A stretch of 58,104 nt of DNA, counting the filler, from Basidiobolus ranarum (lineage: Eukaryota), in assembly GCA_040143965.1 (NCBI GenBank). It is 3 parts of 3 records of this genome, joined end to end, with 100 filler letters (N's around TTAATTAATTAA, not from the genome) between each part and the next. Parts side by side here need not be neighbours in the genome. Positions count along the whole stretch, not along the records: positions 19,440 to 38,738 come from JASJQH010000254.1; 2 more parts are not named here. One strand, 5' to 3'. Of the stretch, positions 1-58,104 are shown piece by piece. Every line of letters begins with the position of its first letter. Position 1 is the first letter of the stretch. The notes under the pieces were generated by a model. It saw only the letters and a list, made by a program, of their open reading frames with translations. It searched no databases and was not told where the DNA came from. A program made the translations under genes and the position numbers.

Positions 1-62
1 TAGGAAACAATACTCTTTATCTCGGGTAGGCCTAGTAAGGAATAGGAAACAATACTCTTTAT
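1..62. repeat. 20-bp direct repeat TAGGAAACAATACTCTTTAT (1-20, 43-62)
   Basis: Exact repeat with 42-bp period at the window edge. Confidence 0.8.
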
Positions 63-789
63 TTAGAGGCAACAGTCACCCTTAACAAGTAATTTCTTAA
101 AGTATTTTCAGTGGTACATTTATTTCAACTATATCCTAGTGTTTCATTTAGTTTCCTCCACACAATATAAAATTAATGCAGGAAATGTAATAATAGATGT
201 TTCTATGGCCAATGGTAGTTGCTCCTTTATTCAATGATAAAAATACTATACCATTGGCTACTCGTTAGGTGAGATATTTTACGAAAACTGTAGTAACTGA
301 TGTAGGCGCACTATTGATACTACTGTATCCCTTGTTTCAACCTCGGATTTGCGAACAATTTAAGCTTCAAATGGGAATTGATAGCTTTTAGCATGAAGTC
401 CGAGTTGGTCAAAATAATCTTGAATTCATTTCTAAATATAATCAGACATAGTTGTTTAAGTTGGATTTTATGCCCTCAGAAAATGAATTCACATCAAATC
501 GAAGATCAGATTGTTGAGCTTGACTTTTGCTATTTAAGATCATCACTAGGCCTGTGTTAGAAATGTGAACAGAAATAGCATTATAAATGGATTTCTTCAA
601 ACAAGGAATTATGGGATCGCTATTATTGTATTTCAGCAAGAGAAAACCTTCTAGTAAATGAGACAGCACTGTTATAGGTGGTTCTTTACGGGATGATAAT
701 AGACAAGAATAGTGAGTTACTTGATCAGATTGGGAAGGGTACAAGTTTAATGACACCACACACTTGTTATATATAAACATTTAAAAAGC

Positions 790-849
790 GTCATGTGAAT
801 CCATATTATATAGCAAAATAAAGTCATGTGAATCCATATTATATAGCAA
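790..849. repeat. 27-bp direct repeat GTCATGTGAATCCATATTATATAGCAA (790-816, 823-849)
   Basis: Exact local duplication with 33-bp period. Confidence 0.85.
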
Positions 850-1225
850 TAACACTTGAGCGCCTAGAACCAATACGTATGGTAGTTAGGTCGTTGCTTA
901 GATGGTACTATTCCGGAATACATATAAAGCAATCCAGAATAATCAGTAATTGTGTTGGGAATTTATATTGAAGAAACCATCTATACAACCAGATATCATT
1001 AAGTGGTTCATAAAATCATATTCCTAAAGTCAAACTACGATTAACTCTAGCCTAATTTTTCACTTCATATAACAACTTATTCTTCAAAACGTTTATTAGA
1101 AATCCCTTTTTAGGCTCTAGTTCTATTGAATAGTAAATGCGATTAAGCAGCTGATAAAGAATTATGTACGACAAGTTATGAGTGTTTAAGTGGGTGCTAT
1201 GCCAAGATAATTAACCCAAAAATTA

Positions 1226-2707
1226 TTAACATTCGCCAGAGATCTCTTCTAACGATTTTCCTTTGGTTTCTGGGACCCAGAAGGTAGACAGGAAACCAAG
1301 GAACATAATGGCTGCGAAAATGCCGAGTGTTTGAGGAAGGAAGGCATGATCACCATCTTTACCTCCGATCTCTACGAGTTGATTGAATCCAAATGTGGCA
1401 ATAATAGCACCAAGTTTACCTGAAGCAGCTGAGATACCATGAGCTGTAGAACGGAAACGAGTTGGGAAAACTTCAGAGGGTAGTACAAAGGTTGTGGTAT
1501 TAGGACCAAAGTTAAAGAAGAATTGGGCCAAAGTAAACAAGGCGATAAACAATGCAACAGCTGTATCCCGAATTTTGTAGAATCCAGCCGAAAGTACAAT
1601 GAAGATGATCGTGAGGAAAGCAAAGCCCATCAACTGAATCTTGATACGACCCATACGTTCAATGAGGAATACTGTAAACCAGTAACCTGGAACAGTGCCC
1701 ATCAATGAAATGATTAGATTTCCTGTAGCCTCTGTCCACATGGCATCATATGGCGAGAGTCCTTTGGAAGAATATCCAATAGCCTGCAATATATACGATT
1801 GATTGAGGGATAAACCGTAGAAAGCAATGTCAAGGAAAAACCAAGAGAGTGAAGTGCCAAGCAAGACTTTAAGATTTTTCCACTGGCCAAAATATTGGCC
1901 GAAAGTCAATTGTGATCCTCTGTTTAATTTTCCAACAGTATGTTGAGCTTCCATAGGATCCTTCTCGTTCTCCCCCGATATTGCCTTCAAATCTTCAGCA
2001 GCTTTCTCAGCATCTCCATTTACTTCTAAAGTATACCGTGGAGATTCAGGCATAGTTAAACGGAAATACACAGTGAAAATGGCTGGGACACATCCAAAAG
2101 CAAGCATCAATCTCCAAACGTAGTCAAAGTTATTTTGATCTGCACGAATAGCTCCTTGGAAGATCGCCAGCATAATGACAGTAAATAATCCTCCTACCAA
2201 TATACCGGTTCCTTGTGAGGCGAATACGGCAGCAATCATCATTCCTCGTCGTTTTGTAGAGGAGAACTCGGAGGTAATGACAGCCGAGACTGGATAGTCA
2301 CCACCAATTCCAATACCGAGAATAAACCGCCAAAAGCCTAGGACAGCTACCACATTCACTCCTTTAACCCAGGAGCCAGCAATGGCACAACAAATGGTAG
2401 CAAAAATGATGATTATCAACTCTGAGCCATACATTTTCTTTCTTCCGAGGCGATCACCCAAGTAGCCGAAGAGCAATTGTCCGATTAGAGTTCCGAAAGC
2501 TGTAGCACCTTTGAGTGGGCCTTCGTATTGTTTAGGAATCTTGTTATTGTTGTTACTATAGTACACATATCCCATCATCGGAACAGCCAAATTAATGATG
2601 AAAATATCGTAGGCATCAGTGAAAAAGCCAATACCGGCGACGATAATGGCACGGAGATGCCAACCCGTAAGCTTAGGCTCTTCAAAAGAATGCAATTCAC
2701 CAGGCAT
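1226..2707 (-). CDS. PHO84: High-affinity inorganic phosphate:H+ symporter (MFS, PHS family), intronless
   Basis: 493-aa ORF with GIGFFTDAYD, GDRLGRKK, GIGIGGDYPVSA, FFFNFGPNTTTF and RSTAHGISAASGKLGA motifs typical of Pho84/PHT1. Confidence 0.93.
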   Translation of the reverse strand: MPGELHSFEEPKLTGWHLRAIIVAGIGFFTDAYDIFIINLAVPMMGYVYYSNNNNKIPKQYEGPLKGATAFGTLIGQLLFGYLGDRLGRKKMYGSELIIIIFATICCAIAGSWVKGVNVVAVLGFWRFILGIGIGGDYPVSAVITSEFSSTKRRGMMIAAVFASQGTGILVGGLFTVIMLAIFQGAIRADQNNFDYVWRLMLAFGCVPAIFTVYFRLTMPESPRYTLEVNGDAEKAAEDLKAISGENEKDPMEAQHTVGKLNRGSQLTFGQYFGQWKNLKVLLGTSLSWFFLDIAFYGLSLNQSYILQAIGYSSKGLSPYDAMWTEATGNLIISLMGTVPGYWFTVFLIERMGRIKIQLMGFAFLTIIFIVLSAGFYKIRDTAVALFIALFTLAQFFFNFGPNTTTFVLPSEVFPTRFRSTAHGISAASGKLGAIIATFGFNQLVEIGGKDGDHAFLPQTLGIFAAIMFLGFLSTFWVPETKGKSLEEISGEC

Positions 2708-3919
2708 GTTTTAGTTATTACTTGTAGATTATACTCAACAATGAAGAAAACTGCGTTCTCTTTTATACTCTTTGAAGTCTAATGCACTACACTCTTGTTG
2801 AATAAATGAAGTTAACCAATCCCGAGGTGATTCTTTTCACGTTGGCTTTGAAAGCAATTCCAAGTGGAAGAGGAGGTTGCTACGTCCTATATCCAAACTT
2901 GAACAACTGTTACCCAAATACACAAACCACTGGAGTCTTTCGTACCCCATATTCTGCTTTTCACGAAACCCTGATTATATTTAACCACCCAATACATCAG
3001 CGTCTTTTTTGCATGCTCAGGTACCAGCTGAATATTATTTCCCAATTAGGCTTAACTGATGGTGTGGCAGAAGATAACGAATTTAGTAATCAAGAATTTC
3101 TAACTAGTACTCACCGATTTTAAGCCAAATTTAACATGCTGGAAAATTTCCCTCTTGAGATTCATTTGATCTATACCATATGGTAACAATCAAGATGGGT
3201 AATAATGACTTGAATCGTAGCTGCATACCAGTCCATGTTTCTAATCTAACAATTGCAACGAAGAGTTTGTCCTTGAGGTGTAATGATTTGAGTGAATCAC
3301 TTTGCAACGTAGCCCTGTTGGTGTGAAAGTAAAATTACTAATGGAATATATCGAAACAAGATTCGTACTTTCACTTGTTTATAGATCGAAAATAAAAAGT
3401 GTACTGGTTTCAAACTTAGGCTTCGAGCATCTACAGCTAACTTGAACAAACAAAAATGGAATTAACGTTGTTTTGTCTTATTATAATATATCATCTCACT
3501 AAATGATGAACCCTATTTTATTCCAAATTTTACTCCCATTGGTGCACTACCTACAAGAATTGTCTATTAAAGTACTCCTGAAACGGCGGGTCTGTCGTAA
3601 AGAGAAATCAAAGTGTAAATGAGGAAATTTAGATACATTGGTGGAGCAGTATTGTATACTATTTGTAGTAGCTTGGAGTCACCCACCGAATATCTGGGAA
3701 ATTAAGTGCCATCGACTAACAACATGCTATACACTATCGTAGAATATCACTTAAAATAATGATGACTGAATAGATAGAGCATAGTGTGAGATTAAATAGT
3801 ATTCATGGAGTATGTAGTATGGGTTTATTGAAAGGTTTATACAGTGACTGAGCAGCGGTAGGATCGAGTAAAGGGTATAATATATAATACAGCACAAAAT
3901 GATATACGACAACAAATAT

Positions 3920-5497
3920 TTAACATTCGATACTATCATATTTTCTGAACAAGAAATAGAATATTCCTGTCATTACTCCCATTAGTCCAGTTTGAATACC
4001 GAATACATAAACGAAATTGGGATCATTGCTCCAAACAGCCAAGATTAATCCGATCAAACTACCACCACAATTGGTGAACAAGAACAGTGCTGTAACCACG
4101 GATTTGAGCTCAGGTGCGGCTTGTCGGAAGGCGAATTCAAGTCCAGTGACTGAAGCGAAGATCTCAGAAATAGAGATACCAATAAATGGGATGATCTGCC
4201 ACCAAATGGAAATATCATTGACTGGGTCTTGGCCCGCAGGCAATTTGCTCAAGTCTGTGAAGTTGTAGTAAGGCCCAGTCTTATATACTTGTGACTGAAG
4301 AACAGTGACAAAGACGAATGCTAGGGTAGCAATGGTGAAACCAATGGTGATGCGTGTGATGGGACCAAGACGACAGCCCATTCTTCTCAAGATTGGGAAA
4401 ACAACCGTGTCAAAAATAGGGATAGCAATCACCAGAACAAGACTGTTGACAAGGTTAAGCTGCTCAGGTCCACTGATGAATGAAGGGCGTTGCATAGTAA
4501 GGCCCATGTTGATGAAATTGTCCGACATGTTGTAGTACAGAGCCCAGTAGAATGGGTAGAATAAGAATACCAAGGATGCACGCAGAGTCTTCTTCAAGTC
4601 CTCCACAAAGGCATCATCCCACTCAAATCCATCAACTTTGGCGTAATCTAGCCAATGTTCAATGGCCCCATTGGTTTTACCATTGTCTAGTGGTGCCTTA
4701 CGATGGGAGAGGGCATATTTGATACATGTGTAGGTTTTAGAGAGCACGGTACCAGATGGAGGCTTAACATAATAGAATTTCTTGGCTGAAATGAAGACAA
4801 CCAGGCCCAGTACAAACATAATGGCTGGGAGAGAGTAAGCAAGTGGGTAGGATCCATAGTTGTTAGCGACAATTGGACAGATGAACTGACCCAACAGAGC
4901 ACCAAGGTTAATGGCCCAATAAAAGAATCGGAAAATTCTTTCAACAGTTAGTTGCGAGTCAATATACACTCCTGGGGTTTTAGTTGCAAAGATTCCCTCT
5001 TTGATTTGTTCAGCAGCAAAGGACGAAACATTGGATTTAATACCACCGGTACCAAAGGAGATGAATGCGTACAAAGCGATGATGTAGCCGATCACTCCAA
5101 AACTACCATCAAGAGAGGTTGGGAGAGCACTGAGTGCCAGAATGATCAAACCGACCATATAGAACATGGAGAATATGATAATGGTTTTGAACTTTCCTAG
5201 GTATCTGTCGGCAATAATGGCACCCAAAATGGTGGTGAAGTATGCCATGAACTGGAAGCCTCGGTTAACAGCAGTAGCGGTACCTTTGCTAAAGCCCAGC
5301 ATCTTCAGCATGTAGGGTTGGAATAGGAGAGAAGCTCCGTAAAAAGCAAATCGTTCGCATAACTCGGTGACGATGATAAACCAAGCAGCGATAGGAACCT
5401 TTCCAGCAACACGAAGTTTAATGTCTTCAGGATTGGGCTGGCCCTCTACTTCGTAATTAGCTTCTGTGCCCTGTTCAATCTTTTTCTCTTCGCTCAT
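3920..5497 (-). CDS. PTR2: Proton-dependent oligopeptide transporter (POT/PTR family), copy 1
   Basis: 525-aa ORF with ELCERFAFYG (ExxERF), GTGGIKSNVS, FYWAINLGAL and GLEFAFRQAAPELKS motifs. Confidence 0.93.
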   Translation of the reverse strand: MSEEKKIEQGTEANYEVEGQPNPEDIKLRVAGKVPIAAWFIIVTELCERFAFYGASLLFQPYMLKMLGFSKGTATAVNRGFQFMAYFTTILGAIIADRYLGKFKTIIIFSMFYMVGLIILALSALPTSLDGSFGVIGYIIALYAFISFGTGGIKSNVSSFAAEQIKEGIFATKTPGVYIDSQLTVERIFRFFYWAINLGALLGQFICPIVANNYGSYPLAYSLPAIMFVLGLVVFISAKKFYYVKPPSGTVLSKTYTCIKYALSHRKAPLDNGKTNGAIEHWLDYAKVDGFEWDDAFVEDLKKTLRASLVFLFYPFYWALYYNMSDNFINMGLTMQRPSFISGPEQLNLVNSLVLVIAIPIFDTVVFPILRRMGCRLGPITRITIGFTIATLAFVFVTVLQSQVYKTGPYYNFTDLSKLPAGQDPVNDISIWWQIIPFIGISISEIFASVTGLEFAFRQAAPELKSVVTALFLFTNCGGSLIGLILAVWSNDPNFVYVFGIQTGLMGVMTGIFYFLFRKYDSIEC

Positions 5498-6865
5498 GTG
5501 GATTGATTACTAAGTGTGTCAATGGATGTAACCAATTTGTTCTAAATTTCAAACAGGGCTCTGATGTTTCTTTTATATGGCAAAAACGGACGAAAGAAAG
5601 AAAGGTCGACATGGAATATTTGAGTGTAGTATAATTAAATTTAATGATAAGAATATTCTTTCCAATTTAGGTAATATAATCCAAATATCCCCGCATTTAG
5701 TATTAGATTTGTAGATTTGAATAAGATCGATATACTGGAATGAAACACGACCGTGAGTTTTGATAAGCATGAATTGAGCTACCATATATAGCTAGATATC
5801 GGTTTGATTAAATGGTTGTGAAACATGATGAGCCCAAACTCTTGGCAACAATCAGATCATGATTATCCTTATGGTATAAATGTGTTGGTCAATCCAAATG
5901 TAATCCATATTGTTAAAATCACAAACATTTGTTTTAGGTTAGATTGATATGATGTAGACAAAAGCAGTACATTAACAGATTTCTCGGACAATATTACTGA
6001 CAACGAAAAATTTGTTTTGTTTTATTTGGCTACTTTGGTGGCATGGGCCCATGTATGTAGTTTGAGTGGTATCTAAGATGGCAACTTCTTCCATATGAAT
6101 CTGAGACTTCGGGATCTTGTTTGTTAGTACACTGTGGAAACTGAGAAAGATAGTTATAATGTCCGTTCGATCAGCTGTATTTGGTCAAGATGAGTGAAAC
6201 CTGCCAGGATATGCTCAGCTTCTCCTTAACTTCAATTGGCAACTCTGGTGGTCATGCAACTACTAGTAACGGCATGGAATGCATTTAGCCGAATAAGCAG
6301 TATACTCACCAAAACGATACCCGTCTTCTTGAAAGACAATTGATGTTTACACGAGGAATTTCCTAACTTTGATAGAACCAGAGATACATTTATGTTATAT
6401 ATATAATGCATGACGTATTCAAGTTTTCAGGGCCTGACATGAATCAAATAGAAGAATTCGAAGTAACTATTAACGCAAAAATTCGGTAACTTATAATATA
6501 TGAATAAAACATTACAAGCTCCGAAAATAGTATCACTCATGAGTTCAAGTACCAAGCATTGCTACATGAGAAATTATAATCGCACATCATATATTATCTA
6601 ACAAAACTAATGGTAATATCACTAAAGCCGATGTGGATTACGTCAATACATTGATAATTTTCAAATTTTAGGGATATAATATATTGGCAGCAATATTAGA
6701 ACACAAAAGCTAATGTAAACAATAAATCGTCACCAATTTCAATATTGATTCTGTCAGAATTTAAGAACTAGTGATCTCGTAATGTTAGGAAGAGTTTATT
6801 GCGTATTTATACAGTGGATAATATATGTAAGTGATGAATACAATACATGAGATGAAGGTAATTTT

Positions 6866-8443
6866 TTAGCATTCAATACTATCATATTTTCTGAACAAGA
6901 AATAGAATATTCCTGTCATTACTCCCATTAGTCCAGTTTGAATACCGAATACATAAACGAAATTAGGATCATTGCTCCAAACAGCCAAGATTAATCCAAT
7001 CAAACTACCACCACAATTGGTGAACAAGAACAGTGCTGTAACCACGGATTTGAGCTCAGGTGCTGCTTGTCGGAAGGCGAATTCAAGTCCAGTGACTGAA
7101 GCGAAGATCTCAGAAATAGAGATACCAATAAATGGGATGATCTGCCACCAAATGGAAATATCATTGACTGGGTCTTGGCCCGCAGGCAATTTGCTCAAGT
7201 CTGTGAAGTTGTAGTAAGGCCCAGTCTTATATACTTGTGACTGAAGAACGGTGACAAAGACGAATGCTAGGGTAGCAATGGTGAAACCAATGGTGATGCG
7301 TGTGATGGGACCAAGACGACAGCCCATTCTTCTCAAGATTGGGAAAACAACCGTGTCAAAAATAGGGATAGCAATCACCAGAACAAGACTGTTGACAAGG
7401 TTAAGCTGCTCAGGTCCACTGATGAATGAAGGGCGTTGCATAGTAAGGCCCATGTTGATGAAATTGTCCGACATATTGTAGTACAGAGCCCAGTAGAATG
7501 GGTAGAATAAGAATACCAAGGATGCACGCAGAGTCTTCTTCAAGTCCTCCACAAAGGCATCGTCCCACTCAAATCCATCAACTTTGGCGTAATCTAGCCA
7601 ATGTTCAATGGCCCCATTGGTTTTACCATTGTCTAGTGGTGCCTTACGATGGGAGAGGGCATATTTGATACATGTGTAGGTTTTAGAGAGCACGGTACCA
7701 GATGGAGGCTTAACATAATAGAATTTCTTGGCTGAAATGAAGACAACCAGGCCCAGTACAAACATAATGGCTGGGAGAGAGTAAGCAAGTGGGTAAGATC
7801 CATAGTTGTTGGCGACAATTGGACAGATGAACTGACCCAACAGAGCACCAAGGTTAATGGCCCAATAAAAGAATCGGAAAATTCTTTCAACAGTTAGTTG
7901 CGAGTCAATATACACTCCTGGGGTTTTAGTTGCAAAGATTCCCTCTTTGATTTGTTCAGCAGCAAAGGACGAAACATTGGATTTAATACCACCGGTACCA
8001 AAGGAGATGAATGCGTACAAGGCGATGATGTAGCCGATCACTCCAAAACTACCATCAAGAGAGGTTGGGAGAGCACTGAGTGCCAGAATGATCAAACCGA
8101 CCATATAGAACATGGAGAATATGATAATGGTTTTGAACTTTCCTAGGTATCTGTCGGCAATAATGGCACCCAAAATGGTGGTGAAGTATGCCATGAACTG
8201 GAAGCCTCGGTTAACAGCAGTAGCGGTACCTTTGCTAAAGCCCAGCATCTTCAGCATGTAGGGTTGGAATAGGAGAGAAGCTCCGTAAAAAGCAAATCGT
8301 TCGCATAACTCGGTGACGATGATAAACCAAGCAGCGATAGGAACCTTTCCAGCAACACGAAGTTTAATGTCTTCAGGATTGGGCTGGCCCTCTACTTCGT
8401 AATTAGCTTCTGTGCCCTGTTCAATCTTTTTCTCTTCGCTCAT
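6866..8443 (-). CDS. PTR2: Proton-dependent oligopeptide transporter (POT/PTR family), copy 2
   Basis: Protein identical to copy 1; tandem duplicate offset by 2946 bp. Confidence 0.93.
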   Translation of the reverse strand: MSEEKKIEQGTEANYEVEGQPNPEDIKLRVAGKVPIAAWFIIVTELCERFAFYGASLLFQPYMLKMLGFSKGTATAVNRGFQFMAYFTTILGAIIADRYLGKFKTIIIFSMFYMVGLIILALSALPTSLDGSFGVIGYIIALYAFISFGTGGIKSNVSSFAAEQIKEGIFATKTPGVYIDSQLTVERIFRFFYWAINLGALLGQFICPIVANNYGSYPLAYSLPAIMFVLGLVVFISAKKFYYVKPPSGTVLSKTYTCIKYALSHRKAPLDNGKTNGAIEHWLDYAKVDGFEWDDAFVEDLKKTLRASLVFLFYPFYWALYYNMSDNFINMGLTMQRPSFISGPEQLNLVNSLVLVIAIPIFDTVVFPILRRMGCRLGPITRITIGFTIATLAFVFVTVLQSQVYKTGPYYNFTDLSKLPAGQDPVNDISIWWQIIPFIGISISEIFASVTGLEFAFRQAAPELKSVVTALFLFTNCGGSLIGLILAVWSNDPNFVYVFGIQTGLMGVMTGIFYFLFRKYDSIEC

Positions 8444-10127
8444 GTGAATTGATTACTAAGTGTGTCAATGGATGTAACCAATTTGTTATAAATTTCATTC
8501 ACGACTTGGACATTTCTTTTATACACGATCATATAGAACTATTACCTATGGCGAAAAGGGATAAATTAAGTAAGAAAGTTAAGTGAAAAGATAGTTTAAT
8601 TTGGGCGATTTAGTCGAAATATTTCCACATCAAATCTATTACGTTTGTAGAAACCATGGCCCAGAACATTAGCCATATTTGCAGAAACGTAACCTTAGTC
8701 TGCCATATAGAGTTTTATGAATTGATTGTTGCTAGTAACTTCATCTTATCTCTTCTGGCTTAACCCAATTCTTGGAAATTCTCAACACTTGACCAATAGA
8801 AATCGGTCAAAGCAAGAACCTCCTTACGATATAAATATATAGAAATAAATATTACGCAAGAAGGAAATGCTGTTGGCTGAATTAGGCAAGCGCAGATTGG
8901 CAGCTGACAACTACATCTGAATCAAAGTTAATTCTAAGTCTGTGTAGAAATCAGGGTTTTGTGCAAGAACTTGTTTGTAGCCAAATATTGTTCAATTGAT
9001 TAGTAAAACGGACAAATTGATCTGCATTGCTTTTATATTTGCCAAGACAGCTCTATATCTATCGTAGCCACAATTCAAGTATCTTAGAGAATGAGATTAC
9101 CCTGAAAGTGATTATGACAGAACAGCTCCCAGAACAGCTCCTAGATCATTACAGGTAATTGAGATTAGATAATGTTGAAGTTAACACGAACTCTTATTTC
9201 TTACTCTCATGCTAAGCATTATCTGCCCCTAGTTGAATGTGGGTTTTTTCTACTTCAGTTCGCAGATTCTGGCCCGACAAACAAGAGTGAAGATAACGAT
9301 GGCAAATCCAGCATAACGTCAATACTTTAGAGTGGATCTTTTCGACTAGTTTGATATGCGGAATAGGCATGGAGAGTACACATGGAGACCTTATGTTAAA
9401 TACCTGTCAGCAACTCATTGCTTCAAGACTGATTCAATCTTGTGCAACTACAAACTACAATAGATGTCAGAGTTATGATTAAGGGTGTGTTAGTATCACT
9501 CAATCTAAGGGTCTTTAGTCCAAGTATTAAACAGTACTGGACCTAACCTTAAGGAAATCCCAATTCTGACTCTGAATAAAGCTTAAACAACTTTAGTGAT
9601 CACTTGGGTTAGGGCTAGGTCACTAATCTTCTCAACATATCAGTCGCACACGCTTAGGTTGTAGGCCAATAACGGGGTAATCACTACCGAAACTCCAGAA
9701 CCTCTCATATCCTTTATAGCTTCACATCCATTCTGGCAATTAATGATTGGGCCACATAAACGTAGATCAGTATTTAACATATTATTAGGACACGTGTTGT
9801 AATAAATACCACTCAGCAGGACTGGGGTTAGGGTTGCCAGTAGGCAACTTGATCAACAATAAAACATCGAAATTTGGCCACGACTGGAGTTGCATGACAA
9901 TGATTGCTTTAATCATATATATCTTTTGTTATAATTAGCGACCATGGTTTGATTGTCCCCATAAGGGTTGAGAAATCAGCGTTGTCACTATATTTGTTCC
10001 CGAGGAAACACTATTATACAGCTTATTTTCCTTAGCTTGTTATTTATTATAACCCTATTACCTTATCCTCCCCTAAGTTTTTGTTCTGCTCATTAAACCT
10101 AATCTCTGCGTTTTCCCCAAGTTAAAT

Positions 10128-11055
10128 ATGGATGTCTCTAACCAAGAAAACTTGGTTCGTATCTCTCCCAAGGAATTTAATTTTTCTGGTTTGTCTTAAG
10201 CATCTTTAGTTTCAAGATTGGCATAGAGTTCACACAGCACCTTCATTTTGAATTGATTATAGCAACTGTAGGGGCTGGAGGCGCACGTATTAGTCGTCTG
10301 AGCATTAGAAGCTTGCAAACTAGTCCAGTTGGCTTCAAATTCAAGACTAATGCTCCTCTTCGATACTCTGTAAGGCCAGTATACGGCGTACTGGAACGCT
10401 TGAACAGTGTAGCCGAAGTATATGGTAAGCATAGTACCATCAGAACAACCTTAAATTACTATACTAATAGTTGGGTTTGTAGTGCGATGTGAATCTGATG
10501 TTCAGCCATCTGATCGTTTTCTTATACAAACGGTACAATTAACCACCGAAGAGGCTGAAAATATGGGCGCAAGTTTGGTATTAAAGATTCGCAATATCTC
10601 CATTTAGTAACAATCCATAACATTTTAACCTTTTATTCTAGTGGCGATCTCTAGATCGTAAACGAATTTTAGAGCATTTTATAAATTGCAAAGTTGTGGA
10701 GAATTCGGTATATGCTTCACACTCTCGATCTTCCTCCAACGACTCCCTATTTGATAGTAAAGGGTTTTCAACTGTGAGTCATAAGGTATGCATCTATGCA
10801 GTTAACTTAGTACTCAAGCCCAATTCTAACTGTACGTAGCGTATTGAGCCTCTTACCAAGAGCGGAAATAGGTCACAGCTGGAATCACTTCAAGAAGACA
10901 ACGCCAAAAGCATCCTGACGGATACGTCCAGAAAGTTATCGCTATTTGGAATGCGGTTTAGTCGGCAGGAGCTATTCCTGATCTCATTTGTCTGCTTGAT
11001 ATTAGGAATATTTGTACCAACTAGACAGATACTTCAGTTGCTCTACTCATCGTAG
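10128..11055 (+). CDS. MSP-domain tail-anchored protein (VAP/Scs2-like), about 5 exons
   Basis: Spliced reading MDVSNQENLVRISPKEFNFS...VGFKFKTNAPLRYSVRPVYGVL...DRFLIQ...; C-terminal hydrophobic anchor ELFLISFVCLILGIFVP; GT-AG introns starting at 10189, ~10425, ~10578 and ~10786. Confidence 0.8.
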
Positions 11056-11353
11056 ATACCTAACAGGTGGCATGCAAGCTCATTTCATTCTAAACTACAA
11101 GCAAAGAAAGATCCAAGACCAGATCACATTACAATCAACATGACAATCAACGTGACTACTACTAAATACGAAAACTCTTTTATTAAATTCTTCTATGGAC
11201 TTCGTTCAGTCAGCGTGTAAATATAACCCCATATTTCCTATCCCTTACGTGCTTTACCCGAGTGTGTCCAAGTAATATCCCTCTTTTAACCAGTAATAAA
11301 ACAGTGCTGCCAGTGGGTTCATATCAGACAATTTTATTTACCAAGACGATGAT

Positions 11354-12203
11354 TTAATCAATGGACACCAACTCCACATCGAAAATGAGGGTGGCGTTGG
11401 GTGGGATGCTATATCAAATGGATTAGTTTAGTATCTTATAATTCGTTTGAATAAACGTGAAAACTTACCCAGCCTCAGGAACCCCCTTACGCCCATAAGC
11501 CCAATCTGCCTCAATAGTGAGTCTAGCTTTTTCACCCTTGCACATGGTGAGCAATCCCTCGTCCCAACCACGAATGACACGGTTAGTACCGACTTTGAAT
11601 CTAAGTGGATTCTTCTTCTTCTTATTTCCGTCTCCCTGGTTACTATCGAATACTTTACCATCTTCGAGTTTACCTGTGTACCAGACAGAAACCATATCTC
11701 CCTTCTTGGGGAAACGCTCTTTGTCTCCTTTACGGAGAGTAACCTTCTTGAATTTTGGCTCTTCCACTACGGCTTCTTCAGTGGGCTTAGCTTCGACTTT
11801 AGAAGCAGTAGCGTTAGCACGAAGAAGGGTTGGATCACTCTCGTCGGGTTGACTACAAATTCAAGGAAGGTTAACCGTCAATAAACATCAGTGCGAATAT
11901 TCTATCAATAAACTAATATATCTACCGGAAAGCCTCAGTGATGAATAATTGTTCATAGGCGTTGGCTAAAGCGTCTTTCTTTCCAGCCTTAGCTACGTTT
12001 TGAACTTTACCGTTCAACTTGTGTTCTAATAAAAACTAGAATACTTTTTAATAAACCGTGGGAAATACGAGAAAAAGGAATTTAACAAAAAAAGGTTTTA
12101 CTTGATTAGAACCATTTTGCTGCAAAAATTGAACGATATCTTTCTTTGATACGTCGTCCGAGAGAAGTTGCTCGTTGGTCCAAGTACGTTCTGGAGTCGA
12201 CAT
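11354..12203 (-). CDS. FKBP3: FKBP-type peptidyl-prolyl isomerase with N-terminal basic helical bundle (FKBP25/FKBP3-like), 4 exons
   Basis: N-terminus RTWTNEQLLSDDVSKKDIVQFLQQ resembles the FKBP25 N-terminal domain; FKBP domain VWYTGKLEDGKVFDS...VIRGWDEGL...AYG...IPPNATLIFDVELVSID. Confidence 0.85.
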
Positions 12204-12604
12204 GATTACTAGGTGAGTGAAATAAAGGCCAAGAAATATGTCAAGGTACACTATGTTATTATTCTTTCTTATGATTTGACGCGTGTGATGATTTTTTTTC
12301 AAGTAAAATCGATATCTAGGCTGGTATGAAATCAAGATTGCATTATTCTAGTTCAAAGGCCAATGCTGATTATAATATAATTAGACATGTCAGAGAAGGC
12401 CCCGTACATGAGGTTTCATTTCACGTTTTAGTTAGTGGATTAATATGTAATTTTGATGATAGTTGTCATGATTGCTTTACTTGCAGTCACCCAACCCAAC
12501 CACTTATCATTTTGTTGATTTCATCGTTATAAGCGTTGACACAACTTTAGCATACTTCTACTAAAGCCTTAGCTTCTTCCCATACTTTATCAAATATATT
12601 CCTT

Positions 12605-13377
12605 ATGCTTCGTGGCACCCGCTTGGTCATCTTCGTGTTAGTGTTATTAACATTAGCTTTGACCTTGACCACGTTTCTAAACGATGCGTATAATCCCTTT
12701 TATGATGCACAAATGAATCGCTTAAATGTACCTGAGCTAGACTCACGACCAGTTCCTGCGAATCTTGGTTCCTCTAATAAGTTTGCTGAAAATGAGGTAA
12801 TCATGGGTAAATTAGGAAATGCTACTGCTCGGTAAGTACAAGGTTGATTCTATTTAGTATAGAGTTAATCATTTTATTTGAACTGGTAAAGTTACTTTTT
12901 TACTTTATACAAGCTAACCTAGTTCATTTTCTATCTTCACCTACTAGAGCTGAACTTGGAAGAGCAACTTGGCATTTAGTACATACTATGGCCGCTAGGT
13001 TTCCAGAATATCCAACTGAACAACAACAACAAAGTTTACTTCAATTCTTCCACTTACTTTCTTCCTTATATCCTTGTGGAGATTGGTAAGTTTATTATGA
13101 AATAATGGTTTAAGAAGAGAAGTTAAACTTACCTTTAAATAGTGCTGAAGAATTCCAACGATTATTGAAACAGAATCCTCCACAAGTAAGTCAATTCGCT
13201 ATTTAAACAGAAGAATCTACACTAAAGAACCTCCTTTCTTTGTAGGTAAGCTCTAGAGAAGCAGCTTCCCAATGGGCTTGCGGCATTCATAATCTGGTGA
13301 ACAAACGCTTAAAGAAACCACAATTCGACTGTAGTACAGTGGCTGATCATTGGAAATGTGGTTGTGCGGATGAATAA
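12605..13377 (+). CDS. ERV2: FAD-linked ER sulfhydryl oxidase (Erv2), 4 exons
   Basis: N-terminal signal/anchor; RAELGRATWHLVH; YPCGDC (CxxC spanning an intron); WACGIHNLVNKRL; C-terminal CGC shuttle motif. Confidence 0.9.
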
Positions 13378-13653
13378 TATGTAACTACAACCATAAAATC
13401 CTCCCGACATGATTGAATTGGATACTAGTATGAATACACTCTAACTTTCAATAAATCACTTTATTAATTCTTGGAAATAAAGGGATCTTTTAAAAGGCAA
13501 GAAAAAAAATTCGTTCCACTTAGAGAGGTTACAGGCATAAAGTGAGGGTAAAAGGAATGAAAGAAAATTTCGAATGCATTACTTTGGTTTATTCGTGTTC
13601 TGTTCACCATAAATGTAAAGTGTAAAAAGAGGATGATGAGGGAGAGAGGTGTC

Positions 13654-15506
13654 TTAATTTTGGGGTCCCGTAAGTTTATCCTAGAATATCAAGGTAACAT
13701 CGAATTATTAACACGTCCAGTTAACATCATCATATCATTTGACTTACCAGAGCTCTAACTCCTTGCTCCTCCCACTCAGCTTTGGAAATCCAGGAGAATG
13801 GTCTATCTTTCAAAACTTGAGCAAGCACGGCACCACCCAAGAAGACCATGTGCTTACGACGTGGAGCATCATCGATTTGAAGCTTGAATTTCTATATTGT
13901 TTTCAGTTTAAGCAAACCAGTCATAACATCACTATAAAACGATCCCTCCACTTACACTTAATCTAGAGACATCTCCATTGAGTGTCTTGGCGAGATACAA
14001 TTGCTTCACTTCCTTCTCGAGTCTAGATGGTAATCCTGGATACATGGAAGAACCACCAGATAACACCACATGCTTGTAAAGCTCCGAACGAATATCAATG
14101 TCAGCGGCCTGGATGGTGTTGTAAAGCATCTCTAGATGTTCATTTGATTTGGTTAAATTGAATGAATTCTTCTCATTGCTCAAAGCAATCACTTACCAGC
14201 AACACCTGGTGATTCAACATCAATAAGGTGTGGTTGGAAAAGGCATTCAGGTGCTTCAAACCGTTCAGAACCAACCTTAATCACTCGTCCATCCGGAAGC
14301 TACCACGAAAAATAATGTCAAAGTCAAGTACATCATGTGACAGGGTTGAGAGAATAGTACTTACAGTATAATTTTCGACCAAGACGGTGGTTTCAGTAGC
14401 CAATTTTTTGTCCAAGTCCAAATCATAACTAGAAAGATGTTAATCTTTAAACAAACCTTACTTTTAGCTTTCTTTAATTACCTGACGTAGCAGAGCTTCT
14501 CCTTGATCTGACGAACAGTCTCAAAATCGGCAGTTCTGTTAAAGTTATACCCACGATGTTGTAAGAGTTTGATCAAGTATCTGGTAACATCTCTACCAGC
14601 AACATCTAAACGACGTGTCAAGTGAGGAAGAGAGTATCCTTGATAAACTGGAATGACATGGGTAACACCATCACCAGAGTCAACTACAACACCAGTCAAG
14701 AGACCTGATTAACTTGGATGAGTAACTGATACAAAAGAAGATACGATGAATAAATCCATGATATAATCAACCATATACCTTGAGCATAAAGAGTCAAAAC
14801 AGCTTGAATAGCAACGTAGATGCTTTGGAAGCCATATTCCTCAAACATCACTTCCGCCATCTTCTCTCGGTTAGCTTTGGGGTTCATGGGTGGTTCGGTC
14901 AGTAAAACACGACAATCCTTTGGATCAACTTGAAGTTTTTCATAGAAGGTGTAGTCCCACAAATGTTTCATATCTTCCCAGTTACGAACGATACCGTTCT
15001 CCAAAGGGTATGACATTTGTAAGATGGAACGAAGTTCAGCTGCTTCATCTCCGACCATGATATCCTTGACCTCAACGTCACCAACTTTTTCTTCAGCACG
15101 AAGGATTGGTCTTCCTACTACCGATGGGAAAACATACTGAGGGAAATTTGAACCGGCATAACCGACTTTGGCAAACTAAGTGGATAAAATCGATTGATTA
15201 ACAAAGTGTAAATTAAGGAAAGAAAAGTGTCAAGTTTCGGGGAAATAAAAGAGAGAGAGAAGATAGAAAAGTTTGTAAAGTGTTTAACGCGGTTTAAACC
15301 AACTAAACTCAACTTTACTATTAGAGTAGCTTGGATGGTAGGGACAAGATGAGATGACAGGAAAAGGTCAACAACTTGAGATTATCCTTCATCAAAACTC
15401 GGCCCAAGAATAAAGAGACATAAAAATTGAAGTTGGTTCTTTCCAACCAAAATACGACACTTACCCCGGTACCATTATCAACAACGAGAATTTTCGACGA
15501 GTCCAT
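13654..15506 (-). CDS. ARP2: Actin-related protein 2 (Arp2/3 complex), multi-exon
   Basis: [90 protein letters not shown]. Confidence 0.95.
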
Positions 15507-16055
15507 GAATATTTCTTGTTCTTTCTAACAAAAAAACGATAGTACTATAATAGGTTCAATATATGAAATGGGGATATTAACAACGACTCGAAAGGAAGGT
15601 AGTAATTTAACAGAGAAAGTTACTTTGTAAAAGGATTATAGTATACGTAGATACCGAAAGACTACTTACTACTGATAAACTTTGAATACTTCTGTAAATT
15701 CCACGCAATACGTCAACTCTGCCGACCATTCATACCAGGGGTATTCCAGATCATCGAGCCATCCAATTAACATCAAAGCATCCAGGAATTTTTGAATTCA
15801 TAAATTAGATTAATGTCTGCGTAAGATTTAATGGATGTTCAGTGAAGAATTGGTGACCATTAGTGTGGTTTACTATCACAAATGAATACATTTAAGATTG
15901 GACACTATTGAAGGGAAATGTAGCGACTTTTAATGTAATAAAGTTCAAATTTATCTTCCAGCATAACATAAACATAATGAAGTATAGCTTATCGTGAAAC
16001 GATGCATAACATAATAAATATTTGAAACTTATTCAGCTCTCAATTGATCCCTTGT

Positions 16056-18856
16056 TCATTTGGCGAAATGGAAATCCCAGGAGTCCAACCATTTTCTAGC
16101 AAGCACTTGTTCGGCATCAAGTCCCATATCTCCATAAGTTAATGGTGCAAAGAAAACAAATACACCGACTTGAGCACCAATAATTAAAAGAGCTGCGAGG
16201 CAAGCACCCCAACCAGCTCTTGGTCTGTAAACAGGAACAAGATCACCCTTGGCAGGAAGAGAAGCGGGGTATTCAATACCCTGTATAAATACGAACTGGA
16301 ACAATACTGCAACAATCATGTAATTCAACACAATGGCCGGAAGGTAATGATGAAGGAACAAAGAGCGCCCCATGAGGAAGAATGGAATATAATGAAGGGC
16401 CCAACCTAATAAGAGGAAGCCACCAGCGTAATGGAGACGTGTTCTCAATACTAAAAACGATTCAATTAATGTTAACAATGGATCTCAATAATATTAAAAA
16501 ATAGAATATGTCAATTTTACCTGGATCGATCAAATACAACTTTCTTCTCAAAGCCAGTTGATCAGCGAGAAGTACACCAATAAAGGCAGTAAGTGATAGA
16601 TATCCAAGAACCCAGCCGAATGGATTGGGCAAGAAATAGATCTGGCTGCGGTCAGATCCTCTAGTCCAGAACGAGATACCACGGATAACGAATGGCCAAG
16701 TGATAGGGTTAGATTGGAAAGGATGTGTAGCGACGAGTTGGGAGTTTTGAGAGATCATTTTCTTTTGAAGTTCCCAGAACTTGACGAAGAAATTTACGTG
16801 TTTAACTGTGCGTGGTACCCGAGCCTCCTCTGTAGCGTTTTTTCCTAAGATCTCATCAACAGTCCAAATATTAGAAGAATCTTTAGGATTCTTGTTGCCG
16901 TTTACTTCCTGTTGTCCAGCTCCCCATTCAGGTAAAGCTTCGTTATGTGTCCAGAGTGCAACTCCAGTATCAATATGAATAAACTTGATGCCGCTAGCTT
17001 TTGTCTTCAACACTGAATCATCAGAAGCACCATCTTCGATGGAAATTCTAAAGAGAGTCTCATTGAATCGTGAGGTATCTTCGTTAGAGATCGTGGTGAA
17101 TTCGGTGTTTGTAGGCATCAAGGGAGAGGCAACGTCATGAGTAAGAAGAGTAGAGTTGGTAGCAATATGCTCAAGTTGAACAATATCTCCGTTTCTAACT
17201 GGTTGAATCTCTTCATCGTGGTCTTCATCCAAAGGTTTACCGGGCTTAATTCTCCAGTAGTTGTTGGGATCCTCTCTATGAGGATACCCGGTTACTTGCT
17301 GACCTTGACTACTGATTCTTCCATCCTCGTATCTGAGAGGGTAATTCATAAGATGCGAATGGAGATATACCTTGGTGCTTTTATGAAGTAAAGTAATACT
17401 ATCGAAGTATTTGACGTCTACATTGAAAATTGTAAGTAATAAATACAATCGCACATATACTCTAGTAAGAATCATTTACCCATGCTGTTCGCATGCATGT
17501 CATTGCCTTCCAAAGTAGCCTGGAAAGTACTGCTCATGAAAGCGTCTCCAGAGCCACTCTTGGTTAAGATAGCGAAGTGGATGTAGAAGAAAGATAAATA
17601 GATAACGAGGGGTACAACAATCAAGCAGAGAGCGCGAGCCATAAAATGTTTGGCCATGTCACCCTTTAATGATAATTGGGATTAGTCAAGTGATACTTGT
17701 CTCGATGGGACATCATTTAAATTGAACAAACCATGGTAAGACCGCGACGGACATCCAACAATCTCCATAAATCTACTAACACGCTGATTCCAACCAGACC
17801 AACTACAAATAAGCCAACCATTTTGACACTATGAAAGTTGGATCATTTGGTGAGCGGAGAGTTGCTAAGAGTGACGTCTATGTTAAAAAAATACCTGGTT
17901 GTAAGAGCGATGTTGATACCGGTTGCTAAGAGCCAGAACCACCAGTCGGCGGAAAATGGCCTAAAATGTAGATGATGTCATGAGAAAAAGGTCGAATCTA
18001 AATAAGATAGCTTGCAAGATAAATACCTGTTACGCAGTTTGTAGAATCTAACATATGAGTAAATAGCAAGAGCCATGAACAAAATCAAAATGCTGTCGAG
18101 TAGGATAAGTCTGGATTGTGCGACCAAAGTGTTATCTGAGATTCAATGGTTCGTTAAACATGGTAAATGTACAAGAATAACCATTAGACTCTTACCAAAT
18201 ATAACCAAGCATGCACACACGGCGCAAGCCACAACGGAAAATCCACATTCACGTAGAGTTTCATAGACAACTGGAACTAAAAGAGAACCAAAGACAGCAA
18301 GAAGACTTCTCAAAGCAACATACGGAACATTCTCTGTGTGGTAATTGTTTCCAATTTCGTCAAATAAGAAATGACCGTCATAACCCACAAACCAGCCCAT
18401 GGCAGCGATAAGCATTTTTGCCAATGGAGGGTGGACGTCAAAGAAGTATTCACGACGTAAATAATAACTGGCAAATTTTCCGAAATGGACTTCATCAAAA
18501 CTACAAGAGTCGAGGATTATTATCATGTTTGAAGATGATGGTCAAATTCTCATAAAAACTACTAACACAACTTCATTGGGCTCGCTGATTTTGTAGAAAC
18601 GTGTAGCAAAAGCCAAAACTGTTACCAGTGCCAACACAATATATGAGGTTGTGTTTGTGTTTGAGTTTATCTTAGGCTTCAAGAGTAGGTAAAGGTTAGG
18701 ATGATGGACAAAAGTATTCCACTAGTCAAACAGGAGAAATACCTTGATCTTGGATTCATCTCTAGCGTCACTCGAGGATACATCTTTTGTTAGTAGCTCT
18801 TCTCGTTCATCTTCAACTACTCTACGGCGAAGAGATTTCTCGCCAGTCGATTTCAT
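16056..18856 (-). CDS. PMT4: Dolichyl-phosphate-mannose:protein O-mannosyltransferase, PMT4 subfamily, multi-exon
   Basis: VV|FDEVHFGKFASYYL, FFDVHPPLAK, MIR-domain HSHLMNYPLRYEDGRISSQGQQVTGY, LFLHHYLPA. Confidence 0.9.
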
Positions 18857-19339
18857 TTCGTGTAGTAACGAAGCACAGGATTCGATTTCAACAAAATAAA
18901 GACAACAAAATCATGATACAAACATAGCAACCCTCTTGAACATTAATGGACCAATTAGCGCATTCCATCGCATGGAATCGGTCGAATTCTACGTAGACTA
19001 GAGATTGTTGATATCAGGAAATGTGCACAATCGAGGAAATAACTTAATCTATTTCTAGAGTTTCTATAGCCAATCAATGTCAATACAATGATAAAAATAG
19101 CGAATTCCCTACTACGACATATCAGGAGAAGAATTAAATCAATGAAAACTGGCAAGAAAATTATCAGCTATCAGTGTAAATGGGATATTTATAAATCAGT
19201 AATTGGAGTCTAGATTTAGTAAGGGTAACTAGATCAAGGCATACATCAACGCGTATTGCAAGTGAAGATATTTCCAAGAATATTACAAGGGCATCAACGC
19301 GTATTATGAATGGAAGCTTTGTGAGAATAAGCGTAACAT

Positions 19340-19439
19340 NNNNNNNNNNNNNNNNNNNNNNNNNNNNNNNNNNNNNNNNNNNNTTAATTAATTAANNNNN
19401 NNNNNNNNNNNNNNNNNNNNNNNNNNNNNNNNNNNNNNN
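19340..19439. other. Artificial contig-joining spacer (N44-TTAATTAATTAA-N44)
   Basis: Exactly 100 nt; the central 12-mer gives stops in all six frames; identical spacer at 38739. Confidence 0.95.
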
Positions 19440-19577
19440 ATCAATGCCAGTTATCAAAATAGATTCTTGCCAATGTATCTTCCTTGTCCAGTCTTGTCTT
19501 GTGGTCTACACCCAAGTACTCTCCTGCCTTCTAGCCTCTTGTTGTTGTTTCCAGTCCTTGTCCAGTTCCTTATTGTG

Positions 19578-19725
19578 ACAAGTTCAATATAGGACAACTA
19601 AACACTAAGCAATATATGACTATATAGGTGTTTAGGCAATGCTAACTTACACTCAATAAACCAATGAGTGAAAGTCACCAATTCTTCTAGTTCTCCAAAT
19701 TACCTTCAACAACCCCAAAATACTA
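19578..19725. repeat. Dispersed repeat family, copy 1 (hairpin + core + partial reversed arm)
   Basis: Core TATATGACTATATAGGTGTTTAGGCAATGCTAA shared with copies at ~38255, ~39010 and ~54146; CTCAATAAACCAATGAGTG... matches 54339 onward and the reverse complement of ~37955-38029. Confidence 0.75.
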
Positions 19726-19958
19726 TGACACAGGAAACATGGGGAATGAGAGGGATTCAAGTAATAATGCAGATGTAACTAAAAAGGTTATGCTATAAGA
19801 GTCAGATTAAAAGCAGTAGAATTTGAAGAATTCACCATTTATTTTGATATTGAGTATAAAAAGCATATTTAAAATGGATTCATGCAACCATAGGATTAAG
19901 GTATCTTGGAAAAGTGCTCTTATGATGAGATTATCATTACCAGCTTATATGAATCAAA

Positions 19959-21087
19959 TTATTGGGATTTTGGTTTTAGATCATAACTTAGTTGGTCCAA
20001 TTGAAATTCATCAATCACAGATTGCTAAAGTAGAAAGAATAATAAAAAATGAGAAGGAAAGTGAATGGAATGGCTTGATGTTAATTAATGGTTTACCTCA
20101 GAATGCTCCCATAGCGAGAATGTTTTCCCTTCACTACGACTGGGTAGACGAGCATATTCTTTGCCATTACGAATCAAGACCACCGTAGGTAATTCAAGAG
20201 TGGTACTAGATGTACTCACATCGTAAGTCGCGGCTACTTCAGGGTATTTTTCAACATCAATCTTGCCTATAAGTAGAGATGTGTTGGTTGGTGGAGAAGG
20301 GACATATACTAATCAGCACATACCAAATTTTAATGTATCACTGCCATAACTAATAATCAAAGTTAGCATCTGATATGTAAAGTGTAGTTATAGTGATGTG
20401 AATGACTTACGCTAAAGATAATTTCGCATATGGAACTTCGAAATATTGGCACTTGGGTGACCACGATACCGCCAGAAGTAGTACCCAAGCTAATTCGTTT
20501 CCATCTTCTTTGAGAGTATTTTCTATCTCTTGTGCTAACTCGGCATTCGTTAATTCTTTGACGTTACTGGGACCTTGGTACGAGGGTTGAGGGCAAAATA
20601 CAAACAAAGCTAAGAGAAATGTTGGTTATGGTTAGAAAACTGATACTACCATTACTCTCCTACTACTCTCCATCCTTTCGTACTAAATAAAATATCACCT
20701 GTCCATACTCCAAGGTAAAATAAGATCAACTTCCAAGCACCATAAAAGTACAACAGGAGTAACCCTCCTACTTTAGCATATAGAAAGGTTACAGATAGAA
20801 ACTCTTCTGCAGAACCTGTTTTACGGAATTTGAGCAAAATGAAGAAGGAAATACCGAGGTATATCCGTTGCTCTATCTTTCAATAGATGGAAATAAAGTG
20901 TGAATGGGAAATTCGACTAAACCCTATATATAACGGCAGATCATACTGTAGCTTGAACTTGGTCTGGATCAGCAAATAAGAAGCGTTGGCATAAAGTTGG
21001 AGTGAAACGAACAATAAAAGGTAGTGAGGAAAGTAACAGATTGCTCAAATAATGAACTCGAAATAATCGTTGCGCTAACTCCGACAT
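19959..21087 (-). CDS. TMX2: Thioredoxin-related transmembrane protein 2 (TMX2)-like, 6 exons including a 26-nt micro-exon (20324-20349)
   Basis: Spliced protein ...HYLSNLLLSSLPFIVRFTPTLCQ...QPSYQGPSNVKEL...WSPKCQYFEVPYAKLSLAYGSDTLKFGKIDVEKYPEVA...LPTVVLIRNGKE, with the SxxC-type site characteristic of TMX2. Confidence 0.8.
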
Positions 21088-21341
21088 CGTGATTGCTCTA
21101 GTAAGTTAGGGACGGTATTAGTAGTGCTACTGACTCCTACACCTGTATGAATCCTATGGGAGTGGAGATTTCCGCCCAACCCAGCTCCACATTTATGTCC
21201 ACTAATTTTGATGAATTCATGTTGCATTAGTTAAGCTAGATTCGTTGGATGATATTGAAAAAGTGATTATTTCTTATAGTACGGAGTGTGTTTAATATTT
21301 ATTCTTCAACTACGCTATTAACTTTATATTTTGCTTACTAA

Positions 21342-24300
21342 ATGCTGTCGGCCAAGGCAATTCAAATAGAAAAGGATATTAATGTAGCGAGGTGTCAAGC
21401 CAATTGGCCCGCCATTCCTGAACTTGCTCGACGCTTCAAGAAACATAATCCTGCTGGGGCTGGTTAGTTGCTCAGTATAGCCCTACTTGACTTTCATTTC
21501 AAAAACCTAGTAACACGTCATTGCTAAATAATAGCTCTTTCGGAAACTATCCTTGCGGAGAGCGCCTTGGCTCATGCAGTAGAAAGACGTCCAACCCTAT
21601 CCTCAGATGCTTTCGATCAAGACGATGCTCATCACCTTACTCTACCCCATTTCCTTTCAGAGGCCGATGTTGCAGGGCCACGTGAGCAGTTACAAAAAGC
21701 ATCAAGCATTGCTGATGGTGATACAAAACAGGTTGGCTAGTATTTCGGATTATACCGTATTAAGGAAATGCATTTTGACTTCGCTTTCATAAAAGGATAC
21801 CAATATTGTTCTTGCTCGGACTTATTTTGAGACTGGCGCTTTCAATGAATGCTTAGAGGTTCTTAATAATATTCCTAATCAGTTTGAGAAAGCGAGTACC
21901 AGTGGATATAATGCTATTCTGCATTTGCAACGTCTTGTTATGAAGGGTAAGAGTGACTCAGGGGATAAAGCAACGGTGATGTTTACTCATGAAATATTTT
22001 AGGAATATCTCTGGAGAAGACTGATCGTATAGAAGAAGCGCTGAATGTATTCGACAATTTCTGCGAAGTAATTAGTAAGAATGAACTAGAAAGTGGATTA
22101 CCAGCGTTTCACTGGGTGGAAGAGGGGCTGTATAGAGTACCTTTTTTACGCTTGAGAATAGGGTAGGAAATTTTGTTTCTAGTCACATCAAAGCCCACTG
22201 CTCATAACAACTGTACACCTACGTTACCTCTTTAGCCAAACTGAGCAGGCTTTTGAAGCTTTTAGACTCTACTATGGCCAATCTGTCAAGTGGCCGCCTA
22301 TATTTAGAGTATACAAAAGATTGCACATACATCAAAGATTCATTATTCATCTCTCTGGAGCGTATCGTAAAGGAGATTACGTTCCACCCAACGTTCCTAT
22401 TTCATCGTCTTCCAAGTATGTAGTAGTCCAATTGAATAGTTGTGCGATGGATTCATAATTAATTAGAATTGTTTGAAGTAATCTCTCCACTGTGTACACT
22501 CCACAAACATTCCGCCAAGAAATGACAGCCGTCCATTCCATGTATGAAACACTCCTTTACTCCGTGACGACTTTCCCCAAGGCCGGACATGTGAATCAAA
22601 AGGTTTTGGATATGGTAGAACAAGCGATCAAAGATTGGGAAATCATGAATGTTGGAAATGCCTCACATACCCGACAGCTTGTTGATGTAAGAAAAATTCA
22701 TCTTAACCCTGTACTACAGCCCTGTTATTAAACACCCTTTTAGATTCTGTATCGTGCGACACAATATACCTTCAATTCTCCTCGTATCCTCCGTCACCTG
22801 GTTAAAAGCTTGTATGATCTGGGCGAATACTCTGAGGCAGAAATGGCCATCAGCTCATATGTGGAGTTAACGGAAAAGACGGCATTTGAGATTGAATGTA
22901 GAAGAAAGAATACCGCTTTCTCAGAAGATACCCTTTACGAAGGGCTTGAAGTGGAGGATGTGGTTGATAGAATCGAAGTATTAGTTATGGGAGCCACACT
23001 GAAAGCCAAGGAACTTCGAAAGGTTTCTTAACACTCTTTGACTGAATTAAGTTGACGATGTATTTGCTAATTTTAGTCGCATTAGTCACACGAAAGTTTG
23101 GAACTAGTTGAAAAACTACTAGTCCTCGCCATTCATCCCGAAGTTCCGCAAATCTTGAAGGCCAAATCCTGGCAAACAGCTGGATTAGTGTACGGTTTAA
23201 TCACTAATGAGGGTACGATTTGTTTGACACATAGATCAGCATCTCTAAAATCCATGTCATTCTAATCCATTTTTCTCCCACATGGTTCAGCTTTGGATCC
23301 CTCTGAACGACCCCGCCTACATCAAAAAGCACTAGATGCTTTAACAACGGCCATTAATTTCGATTCAACCGATTCCATGAGCTATTTCATGCTTGCACTT
23401 CAGCACGCGGATGGCCGAGAGATCGCACCCGCCATTGAGACTATCAAACAAGCTCTGGAACTTGACCCTAGTCATATTCCCTCATGGCATCTGCTAACCT
23501 TACTATTGTCCTCCCAAAAGGAATACGAGGCGGCACTTAAAATCTGCGAAGTTGGTCTAAGTGAATCCGAATGGGATCTTAGTGAGGGAGTAACCGAATA
23601 TCCTCCTAGCTTTACTGCGAATCGTCTTGAAGGAGAGGAATTCTGGGCCCTCAAGCTTACTCAAGCTGCGCTCTCGGAAGTATTGTATGGTACAGAACAT
23701 TCTTTACATCAATATGGATCTCTCTTTTATCTCTATGGTAAGATATTTGGGGAAAGCTCCGCTAATGGAAGCACCAGTGATTTTGGGAGCACCACAAGTC
23801 TTCGAAAAAAAGATATAGATGATCTTAGCCTACAAACCGATCCAAATGTTAGCTATTTAACCGTAAATAGTGCCCAAGAGAAGCGACTTCGCTCTAGCTC
23901 GTTGTCTACAAGACTTGGCAGAGGTTGGTATTTCTAAAGATCCATACTCTCCCACCACTTTAATAACCAAAAGATTCTCTCCGAATATAGGATCAGTTAG
24001 ATCAACCGTGCAATCCCAGAAAGGATCCACCTCCTCTATTCGTCTTAACTCCACATCACCTATTCCTGAAAAACCTAATGGTATGATGGCTAGACCTACG
24101 GAAAAACAAATCTCACGACGTCAGAATGCCATCTTCTTCCTCACGGAGCTATGGCTGATCTCCGCCTCAGCCTTTCGTCGCGCTGCCAAATATGATGATG
24201 TTAGACAAGCTCTGGATGAAGCCGAGAGTACTGACTCTGCTTCACCGGAAGTTTGGTGCCAGGTGAATATAGATTGAAAACTTCGATCCACCCAACATTG

Positions 24301-24719
24301 ACATTAAGCATTTTTCATGTATTGATAGTTTGGACAGCTATTCTTGGATCAGAACAATTGTGACTTGGCAACGATCAATTTCCAGAAAGCCTTGGCGTTA
24401 GATATTCATCATGTCCCTAGTATGGTTCAAATGGCACGCACTTACATTCAAACTGGGAACGTTGAAGCAGCGGAAGGTCTATTGGCTAGTGTTACCAAGG
24501 GAAAGGGATGGGATTGCGCAGAAGCCTGGTAAATACCCTATTTTTCCTTGTGATTACGCTTGTTATTCACTGCTTAAATCAATTTCTTTGCATAGGTTTT
24601 ATCTGGGCATCGTACTTAAATCTACTGGTCGCATAGCCAAAGCCAAGGAATGCTTCTGGTATGCTCATGATCTTGAAGAAACTAGACCCGTTCGGTCATA
24701 TAGTATTTTGCGAAGATGA
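21342..24719 (+). CDS. YPP1: TPR scaffold protein Ypp1/TTC7 (PI4-kinase Stt4 complex subunit), multi-exon
   Basis: N-terminal DINVARCQANWPAIPELARRFKKHNP; TPR region SWHLLTLLLSSQKEY; C-terminal GWDCAEAWFYLG...ECFWYAHDLEETRPVRSY. Confidence 0.8.
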
Positions 24720-25732
24720 ACTCTGGAGTAATTAATTGTACTTCAATGTCCCCCTTTTTTTGCTATATCAATACAAATCCTTCTAAATCTCCCCCTTTCC
24801 TCTTTTGTTATTTCGATTCAAATGGACCATTAGAAATCATTCTACCACACAAACTAATAAACAACCAGTGAATTTACCAGTACTCCCTCTAACTCATATT
24901 ACCAGGTGATATTTGAGCAAATAAGGAAATAATAGGGGGAAGGAACTCGTGCCAAAATGGAGATACTCATCCCCACATTTAAGACCCATACAGACCCTGA
25001 ACCTTTGGTTGAACTGGAAAATATTAGTCATGAAGGGTGGTGATTACTCAACATTGTATAAAAATAACTACCTGGATATCTAGATATCCTTGGTATTGAC
25101 CACGCGCTCCATTGTGATACCAACCAGACCTTATCGATATACTCGCTTGGATGAATATGAATGATCCACTTATTATTAATCAAAATAACGACCATGATGT
25201 GACATTGCCACGCCAAGAAGAATAGAATAGCGACTTGACTTAGTAGAGAGAACTTGTAGAATGAACCTTAGCTTCGAAACTACCTCTAAGTTGATTCTGT
25301 TTACCTATGGTGCAAGCGTATGGTGCAAGCATTGAGCAGTGTTCTGAGCTTTTGTATTCAACATTACTTGCATAATCTGATCACCGCTTTCTTAATTTGG
25401 TAAGAATAGTAATCTACAAGCTCTTGGAGTGATTTTCCAAGGTAACCACGCGATGCTGTAGCCCTGTACCGATACTGCACAGATACCCCACTTTCGAAAA
25501 AAAGAAATGATCATCATCGATAAGTGAAATATCTAAATTTGGACATGTCAACTTTTTGGGATCCACAACTGTGGCGTGTAGGGAAATTTTAGATATCAAA
25601 CCCTTTTTGACATGTTTTATGTGGTACTAATAAGACATCCTTCCTCTTTCAAAAGATTCCCTTGATACAACTGAGTGTTGGTATTTAAGGGTCCTTTCGC
25701 AATTTGTAGAGCCTTCTAAACATTTTGCTGTC

Positions 25733-25955
25733 ATGTCTGCTCATATCCGAACCTTCTCTCGGGTAGTTGCCGAAGTCCCCAAATATGCCGCTGTGAGCGC
25801 TCTGGTCGCCGGTGGTATCTGGTACACCAATCTCATTGTCAAGGGTCAAGAAGTATTCTATTTCAAGTGAGTAATCATGTCAATCGCAATCGCTATACAC
25901 ATCCTGATATATGTACTAATCCCATCTTATTAGTGCCACCAAGCAACGTGCTTAA
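25733..25955 (+). CDS. 51-aa single-TM microprotein, paralog A (2 exons: 25733-25866, 25934-25955); possible truncated NDUFA4/COXFA4 (MLRQ/B12D)-like
   Basis: MSAHIRTFSRVVAEVPKYAAVSALVAGGIWYTNLIVKGQEVFYFNATKQRA; intron GTGAGT...TACTAAT...TAG; aligns without gaps to paralog B. Confidence 0.75.
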
Positions 25956-26484
25956 ACTCCCGCCACTCCCACTCAAGCCCCTCCTCCTACATAGACTATA
26001 TTCAACCTAAAAATCCATTATAAAGAAACTTTATCAAAATCATGTGTCAATTATCTTACTATCAAAAAATGGGATCAAAACCCGTTTGGAATTGGAATAT
26101 TCAATGGAAATGAAATTAGTAATATTCAATCCACCCAACCCAAATCAGAATTATCCAAACGAAATAATTCCTTATCCGATAAACATCGTGATATTGGGGG
26201 ATGCCGGGGATTATCGGGGAGAGAAAGGGTGAGTTATTCGTGGAAATATTTCCACTTCATGGATCAAAATCAGTTCTTATTGAGTCATTTTGGCTCATGC
26301 TAAATATGGTTCAACTACATTCCAAATAAGAATGGGTACCAAATGGATCAAGAACGATCAATACACCAATGATACTTTGCATTTCCTATTCGAAACCGCA
26401 AAGACTGCTTTACTAAGTATATAAATATTGGGTGCTGTCAAAGCTAATACATTATCAACCAACTTTGATACTCATTCATCAATT

Positions 26485-26640
26485 ATGTTCGCCATCCGTT
26501 CTACTGCTTCCCGTGTTGTCTCCGCGGCTCCTAAATTCGTCGCTATCGGTGCTGGCGTTGCCGGTATTAGCTGGTATGCTAGTAAAATCGTTCGCGGTCA
26601 AGAGGTCTTCTATCTTAACTTCAAGAAGCAAACTGTATAG
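26485..26640 (+). CDS. 51-aa single-TM microprotein, paralog B (intronless); possible truncated NDUFA4/COXFA4-like
   Basis: MFAIRSTASRVVSAAPKFVAIGAGVAGISWYASKIVRGQEVFYLNFKKQTV; TATATAAATA at ~26419; codons biased to GCT/GCC/CGT/GGT/GTC. Confidence 0.78.
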   Translation: MFAIRSTASRVVSAAPKFVAIGAGVAGISWYASKIVRGQEVFYLNFKKQTV

Positions 26641-27711
26641 ATAGAACCACTCCGTTCCGACATTGTATATAGAACTTAGAAGATATTCATGGTCATCCTT
26701 GATACCTTATTCTATCATTTGAGTAACAATAAATAGACACCTAATTCCTCCATCAAATACGTTGCTTACCTTGTTGTTTGTTTGAAACTTTAGTGGAGGC
26801 ATATTCGTCCTTGATGAATACAGCTCCACATGCACCTTCAGTTAAATGATTACCTAGGTACTGCACCTCTTCAAAGACTGTATTCCTTTGGCCACAGTTC
26901 AGTGGAGATACTCAGGGTTTGTGTCCATCAGGATCATCAATTAGTGAATTTAAAAGAATCAATATCCACATTATCAGGACATGAAATATAGATTAATCCC
27001 AGGATATTCCGAAATCTTAAATTTTGTTGAAGTTCATGGATAATGACCCTAAGATAGCATTCGATGATGTATAAATTTAATAATAATAAATACCCTAACC
27101 CATGGAGTTGAGATAGAATATAGATCTAACGCAGGTCACGTGTTAAGAGTTATAAGCAGCATTGTATCTCCGAGTGCTCAAGTAATGAATGTTTGCTAAC
27201 TAGCGTTTCATAGTAAACAAACATACGTATTCAAGTATTTGTTGTGAAATGAGTGCATATATAGAGTGATCTATTCCCGTTCATGACGGTATTTTGTAGA
27301 GTAGTCTATTCCCTTTTCCATTCATCCTGAACAAGAGACATTGTTGGTGGATCATGTGACCGGATGTGATGTTGTATTTTCGGTTTACTTCTTTTAATTG
27401 GATGAATGATAGCTACGGCAATTTTACTAGTGACAACATCGTGATAGATCTATGAATTTATCTCCATAGATCCAATGAGCATATTCAAATGGCTATTAAT
27501 GTATATTAATTTCATGGTCATGTAATCGAGAGATCCGAGATTACATGTCCCTTGATTTAGACTAATACGAGGTTATACGTGAGGTTTCGACACCAACTCA
27601 TAGACCAGAAAATAGTCTCTACAGCCTGACTACCAAAGAAACTCCATTTATATAACCTTTATCACTTCTAAAAACCAATTTTCAGCTTTATCTTCGAGAA
27701 AGTTCACACAG

Positions 27712-30700
27712 ATGAACTTGCGTACACGAGGCTCGAGAATCAATAGCTGTTGGCTATTGATATTATTGATATACTCGTTAATCGCTTGTACTAGAGCGGG
27801 CGATGTAGCAGTCAGACTCACAAAGTTTCAAAACTCACCAACGAAACTTTTCTATTTTGAAGATTCTGGGGTAAGAAAATGGACTTTCTTGTGTAGTCAC
27901 TATTTATCAACTCGTAATGATACTTATAAAATAACCTCTTACTACTATCCTTAGGTAGTATTATTTCTGGACGCTACATCCAAAGTCGTTTATCGCTCAG
28001 CCAATGAGGGAGAGACCTGGGAGCCAGTTTCCAACATTCCTGACAAAGCTGCCGTTGAATTGTTCAGTCATCCGTATAATAAAGAAATGGTAAGAACTTG
28101 TCACACCTGGAGATGGTCCATTTCTCGTGTTATTTAAATTTTTGTCTTTAAAATAGGCTTTTGTGTTGACTGAAGGTGATACCCATTACGTCACTCAGGA
28201 TAAAGGTGCCTCTTGGTCTTCCTTTAAGACTCAACTTACTCCTTCTTGGAGTAATCAAGTGTTAGGTTTCCATGCTGAGAGAAATAAATACATTCTTTTC
28301 ACCGGTACTCGATGCGAAGACAAAGACTTTGGAAGAAGACAAATTTGTACTGATGAAGTATTGAAACTTGCTTTGGCTAATTCGCTAAATTCTATACTAA
28401 AACAAAATGATTGTTTATTTGATAGGTATATTACACTAAAGATGCATTTGCTACCTCACCTATTCTCTTGAGAAAAAATATCGCTAAATGTGTGTGGGGT
28501 AGATCAACTCCATACTTCCAAAACGTCCCCGAACAAATGACGCTATGCTTAGAGTACACTGGGGATGGAGCTATTGCCGATACGAATGATTTAAGATTGG
28601 TTCAAAGTGAGGACTATTTTCAAAGCTCTATGATTGTCAAGTTCAATGATGAAGCCAGAGGTATGGGAGGTGTAGTCGGTCTATCTATAGTTGAAAAATA
28701 CCTCATTGCTGCTCTGGTAAATAGAGTTTGTTGTTTTTTCTAAAGTGAACAAATCCTGATTTCGATTGCCTTCTTCATATAGAAGCACAAAGATTCCGAT
28801 GATATGAGTCTGTTTATTACTCAAGATGGTGTGGAGTGGGATATGGTTAGTAATTCAAAGAGTTCTATGTGATATCCTTCATGTGATTAATATATCCCGT
28901 TCTCACAGGCTAATATTCCAGTTCCAGAGGGCCTTAAACAAAATGTAAACAGATACTATTTTACTGATATACCTTGCACTTCAACCAATTAAACCTTTAT
29001 CTTATGCTTTTTCTAGGCTTACACTATACTAGAATCCTCTCCACATTCCCTCGTCATTGATGTTGTTACTTCTCCCTCTTCAGCTTTCGGGAGTCTATAT
29101 GTTTCCAATTCCAATGGAAGTTTTTATGCCAGTTCATTACCACATACCAATAGAAATAGCAAAGGTATTGTTGACTACGAAACAGTCCAAGGCGTAGAGG
29201 GGATTGTTCTATCCAATGTTGTATCAAACTGGAAAGAAGTTGAGAGAAGCCAATGGTCAGTTGACAAGAAACTGAAATCCATGATTTCCTTTGACAATGG
29301 TAAGAGAGATATTAAGTATGATTCAGCGTGGGAATTCTGATTGACTCTTTCTTCAGGTGGTCATTGGCGCTATTTAAAGCCACCCAGAGCTGATCTCCAA
29401 GGAAATTCATACCGTTGTACTGGAGAAGATACGGTACGTTTTAGAAACCATTTATCATGCTTAACCAAAGTGGGTGCTAATCTATTTGAATTTAGGCCGG
29501 AGATTGTAATCTGCATCTTCATTCCATATCCAGGCCTCGCAACTTCGGAAGAGTTTACTCTTCGATAGGTGCTCCAGGTATCTTAATGGGTGTCGGGAAT
29601 GTTGGTGCTTCTCTATTGGAGTATGAGGAGTGTGATACATTCTTGAGTGATAACGGTGGATTGACTTGGAAGGAAGTGGCCAAAGGTGCCCATAAGTATG
29701 AGATGGGCGATACTGGATCTTTACTCGTCATGATTGATGATGAAGCATATACTGATAAGATAACTTATAGTACTGACAGAGGTCAAAACTGGTTAGTTTA
29801 CATTTACGTTGAACTTGTATATTGTGCAGGTCTAATATCAATTTATATTTGTGAATAGGACGGAGTTAGATTTGAAGGTCAGTATTAGAGCTCGGATGCT
29901 TACCACGGATCCAGAATCCACCACGTCCAGTTTTCTTCTATTTGGTTCGACTGCTAGGACGGAAACGGAGAAATATGCGATGTTACAGCTCGACTTTGAT
30001 AATCTACTATCTAGAAAATGTGTTTTCGAGGAGGGTAACACCAATGGAGATTTTGAAAAATGGATTGCTCGTAATCTCGAAGATGGGCCAGATTGTATCA
30101 TGGGGCATACTACAGCTTTCTGGAGAAGGAAGGCTGATGCTCAATGCTATGTAGGAGAGAAGTTTAAAGATCCTAAAATGGTTTTGGATAATTGCCCTTG
30201 TGAAGAAGAGGATTTTGAATGCGATTACAATTTTATCAGAAACTCTGATGGTACTTGCGTTCTTGCTGGTCCGGAGAAAATCCCCCGTGGCCAATGCAAA
30301 AACAATGGTGATAAATATTTGGCCTCATCTGGATACCGTAAGGTTCCTGGTAATACTTGCGATCCCGAGAAGGGAAAGTCTCTTGATAAACCTGTAGAGA
30401 GACAGTGCCCCTCCGAAGGAAGTCTACCTGATGGTGATGGCCCAAGTGGAAAAATTCAACACAAGTCAACCATTTTCAACGACATGGTCAACCGGTTTTA
30501 TTACTTTGTCGATTCCCTTGTAGTTTTAATTCATACGGAGAACGGTCAGGTCTGGAGAAGTTCCAACGAAGGGACTACTTGGACGCGAGTTCTACCCGAA
30601 CAAGGGGGAGTCATATTCTTGGTCATGCACGAGTGGGATAACTATCGTGCGTATCTTCTGACTGATGATGGTAAGCTGTGGGCTACTACAGACCGTGGAG

Positions 30701-33700
30701 AGACATTTAAAGAGATCGAAGTCCCAATATTTCCCAACAAGATGAACCTACCTCTTCTCGATTTCCATCCAGATGAGCCTGACTGGCTACTCTTCATTGG
30801 TAGTACCGATTGTCCAGGTTGTCACAGTGAAGCATATTTCTCGACAAACCATGGACGTGATTGGACTCTGATAGAAACATTCGCTCAAAAGTGTATCTTC
30901 GAAAAAAGTACCAAGTTTGTCAAAGCACCTAAAGAAAGTATCCTTTGTTCATCTTTCAAGAACAAAGCCCCTGAAAATGATCAGGAAGAATTAATACGTA
31001 CTCCAGACTCCTCCAATCCTTTACAGCTCATTTTTATCAACGGAAAAGAGCGCAAGGTGGTTTTCGAACCTATCGTAGAATTCGCCATTTCAGAAGAGTT
31101 CCTGATTGTTGCTAAACAAGATGGAGGTGACTTGACCCTTTATGTATCCGTAGATGGAGAGAATTTCGCTGAAGCTGTTTTCCCCCCTAACGCTCGTGTT
31201 GATAAGAACTCTTTTACCGTTTTACAATCAAACACCGGTTCCATATTCCTGGATGTCTTCCGTTCGACTAGTCGTGGTGCTGAATTTGGAACTTTGTATG
31301 TCTCTAATTCAAATGGAACATATTATACTCAAGTTCTGAAAAACACCAATCGAAATAACAATGGAGTTGTAGATTTCGAGAAAATGCAAGGGATTAAAGG
31401 AACCATCTTGGCAAACGAGGTGGTAAATGCTGATGCTTTAGGTGGACAGTATAACATCAAGAAGAAAATCAGGACAGTGATATCTATGGATGACGGAAGT
31501 TCCTGGCATCCACTGCAAGCTCCCAAAGTGGATTCCTCCAACAACCCAATCGACTGTCCCAACTCTGAAGAATGTTATTTGAATCTTCACAGTAGAACCG
31601 ATATCATCTCGTCAGATGCGATCTTCAGCGTCTCTTCTGCTGCTGGACTGATGATGGGTGTAGGTAACGTTGGCCCTTCTCTTTTACCCTACGAGCAAGG
31701 AAATACGTATATCACTCGAGATGGTGGTCATACATGGAAGGAAATTAGACGTGGAAAAAGCTTGTATGAATTCGGAGATTCTGGTGCCATCTTGGTTGTA
31801 GTTGACGACGAGAAGCCTACTGACAGGCTCCTATATAGCTGGAATTATGGCCAGACCTGGGAAACATATGTATTCTCGGATGATTTGATAAGAGTTACTG
31901 CCATTACTACCGAGCCGAAATCCACTAGTTTGAAATTTTTGATCCTTGGTATTACACAGCTTACACAGAGCAGAAATCCTCTACAAGTCGTTACTTCCAT
32001 TGATTTCTCCACTCTAGAACCTCGTAAGTGTTCTTTTGACGAGTCTGATCCGTCCAAGAATGACTTTGAGCTCTGGAATCCCGGTGGTCAGGCCAAGTGT
32101 TTGCTTGGGGAAGAAACCGAATACTGGCGTCGTAAGGAAGATCGCATGTGTTACATAGGAGATGTTTACGGAGAACCTAAAGTTAAACAAACTAGTTGTG
32201 AATGTACCGACCTAGATTATCAATGTGACTACAATTTCTGGCGCAATAGCGAAGGGAAATGTGAGTTATATGGGGTTGACCCTGATAAGCCGCATGATTG
32301 TCCAGTCGATAAAAAATACCTGGGTAGCTCTGGATACCGTAAGATTTCCACTAGCAAATGTAAAGGTGGAATCAACAAAGAAAAAAAGGTAGAAAAGGAA
32401 TGTGGCGCAATAGGAGAAATTCGCTCTACCATCACTTCTTTTGATAGTGAAGTGGTTGATTACAACTATTTCAAGAAATCCGACCATGTTCTGATGAGAA
32501 CCAAAAATATGGGATTATGGCTTAGTGAAAACGAAGGATATACGTGGACTGACTTGATGAAAGATCATGATGCGCGCATTGTCGATATTTACATGCACCC
32601 TTATTCGGAAGACGTAGTACGTATAAATCAAATGAGTCTCACTTGTTATCTCACCTAATTATAAATCTTTTCACTTGTAGGCTTATTTCATCACTAAAGA
32701 GAAGTTACTTTACTACACCACCGACGAAGGCCGTAATCTTGTGAAATTGGAAGTTCCCCTTTACCCTAACAACTTCGACATCCCTGTACTCAGCTTCCAT
32801 CCTCAGCATCCAGAATGGCTTATTTACGTAGGAGAAAGTGGATGTGACTCCATCATCTCTCTTCATTGTCACCCTGAGGCTTTCTACAGTACTAATAACG
32901 GCCTCATATGGGAGCCTCTTCTGAAAAATGTGAGGAAGTGTGTTTGGGGTAAAACTGATAAATTCACCAAAACCCCTGAAGCCACCATCTTCTGCGAATT
33001 ATTCCCAGAGAATATCAACGGTAAACATGCGAATGTACCAGTCACCCTGGTTAGAAGTGATGATCATTTCGAGACCAAGAAAGTACTGTTTGAAAAGTCG
33101 GTCGGATTTGCTATCTTTGAGGAGTACATGGTTGTCTCTCAGATTGACCCAGCTGAGCAAGGAATGCTACTTCAAACAAGTCTTGATGGTGAAACATTCG
33201 CCTTGGCTCAGTTCCCTGGAGATAACTCAGCGATTCATCCAGCCTACACTATCCTCGAATCCAACACTCACTCCATGTTCCTTCATGTCAGTACAAGTGT
33301 GCAGACTAAATCTGAATATGGTACTATTTTCAACTCAAATGCTAATGGTACCTACTTTACCACTTCACTTGAGAATGTCAATCGCGATGAAAGGGGCCTT
33401 GTTGATTTCGAGAAAATGGCCGGGATCGATGGCATCGCCATGGTAAATCAAGTCACTAACCCCAATGAAGCTAAATCTGGTAACAAGAAGAAAATTCGTT
33501 CAGTCATTACTCATGATAATGGTCGTACATGGAAGACGCTTAAGCCACCGGCAACCGACTCGAAAGGCCAAAAAGTTACATGCCAAGGTGAAGCTTGCTC
33601 ATTGAACATCCATAGCTACACAGAACGTCAGGATCCACAGAACATCTTTAGCTCATCATCCGCTGTAGGTTTGATGATGGCAGTTGGTAATATTGGAGAT

Positions 33701-34747
33701 CATTTGACTGACTACACTGATGGTGACACGTTCTTATCTCGTGATGCCGGTAGAACATGGAAAGAGATCCGTAAGGAGGCGCATATGTATGAGTTTGGTG
33801 ACCATGGAGCTATTCTTATCATTGCGAATGACGAAGAGCCCACTGATCACATCTCCTACTCCTTCGATGAAGGTGCCACTTTCAAAGATTATTACTTCGC
33901 CAAAGCAAATGAAAAAATTCGACTCAGCACCATCGCCATTGAACCACAATCTACAAGTCGTAAATTCTTGATTTTCGGGAAAACTGATAACTTTTTCTCT
34001 AAACAGGTGGTGATACAAATTGATTTCAATGGATTGAACATGCCTAAATGCGTCTTGAATATCAGTGATCCCAAACATGATGATTTTGAAATGTGGAATC
34101 CAGCGGAAGAAAAATGTATGTTTGGACGTGAAGTTGAGTACTATCGTCGCTTACCTGAGAAGGTCTGCTATATAGGGGACAAATTCAAGAACCCGCAGAA
34201 AGTTGTGAAGAACTGTACTTGTACTGACGCCGATTTCGAGTGTGATTACAATTTCGTACGTTCCAACGGTAAATGTGTTCTTGTTGACGGTGCGAAGCCG
34301 TTGACGAGCGAATGTACAGGTGGTGCGAGATACTACCAGGTTTCTTCTGGCTATCGCAAAATGCCAATTTCTAGTTGCGAAGGTGGGAACGATCTATCCA
34401 AACCCATCGAATATCGTTGCCCTAACTCGGGACTTAGTGGGGGGGCCATCACTGCGTTGGTGCTAATCCCTCTGCTGTGTGTGGCATGTGTTTTCTTTAT
34501 CATATTTAGAAGATATGGTACCATTCCTACTATCCGACTTCCTGATCGTTTTGGTAGATATTTCGCTCGATGCCATCTACCTAATATTCGTTTACCTCAC
34601 ATTCCTACACCGCCATTTGTGTCTGCTCTTCTTGCTAAGATTCCTTTTATCGGGCATAGTCGTTCTGGTTACACTCAGGTTCAACAAAATGAGGAACCAT
34701 TTGATGTACTTCTGGATGACTATGACTCCGACGATATGGATGTCTAA
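27712..34747 (+). CDS. VPS10: Vacuolar protein sorting receptor Vps10/Pep1 (sortilin family) with three luminal Vps10 modules, 11 exons
   Basis: Signal peptide; Asp-box repeats (SxDxGxTW); three copies each of NRxxxGxVD(Y/F)E, MxVGN(V/I)G and Cys-rich 10CC blocks (CDYNF, SGYRK); TM segment; tail with GYTQV and an acidic dileucine-like motif. Confidence 0.92.
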
Positions 34748-35372
34748 TTTCTCTTTACATTTATTTCCTTCACCTTTTAAAAGTGTTACTTGTTTAAAGT
34801 GTTCTATTTATCAACTTTATAGTACGTTACTTGCGCTCTCAACATCCGATTGGAATTTCCCGTTGAACTTTCATCATCATTCATTCACATATTTACACGT
34901 ACATGTACACTTTGTGGAAGTACCTACACTCACACCTACACCTACATCCGTACCCTCTCGCACATGCAGTTTCTTCTGGTAACATCAGTCTCGAGTGGTA
35001 AATTATAAACTCATTCGATCAGATGAGAAAGAAATTGAATAAAATCGGTGAATCATGTAACAGGTTATGAATGTCCATTGTAACTAATCATTTAGTAAGC
35101 AGAATCATCAAGAAATATTAATAATCCAATCCAACCCAACCCAACATTGCTTAATAATCGAATAAGTAACCAAAAAAATGGGAAGCCAAGAAAAAAAAAA
35201 GAAAAAAAGGGGAGAGGACCAGAGAGTGGAATTTCATCGAGGACATTCTTCATTCTTATTAATTGACTAGTAAAAGTGTCAAAAAGAATTATATTACGTT
35301 ACAGGATATATAAATCTAATTCAAATTTAATTATATACCTTACTTTTTCACTTTTCTACCTTTAAACCTATA

Positions 35373-36844
35373 ATGAATTCCGAAAATAACGAGGTAAATC
35401 TCTAAAAAGACCTTCCCCCTTTGGCTTCAACAAATACTTTTTATCTAGAAAAAGAGAATCCTTTCTTTTCTCGTTTCTCTCTCTTTTAACACTAATATCT
35501 TTTTTCTAGTATACACCTGAGAACGGTGAAGAACAACAAGACGAATATGTTGATATTAACGAAGTGGGTCAAGTAGTGGATGTAAATGAAGAACAACCTA
35601 TTGACGATGATGGTAAATATCCGATTTATTTTGAAATTTAAAGTATTTTTCCAACGCTAACCCCTCCCTTTGTTGATTCACTTACAAAGAAGAAGATATG
35701 GCCGTTGACGGAGAAGAAGGAGGTAGTATGCAAGACTTGGAAGATTTTGTCGACGATTCGGTTCAAGGATTTTTCACTCATAAAGGTAAATTTCGGGATA
35801 TTATATTACCAATGTACTCTCCTAGCTATTAACGGGACTTTTCTTCTTCCATTCATTATAGAACCGGTATATAGTGTTGCTTTTCACCCAACTGAACACC
35901 ATGTGGTCATGACTGGTGGTGGTGACGATAAAGCCTATGTATGGCGTATTGATACCGGAGATGAAGTATACTCATTCACTGGACATACCGATTCTATTAC
36001 CTCTACTGGATTCAGTGCCGATGGAAAATATGCAGCTACCGGTGGTATGGATGGTAGAGTTAAAATTTGGAACATCGGAGATGGTAGCTTGTTAAATACC
36101 TTTGAAGGACCTGATGAAGTGGTTTGGATGGATTGGCATCCAGCTGGACCCGTCATCTTGGCCGGTGCTTCAGATGGTACCGTCTGGATGTGGCAAGTGA
36201 TCACTGGGGTTTGTATGAACGTCTTTGTGGGTCATACTGGACCAGTGACTTGTGGTAGATTCACTCATGATGGTAAGAAAATCGTCACCGCTTCAGAAGA
36301 TTGCTCCTTGATCGTATGGGATCCTAAAACCGCCAGTGCCCTGGTCAAAATCACCAGTGAAGATGCTCGTTTCCACCAAGAAAGTATCAACTGTCTCGCT
36401 ATCAACAAAGATGATACGTTGATTGTTACCGGATCAGCAGATAATACCGCACGTTTGATTAATTTACAGAATGGAAATATCTTGGGTGCTTTAGAGAATC
36501 ATAGTGAATCCGTAGAAGCAGTAGGTTTCTGTGATAGTTTACCAGTATTTGCCACCGGATCAGTCGATGGTAAAATTAATGTCTGGGATGTCACTACCAT
36601 GAGATTACGTAGTTCTTGCCAACATGAAGATGCAGTGATTCAATTGAAATGGCATAAGGATAGTCCTTTGTTCACTTCTTGCTCCGCTGATCGTACAGTA
36701 CGTGTATGGGATGCTCGTACGGGAAATTGTGAACACAAATTCCAAGGTCATCAAGACTCGGTGCTTGCCTTTGATCTATCGTATAATGGTCATGTTACTG
36801 TCACTGGATCAGATGATGGAGTGTCATTGGTGTTTAACTGGTAA
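35373..36844 (+). CDS. SQT1: WD40 ribosome-assembly chaperone Sqt1/AAMP, 4 exons
   Basis: Acidic N-terminus, then DDSVQGFFTHK|EPVYSVAFHP, TGGGDDKAYVW, WHPAGPVILAGASDGTVWMW and further WD40 repeats. Confidence 0.85.
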
Positions 36845-36944
36845 ATACTGAGAATATTACACATACACACACCCGCCTCTTCACCTAATTAAATTAGACC
36901 TAAATTATCTTAATAAACAATGGTAAAAACTCATTTATTTCAAT

Positions 36945-37310
36945 TCATTCGATCGAGGAAGAAAGGTGAGAGGAAAGGTGAATGGATGGTGAAGAACAGT
37001 CAGTGACCACAATGCTTGGATTAGTATTGATTTCAGAATCAGCAGGTAATCTCAATGATTGTGCAAAAGCTACTAAATGATCTCTGGTAGGATGAATCTC
37101 TTGACTTGTGGATTGGGTATTTTCAAGTAGTCGATCTAGAAATGAATGTCTTCTGGAATCTAGAGTACTCAGTCGTTTCGATAACTTATCTATATCCTGG
37201 ATGTTTAATGCTTTTCGCTCAGGACTGCCAAATAATTCATCCACACAGTCTTGAATGGTGTGGTTTTCGTGACGATGTAATGGATTATGTCTGTATCGGA
37301 GATTGGACAT
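36945..37310 (-). CDS. Hypothetical ~121-aa Ser-rich, probably disordered protein
   Basis: Part of the 175-aa ORF; ATG at 37310 lies ~35 bp downstream of a TATATAT tract; no family recognised. Confidence 0.5.
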   Translation of the reverse strand: MSNLRYRHNPLHRHENHTIQDCVDELFGSPERKALNIQDIDKLSKRLSTLDSRRHSFLDRLLENTQSTSQEIHPTRDHLVAFAQSLRLPADSEINTNPSIVVTDCSSPSIHLSSHLSSSIE

Positions 37311-37954
37311 CCTAGTTACTCGGTTACCCGGGGAGGAGTTCAAATATATATACAAGTATATATCACGCACTGTCAACCTTCTTTGCTCATCATTTTCGAA
37401 ACTAAACAACTTCTGCCAATGTAGTTCCATCGCCAAGGTAATGCACACCCATTTACTAATATTAATAAGCACAACTTCATTTATCTTATTTGTATTGATT
37501 TTGGAATTTTAGTAGATCATTCGATAGTTACTCAATCTGACATAATCCAGTCAAATCATTGTCACAAATTTGTTCCATTCGATAATAGGAATATCCTTTA
37601 GCACACATAACTCTGTGATTTACTGGTCTATAGAAATTAACACACGAGTTTTCAACATTGTCAAAATTTTCATTTACATTTAGACCTTTGTGTGAATTGG
37701 TTTAGCTAAGTGTTCCTTTAAACAATAACTTAAGCATCAATATTGTCACTAGAGTTACAAATATAGCTACCACCAAGAGAAGTTGCCAATCTATCTCTGG
37801 AGAATATCTTGGATCCGAGTTATTGTGCAAGAATACTATCAATAGTCACTATGAAATATGTTGCATGCAAGCTACTCACAATCATGAGTATATTGGTATA
37901 TGGAGTAATTCACCATAGTGTAAGGATTTTGAGCCCATCAACTCTATCTGTTAA

Positions 37955-38294
37955 AGTATTTGGGAGCCTGTTGGAAGTGGTTTGGAGAAATAGAGAAATT
38001 GGTGGTTTTCATTTACTGATTTATTGAGTTGTATGTTAACATTTATAGTTTTGTCAAGATGTACACTAACTACCATGTAGAATGTGTTAAGAAATGTACC
38101 AGGGACATCTGTACAAAGTTTTGGGCCTCTAGCACAGGTTTGAAAAATCTATATATCTGAGAACTTCCAGGTTGGTGTCAATATTCTAAGTAAATTCCTC
38201 TTGAGAATAATGGGTATATCTTAATGCAATATAAGATAAATAAATACTAAGCTATATATGACTATACAGCTGTTTAGGCCATGCTAATTTCAAC
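37955..38294. repeat. Dispersed repeat family, copy 2 (arm + hairpin + core)
   Basis: TAGAATGTGTTAAG...AAAGTTTTGGGCCTCT...GAATAATGGGTATATC followed by TATATGACTATA...GCTAATTTCAAC; matches the other three copies. Confidence 0.8.
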
Positions 38295-38738
38295 AAATAG
38301 AAGAAGAAGGCCAATTAGATACATTTATCACTGGGTATTTTAAGTCAATTATTATTGATCAACAACATCATTTTATTAATGATTTTCATTATCCCAATGG
38401 TGATATCTTTGAAATCCATGATGAATAGATGTCATGATTCTGATCTTGGCATACTCATCCACTGCAAATGGAGTCCTTCTATTTTTAGACTATGACATCA
38501 TATTTGCTGTGCCATCCCTTCTTGGCAAACTTGTGCTAGTTCATCCAGGTTATCTTATGTGGAAGTCTTGTTCTTTAGAATATTCCATGAAACCTAATCA
38601 ATCATATCATCCCACAAATAGTATATTTCTGCCAAGACCTTCCATGGAAGGTCACCTGATCAACCTTATATCATCCCCCTTTGTATTGATCCTTGTAGTC
38701 CCCAACACTCCAACACTTGAACTTGCCACAGTATATTC

Positions 38739-38838
38739 NNNNNNNNNNNNNNNNNNNNNNNNNNNNNNNNNNNNNNNNNNNNTTAATTAATTAANNNNNN
38801 NNNNNNNNNNNNNNNNNNNNNNNNNNNNNNNNNNNNNN
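38739..38838. other. Artificial contig-joining spacer (N44-TTAATTAATTAA-N44)
   Basis: Identical in design to 19340-19439. Confidence 0.95.
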
Positions 38839-38854
38839 AGATTTAATCAGACTA

Positions 38855-39048
38855 ACGTGTAGAATGTGTTAAGGGAGGTCCCAGGAACATGTGTGCAAAG
38901 TTTGGGGCTTCTTTGAAGAATCTATATATCGGAGAACTAAGCAAATTCCGATATCGAATAATGGGTGATATCTTAGTATTTAGTTATCCTATATTTCACT
39001 GGGCTATATATATGACTATATAGGTGTTTAGGCAATGCTAATTTCAAC
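38855..39048. repeat. Dispersed repeat family, copy 3 (arm + hairpin with inverted loop + core)
   Basis: TAGAATGTGTTAAGGGAGG...GAATAATGGGTGATATC then TATATGACTATATAGGTGTTTAGGCAATGCTAATTTCAAC, at the contig start. Confidence 0.8.
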
Positions 39049-40149
39049 AATATTCACAGTTGGTACAAATCCTACTAAATATCGCCATTTAGTACTACTA
39101 ATTAAAACTTTATATCTACGTCCGTATTCTACACATATTCCAGTCAGACCACAAGTCAGCGTAATATAAGTCTAAACTAAGCCTAATCTCCGCTATCCTC
39201 TGAGGCTCATTGCCAATGCCATAACATATAATGATGCCAATCCTGCTCCTTCTTCGTCAATTAGAAAGAAAAACCCTAAGCCACCAGGTTTTACCTGGCC
39301 CTTTACCGCCATTAGTAACAGTTCACTTATGAAGTGATGGACTACATGAAGGCCAACTTTCTTTGTATAACTTGCTTCATTGATTCCTTTTTTATCTCTG
39401 TACTATAGGGAGCTAGATGGTATTAGTATATCTTTTCATTCCTTAAAAATCAAACACTTTATATCACCTTTGATATACTCTATATGTGATGCTCAATAAA
39501 GAAAGTAAGAACCTTACCCTAAGCTAGGATATGTAGCAGCTAGTATTGCTAACTTGTGCCAGAAAATTAATCACATCTGCGATAATTCCATGTTAGCTGA
39601 TTTTAGCTTCACAGATGATTGAAATGCTGTCATGAATAAGCATCTCTATAATCATCACTCTTCAATTTCTTTGTATTGTTCCATTCAGCCAAGGTTTTAC
39701 AGTAGGGGTGTACCATGAACACCTCCTATATGAATGTAAGCCTTAGGTACTGGGTGTCAGAATTATTGATTTGAAAGAACTGATAAGTACAATGTCCATA
39801 GATTGTGTACTTACCATGTATAGAGCAGAAGCTTCTCTTTTTTATATTTAATATGTCTGATCTGGATTGGTGCTCGATTAATCTTTATTGCACTAATTCT
39901 CCAAATATTGACAATGACGTTAGTGGCCTATTGTTTTTCATGATAATCACTGCTTTTGGTGCTAAATGGTATTATCTCTGCCAAGTTTTCAAACGAGACT
40001 TGTCTAACAACTAGCCAGTTATTTGGCCCCTAGCAATGATGCTGATGGCAAGATCATAGTTCAGTATTGAAGTTAAGAAACATACTTTATTACTATTAGA
40101 AGAAGAATTTACTCAACTCTTGACGTCGTAGCGTTTAAATAAAAGCCAT

Positions 40150-42962
40150 TTATTCCTTTTCTTTATCCTGTAAAGAAATAAACACTTCTTCTAATGTAGT
40201 GGTAGACAGCCCAAACCCAACCACTCCATAATTTCCAAGCGCACAAATGGTCTCTACTTCCTCGAAGAAATCCGGGTATTTCTCTTGATCCTCATACTTA
40301 TTTGGCAATAAGTAAGTAATAATATGAGGAGAGTTGTCTAGCACTTTGGCTGTTGCTAAATGGGATTGAATAAAGGCAGTGAGGCCTTTTTCGTCAAACT
40401 CATTCTCATTTTGGACAGCGATCAACTGACCTGTCCTCTCGCCATTGGAGGTGGCCTTTTTCGTCAAGCTTAAATGATAACCAACGCCAAAGCGATTCTT
40501 CAAGAAAAGGGAGCTTCCCAGGGTCTGAAGTTTCCCTTTGGACATAATCGCTATTCTATCACCCAATGCATCCGCTTCCTCCATACTGTGAGTAGTTAAG
40601 ATAACCACTCGGCCCTCCTTGCTATCTTGAATGAGTTGCCAGATTTGATTTCTAGAATATACATCCATGCCGGTAGTTGGCTCATCGAGCAGAATGATAG
40701 AGGGGTTCCCTAAAAGAGCGATTGCTAGACTTAGCTTACGCTTCATACCCCCACTATAAGATCCCGATTTTTCGAAGCACTTGTCTGACAAAGAGACATC
40801 CAACATCATTTCAGCTATATACTCTTTTTGTAGCTCCTCCTGTTTACCGGGAATCACGGACCCATTAGAATCGCTTTTACCCAATATATGTAGCCCTCGT
40901 ATGGCTGCGAATAACTCCATATGCTCGACAGCTGAAAAGGTATCGATAAGTATATCGAATTGTGGACAAACTCCCAACATCTTTTGAACTTGGGACTTCA
41001 CGTGGATGTTAGAGCTTCGGTTACGACGTGTGGGCAAGGTTTGACCGAATATTGAGATTGTTCCGTCATCAGGCAGGGTTAAACCCGATAGCATGGAAAT
41101 GGTGGTGGTTTTACCAGCACCGTTGTGACCTAAGAATGCCAATACTTGGCCTCGGTTTAGGTCTAGATCAAGATTATTAACTGCATTGACTTTACGGGAA
41201 CCTTTGCAGAATCCCTTATTTTTCACTTTGAATGTCTTTTTCAAATCGGTTATAAGAATAGCTCCACGGTCAGGTGGAGTAATAAAGCTAACATCTTGTA
41301 ATTCGAACATATGTTTGTCGTCATCGTTGATCTTACTAGCTGCTATTAGCTCAGTGTCCTTTATGGGCGCCGTATTCCTGCTCAGATCAGTGAGCTTGGT
41401 AGATTTCCAGTAACTTTTACAAAACAAAAAGTTCCAGGGCAAAGCGATTCCTTCTTCCCCGGGCTTCAGATGATCTACGTACCATGCGATTAGTAAGTAC
41501 AGCAGAGAATCAACAAACACCATTAGGAAAGTGAAATTCAGCGACAAGTCGTTTGGTTGATTATTCATCTCTGCGATTGTGTCGAAACTGTTCGCCAAAG
41601 AGATGACCCGGCCAAAAGCAATGGGTGAGATCAAGCATAGACAAGAACTTCCGGTGAGGGCAACTGACCCTCTCCATAGCAGTTCATACAATATGGATAG
41701 TGTTATGGAAACAAGAGTCAATAGCAGTCCGGCAAAGGGAGCAGTCTTGGTACTGGTGAAATAGATGGAAAACATGGTGCACAGGGCGATCATTCCCACG
41801 CCATAAAAGATCATTGAACCTAGTATGTAGCCAACAGCGATGGATTTTATGGTTCGGGTGGCGTAGATCAGTATCACTGTGATGATTATGGGGACCAGAG
41901 TAAATGCCAGCAGGTAGAGCCAGATAGTTGCCAAATATATGGTATGACTAAGCCCCATCATTAGCATACTTCCCTTAATCTTGATCTTTTTGTCTATGTT
42001 CAATACCGTCATGTAATAGATGAGCAGTGGTTGAAAAGCAAAGTTTAAGAAAATCAAACTCATAAAGGGCAATACATATTTAATGAATGTATTGTCTCCC
42101 AACTTGGTGTAGGATAGAAAATTCCGTCCGCTACCGGTGGCGATCCTTTTCCCAAATGTGGCCTCCTTTGCTGGTAAGGGTGAAGAAAGTAGGGCTTGTC
42201 CGGATGCCTGACGACGGGCATTAGCAAGCGCTCGCTCTATGTATGCTTGAATAGTAAGCGAGCGAGTTGCAACGTAATCCCTATTGTCTGTTAAGGTGTG
42301 ATTTGTATGGATTTCGTATGCAGCAGACTAAAGATTCGCTCATTAGTAGATGTATCTCTTGAAAATCCTCACTGAATTGTCTTACTTGCGCTCTGTCATT
42401 GGTGGTGAAAGTTACACCAACTACTAAGCTTGATGGATCTTGCGAAAAGTGACTTGCCAACTCATTGTAATCGGCGAACCGTCTCAACGAAACCTCTTTG
42501 GGCTCCGAATAAACGAAGAGTTTTTGAAGATTTGCAAGTATTTCATCGATGGGGCTGTTTGCTATGTAACCCATGTGAACACAGCTGGGCTGGCTTGCGG
42601 AACAAGTGCCTTCCGTGAGAGGTGTTAAAGGCTTTATGTCAATGGCTTCAATTAAGATGAAGATTAGTATCCAAGAAGTGTAGACTAATATACGTGGAGC
42701 AGTTACCAGTCGGGATAGATACGGTTTTAATGATGATCAGGATGACAACCATGTAGATAGGCTAGAAGGTAACTTTATCAATAAGAAGCTGATCAGGGAA
42801 TTCCGACAAATTACTTACAGAGAGTAGCCCATTATACAATGAAACCCTGTCTCGAATTCCGTGAAGGAATTGCTTCTTGAGCAGAGCCTTGAATTGCCTC
42901 CACCTTGAACGTTTGCAGGTGGAGTTGTACCTAGCGTTTGAACTCTTCTTCTCAGTGTTCAT
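40150..42962 (-). CDS. ABCA-subfamily half transporter (TMD-NBD), N-half type
   Basis: N-terminal WRQFKALLKKQFL plus TM; GHNGAGKTTT, LGVCPQFDIL, YSGGMKRKLS, LLDEPTTGMD, LTTHSMEEADALGDRIAIM, GSSLFLKNRFGVGYHL, TTLEEVF. Confidence 0.88.
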
Positions 42963-43767
42963 ATGTCGACTGACTGGTTAAGATCCAGGAGTTGAGATTG
43001 TAAGAAATGATTTGAGCCCAAATAAAGATCCGGATTCTATTTAAGTACGTCCAAAGTTAAAAATAATTCCACGAAAGCGTCGTTCAACCGATCTTCATTC
43101 CAGAGCTCAATCAAATCAGTATTGTGGCACGAGCAGTTGCAGCCTGAAACCTGAAAAGGGAGCTTGAAGTACTTTGTTCAGCTATTGGATTTCTTGGCAG
43201 CGTATGATATCAGTATGATTTCCCTCGATGTGAAAGAGTGGTGATAATTGCTTCAAGGCAGGTTTTTCATCCCTAGACAGCATCAAAATTGGTGCCAAGA
43301 AACCAGCTAGAGCAACGCATTGAGTAACTCACTCTTTAGTTAGATTACTGCTTCCCTAAATAGGCCGGTTTCACCAAATCCATATGGTTGACTTTGCACA
43401 TGTCTAAGTTAAGGAAGGTTAACCTTGTCTCACAAAGTATCCTTAGAATTCATCCACTGGCTATCAAGCATTTTCCCACCGTTATTGTCTCATTTGTGCA
43501 TTGCTTAGTGTCCATTCCGTTTCTTTGGTCCCTTTACAATAGCAAGTTCAGCTATTGCAAATTGATTCAATTTGTATCCTTAGATGGGAAATTAAGAAAT
43601 CTTGGCACTTTGTCCAACACACATCGGAGCGCCGAATCGATATACTACAAAGCACACCTCTGGACTCTACAAGCCAATCAGACTGGATCAATTTCTTTAT
43701 AAGAGCTGCTGCGTACGAAGGACGTTTTTATTAGAATTTAAACTAGCTACTCCCGTAAGCAGTAGCA

Positions 43768-46569
43768 ATGAAGATGTCCTCCCCCAAGCATCGGCCAGTC
43801 TCATTTGGCACTCAGCTAAGACTGAATCTGAGCCTGAATCTTAGACTTGTGTCGCGGAAGATCCTGAGCGAGGTAGTAGGTACTATCTATCTTCGTAAAA
43901 TCTGTACGTCGATATTAGTTTAACTCTGAAGTTGCGTTGAATAGCCATCGTGATCCCCACCGTATGCGTGATTATTGCCGTTATCATAGTAAGTCTCACA
44001 TTCCCTTCCCAGAGGTCAATATCTAACCCATTTAAAGCCGGGTTTAATTTCAGGTGGCCATGACACTCCTGTTGGCACCATTTCGCAGTGAGTGATTGAG
44101 ATTTAGAGTTCACTAGTGACATTTTTCTAACTTTCATTACTAAGATGGTCAATCACCTCTCCATTTATTGCTAATTCTTGGTACTCCTCACCGAATCCAG
44201 GGATTGTAATAGATCAACCCGTTTCTAAGGATGTCTGGTCTCAACGCTTACTACCTAGTTATATTGCAGTTCAAAAACTTCAAAATACTACATTAACCTT
44301 CAATGAGTATGATTCTATCGATGCCCTTATCAAGCAGCGTGACATTCTCGACACACGTACACGAGATGAGAAGATATCACAGCCGGAGACTGTCTCGGAA
44401 TTGGGTTTCGAATTAAACTCAGTAGAAAATGGAAATAGCCAACTCGATTTTGGTTACACTTTATTTTATCAGAGCTACCAAGAGAGCGCGCTCAGTTGGC
44501 TTGTGGCGAATATGGAGGCAGCGGCCCAAAGTGCATATAGTAAAGAACCAGCCAGCGTTTTTATGAGCAATGTCACCTTCAGAACTCTACCGTCCACCGC
44601 TTTGGAAAATGTTGGCTCTGCAGCAGATATTATTCCTATATTTGTTGCTTACGGTACCATCCCAAGTTACTCTTCATCAATTTGAGTGGGTTTTAACAAG
44701 TTATTTTCAAATCTAGCGGTGTCATTTATTTTACTCTTCTACGTCACGAATATGGTACGTGAGCGTGAACATGGACAAAAGCAACTTTTAATCCTTGCGG
44801 GCCTAGATTCACGAGCATACTACCTAGCAGCATTCATCAGAGATATGGTGATTTATCTTATTCCAATTGCAGTATTCTTGATCATGTTACAAGCAGAAAG
44901 AACCCCACTGTTTGTGGAGTCGAGTCCTGCAGGATATGTTTTACTTCTATTATTGTGTGGACCACCATTCATATTATCTGGATATTTGCTTTCATTTATG
45001 TTTGAAAAGAGTAAATCGGTTGGTCTGGTGATAGGCTTTCTATTACTCATCATTGTATTTGCTCCATTCGCGATCATTCGTTTCGCATTTGAAGATCACG
45101 CTAGTATAACCACAGTCAGTATTCTAAGTTTCTTCCTACCTACTTTCGCCCTTCAACGTGGTCTCACAGTAAGTGAATCTCTTCTCCCAACATCATTATT
45201 TCACACCATTTACCATGTCTACTCTAGGAATTGGCAACGGCCTGGTCGAAAGGCTACCCGTATTCGACCTCCATGGTCTTCAGTTTCAAATTTCCGATTC
45301 TACCGATGTTGTTGGCCTTAATTGCCAGCACAATATTTTACGGACTTCTGGTGATATGTTTGGAGCATGCAATAAACGCTCGTATGACCCCGTTGAGCTT
45401 GATTAAAAAATTATTCCGTTCAAAAGATCCGGTGGATCACATGTTAGTCCAAGAGACTAAAGTTGACTTTACCAAACGGTATTCAGACGAAGAAGTAGCG
45501 AATGAGAAGATTAGAATCCTAGAGAACCGAGATGAAGATGATACCATGCATATTCAAGCACTATCTAAGGAATTCCCATTGCAATATTCGAATCGGCGTA
45601 GAGCGATCATTAATGATTTGTGGCTCACTTTGAGACGTAATGAATGTTTAGGCTATCTGGGTCCTAATGGTGCCGGTAAAACTACCACCATTAAGATGTT
45701 AATCGGCGCTTTGAGTCCGACTTCTGGAAATGCTACCATTGAGGGGTACTCCATCGTTCCTTATTCTCCTCAATTAAAGCAACTCGTCGGTGTCTGTCAG
45801 CAATTTGATGTTTTATTCCCGGAACTGACCGGTAGGGAACATCTACGCTTATTTGCCAGATTACGCGGTACCATCAATGTTGAAGAAGCAGTTAAAACAA
45901 CCATTGAAGAAATGTGCATACAAGAGGTAGCCGATCAAAAATGTAAAGGTTATAGTGGAGGTAACAAAAGAAGGCTAAGCATCGGTATGGCGGCCATTGG
46001 ACATCCCAAAATTTTGTTTCTCGATGAACCTACCACTGGAGTGGATGTCCATGTTAGACAATCTATCTGGAAAGCCATTCGAGAACTAAAGAAAAACACT
46101 AGTATTGTTTTGACCGTAAGTTGAATTTCTCTTTCAGTCATGATTTTCACTTACTAATCACCTCGTAAATTTCAACTAGACTCATAGTATGGAAGAAGCC
46201 GATGCACTCTGTGACCGAATTGGGATCACCGTTAATAGTCAACTAGCTGCTCTTGGTACTCCCCAAAGATTAAAGAATGTCTACGGCAAAGGATACAAAG
46301 TCAATGTTCGCACTGGAACTACCAATACAGTGGAATCCGTGATTCAAGGGATATTCCAAGAATTCGGAAGTGTTCGTGAACAAGTTAGATTGGTACGTAG
46401 ATTAGGATGCAATTTAGAGTTTGAGATTGAAGGTAGTTCTCTTGGCAAGATCTTCAAATTTCTTCACAAAATCCGAGTTTCTTTAGATATTGTCGACCAT
46501 GCCGTAGCACAAACTACTTTAGCTCAAGTATTTGTGGAATTTGCCAAACAACAAGGGATTGAGAACTAA
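43768..46569 (+). CDS. ABCA-subfamily half transporter (TMD-NBD), C-half type
   Basis: Spliced start MKMSSPKHRPVSFGTQLRLNL...VVAIVIPTVCVIIAVII; MVREREHGQKQLL; GPNGAGKTTT, YSGGNKRRLS, FLDEPTTGVD, GTPQRLKNVYGKGY, QTTLAQVFVEFAKQQ. Confidence 0.88.
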
Positions 46570-47029
46570 ACTTTTAACTATTTTGCCACTCCTATTTTCA
46601 TTCAAGTATTTAACATTGGATTCATTTTTATTATGCCAAATATGCCTTAATTCTGTATACGGCATCTAGTTTTATTCTATCACTCTACTTAATATAATCT
46701 AGAATGTACAGCCTTAACTCTTATTAACGTTAAGACTAGTCAAAGCTTTCGGAATTTCAGTAGTAGATTGTTACTTCCTGTATTCAACGAAAACATTGGA
46801 GGTAGTTGAGTTCACTAGAAAATACTGTTAAAAGTAAATCATGAACCTATCTTACCCTTTTATTGTGTAATATGCGAGTAACCAACTTCACATCAAACCA
46901 ATGATGGATGATGCAAATGCTCTGTGGAGCAGTAGTATTGAAAGTCCTTTGTGGATAACCATCTCATTGTCCCCTAAGAGCTAGATGTTACGTATATCTG
47001 GGATGACCTGGTCCAATGTGTAGTTGGTC

Positions 47030-47750
47030 TCTATTTTTATCCCTCAGCTCAGTCTAGCGGTGAGTGGCTATGCATCAATTACAATAGTTACATGTAAAAG
47101 CTGCGATGTGAGTAATCTGAAAGCTTGAAATCAATTGGGCTGATTTCATTTGATACATATTCTAACGATATTGTTGTGAGAATGACTCCAGACAGATATT
47201 ATCTTACTCTTGAAGCAGATGGGGAACATACTCAAATATATATTGATGCGTTTGATAATGGGAGGTATCTAGGATCTGGAAGTATAGGTAGGTGTACACC
47301 ATCGAAGCAGAATGGATGGCTGGATATTTCTTAGGGTTTGGCGTACATATCAAGAAGATCTTAGAGATAACGATTTAGAATTGAGCAGAACATATATGGA
47401 TATAGGTTCAGGCTTAATTATTCCTAAATTTATTTTATCGATGAAGACTACAAATTTAGTCAATGCTTATCGTACTTTAAGTAGATTATAAATATATATA
47501 CAGACGGCTAGATCTCAACTCCTAGAAAGTATGCCAGTACTATTTATACATCGAATTCTTCCATATACGGATGGCTATCTATATTTAGCAAATAACCAAA
47601 AGATATTGAGTGGAAGAATGCAAGTATTTAGGTGTTTGATTTGGAAACAATCATGATTAGAAAAAGAGAGGATCATTGCTAGTTATAAGATGCCGATTGA
47701 GAAAGATCCTATTGTCCATGGAACTGGATTACCTTGTTTGACATTTCATA
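47030..47750 (+). pseudogene. Possible degenerate FBXO21/SirB1 (transglutaminase-like)-type gene relic
   Basis: Short frame IVVRMTPD...TQIYIDAFDNGRYL resembles the YIDxFxxGxxL motif; surrounding frames are interrupted by stops; boundaries are approximate. Confidence 0.3.
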
Positions 47751-50700
47751 ATAATATCACTAAACCAAAGATCCTGGACTTGGTCAATGGTGCTATATGA
47801 AAGCCATGACAAAAAATAGATAGTGTAAATTACGTACAAATAAGTGATAAGATAAAGCCAGAGTTCATGGTTAGAGCACTAGATGCGTTTAGGCCTATTT
47901 CTGTCCATAGATGGAAACACACCGACATTAAAGGCTTGATTCTGTCAAAATAATGGATAGAATCTCTTTCACTAGCAGAAAGGTACACATAAATATACTT
48001 CTTTAGTACTGAGAGAAGTATGAGTACCTTTCTTGATATTTGATGATAAATTTGGATTATTTCAACTTTGCTCTTTATTCCCTCGAAAGATAGGTTTCCA
48101 ATGTGACAAGCTTGGCATACGAAATACTTGTCAATTTTTTCAAAGTTTTTCAACAATGATACATACTTTATTCTAGCCTTCAAAATAATCTAGCCCCTGT
48201 ATTCCAGATACATTGGTCATAAACTTTGTATAATTTACAAGATATAGTGTGCGCATGAGTAGTATGCTATATGAGTATATATGTTCATACCATATTTGAT
48301 CAATATATCGTCTCTTCATTAATGGTGAAATGGAATTTCGTTTAATCTCATGTGCAATCATTACTTCTCACTATGCTGAAGAGGTATTGAAAGAAATAAG
48401 CAATTTTTTTACGTAGCGTATAGAATTCAGTATAAATCATTGACCTAGTCCAATTTGAAGTTTCTAAATCAGAGAAGGAATATTTTAACTAAATCTTACT
48501 TCATTATAAGATCTAGATCAATTGTCAAACATATGAATGATGAGAAATCTATAGAACACTCACTTACATCATTCTTGAATTCTTCAGTGAATATTGTAGC
48601 TGAGCCTTAAAAAACACTGATATTATATCAGATATTTATCATAGCACCAGCTTGATTACTCTTAGATTTAGCAATATACCAATTTCCTTCATCTAGCTTA
48701 TAGCAACAATACAAGTGCAAGTAACAGATTTGTTATATAGAATTTGAAGAAGGGAATAGAACACCCTGCTTGCAAGTGAGAAACTGTTTAAAGATAATCC
48801 AATGGGATCAGATGGTTTGTAAGTAGCGATATATAGGCGTTGGAAATGGAACCTAATGTTGCCAAATTTGGAAATGGAAACTGAATCTACAGTTCGGAAT
48901 ATTCTAATCTAAAAAGATTCCCAAGTATCCAATCCATCTACCGCATTTATTCGAAATTTGGAAAGCTCTTAATGCATGACAATGAAGCAGTAAGACTTGA
49001 TTGATGTAACAAACCTAAGGTGGTTTAGGTCGCACGAGGTAGAGAGCTCTGATAATAACAAACATTTTCTTTGCCATCCATAGACTCAATTCTGTTCTGA
49101 TCAAATCTACCAGTATTAGGATGCTTAAACGCTAACGAGATGGATGCTTTCCAAAGAACACGACAATGGCCATTCGACTATCTTACCTGGTTGTACAAGA
49201 TCCTCTAAATTGGAAACCAAATCCACAGAAAACTTGTCAATAACGTATTAGATAAACACTAACAATCATGCAACTTGAACAGTTTGAGATGATGTCATAA
49301 AGATTTTAGACACGCATTATCTAGATATCGGTTTAGAAAACTAACTCTCAGCAGAAATCAATACTATCGAAGCTCTCCATCGACTGCTTCATTTATCATG
49401 CTGAATACCATGATTTTCGTAAATATCTAAACTGACAATAAGTTGGCCTTTAACCAATAGTTATTTAGGCCTCAGCCCTACTCTTCAACCATTCTCTGTC
49501 GCTGAATCATCACCAACAACAAGTAATCATGAGCAATGCATTAATCATCCAAGCAATGCCTGTCAGAGCCACAAAGCCAGTAGCTGTACCAGCGCACTCA
49601 TTAGCCTTTTAGTTTGGGAGTATGTCCTGTTGATTTGTGTAAATTGCAAGCTACTCGGGTACCCGTCCTTTCACTATGCTCGTTTCGTCTAATGAGAATG
49701 AGAGCAAAGCATTCCAGAATTATGATTACCCTGCATCGGGGAAACTCAGTATATGACTGCCGTTTGAGGACCTAAATATAGACAATTCCTTTTCGTGATG
49801 GTTCCCTTATCCTAAGGATAGTATTCATTATCTAAGCAATCTGTTGAAAGTACACACCAACAGTCAGGGAACAAAACTATACCTCGATTAACGTTGATAG
49901 TGGGTATGATTGGTTAACTATTTATATTACTAATCTCGCTAGCGAATCCATTGACTGGTATTGATCCAATTAACTTTCAGCAACTACGGACATAATCCAA
50001 CGTTTAATATATCCAATTAGTTTTGCTCGTGCCTCTAATTTACCCTGAGTACCAGGCCGGAAGACGCGAAATCTTTCCATGAGGTTTCTCCGTTTCCAGT
50101 GTAGTGCAAATCCCGCCTTAACCCTTACTCCTAAAACCAACCTCTCAAGGGATGGTTTCAAGCTCTCACACACTATTTCGCAATCCTCGCTTATGATTGT
50201 CAGCGTAGGGAAAGTGCCAAATATGGGACTCTATGAGTCACTCAACGCTGTCCATACAACACTCAGTATTAACTTCGAACACCACTAGCTCCTCTAGTGT
50301 GCAAATTAAATTTGAGGTATCAGTCAAGCCAAGCAATCCGCGAGTAAAGCTTAGCAGAATGATAAGCTTACTAATACCTACTAACCAGTGCTTATTTATT
50401 TCATGAAACTAAGAACCCGGTTTCTCCGAGTATTTTCAAAATCCGTTGATCCAGGTATTTGGGAATCCATGGATCGTGTACAGCTATCGCACCTAGTAAG
50501 CGATGATTTCAATCTGCTTTTCCCGGTGATCATACCGGATCAAGTTGATAGACTCAAGGTGTGACCGAAACCTCTTTCACCCCAATGGGTGCTGATCGGG
50601 GGATATAACTGATTAGTCCAACCCGAATGAGTTGGATTAGAGATGGAGGGGAGGGGAGGGCAGAGATTGCGGAAACGAACACTGGAGGAGCGCCTATCAA

Positions 50701-51088
50701 GGAAGCGGAATAGGATTCCAATTGCTCTGCATATATCATGGTGATTCTTATCAAAAGCATATCAACAATATAGGATGAGTAATCGATTTTATATACCATA
50801 TACTAATTAGAGTTAGTCGACCATAATACTACCAAAAGCGTTGCCAATTAAATCATAATTCGGTCAAATAGATTCAGCATCGCGGGTGTTCGGAGAAATT
50901 CTAGAAAATCTATCAATCCATTCATGATAGCAAAAAAATGAGGTGATGAAAATTCCATACTTATATAAGGCCTCGTCCTTTGCTTAATGAACGATCACCA
51001 AGCTCGCACAACTCATCTGAGCTCTATATATCTGACTTCAATTCAGACGGTTCATTTCTATATTTCTTCAACCACTAGCGCTTCAAAA

Positions 51089-52249
51089 ATGCCTTCTGCT
51101 AAACTTGCATCTCCTTACATAAGGAGTCAAATGAATCTTCCTAATAAGGGAATCCATATTCCCTATCACTCTCAAGAGTCCCTACACATTCACAGTGAAA
51201 GCGATTCCAACTATTCCACCGTATCATCTGCCTCTTCTTTCGACTCTACCGGTTGTTCTCTTTATAAAGTTCCTAGTAGATTCGTGCTATCTTCATTCAA
51301 GCACAAGAAATCTACATCCCACCGTAAGAGTCCTTTCAATTTTCTTACCAAACACAAAAATCCAAAAAATAGAAAGGAGTTGTTTTTGCCTTTACTTGAA
51401 GCATTGAAAAAACGTAACGCACCTTCTCTGTATGAACTTTATGGTGCTACAACCGATCACGTTTCGACTGGAGCTGGAGGAAGTGTACATGTAACATATT
51501 CCCAACGCGACAACAGGAAATATGCAGTAAAGAGCTTCCGTAAAAGACGCCCTGAAGAGAATGAGCAGCATTACTACGAGTGGATTTCGAACGAAGTGTA
51601 CATTGCTATCTCTTTATCTCACCCAAATATCGTTCAAACAGTGGATGTCGTGTTGGAAAATAACCAAGTACACCAAGTGATGGAATATTGCCCTAAGGAT
51701 TTGTTCACACTAGTCAAAGAAGTTCGCCTCTCACAATCGCAGATCGATAATTACTTCCTGCAGTTAATGCGTGGACTAGCCTATCTCCACCAACGTGGTG
51801 TTGCACATCGTGATTTGAAACTAGAGAATCTCTGTATCGATGAAGAGGGCAATCTCAAGATTATCGATTTTGGATGTGCGTTTATTCTTCTAGATCCATA
51901 TGCCGTCGATAACAAAGCCTTGGCCTCTTCAATAGCAGGTTCGGATCCATACATTGCCCCTGAGGTGTTCACAGGAGCTTCATATGATGCCGCGAAAGCT
52001 GATGTATGGTCAGCAGCAGTTGTTTATCTTTGCATGATTCTTCGTAAATTCCCCTGGGATATCGCTCGTCCCAGTGAGAAGGGCTATGCTCAGTTCTTGC
52101 AACACCGTCATGAAGACAAATTTTTCCGCAAGATTCCATCTGATGCTCTTCCCATCATCAGAAAGATGTTGGACCCCAACCCCGACACAAGAGCAACGGT
52201 CGAGCAAGTATTCCTCGATCCTTGGTTCCAAAGCCTCCTTGATCAATAA
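51089..52249 (+). CDS. Ser/Thr protein kinase, fungal HAL/NPR (Sat4/Hrk1/Npr1-like) family, intronless
   Basis: GAGGSV, YAVKSFR, HPNIVQTVD, HRDLKLEN, IIDFG, GSDPYIAPE; likely start at MPSAK given TATATAA at ~50962 (alternative ATG at 50987). Confidence 0.88.
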   Translation: MPSAKLASPYIRSQMNLPNKGIHIPYHSQESLHIHSESDSNYSTVSSASSFDSTGCSLYKVPSRFVLSSFKHKKSTSHRKSPFNFLTKHKNPKNRKELFLPLLEALKKRNAPSLYELYGATTDHVSTGAGGSVHVTYSQRDNRKYAVKSFRKRRPEENEQHYYEWISNEVYIAISLSHPNIVQTVDVVLENNQVHQVMEYCPKDLFTLVKEVRLSQSQIDNYFLQLMRGLAYLHQRGVAHRDLKLENLCIDEEGNLKIIDFGCAFILLDPYAVDNKALASSIAGSDPYIAPEVFTGASYDAAKADVWSAAVVYLCMILRKFPWDIARPSEKGYAQFLQHRHEDKFFRKIPSDALPIIRKMLDPNPDTRATVEQVFLDPWFQSLLDQ

Positions 52250-54110
52250 GCTCGCACCCATCTATATGCTTGATTATTTGGGATGTGGTAGCCAATCTAA
52301 CTTGTGAATATATGTTGATATATCCTCATCTGTAACTTACGCCCTTACCACGCATTTTCACCCCTTCCATTCACTAATCCTGTTAAATATGTCACACTGC
52401 ACGCATTAATCGTAGAACTAGCCGAGAAATAAAAAAATGTAAATTATTTGACGACTTTTCTTTATTTTGTGGATTACATTAATCAACTTCACCCCATCGT
52501 TTGGCCATAAAGTAATTGATAGGTCATCGCTCAATATATCCAACTTGATCGAATCTTTGCATATTGTTCAATCAACACCCTCTAATTATGGATATGTGGG
52601 CATCCGACCCTAATCGAATCCATCTAAATTGGGATGCTTTTACAGTGCTACCAAGCTCATCTTCACTTTCTCTATATTTACATAACCCATATCTAAAGGA
52701 GCAGAGAGCAGCTAAGTATCTATGGCTATATCCTCACCAGCCACTTCACAGCATGACTCAAACGTACTGACACCATCCCTTGATTGTCAAATGCATTATG
52801 CTGAATCCACTTGGGATTTCATCGTCCGATTCACGATACATGTATAACGGTGCGGTCCAGCTCGGCCCTCGGGAAAACCAAGGCATTGTGTAGAATGTGA
52901 CCAAAAATAAGTACCACGTAAATCAGTGAATCTGAATTGGTAGAATTGTTAGTAATCGAGATAGAGTTAGCAATTTCACCCTAGACAGACCCCGATCCAA
53001 ATGGGGATACATTCTGAGTCATATCATATATCTTGACATGCAGTTCTTTGGACTTGACACTAGCATTCGAGTGAGTTTGTGATGACAGATCAGATATTTA
53101 TGAAACCGGCTCAAGAATTCTCTAAATTGATGACCGAGCTTAGAAGAGCCATTGTTCGGGGAACCATCGGACCATTTTCGGGCCTTTTCACTGAGATTGG
53201 AAGCATCTTCACGAGGCTGATGGGAGGAGTCCCTTATCTCAACTAATTCCATAGGTTAGACGCACCAAGTATCTCTTCCGAAAGGGGTGAATGATTTACG
53301 CGGCATTTCGACCTCTTGGCCAATTTCTCAACCAAATCCAATCAGTTCAGACAAGCGCGTCTAATGATCTACGATTTAGGTTACTTGGATTAGGGCTCAC
53401 TTGGCACTTTTGATCTGATTTCTTTCTTCAGCCTATGATTGATGTGAACCGAGGTTTGACTTTCACCCTCGAATTTCCTTATCGGTGCATGCAGCTGTGA
53501 AAAGTTGTGAGCTATGAATAACTAATGAGTCTCGCTGTTTCGGACATTTAGACGATCACTAGCATAAATAAGGAACGAAATCGAGGCAGCCGAATGGCCG
53601 AAATATGTCTTGGTGAGATATGCATGAGATCTAGCATTAACATGGATTTGTAATATCACTTTGCTTGAAATTCGGCCAATAGTCACCCGTTTTCGTTATG
53701 ACAGCTTAAAGGTCACTTGGAAACATTCAAATTGAATGATACATTCAGCGATGGTGTAATCCATTCGATTTCTAAGCCGACACTGTAGTTTATTATGTTG
53801 AAAATATTTCACTTAACCTTATAACATATTCCTTTTTTGTGAGGTCATACACCTCATCACTAATCCTAGATCCTCAGGCATTTACATTCAACCAATAGAT
53901 TTGCACACTTTCATTATATTTCTGCCTGAATTCTTATATTTTAACCTTATCTTACTTATGCAATTGCTTAAAAAACCAACCTTGACCCACCACATCGCAA
54001 ATATACCCCCATTTATAAATAATAACATTGCCTACATTGTACCAATAGTTTAAACCTATGTTTCTTCACATTTTACAGCATCTTTTCCTAATTCTGTGGA
54101 TATACTAACA

Positions 54111-54400
54111 GTTAGTGAAATATGGAACAACTAAATACGAAGTTATATATGACTATAGAGATGTTTAGGATATGTTAATTTCAACCCGATATCACTCGCT
54201 ATTTTCAAAAGGAATTTACTTAAAACATTGTGAATACTTGTCTTAGAGGCCCCAAATTTTGCACACATGATCCCAGGATCTTCCTTAACACATTCTTCAC
54301 GTTTGATTACTTACCTAACTATAAATATCAGCTTTCCACTCAATAAAACAATAAGTAATAACCACCAATACTTCTAGTTCTCCAAAACTTTTATCAAACC
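54111..54400. repeat. Dispersed repeat family, copy 4 (hairpin + core + reversed arm)
   Basis: TATATGACTATAGAGATGTTTAGG...TAATTTCAAC followed by the reverse complement of the arm of copies 2/3 (GATATCAC...GAGGCCCCAAATTTTGCACACATG...CTTAACACATTCT...CTCAATAAA). Confidence 0.8.
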
Positions 54401-56688
54401 CTATTTCATTGGTTAAAGCCAAGATTTTGGATGATAAAATCATGTTGAAATTTGCCTTGTCAGTCTTCAAACCTTTGGACTATTATAGGAATTTTTATTA
54501 GTCCAGATTAGATTCATACTTGACCTGATGTTAAGGTTAGTGGAAATAATGCTACAGATGTATAATCTAAATCCAAAAAAATCACCAACTTATAGTTATT
54601 TTACTCTTAAGAGTATATGGTGACTTATATAGTAGAAAAGTAAATCAATTGTTTAAGATATTCAGGAGTTGTGTAATAAGATATAATAGGTAAGTGGGGG
54701 TAATAAGACATACTTGTTATATAGATATAGAGATATTCCTACTTAGAATATAGGGGCTATAGATACATTGCTTTCTGTTTCTGATATATGTATCATAACT
54801 AAAGTTAACTAAGATGTTGAATAAAGATTAATTATCCAACAGAAATGAATCTTCTGTAGTATAGATAAAAACTGGTATATCATTTATTTTGCATTCATGT
54901 AGGTAGACATTTTTCATGTAGTAGTACTAATTGTAACATTCCTCATGAGGTAAAATATGGTTCACATTTGATGTAATCGTAAGTAAACAACAGATAGCTA
55001 AACACTGGTTAATAATTAATCTACAGTAGCTTCGGGTTGACTAGTTAAGTACTCTTCTACTGGATATCTGAAAGCCCCTTGTACTGTTATCTGGCAAAAA
55101 ATGGCTCGCGAATAAGAAAGATAGGCAGTCTTGATGTGAAGTTTAAAGTACAATAATTATTCAGACTCTGTGACGATTATTTTAAACAGTCCATATAAAA
55201 TCTCAATCTCTCATCATGATGTAAAATAGAAGATTTAGTGGAAAGATAAAATTCTACTTGAAAATTTACCATCATTATTTTAATATACAGAAGAATCATC
55301 GCGGAGTACAAAGAAGGCTTAGTATGGTGAAAATACTGGTAAGTTATGCAAGCATTATCTCGAGTCAATATTAAAGTCCCTAATCCTAATCTACAATAAT
55401 GCGATGAATTCTACCACAGCATAATCCATTTATCCCATTCTCGTAATCTAAACCATTCCCAAAATAGTCCCCAATATAATAAGGATTTCGAGTCTTTATG
55501 ACATCATCAGGAAGAGAACGGATACATACGTAAATTTGAGGTGACGAGGAAGTAATGGCAAATTTGAGAAGTAACAGGATACGTTACCCATGTAAGAAAT
55601 TCCTTATGAAGACGGGAGCACATGCTAGTAGCCACTAAATCCTGTAGACAATTGTTTGAATAAGGTAGGGCTGAAGTTACAATAAAGTGAAGGTGAGGCA
55701 GTTGACTGAAAAATGGGTTGAATTTCTAATAGAAATGGTCTGAAATTAGAAAGGTGGCGGTGTTCGTACGTTGGTTGATGAGTTAGGATGTTCTTTAGCG
55801 TATTCTCACGTGCAAAATCATCATCGCTTCGAATTTCCAGATTTGTTGAGTTGTGCTTTACTTGGCATGATATTTCGGCGGGGAAGAGAGGAAAAAAAGT
55901 GGGTCAAACAATGAACTCATCAGAATGGATTTTATCTAGGGCACTGGATGTCAATCCCAACCTTTATGTAGCTTACCAACCGGCTTTAGCTAGTAATCAG
56001 GGTTTTGTCGGCACTTATGGTGCAACAAAGTATAGGTAGAATTGGTCATACCTAGTGTGTAGTAGTAGGGAGATTCATAAGAGACCAACCAGATATCGGG
56101 AAAACCAGCTTTTTCATATCCAGCGGCTACGAGCAAATAAGTGAAAAAGCTGTACGAGCAAATAGGATTGCTCCCATATCACTCAGAATCAGCAATTCAA
56201 ATGAACTTGAGCGAGTTACTTGGATTCAGGTTATGAGTTATCACAAGAACTTCTTGAAGGTAACTTCGCTTCCAGTTTCACTACGAACTCATTTGAAAAT
56301 AGCAAATAGCCCTAATTTAAGTAGCCCTTGATTCCATCTGTGGCTTGGCTTGATTCCGATACGACATCATTGGCAAAGCTACTTTATGCTTTGGGCCAAT
56401 TGAAGTGCCGAGGGATGCGACGTCATTGGCAGAATATGATTTTCATATGAGGTTTTAGCTCAGTGGATTCTACCACCTAGATGAAAACGTCATCCAAGAT
56501 ACGAATCTCCATGATAACAAATATGCCATTGATCAAATAATGTATCACGGATTTCGGGAAGAGGCTCCCCAAGAAATCGGGTATAGCTATTCAATGTGCA
56601 AAGCTTGGATTGACCTCATTATCCAAGAACTATAAAAGCCCCTCAAGTAACGATGAATTCCACTAAAAAAGCAAGACTCTCATTTATC

Positions 56689-57735
56689 ATGTCCCTAAAG
56701 AACACCCAAGTCATTTTCAAGAAAGTCCCCGAGGGAATGCCTGTGGTGGGTGAACATATGGAATTAGTAACCAAAGATTTCGATCCAAACTCTGTAACTC
56801 TCAATGATAATGACGTACTACTTCGAAATCTGTATATGTCCGTTGATCCCTATATGCGCGGTAAAATGCGCGCTCCCGAAGCCAAGTCATATACCCCAGC
56901 TTTTCCATTGGGAGAAGTGTTCCAAGCTGCTGGAGTAAGCGAGGTAATCAAGTCCAAGAACTCAAACTACAAGGAAGGTGATATCGTCTCGGGTTTGATC
57001 GGTTGGGAGAACTACTCGTTAATTCCTGGAGGAAAAGACCTCCGCAAGATTGAAGGAGCCCGGGAGTCTTCCATTCCTTTGTCTTACCATCTTGGAGTCT
57101 TGGGAATGCCCGGTATGACTGCCTATGCTGGTCTTTTAAAGATTGGTGAGCCAAAGAAAGGTGAAACCATTTTCATATCAGCTGCATCTGGCGCTGTTGG
57201 TCAAGTAGTAGGACAAATTGCCAAAGTTAAAGGACTTCGAGTGGTGGGAACTGCCGGTGATGACTCTAAGGTGGAATACTTGAAGAAAGAATTGAAATTC
57301 GACGCCGCTTTCAACTACAAGAAGGTTGACTTAGATCAAGCATTATCAGAGCACTGTCCTGATGGCATTGATGTTTACTTTGAGAATGTTGGTGGCAAGA
57401 TGCTGGATGTGGTATTGAAGCATTGCAATGATTTCTCTCGTATCCCAGTATGTGGCATGATCTCACAATACAATCGCACCTCCAATCCTGAACCCATATA
57501 TAATATTTCGATGGTTCTTACTAAGCGTATCCGATTCCAAGGGTTTATTGTCTCCGAAATTGCTGGAGAGTATAAAGATCAGTTCTCCAAGGAAGTTCCC
57601 AGCTGGTTGAAGGAAGGAAAGATGATATACAAAGAAGATAAAATGGAAGGTATCGAGAATGCCCCGGAAGCATTCCTTCGTCTTCTCAAGGGAGAAAACT
57701 TTGGCAAGCAAGTAGTAAAGCTTGCAGACATTTAA
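56689..57735 (+). CDS. NADP-dependent alkenal/double-bond reductase (MDR family, PTGR/LTB4DH-like), intronless
   Basis: YMSVDPYMRG, LGVLGMPGMTAYAGL, SAASGAVGQVVGQIAK, GIDVYFENVGG, CGMISQYN, GENFGKQVV; TATAAAAG at 56631 (alternative ATG at 56653). Confidence 0.92.
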   Translation: MSLKNTQVIFKKVPEGMPVVGEHMELVTKDFDPNSVTLNDNDVLLRNLYMSVDPYMRGKMRAPEAKSYTPAFPLGEVFQAAGVSEVIKSKNSNYKEGDIVSGLIGWENYSLIPGGKDLRKIEGARESSIPLSYHLGVLGMPGMTAYAGLLKIGEPKKGETIFISAASGAVGQVVGQIAKVKGLRVVGTAGDDSKVEYLKKELKFDAAFNYKKVDLDQALSEHCPDGIDVYFENVGGKMLDVVLKHCNDFSRIPVCGMISQYNRTSNPEPIYNISMVLTKRIRFQGFIVSEIAGEYKDQFSKEVPSWLKEGKMIYKEDKMEGIENAPEAFLRLLKGENFGKQVVKLADI

Positions 57736-58104
57736 GAGTTACCAATTTCATTCACAACGAAATGCACTCTTGGTTTGTAGTAGCGTAAATGTCCGAATAT
57801 CTCATTTCAGTACATATTCCATGTAATAAAGTCTTTGATTGTTTGATGCTATGCATGTGAATGATTCATGTAGTTTAAAAAGCTATGATTACACTTTTTG
57901 GTTCACGATATCGAATCAAGTACCACTGTCTCATATAAGCTATAGATATGTGGAGATCTAAGTAGTAGTTGCATCAAATCACTTTAGAACAGTAAAGGAA
58001 CTCCACTGCCTCCAACAATGATATCATTCTAGCTGTCTTCAAAGTGGATGGATCCATTATGAACGTTGCTTTGTGAGTAACAATCGATACGTTTGATGAG
58101 GAAG

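Follow-up and report, generated by a model that had tools for sequence, protein, structure and literature searches.

A tandem pair of 51-residue proteins in Basidiobolus ranarum, probably a tail-less variant of the COXFA4/B12D family

The window analysed here is a stretch of 58,104 nucleotides of Basidiobolus ranarum DNA composed of three joined contigs, with N runs bearing a TTAATTAA linker at 19340-19440 and 38739-38839, and the two genes under study, A and B, are located on the plus strand of its middle contig (C254). Exon 1 of gene A (25733..25866) holds codons 1-44 and two bases of codon 45, and its product contains a basic N-terminus, Pro16, a hydrophobic helix and a WY..KGQEVFY core. 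It is followed by a 67-nt GT-AG intron (25867..25933) with donor GTGAGT, a branch-like TACTAAT and acceptor TTAG, and then by exon 2 (25934..25955), which supplies codons 45-51 and the stop codon. Gene B (26485..26640) is a single exon encoding 51 aa, and its ATG lies 752 bp downstream of that of A, in agreement with the distance of about 750 bp given in an earlier note on this DNA. The same note had read A as spliced; we regard the intron as real because splicing preserves the gapless alignment with B and yields a protein letter-for-letter identical to NCBI KAK9765548.1, a hypothetical protein of Basidiobolus ranarum. The B protein is present in NCBI and UniRef, and the NCBI entries for both genes are automatic gene calls, which are no proof of expression. 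Judged by eye from the translations, the upstream neighbour (23266-24719, plus strand) is a YPP1/TTC7-like TPR protein and the downstream neighbour (28157-34747, plus strand) is a multi-domain Vps10-like receptor; on the same by-eye reading, no respiratory genes adjoin the pair.

The two proteins, of 51 aa each, align without gaps at 27 of 51 identities, as the earlier note had stated, and this level was reached by none of 100,000 shuffles, whose maximum was 16. Differing codons are used at 14 of the 27 identical residues, and Nei-Gojobori estimates gave a saturated pS of 0.78 against a pN of 0.32, which points to a pair that is old and constrained as protein. By this comparison of their codons, A and B are shown to be real, constrained protein-coding genes.

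Other features attributed to the pair beforehand, namely TATA-like boxes, biased codons and one transmembrane helix, held only in part. The box of gene B is good (TATATAA, 26418..26424, plus strand, 67 nt before the ATG), whereas that of gene A (TATTTAA, 25682..25688, plus strand, 51 nt before the ATG) is weak and a consensus match only. Fourfold codons ending in C or T number 27 of 29 in B, a clear bias, 23 of 29 in A, a mild one, and 16 of 28 in a third paralogue, C, which has no bias; seven long genes from the window give a baseline of 0.62-0.66. In its codon use, B is similar to the full-length COXFA4 gene and to Cox12. The regions that flank A and B on either side have no alignable motif in common. 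A perfect 16-bp palindrome (26240..26255), preceded by a G-rich stretch, was read from the sequence 245 nt upstream of gene B and may be a chance occurrence. As for the helix, a hydrophobic segment is present but weaker than had been implied, the best 19-residue Kyte-Doolittle mean being 1.43 in A and 1.54 in B versus 1.98 in the full-length COXFA4 of the genome, and 1.29-1.54 across A, B and C versus 1.7-2.0 in other B12D members. AlphaFold2 modelled B, from a three-sequence alignment, as one helix with low confidence (pLDDT 66.6, pTM 0.29). The N-terminus of these proteins contains two Arg and zero or one acidic residues and has a hydrophobic moment of 0.48-0.83, features that fit a mitochondrial inner-membrane location and are suggestive only.

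Genome searches with B, C and A as queries each returned the same four places (4 of 4 candidates): A, B, paralogue C (L002:1486-1647, contig C1903, 53 aa) and a copy of C (L004:1-129, contig C1621) that is cut by the contig start. C and its copy are identical at 123 of 126 coding bases, and their 3' flanks are unrelated directly after the stop codon, a pattern that may represent recent duplication, conversion or an assembly effect. A TATATAA also overlaps the first codons of C. Between B and C, pS was 0.70 and pN 0.30, and 15 positions are invariant in A, B and C, including P16, K17, W30, Y31, G38, E40, V41, Y43 and N45. Among 5.8 billion proteins, the query B gave one candidate, B itself, and the A/B/C profile gave two of four candidates, A and B, with none outside the genome. 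A search of 1.84 billion representatives returned B, A and one bacterial SH3-repeat protein (E 9e-4), which we judged to be a chance match and rejected as a relative. None of 227 pattern matches in metagenome contigs and none of 52 in viral contigs were confirmed as relatives. The best reading is that the subfamily is lineage-restricted, found in the B. ranarum genome alone among the databases searched, that is, protein databases and metagenome and viral contigs, in which genes this short often go uncalled.

The earlier note had likened the pair to MLRQ/B12D proteins, a link that standard searches did not recover and targeted profile tests supported. With E up to 10, neither B nor C, nor A as exon 1 or as the spliced product, matched any Pfam family, and a PF06522 search of the genome returned eight places, of which four exceeded the gathering cut-off of 21.5 bits and none lay at the A, B or C loci. 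PDB searches with B and with the A/B/C profile did not find NDUFA4, and the best ESM Atlas scores (0.81 and 0.80) were at chance level, with no B12D match and nothing at 0.9. Such a failure of standard searches, together with the lack of any relative outside the genome in the databases searched, is what would favour an orphan family of Basidiobolus microproteins without kinship to B12D, in which the resemblance of the small-residue helix and of the WY..RG pattern arose by chance or convergence. We set these negative searches against a profile of 11 fungal B12D proteins, comprising the full-length COXFA4 of the genome and 10 others (11 of 13 search candidates). Aligned to it by hhalign, A/B/C gave a probability of 94.3 and a P of 9.5e-8 over 31 gapless columns, which becomes about 0.002 when multiplied by 24,736 Pfam families. 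The profile scored B at 18.1, C at 14.0 and A at 11.3 bits, making B the subfamily member nearest to B12D/COXFA4, and none of these scores was reached in 5,000 full shuffles or in 5,000 segment-wise ones. Among 7,394 hydrophobic 51-residue windows, the best unrelated one scored 10.5, and one higher window was a piece of B. Unrelated PDB chains reached up to 14.4 bits, among them the single-helix proteins NDUFA1 (13.6) and Qcr9 (13.3), so that only B exceeds this ceiling alone; A and C, taken singly, fall within the decoy range, which again is in keeping with an orphan family.

The comparison was also made in the opposite direction. A profile of A/B/C only scored the 11 full-length B12D proteins at 6.0-22.9 bits, and seven of the 11 exceeded 14.0 bits, the best match among 177,635 PDB sequences; one unrelated locus reached 15.5 bits in two overlapping windows. 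In the shuffle control, 0 of 3,000 shuffles reached the score for four of the five proteins tested, and 1 of 3,000 did so for the genome's own full-length COXFA4. Identity to full-length B12D, without gaps, averaged 9.1 of 28 core columns, exceeding the 6.3 of 28 found between a short B12D type accepted by Pfam and the full-length proteins. A gapless match in the same register in both directions that holds up under composition-preserving shuffling, with P from about 1e-7 to 2.5e-9, argues against an orphan family, as does the fact that B12D had been named before the test, and we consider that explanation improbable. On these profile comparisons, the homology of A/B/C with COXFA4 is well supported for the N-terminal helix, the Pro, the transmembrane helix and the WY..RG.EV-aromatic core. 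Members of B12D can thus drop below Pfam detection and remain annotated as hypothetical.

Another small single-pass respiratory subunit, Qcr10/UQCR11, was also considered, of which A/B/C might be divergent copies. It is similar in length, and in the genome's own Qcr10 a Pro precedes a Gly/Ala-rich helix. This identity was rejected as extremely improbable: PF09796 finds one locus elsewhere and PF08997 two weak loci, none of them at A/B/C, and the A/B/C profile gives the genome's Qcr10 -0.7 bits.

With the full-length type, A/B/C share the Pro, the small-residue helix, WY, (R/K)G, (D/E/Q)V and the aromatic residue at identical spacing. The start of the helix is different, as E-x-x-P-I/L is invariant in the 11 fungal B12D proteins, whereas in A/B/C the Pro is kept in 3/3, Lys comes next in 3/3, and there is no Glu three residues earlier. 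The NPxPW region had been described as missing, and indeed neither the A/B/C proteins nor any of the six reading frames of 25871-27700 contains it. Three short proteins above the Pfam cut-off also lack NPxPW, which is therefore unnecessary for Pfam membership. Through the alignments, human Phe19, Tyr32 and Trp45 correspond to F18 (in B; Y in A and L in C), Y31 and Y43, respectively. A and B stop 8 residues past Y43, a position after which the full-length protein continues for 36; they thus retain the core that faces the membrane and lack the tail of about 35 residues that faces COX6B/Cox12. No hidden exon near B restores the C-terminal tail. With a cryptic exon adding W-R-H-I (donor GTATAG at 26635, acceptor at 26793), B would score 20.0 instead of 18.1 against B12D; this exon was rejected, since 80 of 382 random flanks did as well. 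Beside full-length fungal COXFA4 (KAK9763877.1; Syncephalis KAI8057897.1), A/B/C have a basic N-terminus of 15-18 residues in common, but they measure 51-53 rather than 78-97 aa, lack both NPxPW and the C-terminal K-x-x-x-V-N region, carry P-K in place of E-x-x-P-I, and have a weaker helix and sub-Pfam detection. Because they fall below the Pfam cut-off and are without E-x-x-P-I and NPxPW, we have filed A/B/C as a derived variant and not as standard members.

The genome has one locus for full-length COXFA4 (KAK9763877.1, 82 aa, NPYPW), which scores 54.5 bits with PF06522 and matches human NDUFA4 in the PDB. It also has a second short B12D type of 53-58 aa without NPxPW, which presumably resembles yeast Min8, at 12 places (12 of 12 candidates of a search with one member, two cut by contig ends) on contigs C462, C2591, C3453, C7049, C446 and C9143 (L006-L012, L113-L123). 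Of four members tested, three score above the PF06522 cut-off, and NCBI carries annotations for several of the type. Contigs C462, C2591 and C3453 hold three or more each; on each of them, three near-identical tandem copies are spaced about 0.9-1.1 kb apart, possibly as one broken tandem array. This type was seen to be a larger expansion than the A/B pair. A/B/C fall outside it, with an hhalign probability of 7.5 and 4.7 of 28 core columns identical, compared with 9.1 for the full-length type. In a tree of 33 columns, both short types were monophyletic in separate clades (support 99 and 100), A/B/C could not be placed within B12D (support 69), and the A/B/C branch was long, at about 1 substitution per site. 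The B12D-type places in the genome amount to 17 (1 full-length + 12 + 4), a figure that does not equal copy number because the assembly has 13,754 contigs and some places may be alleles. Tail truncation in the B12D genes of B. ranarum is not unique to the A/B pair. With a full-length COXFA4, two more copies of the A/B/C type and 12 places of the second type, swapping is possible in principle and the truncation is less singular. A literature search covering titles and the starts of abstracts (mostly open access) found no description of truncated fungal members, and Basidiobolus was unmentioned among the matches listed for NDUFA4, B12D, MLRQ and COXFA4. A/B/C probably represent a new, truncated form of an established family, which has undergone an unusual expansion in this genome.

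Short or multiple members of the family occur in other lineages. Yeast Min8 (YPR010C-A), called an NDUFA4 homologue in the available text of PMC7582755, is a non-essential, 72-aa, single-pass, N-in/C-out protein that associates with complex IV and forms cross-links with Cox12 (PMC7338081). Min8 and the second Basidiobolus type are both short B12D members; like A and B, those of Basidiobolus are without NPxPW and in tandem. Plant B12D, as described for rice OsB12D1, is likewise multigene, with six genes in rice, mitochondrial, and with one flooding-induced member; the abstract of that report mentions no truncated type (PMC4159805), and the comparison of plant B12D with A/B/C is one of description. 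Vertebrates possess an exchange circuit of NDUFA4, NDUFA4L2 and C15orf48 (PMC7793259; see also PMC8654286), and the human set (with C15orf48 as MOCCI, in the MISTR circuit) is similar to that of B. ranarum in that several family paralogues are present in one genome. A and B also have aromatics at the positions of Phe19, Tyr32 and Trp45 of human NDUFA4 (PMC12894743). NDUFA4 (81 aa) and C15orf48 (83 aa, PMC7793259) are full length, whereas A/B/C are tail-less. Stress induction and exchange have been shown in mammals.

In human complex IV, according to the available text of PMC12894743, the NDUFA4 N-terminus is on the matrix side, the helix runs parallel to COX1 and adjoins helix 2 of COX2, the C-terminus contacts COX6B1, and Phe19, Tyr32 and Trp45 are resolved in the map; NDUFA4 joins the complex last, in competition with HIGD2A, and its loss halves activity. 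COXFA4 has also been reported in a jakobid (PMC7050145, text in part). The S. pombe orthologue was unseen in its complex IV map (PMC9935853), so that genuine homology does not by itself imply a stable subunit.

Considering these data, we propose a plausible model. A full-length fungal COXFA4/B12D gene would have been duplicated, and its copies would have diverged and shed the last ~35 residues to give A/B/C. A and B, and by extension C, are probably single-pass proteins of the mitochondrial inner membrane, with the N-terminus in the matrix and the 8-residue basic tail in the intermembrane space. Their helix might sit in, or compete for, the COXFA4 groove beside Cox1 and Cox2 of complex IV, while the tail-less protein would be unable to contact Cox12/COX6B, so that A/B/C would accompany the retained full-length COXFA4 in an accessory or placeholder role rather than replace it fully; we put this part forward tentatively, as a real possibility that falls a little short of probable. 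A complex prediction combining B, a metagenome fungal Cox1 stand-in, and the genome's Cox2 and Cox12 exon 1 scored 0.00 in both runs, in which the alignments were unused and the controls unfolded, and counts neither for nor against the model.

A different course of evolution would be that the proteins are derived from B12D but re-purposed, with the tail lost, Lys17 gained and complex IV binding gone, leaving them with another inner-membrane partner or as free membrane peptides. The long branch (about 1 substitution per site), the loss of E-x-x-P-I and NPxPW, the new invariant K17 and N45, and the retention of the full-length gene, which leaves the copies free to drift, all agree with it. However, P16, W30, Y31, G38 and V41, invariant in A/B/C, are invariant or nearly so in full-length B12D, as expected if the surface is still used, and the 72-aa Min8 of yeast still associates with complex IV (PMC7338081, text in part); re-purposing is thus rather unlikely in our estimation. 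Overall, we favour, with some reserve, an old, lineage-restricted, tail-less COXFA4-derived subfamily whose members would work where COXFA4 sits on complex IV. Condition-dependent exchange of A/B with full-length COXFA4, which the earlier note had suggested by analogy with mammals and for which the flooding-induced rice gene offers a second analogy, is doubtful.

There is no settled account of how COXFA4 and its paralogues tune cytochrome c oxidase or of what the intermembrane-space tail contributes, and natural 51-residue versions consisting of the core only would serve as minimal reagents for the question of the tail. A fungus with three B12D types would also show paralogue diversification beyond vertebrates and plants. 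Basidiobolus inhabits the guts of amphibians and reptiles. We speculate, with little confidence, that COXFA4 has expanded into three structural types, one full-length and two independently short, and that the 51-aa type replaces the full-length subunit at the complex IV groove under conditions such as low gut oxygen, uncoupling it from Cox12; this would be a fungal counterpart, by way of truncation, of the NDUFA4/NDUFA4L2/C15orf48 exchange. As far as their sequences tell, A/B/C amount to one divergent branch, in a single species, of a family already known.

Several further observations concern putative partners and the rest of the window. The genome has two Cox12/COX6B paralogues (L025 on C6 and L026 on C479) of differing codon bias, a difference that may matter for the choice of partner by the B12D types. 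A Cox2 frame that looks intact in the standard code (L018, G000:C5188:71-886, minus strand) has very G/C-rich, homopolymer-like flanks, and its last dozen residues are unlike those of other fungal Cox2; it may be a mitochondrial fragment or a nuclear copy. Cox1 is represented in the assembly by short fragments only. In the window, two genes judged by eye to be PTR2/POT-like peptide transporters (3920-5506 and 6866-8452, minus strand) lie at a spacing of 2,946 bp and have 528-residue frames that are identical, as a result of either very recent tandem duplication or assembly duplication. Dispersed repeats of 53-78 nt, 62-86% identical and in direct and inverted orientation, were seen at 19581-19699, 38057-38300, 38839-39054 and 54114-54386, three of the four sites being near contig ends, and this repeat family may be a small non-autonomous mobile element.

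Follow-up and report, generated by a model that had tools for sequence, protein, structure and literature searches.

ABCA1, ABCA3, ABCA4 and ABCA7 are human disease genes whose products are very large single chains with non-equivalent halves. Among ABC half-transporters, ABCG5 and ABCG8 are encoded by head-to-head genes and form an obligate heterodimer, and their heterodimerization has been proven. Half-size members of the ABCA family are also described: in the text of their 2010 survey, Kovalchuk and Driessen define a half-size ABC-A 'Group II' that among fungi is found in chytrids only, S. punctatus and B. dendrobatidis among them (PMC2848647). Two of the proteins that the text lists, BDEG_05951 and BDEG_05952 of B. 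dendrobatidis, may be encoded by neighboring genes, since their tags are consecutive, which is a hint only. The original prediction for the locus analyzed here placed it against half-size ABCAs of plants and protists; it omitted the chytrid fungi, for which such proteins had already been reported in the text of that survey.

Results

A non-coding spacer separates two intact, divergent half-size ABCA genes

Mapping of public protein models onto the window (the whole stretch of Basidiobolus ranarum DNA that was analyzed, 58,104 nucleotides with filler included) places two intact half-size ABCA genes in divergent orientation with an 805-bp spacer between them (Table 1). K7432_006044 encodes a protein of 878 aa on the minus strand (working label P0241) and K7432_006045 a protein of 814 aa on the plus strand (P0121); we refer to them as the minus and plus genes. 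The window DNA reproduces both models letter for letter, with GT-AG introns and start codons at 42962 and 43768, and thus bears out the prediction that two half-size genes diverge from an interval of about 805 bp. Each gene has its own start and its own stop, on opposite strands, and the locus does not encode a single TMD1-NBD1-TMD2-NBD2 polypeptide. Searches of the spacer for Rfam families, tRNAs and Pfam-matching ORFs returned none, so that no gene or RNA of these kinds is recognized within it.

Table 1. Positions of the two genes, their exons, their nucleotide-binding domains and the intervening spacer, numbered along the window
Feature	Coordinates	Strand	Basis
Minus gene, N-half-type ABCA half-transporter K7432_006044	40150..42962	-	exact model map, Pfam, PDB alignment
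Minus gene exons (4)	42962-42819, 42761-42707, 42645-42386, 42327-40153; stop codon 40152-40150	-	
NBD1-type domain, minus protein residues 507-774	40465..41268	-	phmmer envelope
Spacer, candidate shared (bidirectional) promoter	42963..43767	.	805 bp between ATGs, from mapped models
Plus gene, C-half-type ABCA half-transporter K7432_006045	43768..46569	+	exact model map, Pfam, PDB alignment
Plus gene exons 1-4 of 7	43768-43879, 43945-43988, 44038-44087, 44145-44653	+	
Plus gene exons 5-7 of 7	44717-45168, 45228-46115, 46180-46566; stop codon 46567-46569	+	
NBD2-type domain, plus protein residues 496-728, split by intron 46116-46179	45546..46308	+	phmmer envelope

A head-to-head arrangement could have arisen by recent inverted duplication. 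The plus protein shares 29% identity with the minus locus over 559 aligned residues, and the only inverted DNA match between the genes is 42 nt long, 79% complementary, and lies at the Walker A codons. Because protein identity is this low and a DNA repeat is absent, a recent inverted duplication is ruled out, in agreement with the earlier reading of the genes as very dissimilar.

Domain architecture and catalytic motifs

In both proteins a Pfam ABC2_membrane_3 domain precedes ABC_tran. PF12698 (ABC2_membrane_3) scores 34.0 bits in the minus protein and 78.3 bits in the plus protein against a cut-off of 31.6; for PF00005 (ABC_tran) the respective scores are 97.7 and 98 bits. The order of domains in the minus protein is read as TM1, extracellular loop, TM2-6, NBD1-type domain and a putative R1-type tail. 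A candidate large TM1-TM2 loop is suggested by an N-terminal hydrophobic segment and the roughly 170 residues between it and the main membrane block; ABCA5-like N halves align with the minus protein end to end (q 23-876 to t 8-824), and the alignment takes in the region of the short extracellular loop. For a possible R domain after each NBD, PF23321 (R1_ABCA1) gives a weak match in the plus protein (14 bits, E 0.054, cut-off 27) and falls just short of the cut-off in the Mortierella ortholog (26.7 bits). Alignments to PDB structures reach residue 873 of 878 in the minus protein and 811 of 814 in the plus protein, spanning the R1 and R2 regions of ABCA1/4.

All of the motifs quoted in the original prediction occur in the two translations: GHNGAGKTTT, SGGMKRKLS, GSSLFLKNRFGVGYHL and TTLEEVF in the minus protein, and YSGGNKRRLS, GTPQRLKNVYGKGY and QTTLAQVFVEFAKQQ in the plus protein. 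The NBD1-type domain has a Walker A (GHNGAGKTT), signature (SGGMKRK), Walker B (LLDEPT) and H-loop His, and the NBD2-type domain has the corresponding elements GPNGAGKTT, SGGNKRRLS, FLDEPT and His. The columns for Walker A, the Q-loop, the signature, the Walker B Asp-Glu and the H-loop show no variation among the aligned fungal halves, whether N-type (8 of 8) or C-type (13 of 13). Judged by these motifs, both ATP sites look catalytically competent.

The two genes correspond to opposite halves of full-length ABCAs

The minus and plus proteins are closest to ABCA and not to other ABC subfamilies. For each, the top 13 distinct PDB sequences are ABCA1/3/4/7 (E 1e-104 to 1e-125, with best values of 1e-115 and 1e-125 for the two proteins), and the next matches are ABCB1 or bacterial ATPases (E 1e-35 to 1e-42). 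The best-matching stretch is the first half for the minus protein in 13 of 13 of these solved human sequences (for example ABCA4 668-1277, ABCA3 280-859 and ABCA1 617-1253) and the second half for the plus protein, again in 13 of 13 (for example ABCA1 1636-2225, ABCA4 1677-2252 and ABCA3 1117-1717); both sets run through the R domain.

Comparison with a wider set of full-length proteins gave the same assignment. By bit score, the minus NBD matched NBD1 better than NBD2 in 94 of 96 two-NBD proteins. The plus NBD preferred NBD2 in 71 of 96 and NBD1 in the remaining 25, and the C-type signal is therefore weaker in the NBD alone. When the TMD and loop part was taken by itself, the first half was matched better by the minus protein in 88 of 97 full-length proteins and the second half by the plus protein in 90 of 97. 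An NBD tree (89 rows, LG+C20) groups 15 plus-like fungal proteins as a clade (SH-aLRT 100) sister to 24 NBD2s, and nine minus-like fungal proteins as a clade (SH-aLRT 99) within the NBD1 side. Whole-half trees recover the N-type/C-type split under both LG+G4 (79 rows) and LG+C20 (38 rows).

A constraint that unites the fungal halves in a single clade was rejected for the NBD (p-AU 0.037) and for the whole half (p-AU 1.7e-6, log-likelihood loss 120), so that an outcome which the original prediction named as refuting it, two NBDs grouping as sister paralogs, is rejected by AU tests. The four comparisons (PDB alignments, NBD bit scores, TMD and loop part, and trees), which are only partly independent, concur with the prediction that the minus gene is of first-NBD type and the plus gene of second-NBD type. 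By sequence classification, we assign the minus gene to the N-half type and the plus gene to the C-half type, complementary to each other and not sister paralogs.

The pair recurs in early-diverging fungi

The two halves share a contig in B. ranarum, which has two such pairs, and in B. meristosporus, Syncephalis plumigaleata and Mortierella sp. AM989. The window pair has adjacent locus tags (006044 and 006045), and the second B. ranarum pair (005598 and 005596) sits on one 20,588-bp contig. Accessions are consecutive in B. meristosporus (ORX89818, ORX89817) and S. plumigaleata (KAI8053070, KAI8053071); in Mortierella sp. AM989 they are five apart on one 21,651-bp contig, and the genes there are linked but perhaps not strictly adjacent. 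The two-gene set thus persists in relatives, with same-contig linkage kept in four species (linkage only, strand layout aside). Dimargaris xerosporica has its halves on separate short contigs, one of 20,095 bp with a model flagged as partial and one of 5,607 bp. For Podila verticillata, the contig with the N-type half measures 5,810 bp and the longest contig of the C-type cluster 140,415 bp.

Further N-type halves come from chytrids, Blastocladiomycota, Endogonales and Kickxellomycotina. Those of the chytrids Entophlyctis and Polychytrium belong to the clade that holds the window minus gene, and among the proteins retrieved, chytrids and Blastocladiomycota yielded N-type halves only. The N tree and the C tree divide the Basidiobolus copies into the same two sub-clades; on this topology the pair was evidently duplicated as a unit in that genus. 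Its distribution marks the pair as an old lineage of fungi that extends from Zoopagomycota to Mucoromycota, with its N-type halves reaching chytrids and Blastocladiomycota. A candidate fused form, Jimgerdemannia P0394 (1438 aa), was ruled out, as it contains one ABCA half only (residues 32-870). A metagenome scan with the C-type alignment returned 80 loci with at most 45% identity over the NBD and no fungal pair; its only search patterns, GPNGAGKT and FLDEPTTG, are generic, as are the NBDs that it matched. An ESM Atlas look-up with the plus protein returned generic ABCA clusters only.

Predicted assembly of the two halves

A complex prediction for the NBD plus R portions of each half scored 0.56 against 0.01 for the best control, a verdict of 'weak support' that covers the minus-plus pairing only and does not separate a heterodimer from homodimers. 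The prediction was made without our own alignments; at least 84% of contacts were common to the runs, and partner pLDDT was at least 82. In the calibration of the method, 51 of 78 solved complexes and 2 of 108 mismatched pairs attain the pass mark. Only 5 of the 78 solved complexes scored 0.60 or less, as did all 4 of the mismatches, out of 180, that passed. Since the like complexes of ABCA1/3/4/7 are solved, the pass may reflect likeness to those structures.

Discussion

We propose that this locus is a naturally split ABCA whose two products probably assemble as a 1:1 heterodimer that most likely moves lipid. The minus gene would supply the equivalent of the N half, comprising TMD1, NBD1 and an R1-like tail, and the plus gene that of the C half, with TMD2, NBD2 and an R2-like tail. 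Pairing of the two polypeptides would restore the TMD1-NBD1-TMD2-NBD2 architecture of single-chain relatives, and the complex most likely carries lipid across a membrane, by analogy with the family. Heterodimer assembly is the best reading, lipid export is suggested by family membership, and the 805-bp spacer is a candidate bidirectional promoter from which the pair could be co-regulated. For the obligate heterodimer put forward in the original prediction, the in-silico pass of 0.56 against 0.01 is weak support that may reflect likeness to solved ABCAs.

That each product instead forms a homodimer, the state presumed for half-size ABCAs of plants and parabasalids, with adjacency a leftover of an old duplication, strikes us as unlikely. 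Such an arrangement would be chemically possible given complete catalytic motifs in both NBDs, it has precedent in plant and protist half-size ABCAs without a known complementary partner (PMC2848647), and the in-silico support for the heterodimer is weak. However, the pair consists of an N-type and a C-type half, the non-equivalent partners of single-chain ABCAs, and not of sister paralogs. Same-contig linkage is common to Basidiobolus, Syncephalis and Mortierella, and linkage and co-duplication in Basidiobolus both count against independent halves, because neither would be expected to survive between genes of unrelated function. It is most improbable that the locus is one full-length gene broken by a false inversion in the assembly or by a wrong gene model. 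We raise this only because draft fungal assemblies are fragmented and found nothing in its favor, and against it stand the exact match of the window to the public models, the ATG, N-terminal pre-TM segment and stop that each gene has of its own, the non-coding spacer, and the annotation of each type as a separate protein of about 810-990 aa in independent assemblies from several genera.

As to how the split arose, we lean toward ancient fission of a fused gene over a pre-fusion relic. The head-to-head layout observed is exactly what one inversion would produce if it carried the 5′ half along with its promoter. The alternative, which is compatible with heterodimer assembly and which we hold to be possible but doubtful, is that the pair is the surviving unfused N-type/C-type heterodimer ancestral to the core full-length ABCAs, a clade that takes in full-length proteins of kinetoplastids, plants, stramenopiles, amoebozoans, animals and chytrids. 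The N tree and the C tree both place the fungal clade as sister to all of it (SH-aLRT 99-100 under LG+G4, 95-97 under LG+C20). The LG+C20 tests rejected placement of the fungal halves with the ABCA5-like/Spizellomyces group, one of the groups named after the trees had been seen, for the C half at p-AU 0.0053 and for the N half at 0.016; both results speak for pre-fusion ancestry. A 'heterofusion' origin of full-length ABCAs was moreover proposed in the text of Xiong et al. (2015; PMC4649718). Yet full-length proteins of the Planoprotostelium/Guillardia type branch outside the fungal and core clades together in both halves, and with this fused outgroup a relic needs two independent fusions where one fission suffices. 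It also requires that the unfused pair was lost everywhere but in Fungi. The ABCA5-like placement was not rejected under LG+G4 with 79 rows (p-AU 0.058 and 0.17), and the fungal stems are long (0.32-0.79), so that attraction to the root is possible. Recent fission from an ABCA5-like gene is accordingly disfavored under LG+C20, the better model, and not rejected under LG+G4. Should the ancestral reading be correct, which we suggest only tentatively, Basidiobolus and its early-diverging kin would hold living representatives of the unfused heterodimer that gave rise, by fusion, to the core full-length ABCAs of eukaryotes, and the head-to-head layout would have kept the halves split by preventing read-through fusion.

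Full-text searches of the literature gave no description of paired N-type and C-type half ABCAs; the supplementary tables of PMC2848647 and PMC4649718 may list such genes. The pair extends half-size ABC-A proteins beyond chytrids, the sole fungi credited with them in the text of the 2010 survey (PMC2848647), and offers a direct test of the 'heterofusion' idea as set out in the text of PMC4649718. It is also a conserved, previously unremarked lipid-transporter candidate in early-diverging fungi, the oleaginous Mortierellaceae included. A natural two-gene ABCA with short extracellular loops would provide a small, separable system for studying how the halves recognize each other and what each ATP site contributes.

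Of the known systems, chytrid Group II is likened to the window pair by description, as half-size ABC-A in early-diverging fungi; unlike our reading, the text of that account is without N-type/C-type complementarity, pairing or heterodimers (PMC2848647). Plant half-size ABCAs of the ATH type (e.g., Spinacia ABCA2, Thlaspi) resemble the window genes in their TMD-NBD half-size form, but group with the N half of the deeper Guillardia/Planoprotostelium-type full-length lineage and not with the window genes, and among the sequence sets compared no complementary C-type partner was found for them. Single-chain ABCAs (human ABCA1, ABCA3, ABCA4 and ABCA7 and animal ABCA5-like proteins) have the same ABC2_membrane_3 and ABC_tran domains and the same order of TMD, NBD and, putatively, R tail in each half, whereas the window halves are separate genes on opposite strands, and both fall outside the core full-length clade. 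ABCG5 and ABCG8 differ in placing the NBD before the TMD, the reverse of the window halves, and are paralogs of each other, not counterparts of the halves of a fused relative, whereas the window heterodimer is a proposed one. Related to the ABCA/ABCG group, they share with the window pair a divergent arrangement of half-transporter genes across a short spacer, and serve as a model for its possible co-regulation and mutual dependence.

Results

Stop-to-stop reading of 39.5-47.2 kb of the window revealed ABC-transporter exons on both strands, one set on each, and the minus and plus products alike carry ABC2_membrane_3 and ABC_tran domains (Pfam). Database look-ups matched these products to two Basidiobolus ranarum proteins, K7432_006044 and K7432_006045 (retrieved proteins P0241 and P0121), whose models agree with the window at every letter, the introns all being GT-AG. 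Spliced mapping confirms in full the original prediction of two half-size ABCA genes diverging from an 805-bp spacer, and all of the motifs quoted for them are found in the two genes. The strong dissimilarity claimed for the halves also holds, as the proteins share ~29% identity and no inverted repeat was found between the two genes' DNA except a 42-nt match at Walker A. No RNA gene, tRNA or protein domain was recognised in the spacer, which spans 42963-43767. An intron within the nucleotide-binding domain (NBD) is absent from the minus gene, unlike the plus gene.

Coordinates of the ABCA pair and neighbouring features in the window
Feature	Position	Strand	Details
Minus gene K7432_006044 (P0241, 878 aa)	ATG 42962 to stop 40150	-	4 exons, spliced mapping
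Plus gene K7432_006045 (P0121, 814 aa)	ATG 43768 to stop 46569	+	7 exons, spliced mapping
Last intron of plus gene	46116-46179	+	splits H-loop region (LT / THSMEEA)
Pair of long open frames, 940 aa and 688 aa	29836-34747	+	each with Sortilin-Vps10 and Sortilin_C
WD40-repeat protein	35642-36844	+	neighbour of ABCA pair
Protein kinase	50969-52249	+	neighbour of ABCA pair
Zinc-type dehydrogenase/oxidoreductase	56614-57735	+	neighbour of ABCA pair

The neighbouring genes in the window do not suggest a lipid cluster. The two Sortilin frames probably belong to a single gene for a Vps10-type sorting receptor with several domains, or else to two genes in tandem. In the flanks of the ABCA pair (37500-40100 and 46600-50900) G+C is 0.33-0.36, against ~0.42 in the genes, and these intervals contain no open frames of at least 130 aa.

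Four partly independent comparisons, involving solved structures, the NBD alone, the membrane and loop part, and trees, concur that the minus protein is of first-half (N) type and the plus protein of second-half (C) type. When sequences of solved structures were searched, the top matches of both proteins were 13 distinct ABCA1/3/4/7 sequences; for the minus protein the best-scoring stretch fell within the chain's first half in 13/13, for the plus protein within its second half in 13/13, and for both proteins the alignments extended through the regions of the R domains, the regulatory domains that follow each NBD. The NBD alone was compared with 96 proteins that measure 1400 aa or more and show two NBD matches apart from each other, a sample biased by its derivation from the two homolog searches. 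NBD1 outscored NBD2 in 94 of the 96 for the minus NBD, and NBD2 outscored NBD1 in 71 for the plus NBD, with the reverse in 25. The membrane and loop part of the minus protein preferred the first half in 88 of 97 full-length proteins, and that of the plus protein the second half in 90 of 97.

In a tree of NBDs (89 rows from 61 hand-picked proteins of 241; 244 columns; LG+C20; quick search), the 15 plus-like fungal proteins group together as the sister clade of 24 NBD2 rows, and the nine minus-like proteins make up a clade within the NBD1 side. The same split was recovered in two trees of whole halves (TMD, NBD and tail), one of 79 rows and 695 columns under LG+G4, from which Paramarasmius was left out, only a 77-aa fragment standing for its second half, and one of 38 rows and 710 columns under LG+C20. 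Forcing all fungal halves together cost 51 log-likelihood units with the NBD data (p-AU 0.037) and 120 with the whole-half data (p-AU 1.7e-6), which rejects the minus and plus halves as sister paralogs, the relationship that the original prediction had set against its own reading. At the level of sequence, the two ABCA halves are complementary.

Five instances, drawn from four species, have the N-type and C-type halves of one species on a shared contig: the window pair, whose locus tags are adjacent; another B. ranarum pair, with 84% and 87% identity to the window's proteins, on a single contig of 20,588 bp; pairs with consecutive accessions in B. meristosporus and Syncephalis plumigaleata; and a pair on one 21,651-bp contig in Mortierella sp. 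AM989, where accessions five apart do not imply strict adjacency. Conservation of the two-gene set in relatives is seen as same-contig linkage, head-to-head orientation having been read in the window DNA alone. Two further species are uninformative or contrary on linkage: in Dimargaris xerosporica one half lies on a 20,095-bp contig, in a model marked as partial, and the other on a contig of 5,607 bp, and in Podila verticillata a contig of 5,810 bp carries the N-type half, the longest contig of the C-type cluster being 140,415 bp. Basidiobolus copies divide into the same pair of sub-clades whether the N tree or the C tree is consulted, as expected if both genes were duplicated together. Several copies of each half type occur in this genus (P0002/P0122, P0124, P0004, P0123; B. 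ranarum and B. meristosporus), with at least three N-type and at least three C-type models in B. ranarum, some of them truncated on short contigs.

Searching 1.84 billion representatives with a profile and then looking up names placed N-type halves in Podila, Mortierella, Dimargaris and Jimgerdemannia (Endogonales), in Blastocladiomycota (Allomyces, Catenaria, Blastocladiella, Paraphysoderma) and in chytrids (Entophlyctis, Polychytrium). C-type halves come from Mortierellaceae, Dimargaris, Tieghemiomyces, Syncephalis and Basidiobolus; among the halves retrieved, chytrids and Blastocladiomycota are represented by the N type alone. In Jimgerdemannia flammicorona (P0394, P0393, P0245), a 1438-aa model comprises one N-type half (residues 32-870) and an unrelated extension; its 90% cluster also contains a protein of 463 aa named 'alpha/beta hydrolase', and the model is probably chimeric or the product of a merger.

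Across the aligned N-type (8/8) and C-type (13/13) halves there is no variation in the columns of Walker A, the Q-loop, the signature, the Walker B Asp-Glu or the H-loop, indicating that both ATP sites of a heterodimer would be canonical. Complex prediction, run as one job on the NBD and R part of each protein, scored 0.56 against 0.01 for the best control (graded 'weak support'), with at least 84% of contacts common to runs and partner pLDDT of at least 82. In calibration, 51 of 78 solved complexes attained a mark of this kind, as did 2 of 108 mismatched pairs; just five of the 78 scored 0.60 or less, and 4 of 180 mismatches passed, all at 0.60 or below. This weak pass does not discriminate heterodimer from homodimers, and it may reflect likeness only, because solved ABCA structures hold the same interface.

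Discussion

Of the original interpretation, complementarity and conservation stand; the heterodimer and the shared promoter we infer. The two halves of single-chain ABCAs are non-equivalent partners. Given the N-type and C-type identities, long-kept linkage and co-duplication, the simplest reading is that the minus and plus proteins would pair 1:1 in a heterodimer that restores ABCA architecture. Both genes are probably co-regulated from the 805-bp spacer as a candidate promoter. That the substrate is a lipid is a guess from the family, as is the transport direction.

In both whole-half trees the fungal clade is sister to an entire 'core' full-length clade (Leishmania, plant ABCA1, stramenopiles, Physarum, animal ABCA1/3/5/7-like proteins, Chromosphaera and a full-length Spizellomyces protein), and a second full-length lineage (Planoprotostelium, Guillardia) lies outside both. 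This mirror-image topology points to a single history common to both genes, and, the outgroup and the sister both being fused, parsimony favours one fission over the two independent fusions required if the pair predates fusion into full-length ABCA. Gene fusions are generally regarded as commoner than fissions, which speaks for such a relic. So does a heterofusion origin of full-length ABCA, proposed by Xiong et al. (PMC4649718). Weighing these points, we regard the relic as rather unlikely and lean modestly, on tree topology, toward fission of a fused gene; one inversion of the 5′ half along with its promoter would yield exactly the head-to-head layout.

The ABCA5-like group, which provides the closest end-to-end matches, is the obvious alternative source, from which fission would have been recent. 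Placement of the fungal halves there is rejected under LG+C20 with 38 rows (p-AU 0.0053 and 0.016) but still allowed under LG+G4 with 79 rows (p-AU 0.058 and 0.17), for groups defined only after the trees had been viewed. All trees are quick searches, and their fungal stems are long. In the set P0128, P0129, P0131 with P0031 and P0055, full-length ABCAs of the Guillardia/Planoprotostelium type constitute a deep lineage of their own; its N half is where the half-size ABCAs of plants group, and its C halves fall outside the main NBD2 clade.

Half-size ABC-A proteins were found among fungi in two chytrids only by Kovalchuk and Driessen (PMC2848647), who inferred them in the fungal ancestor and whose five intact genes include BDEG_05951 and BDEG_05952; the sections of that paper considered here pass over pairing and N-type versus C-type identity without comment. 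Full-text literature searches turned up no account of a split ABCA with paired, complementary halves, the supplementary tables of PMC2848647 and PMC4649718 excepted. The pair should be of solid interest to specialists in ABC transporters and fungal evolution, mainly because it makes the origin of ABCA and its half-to-half logic experimentally approachable. ABCG5 and ABCG8 are a head-to-head pair, and in this arrangement, as generally described, they are the closest functional analogue of the Basidiobolus ABCA genes.
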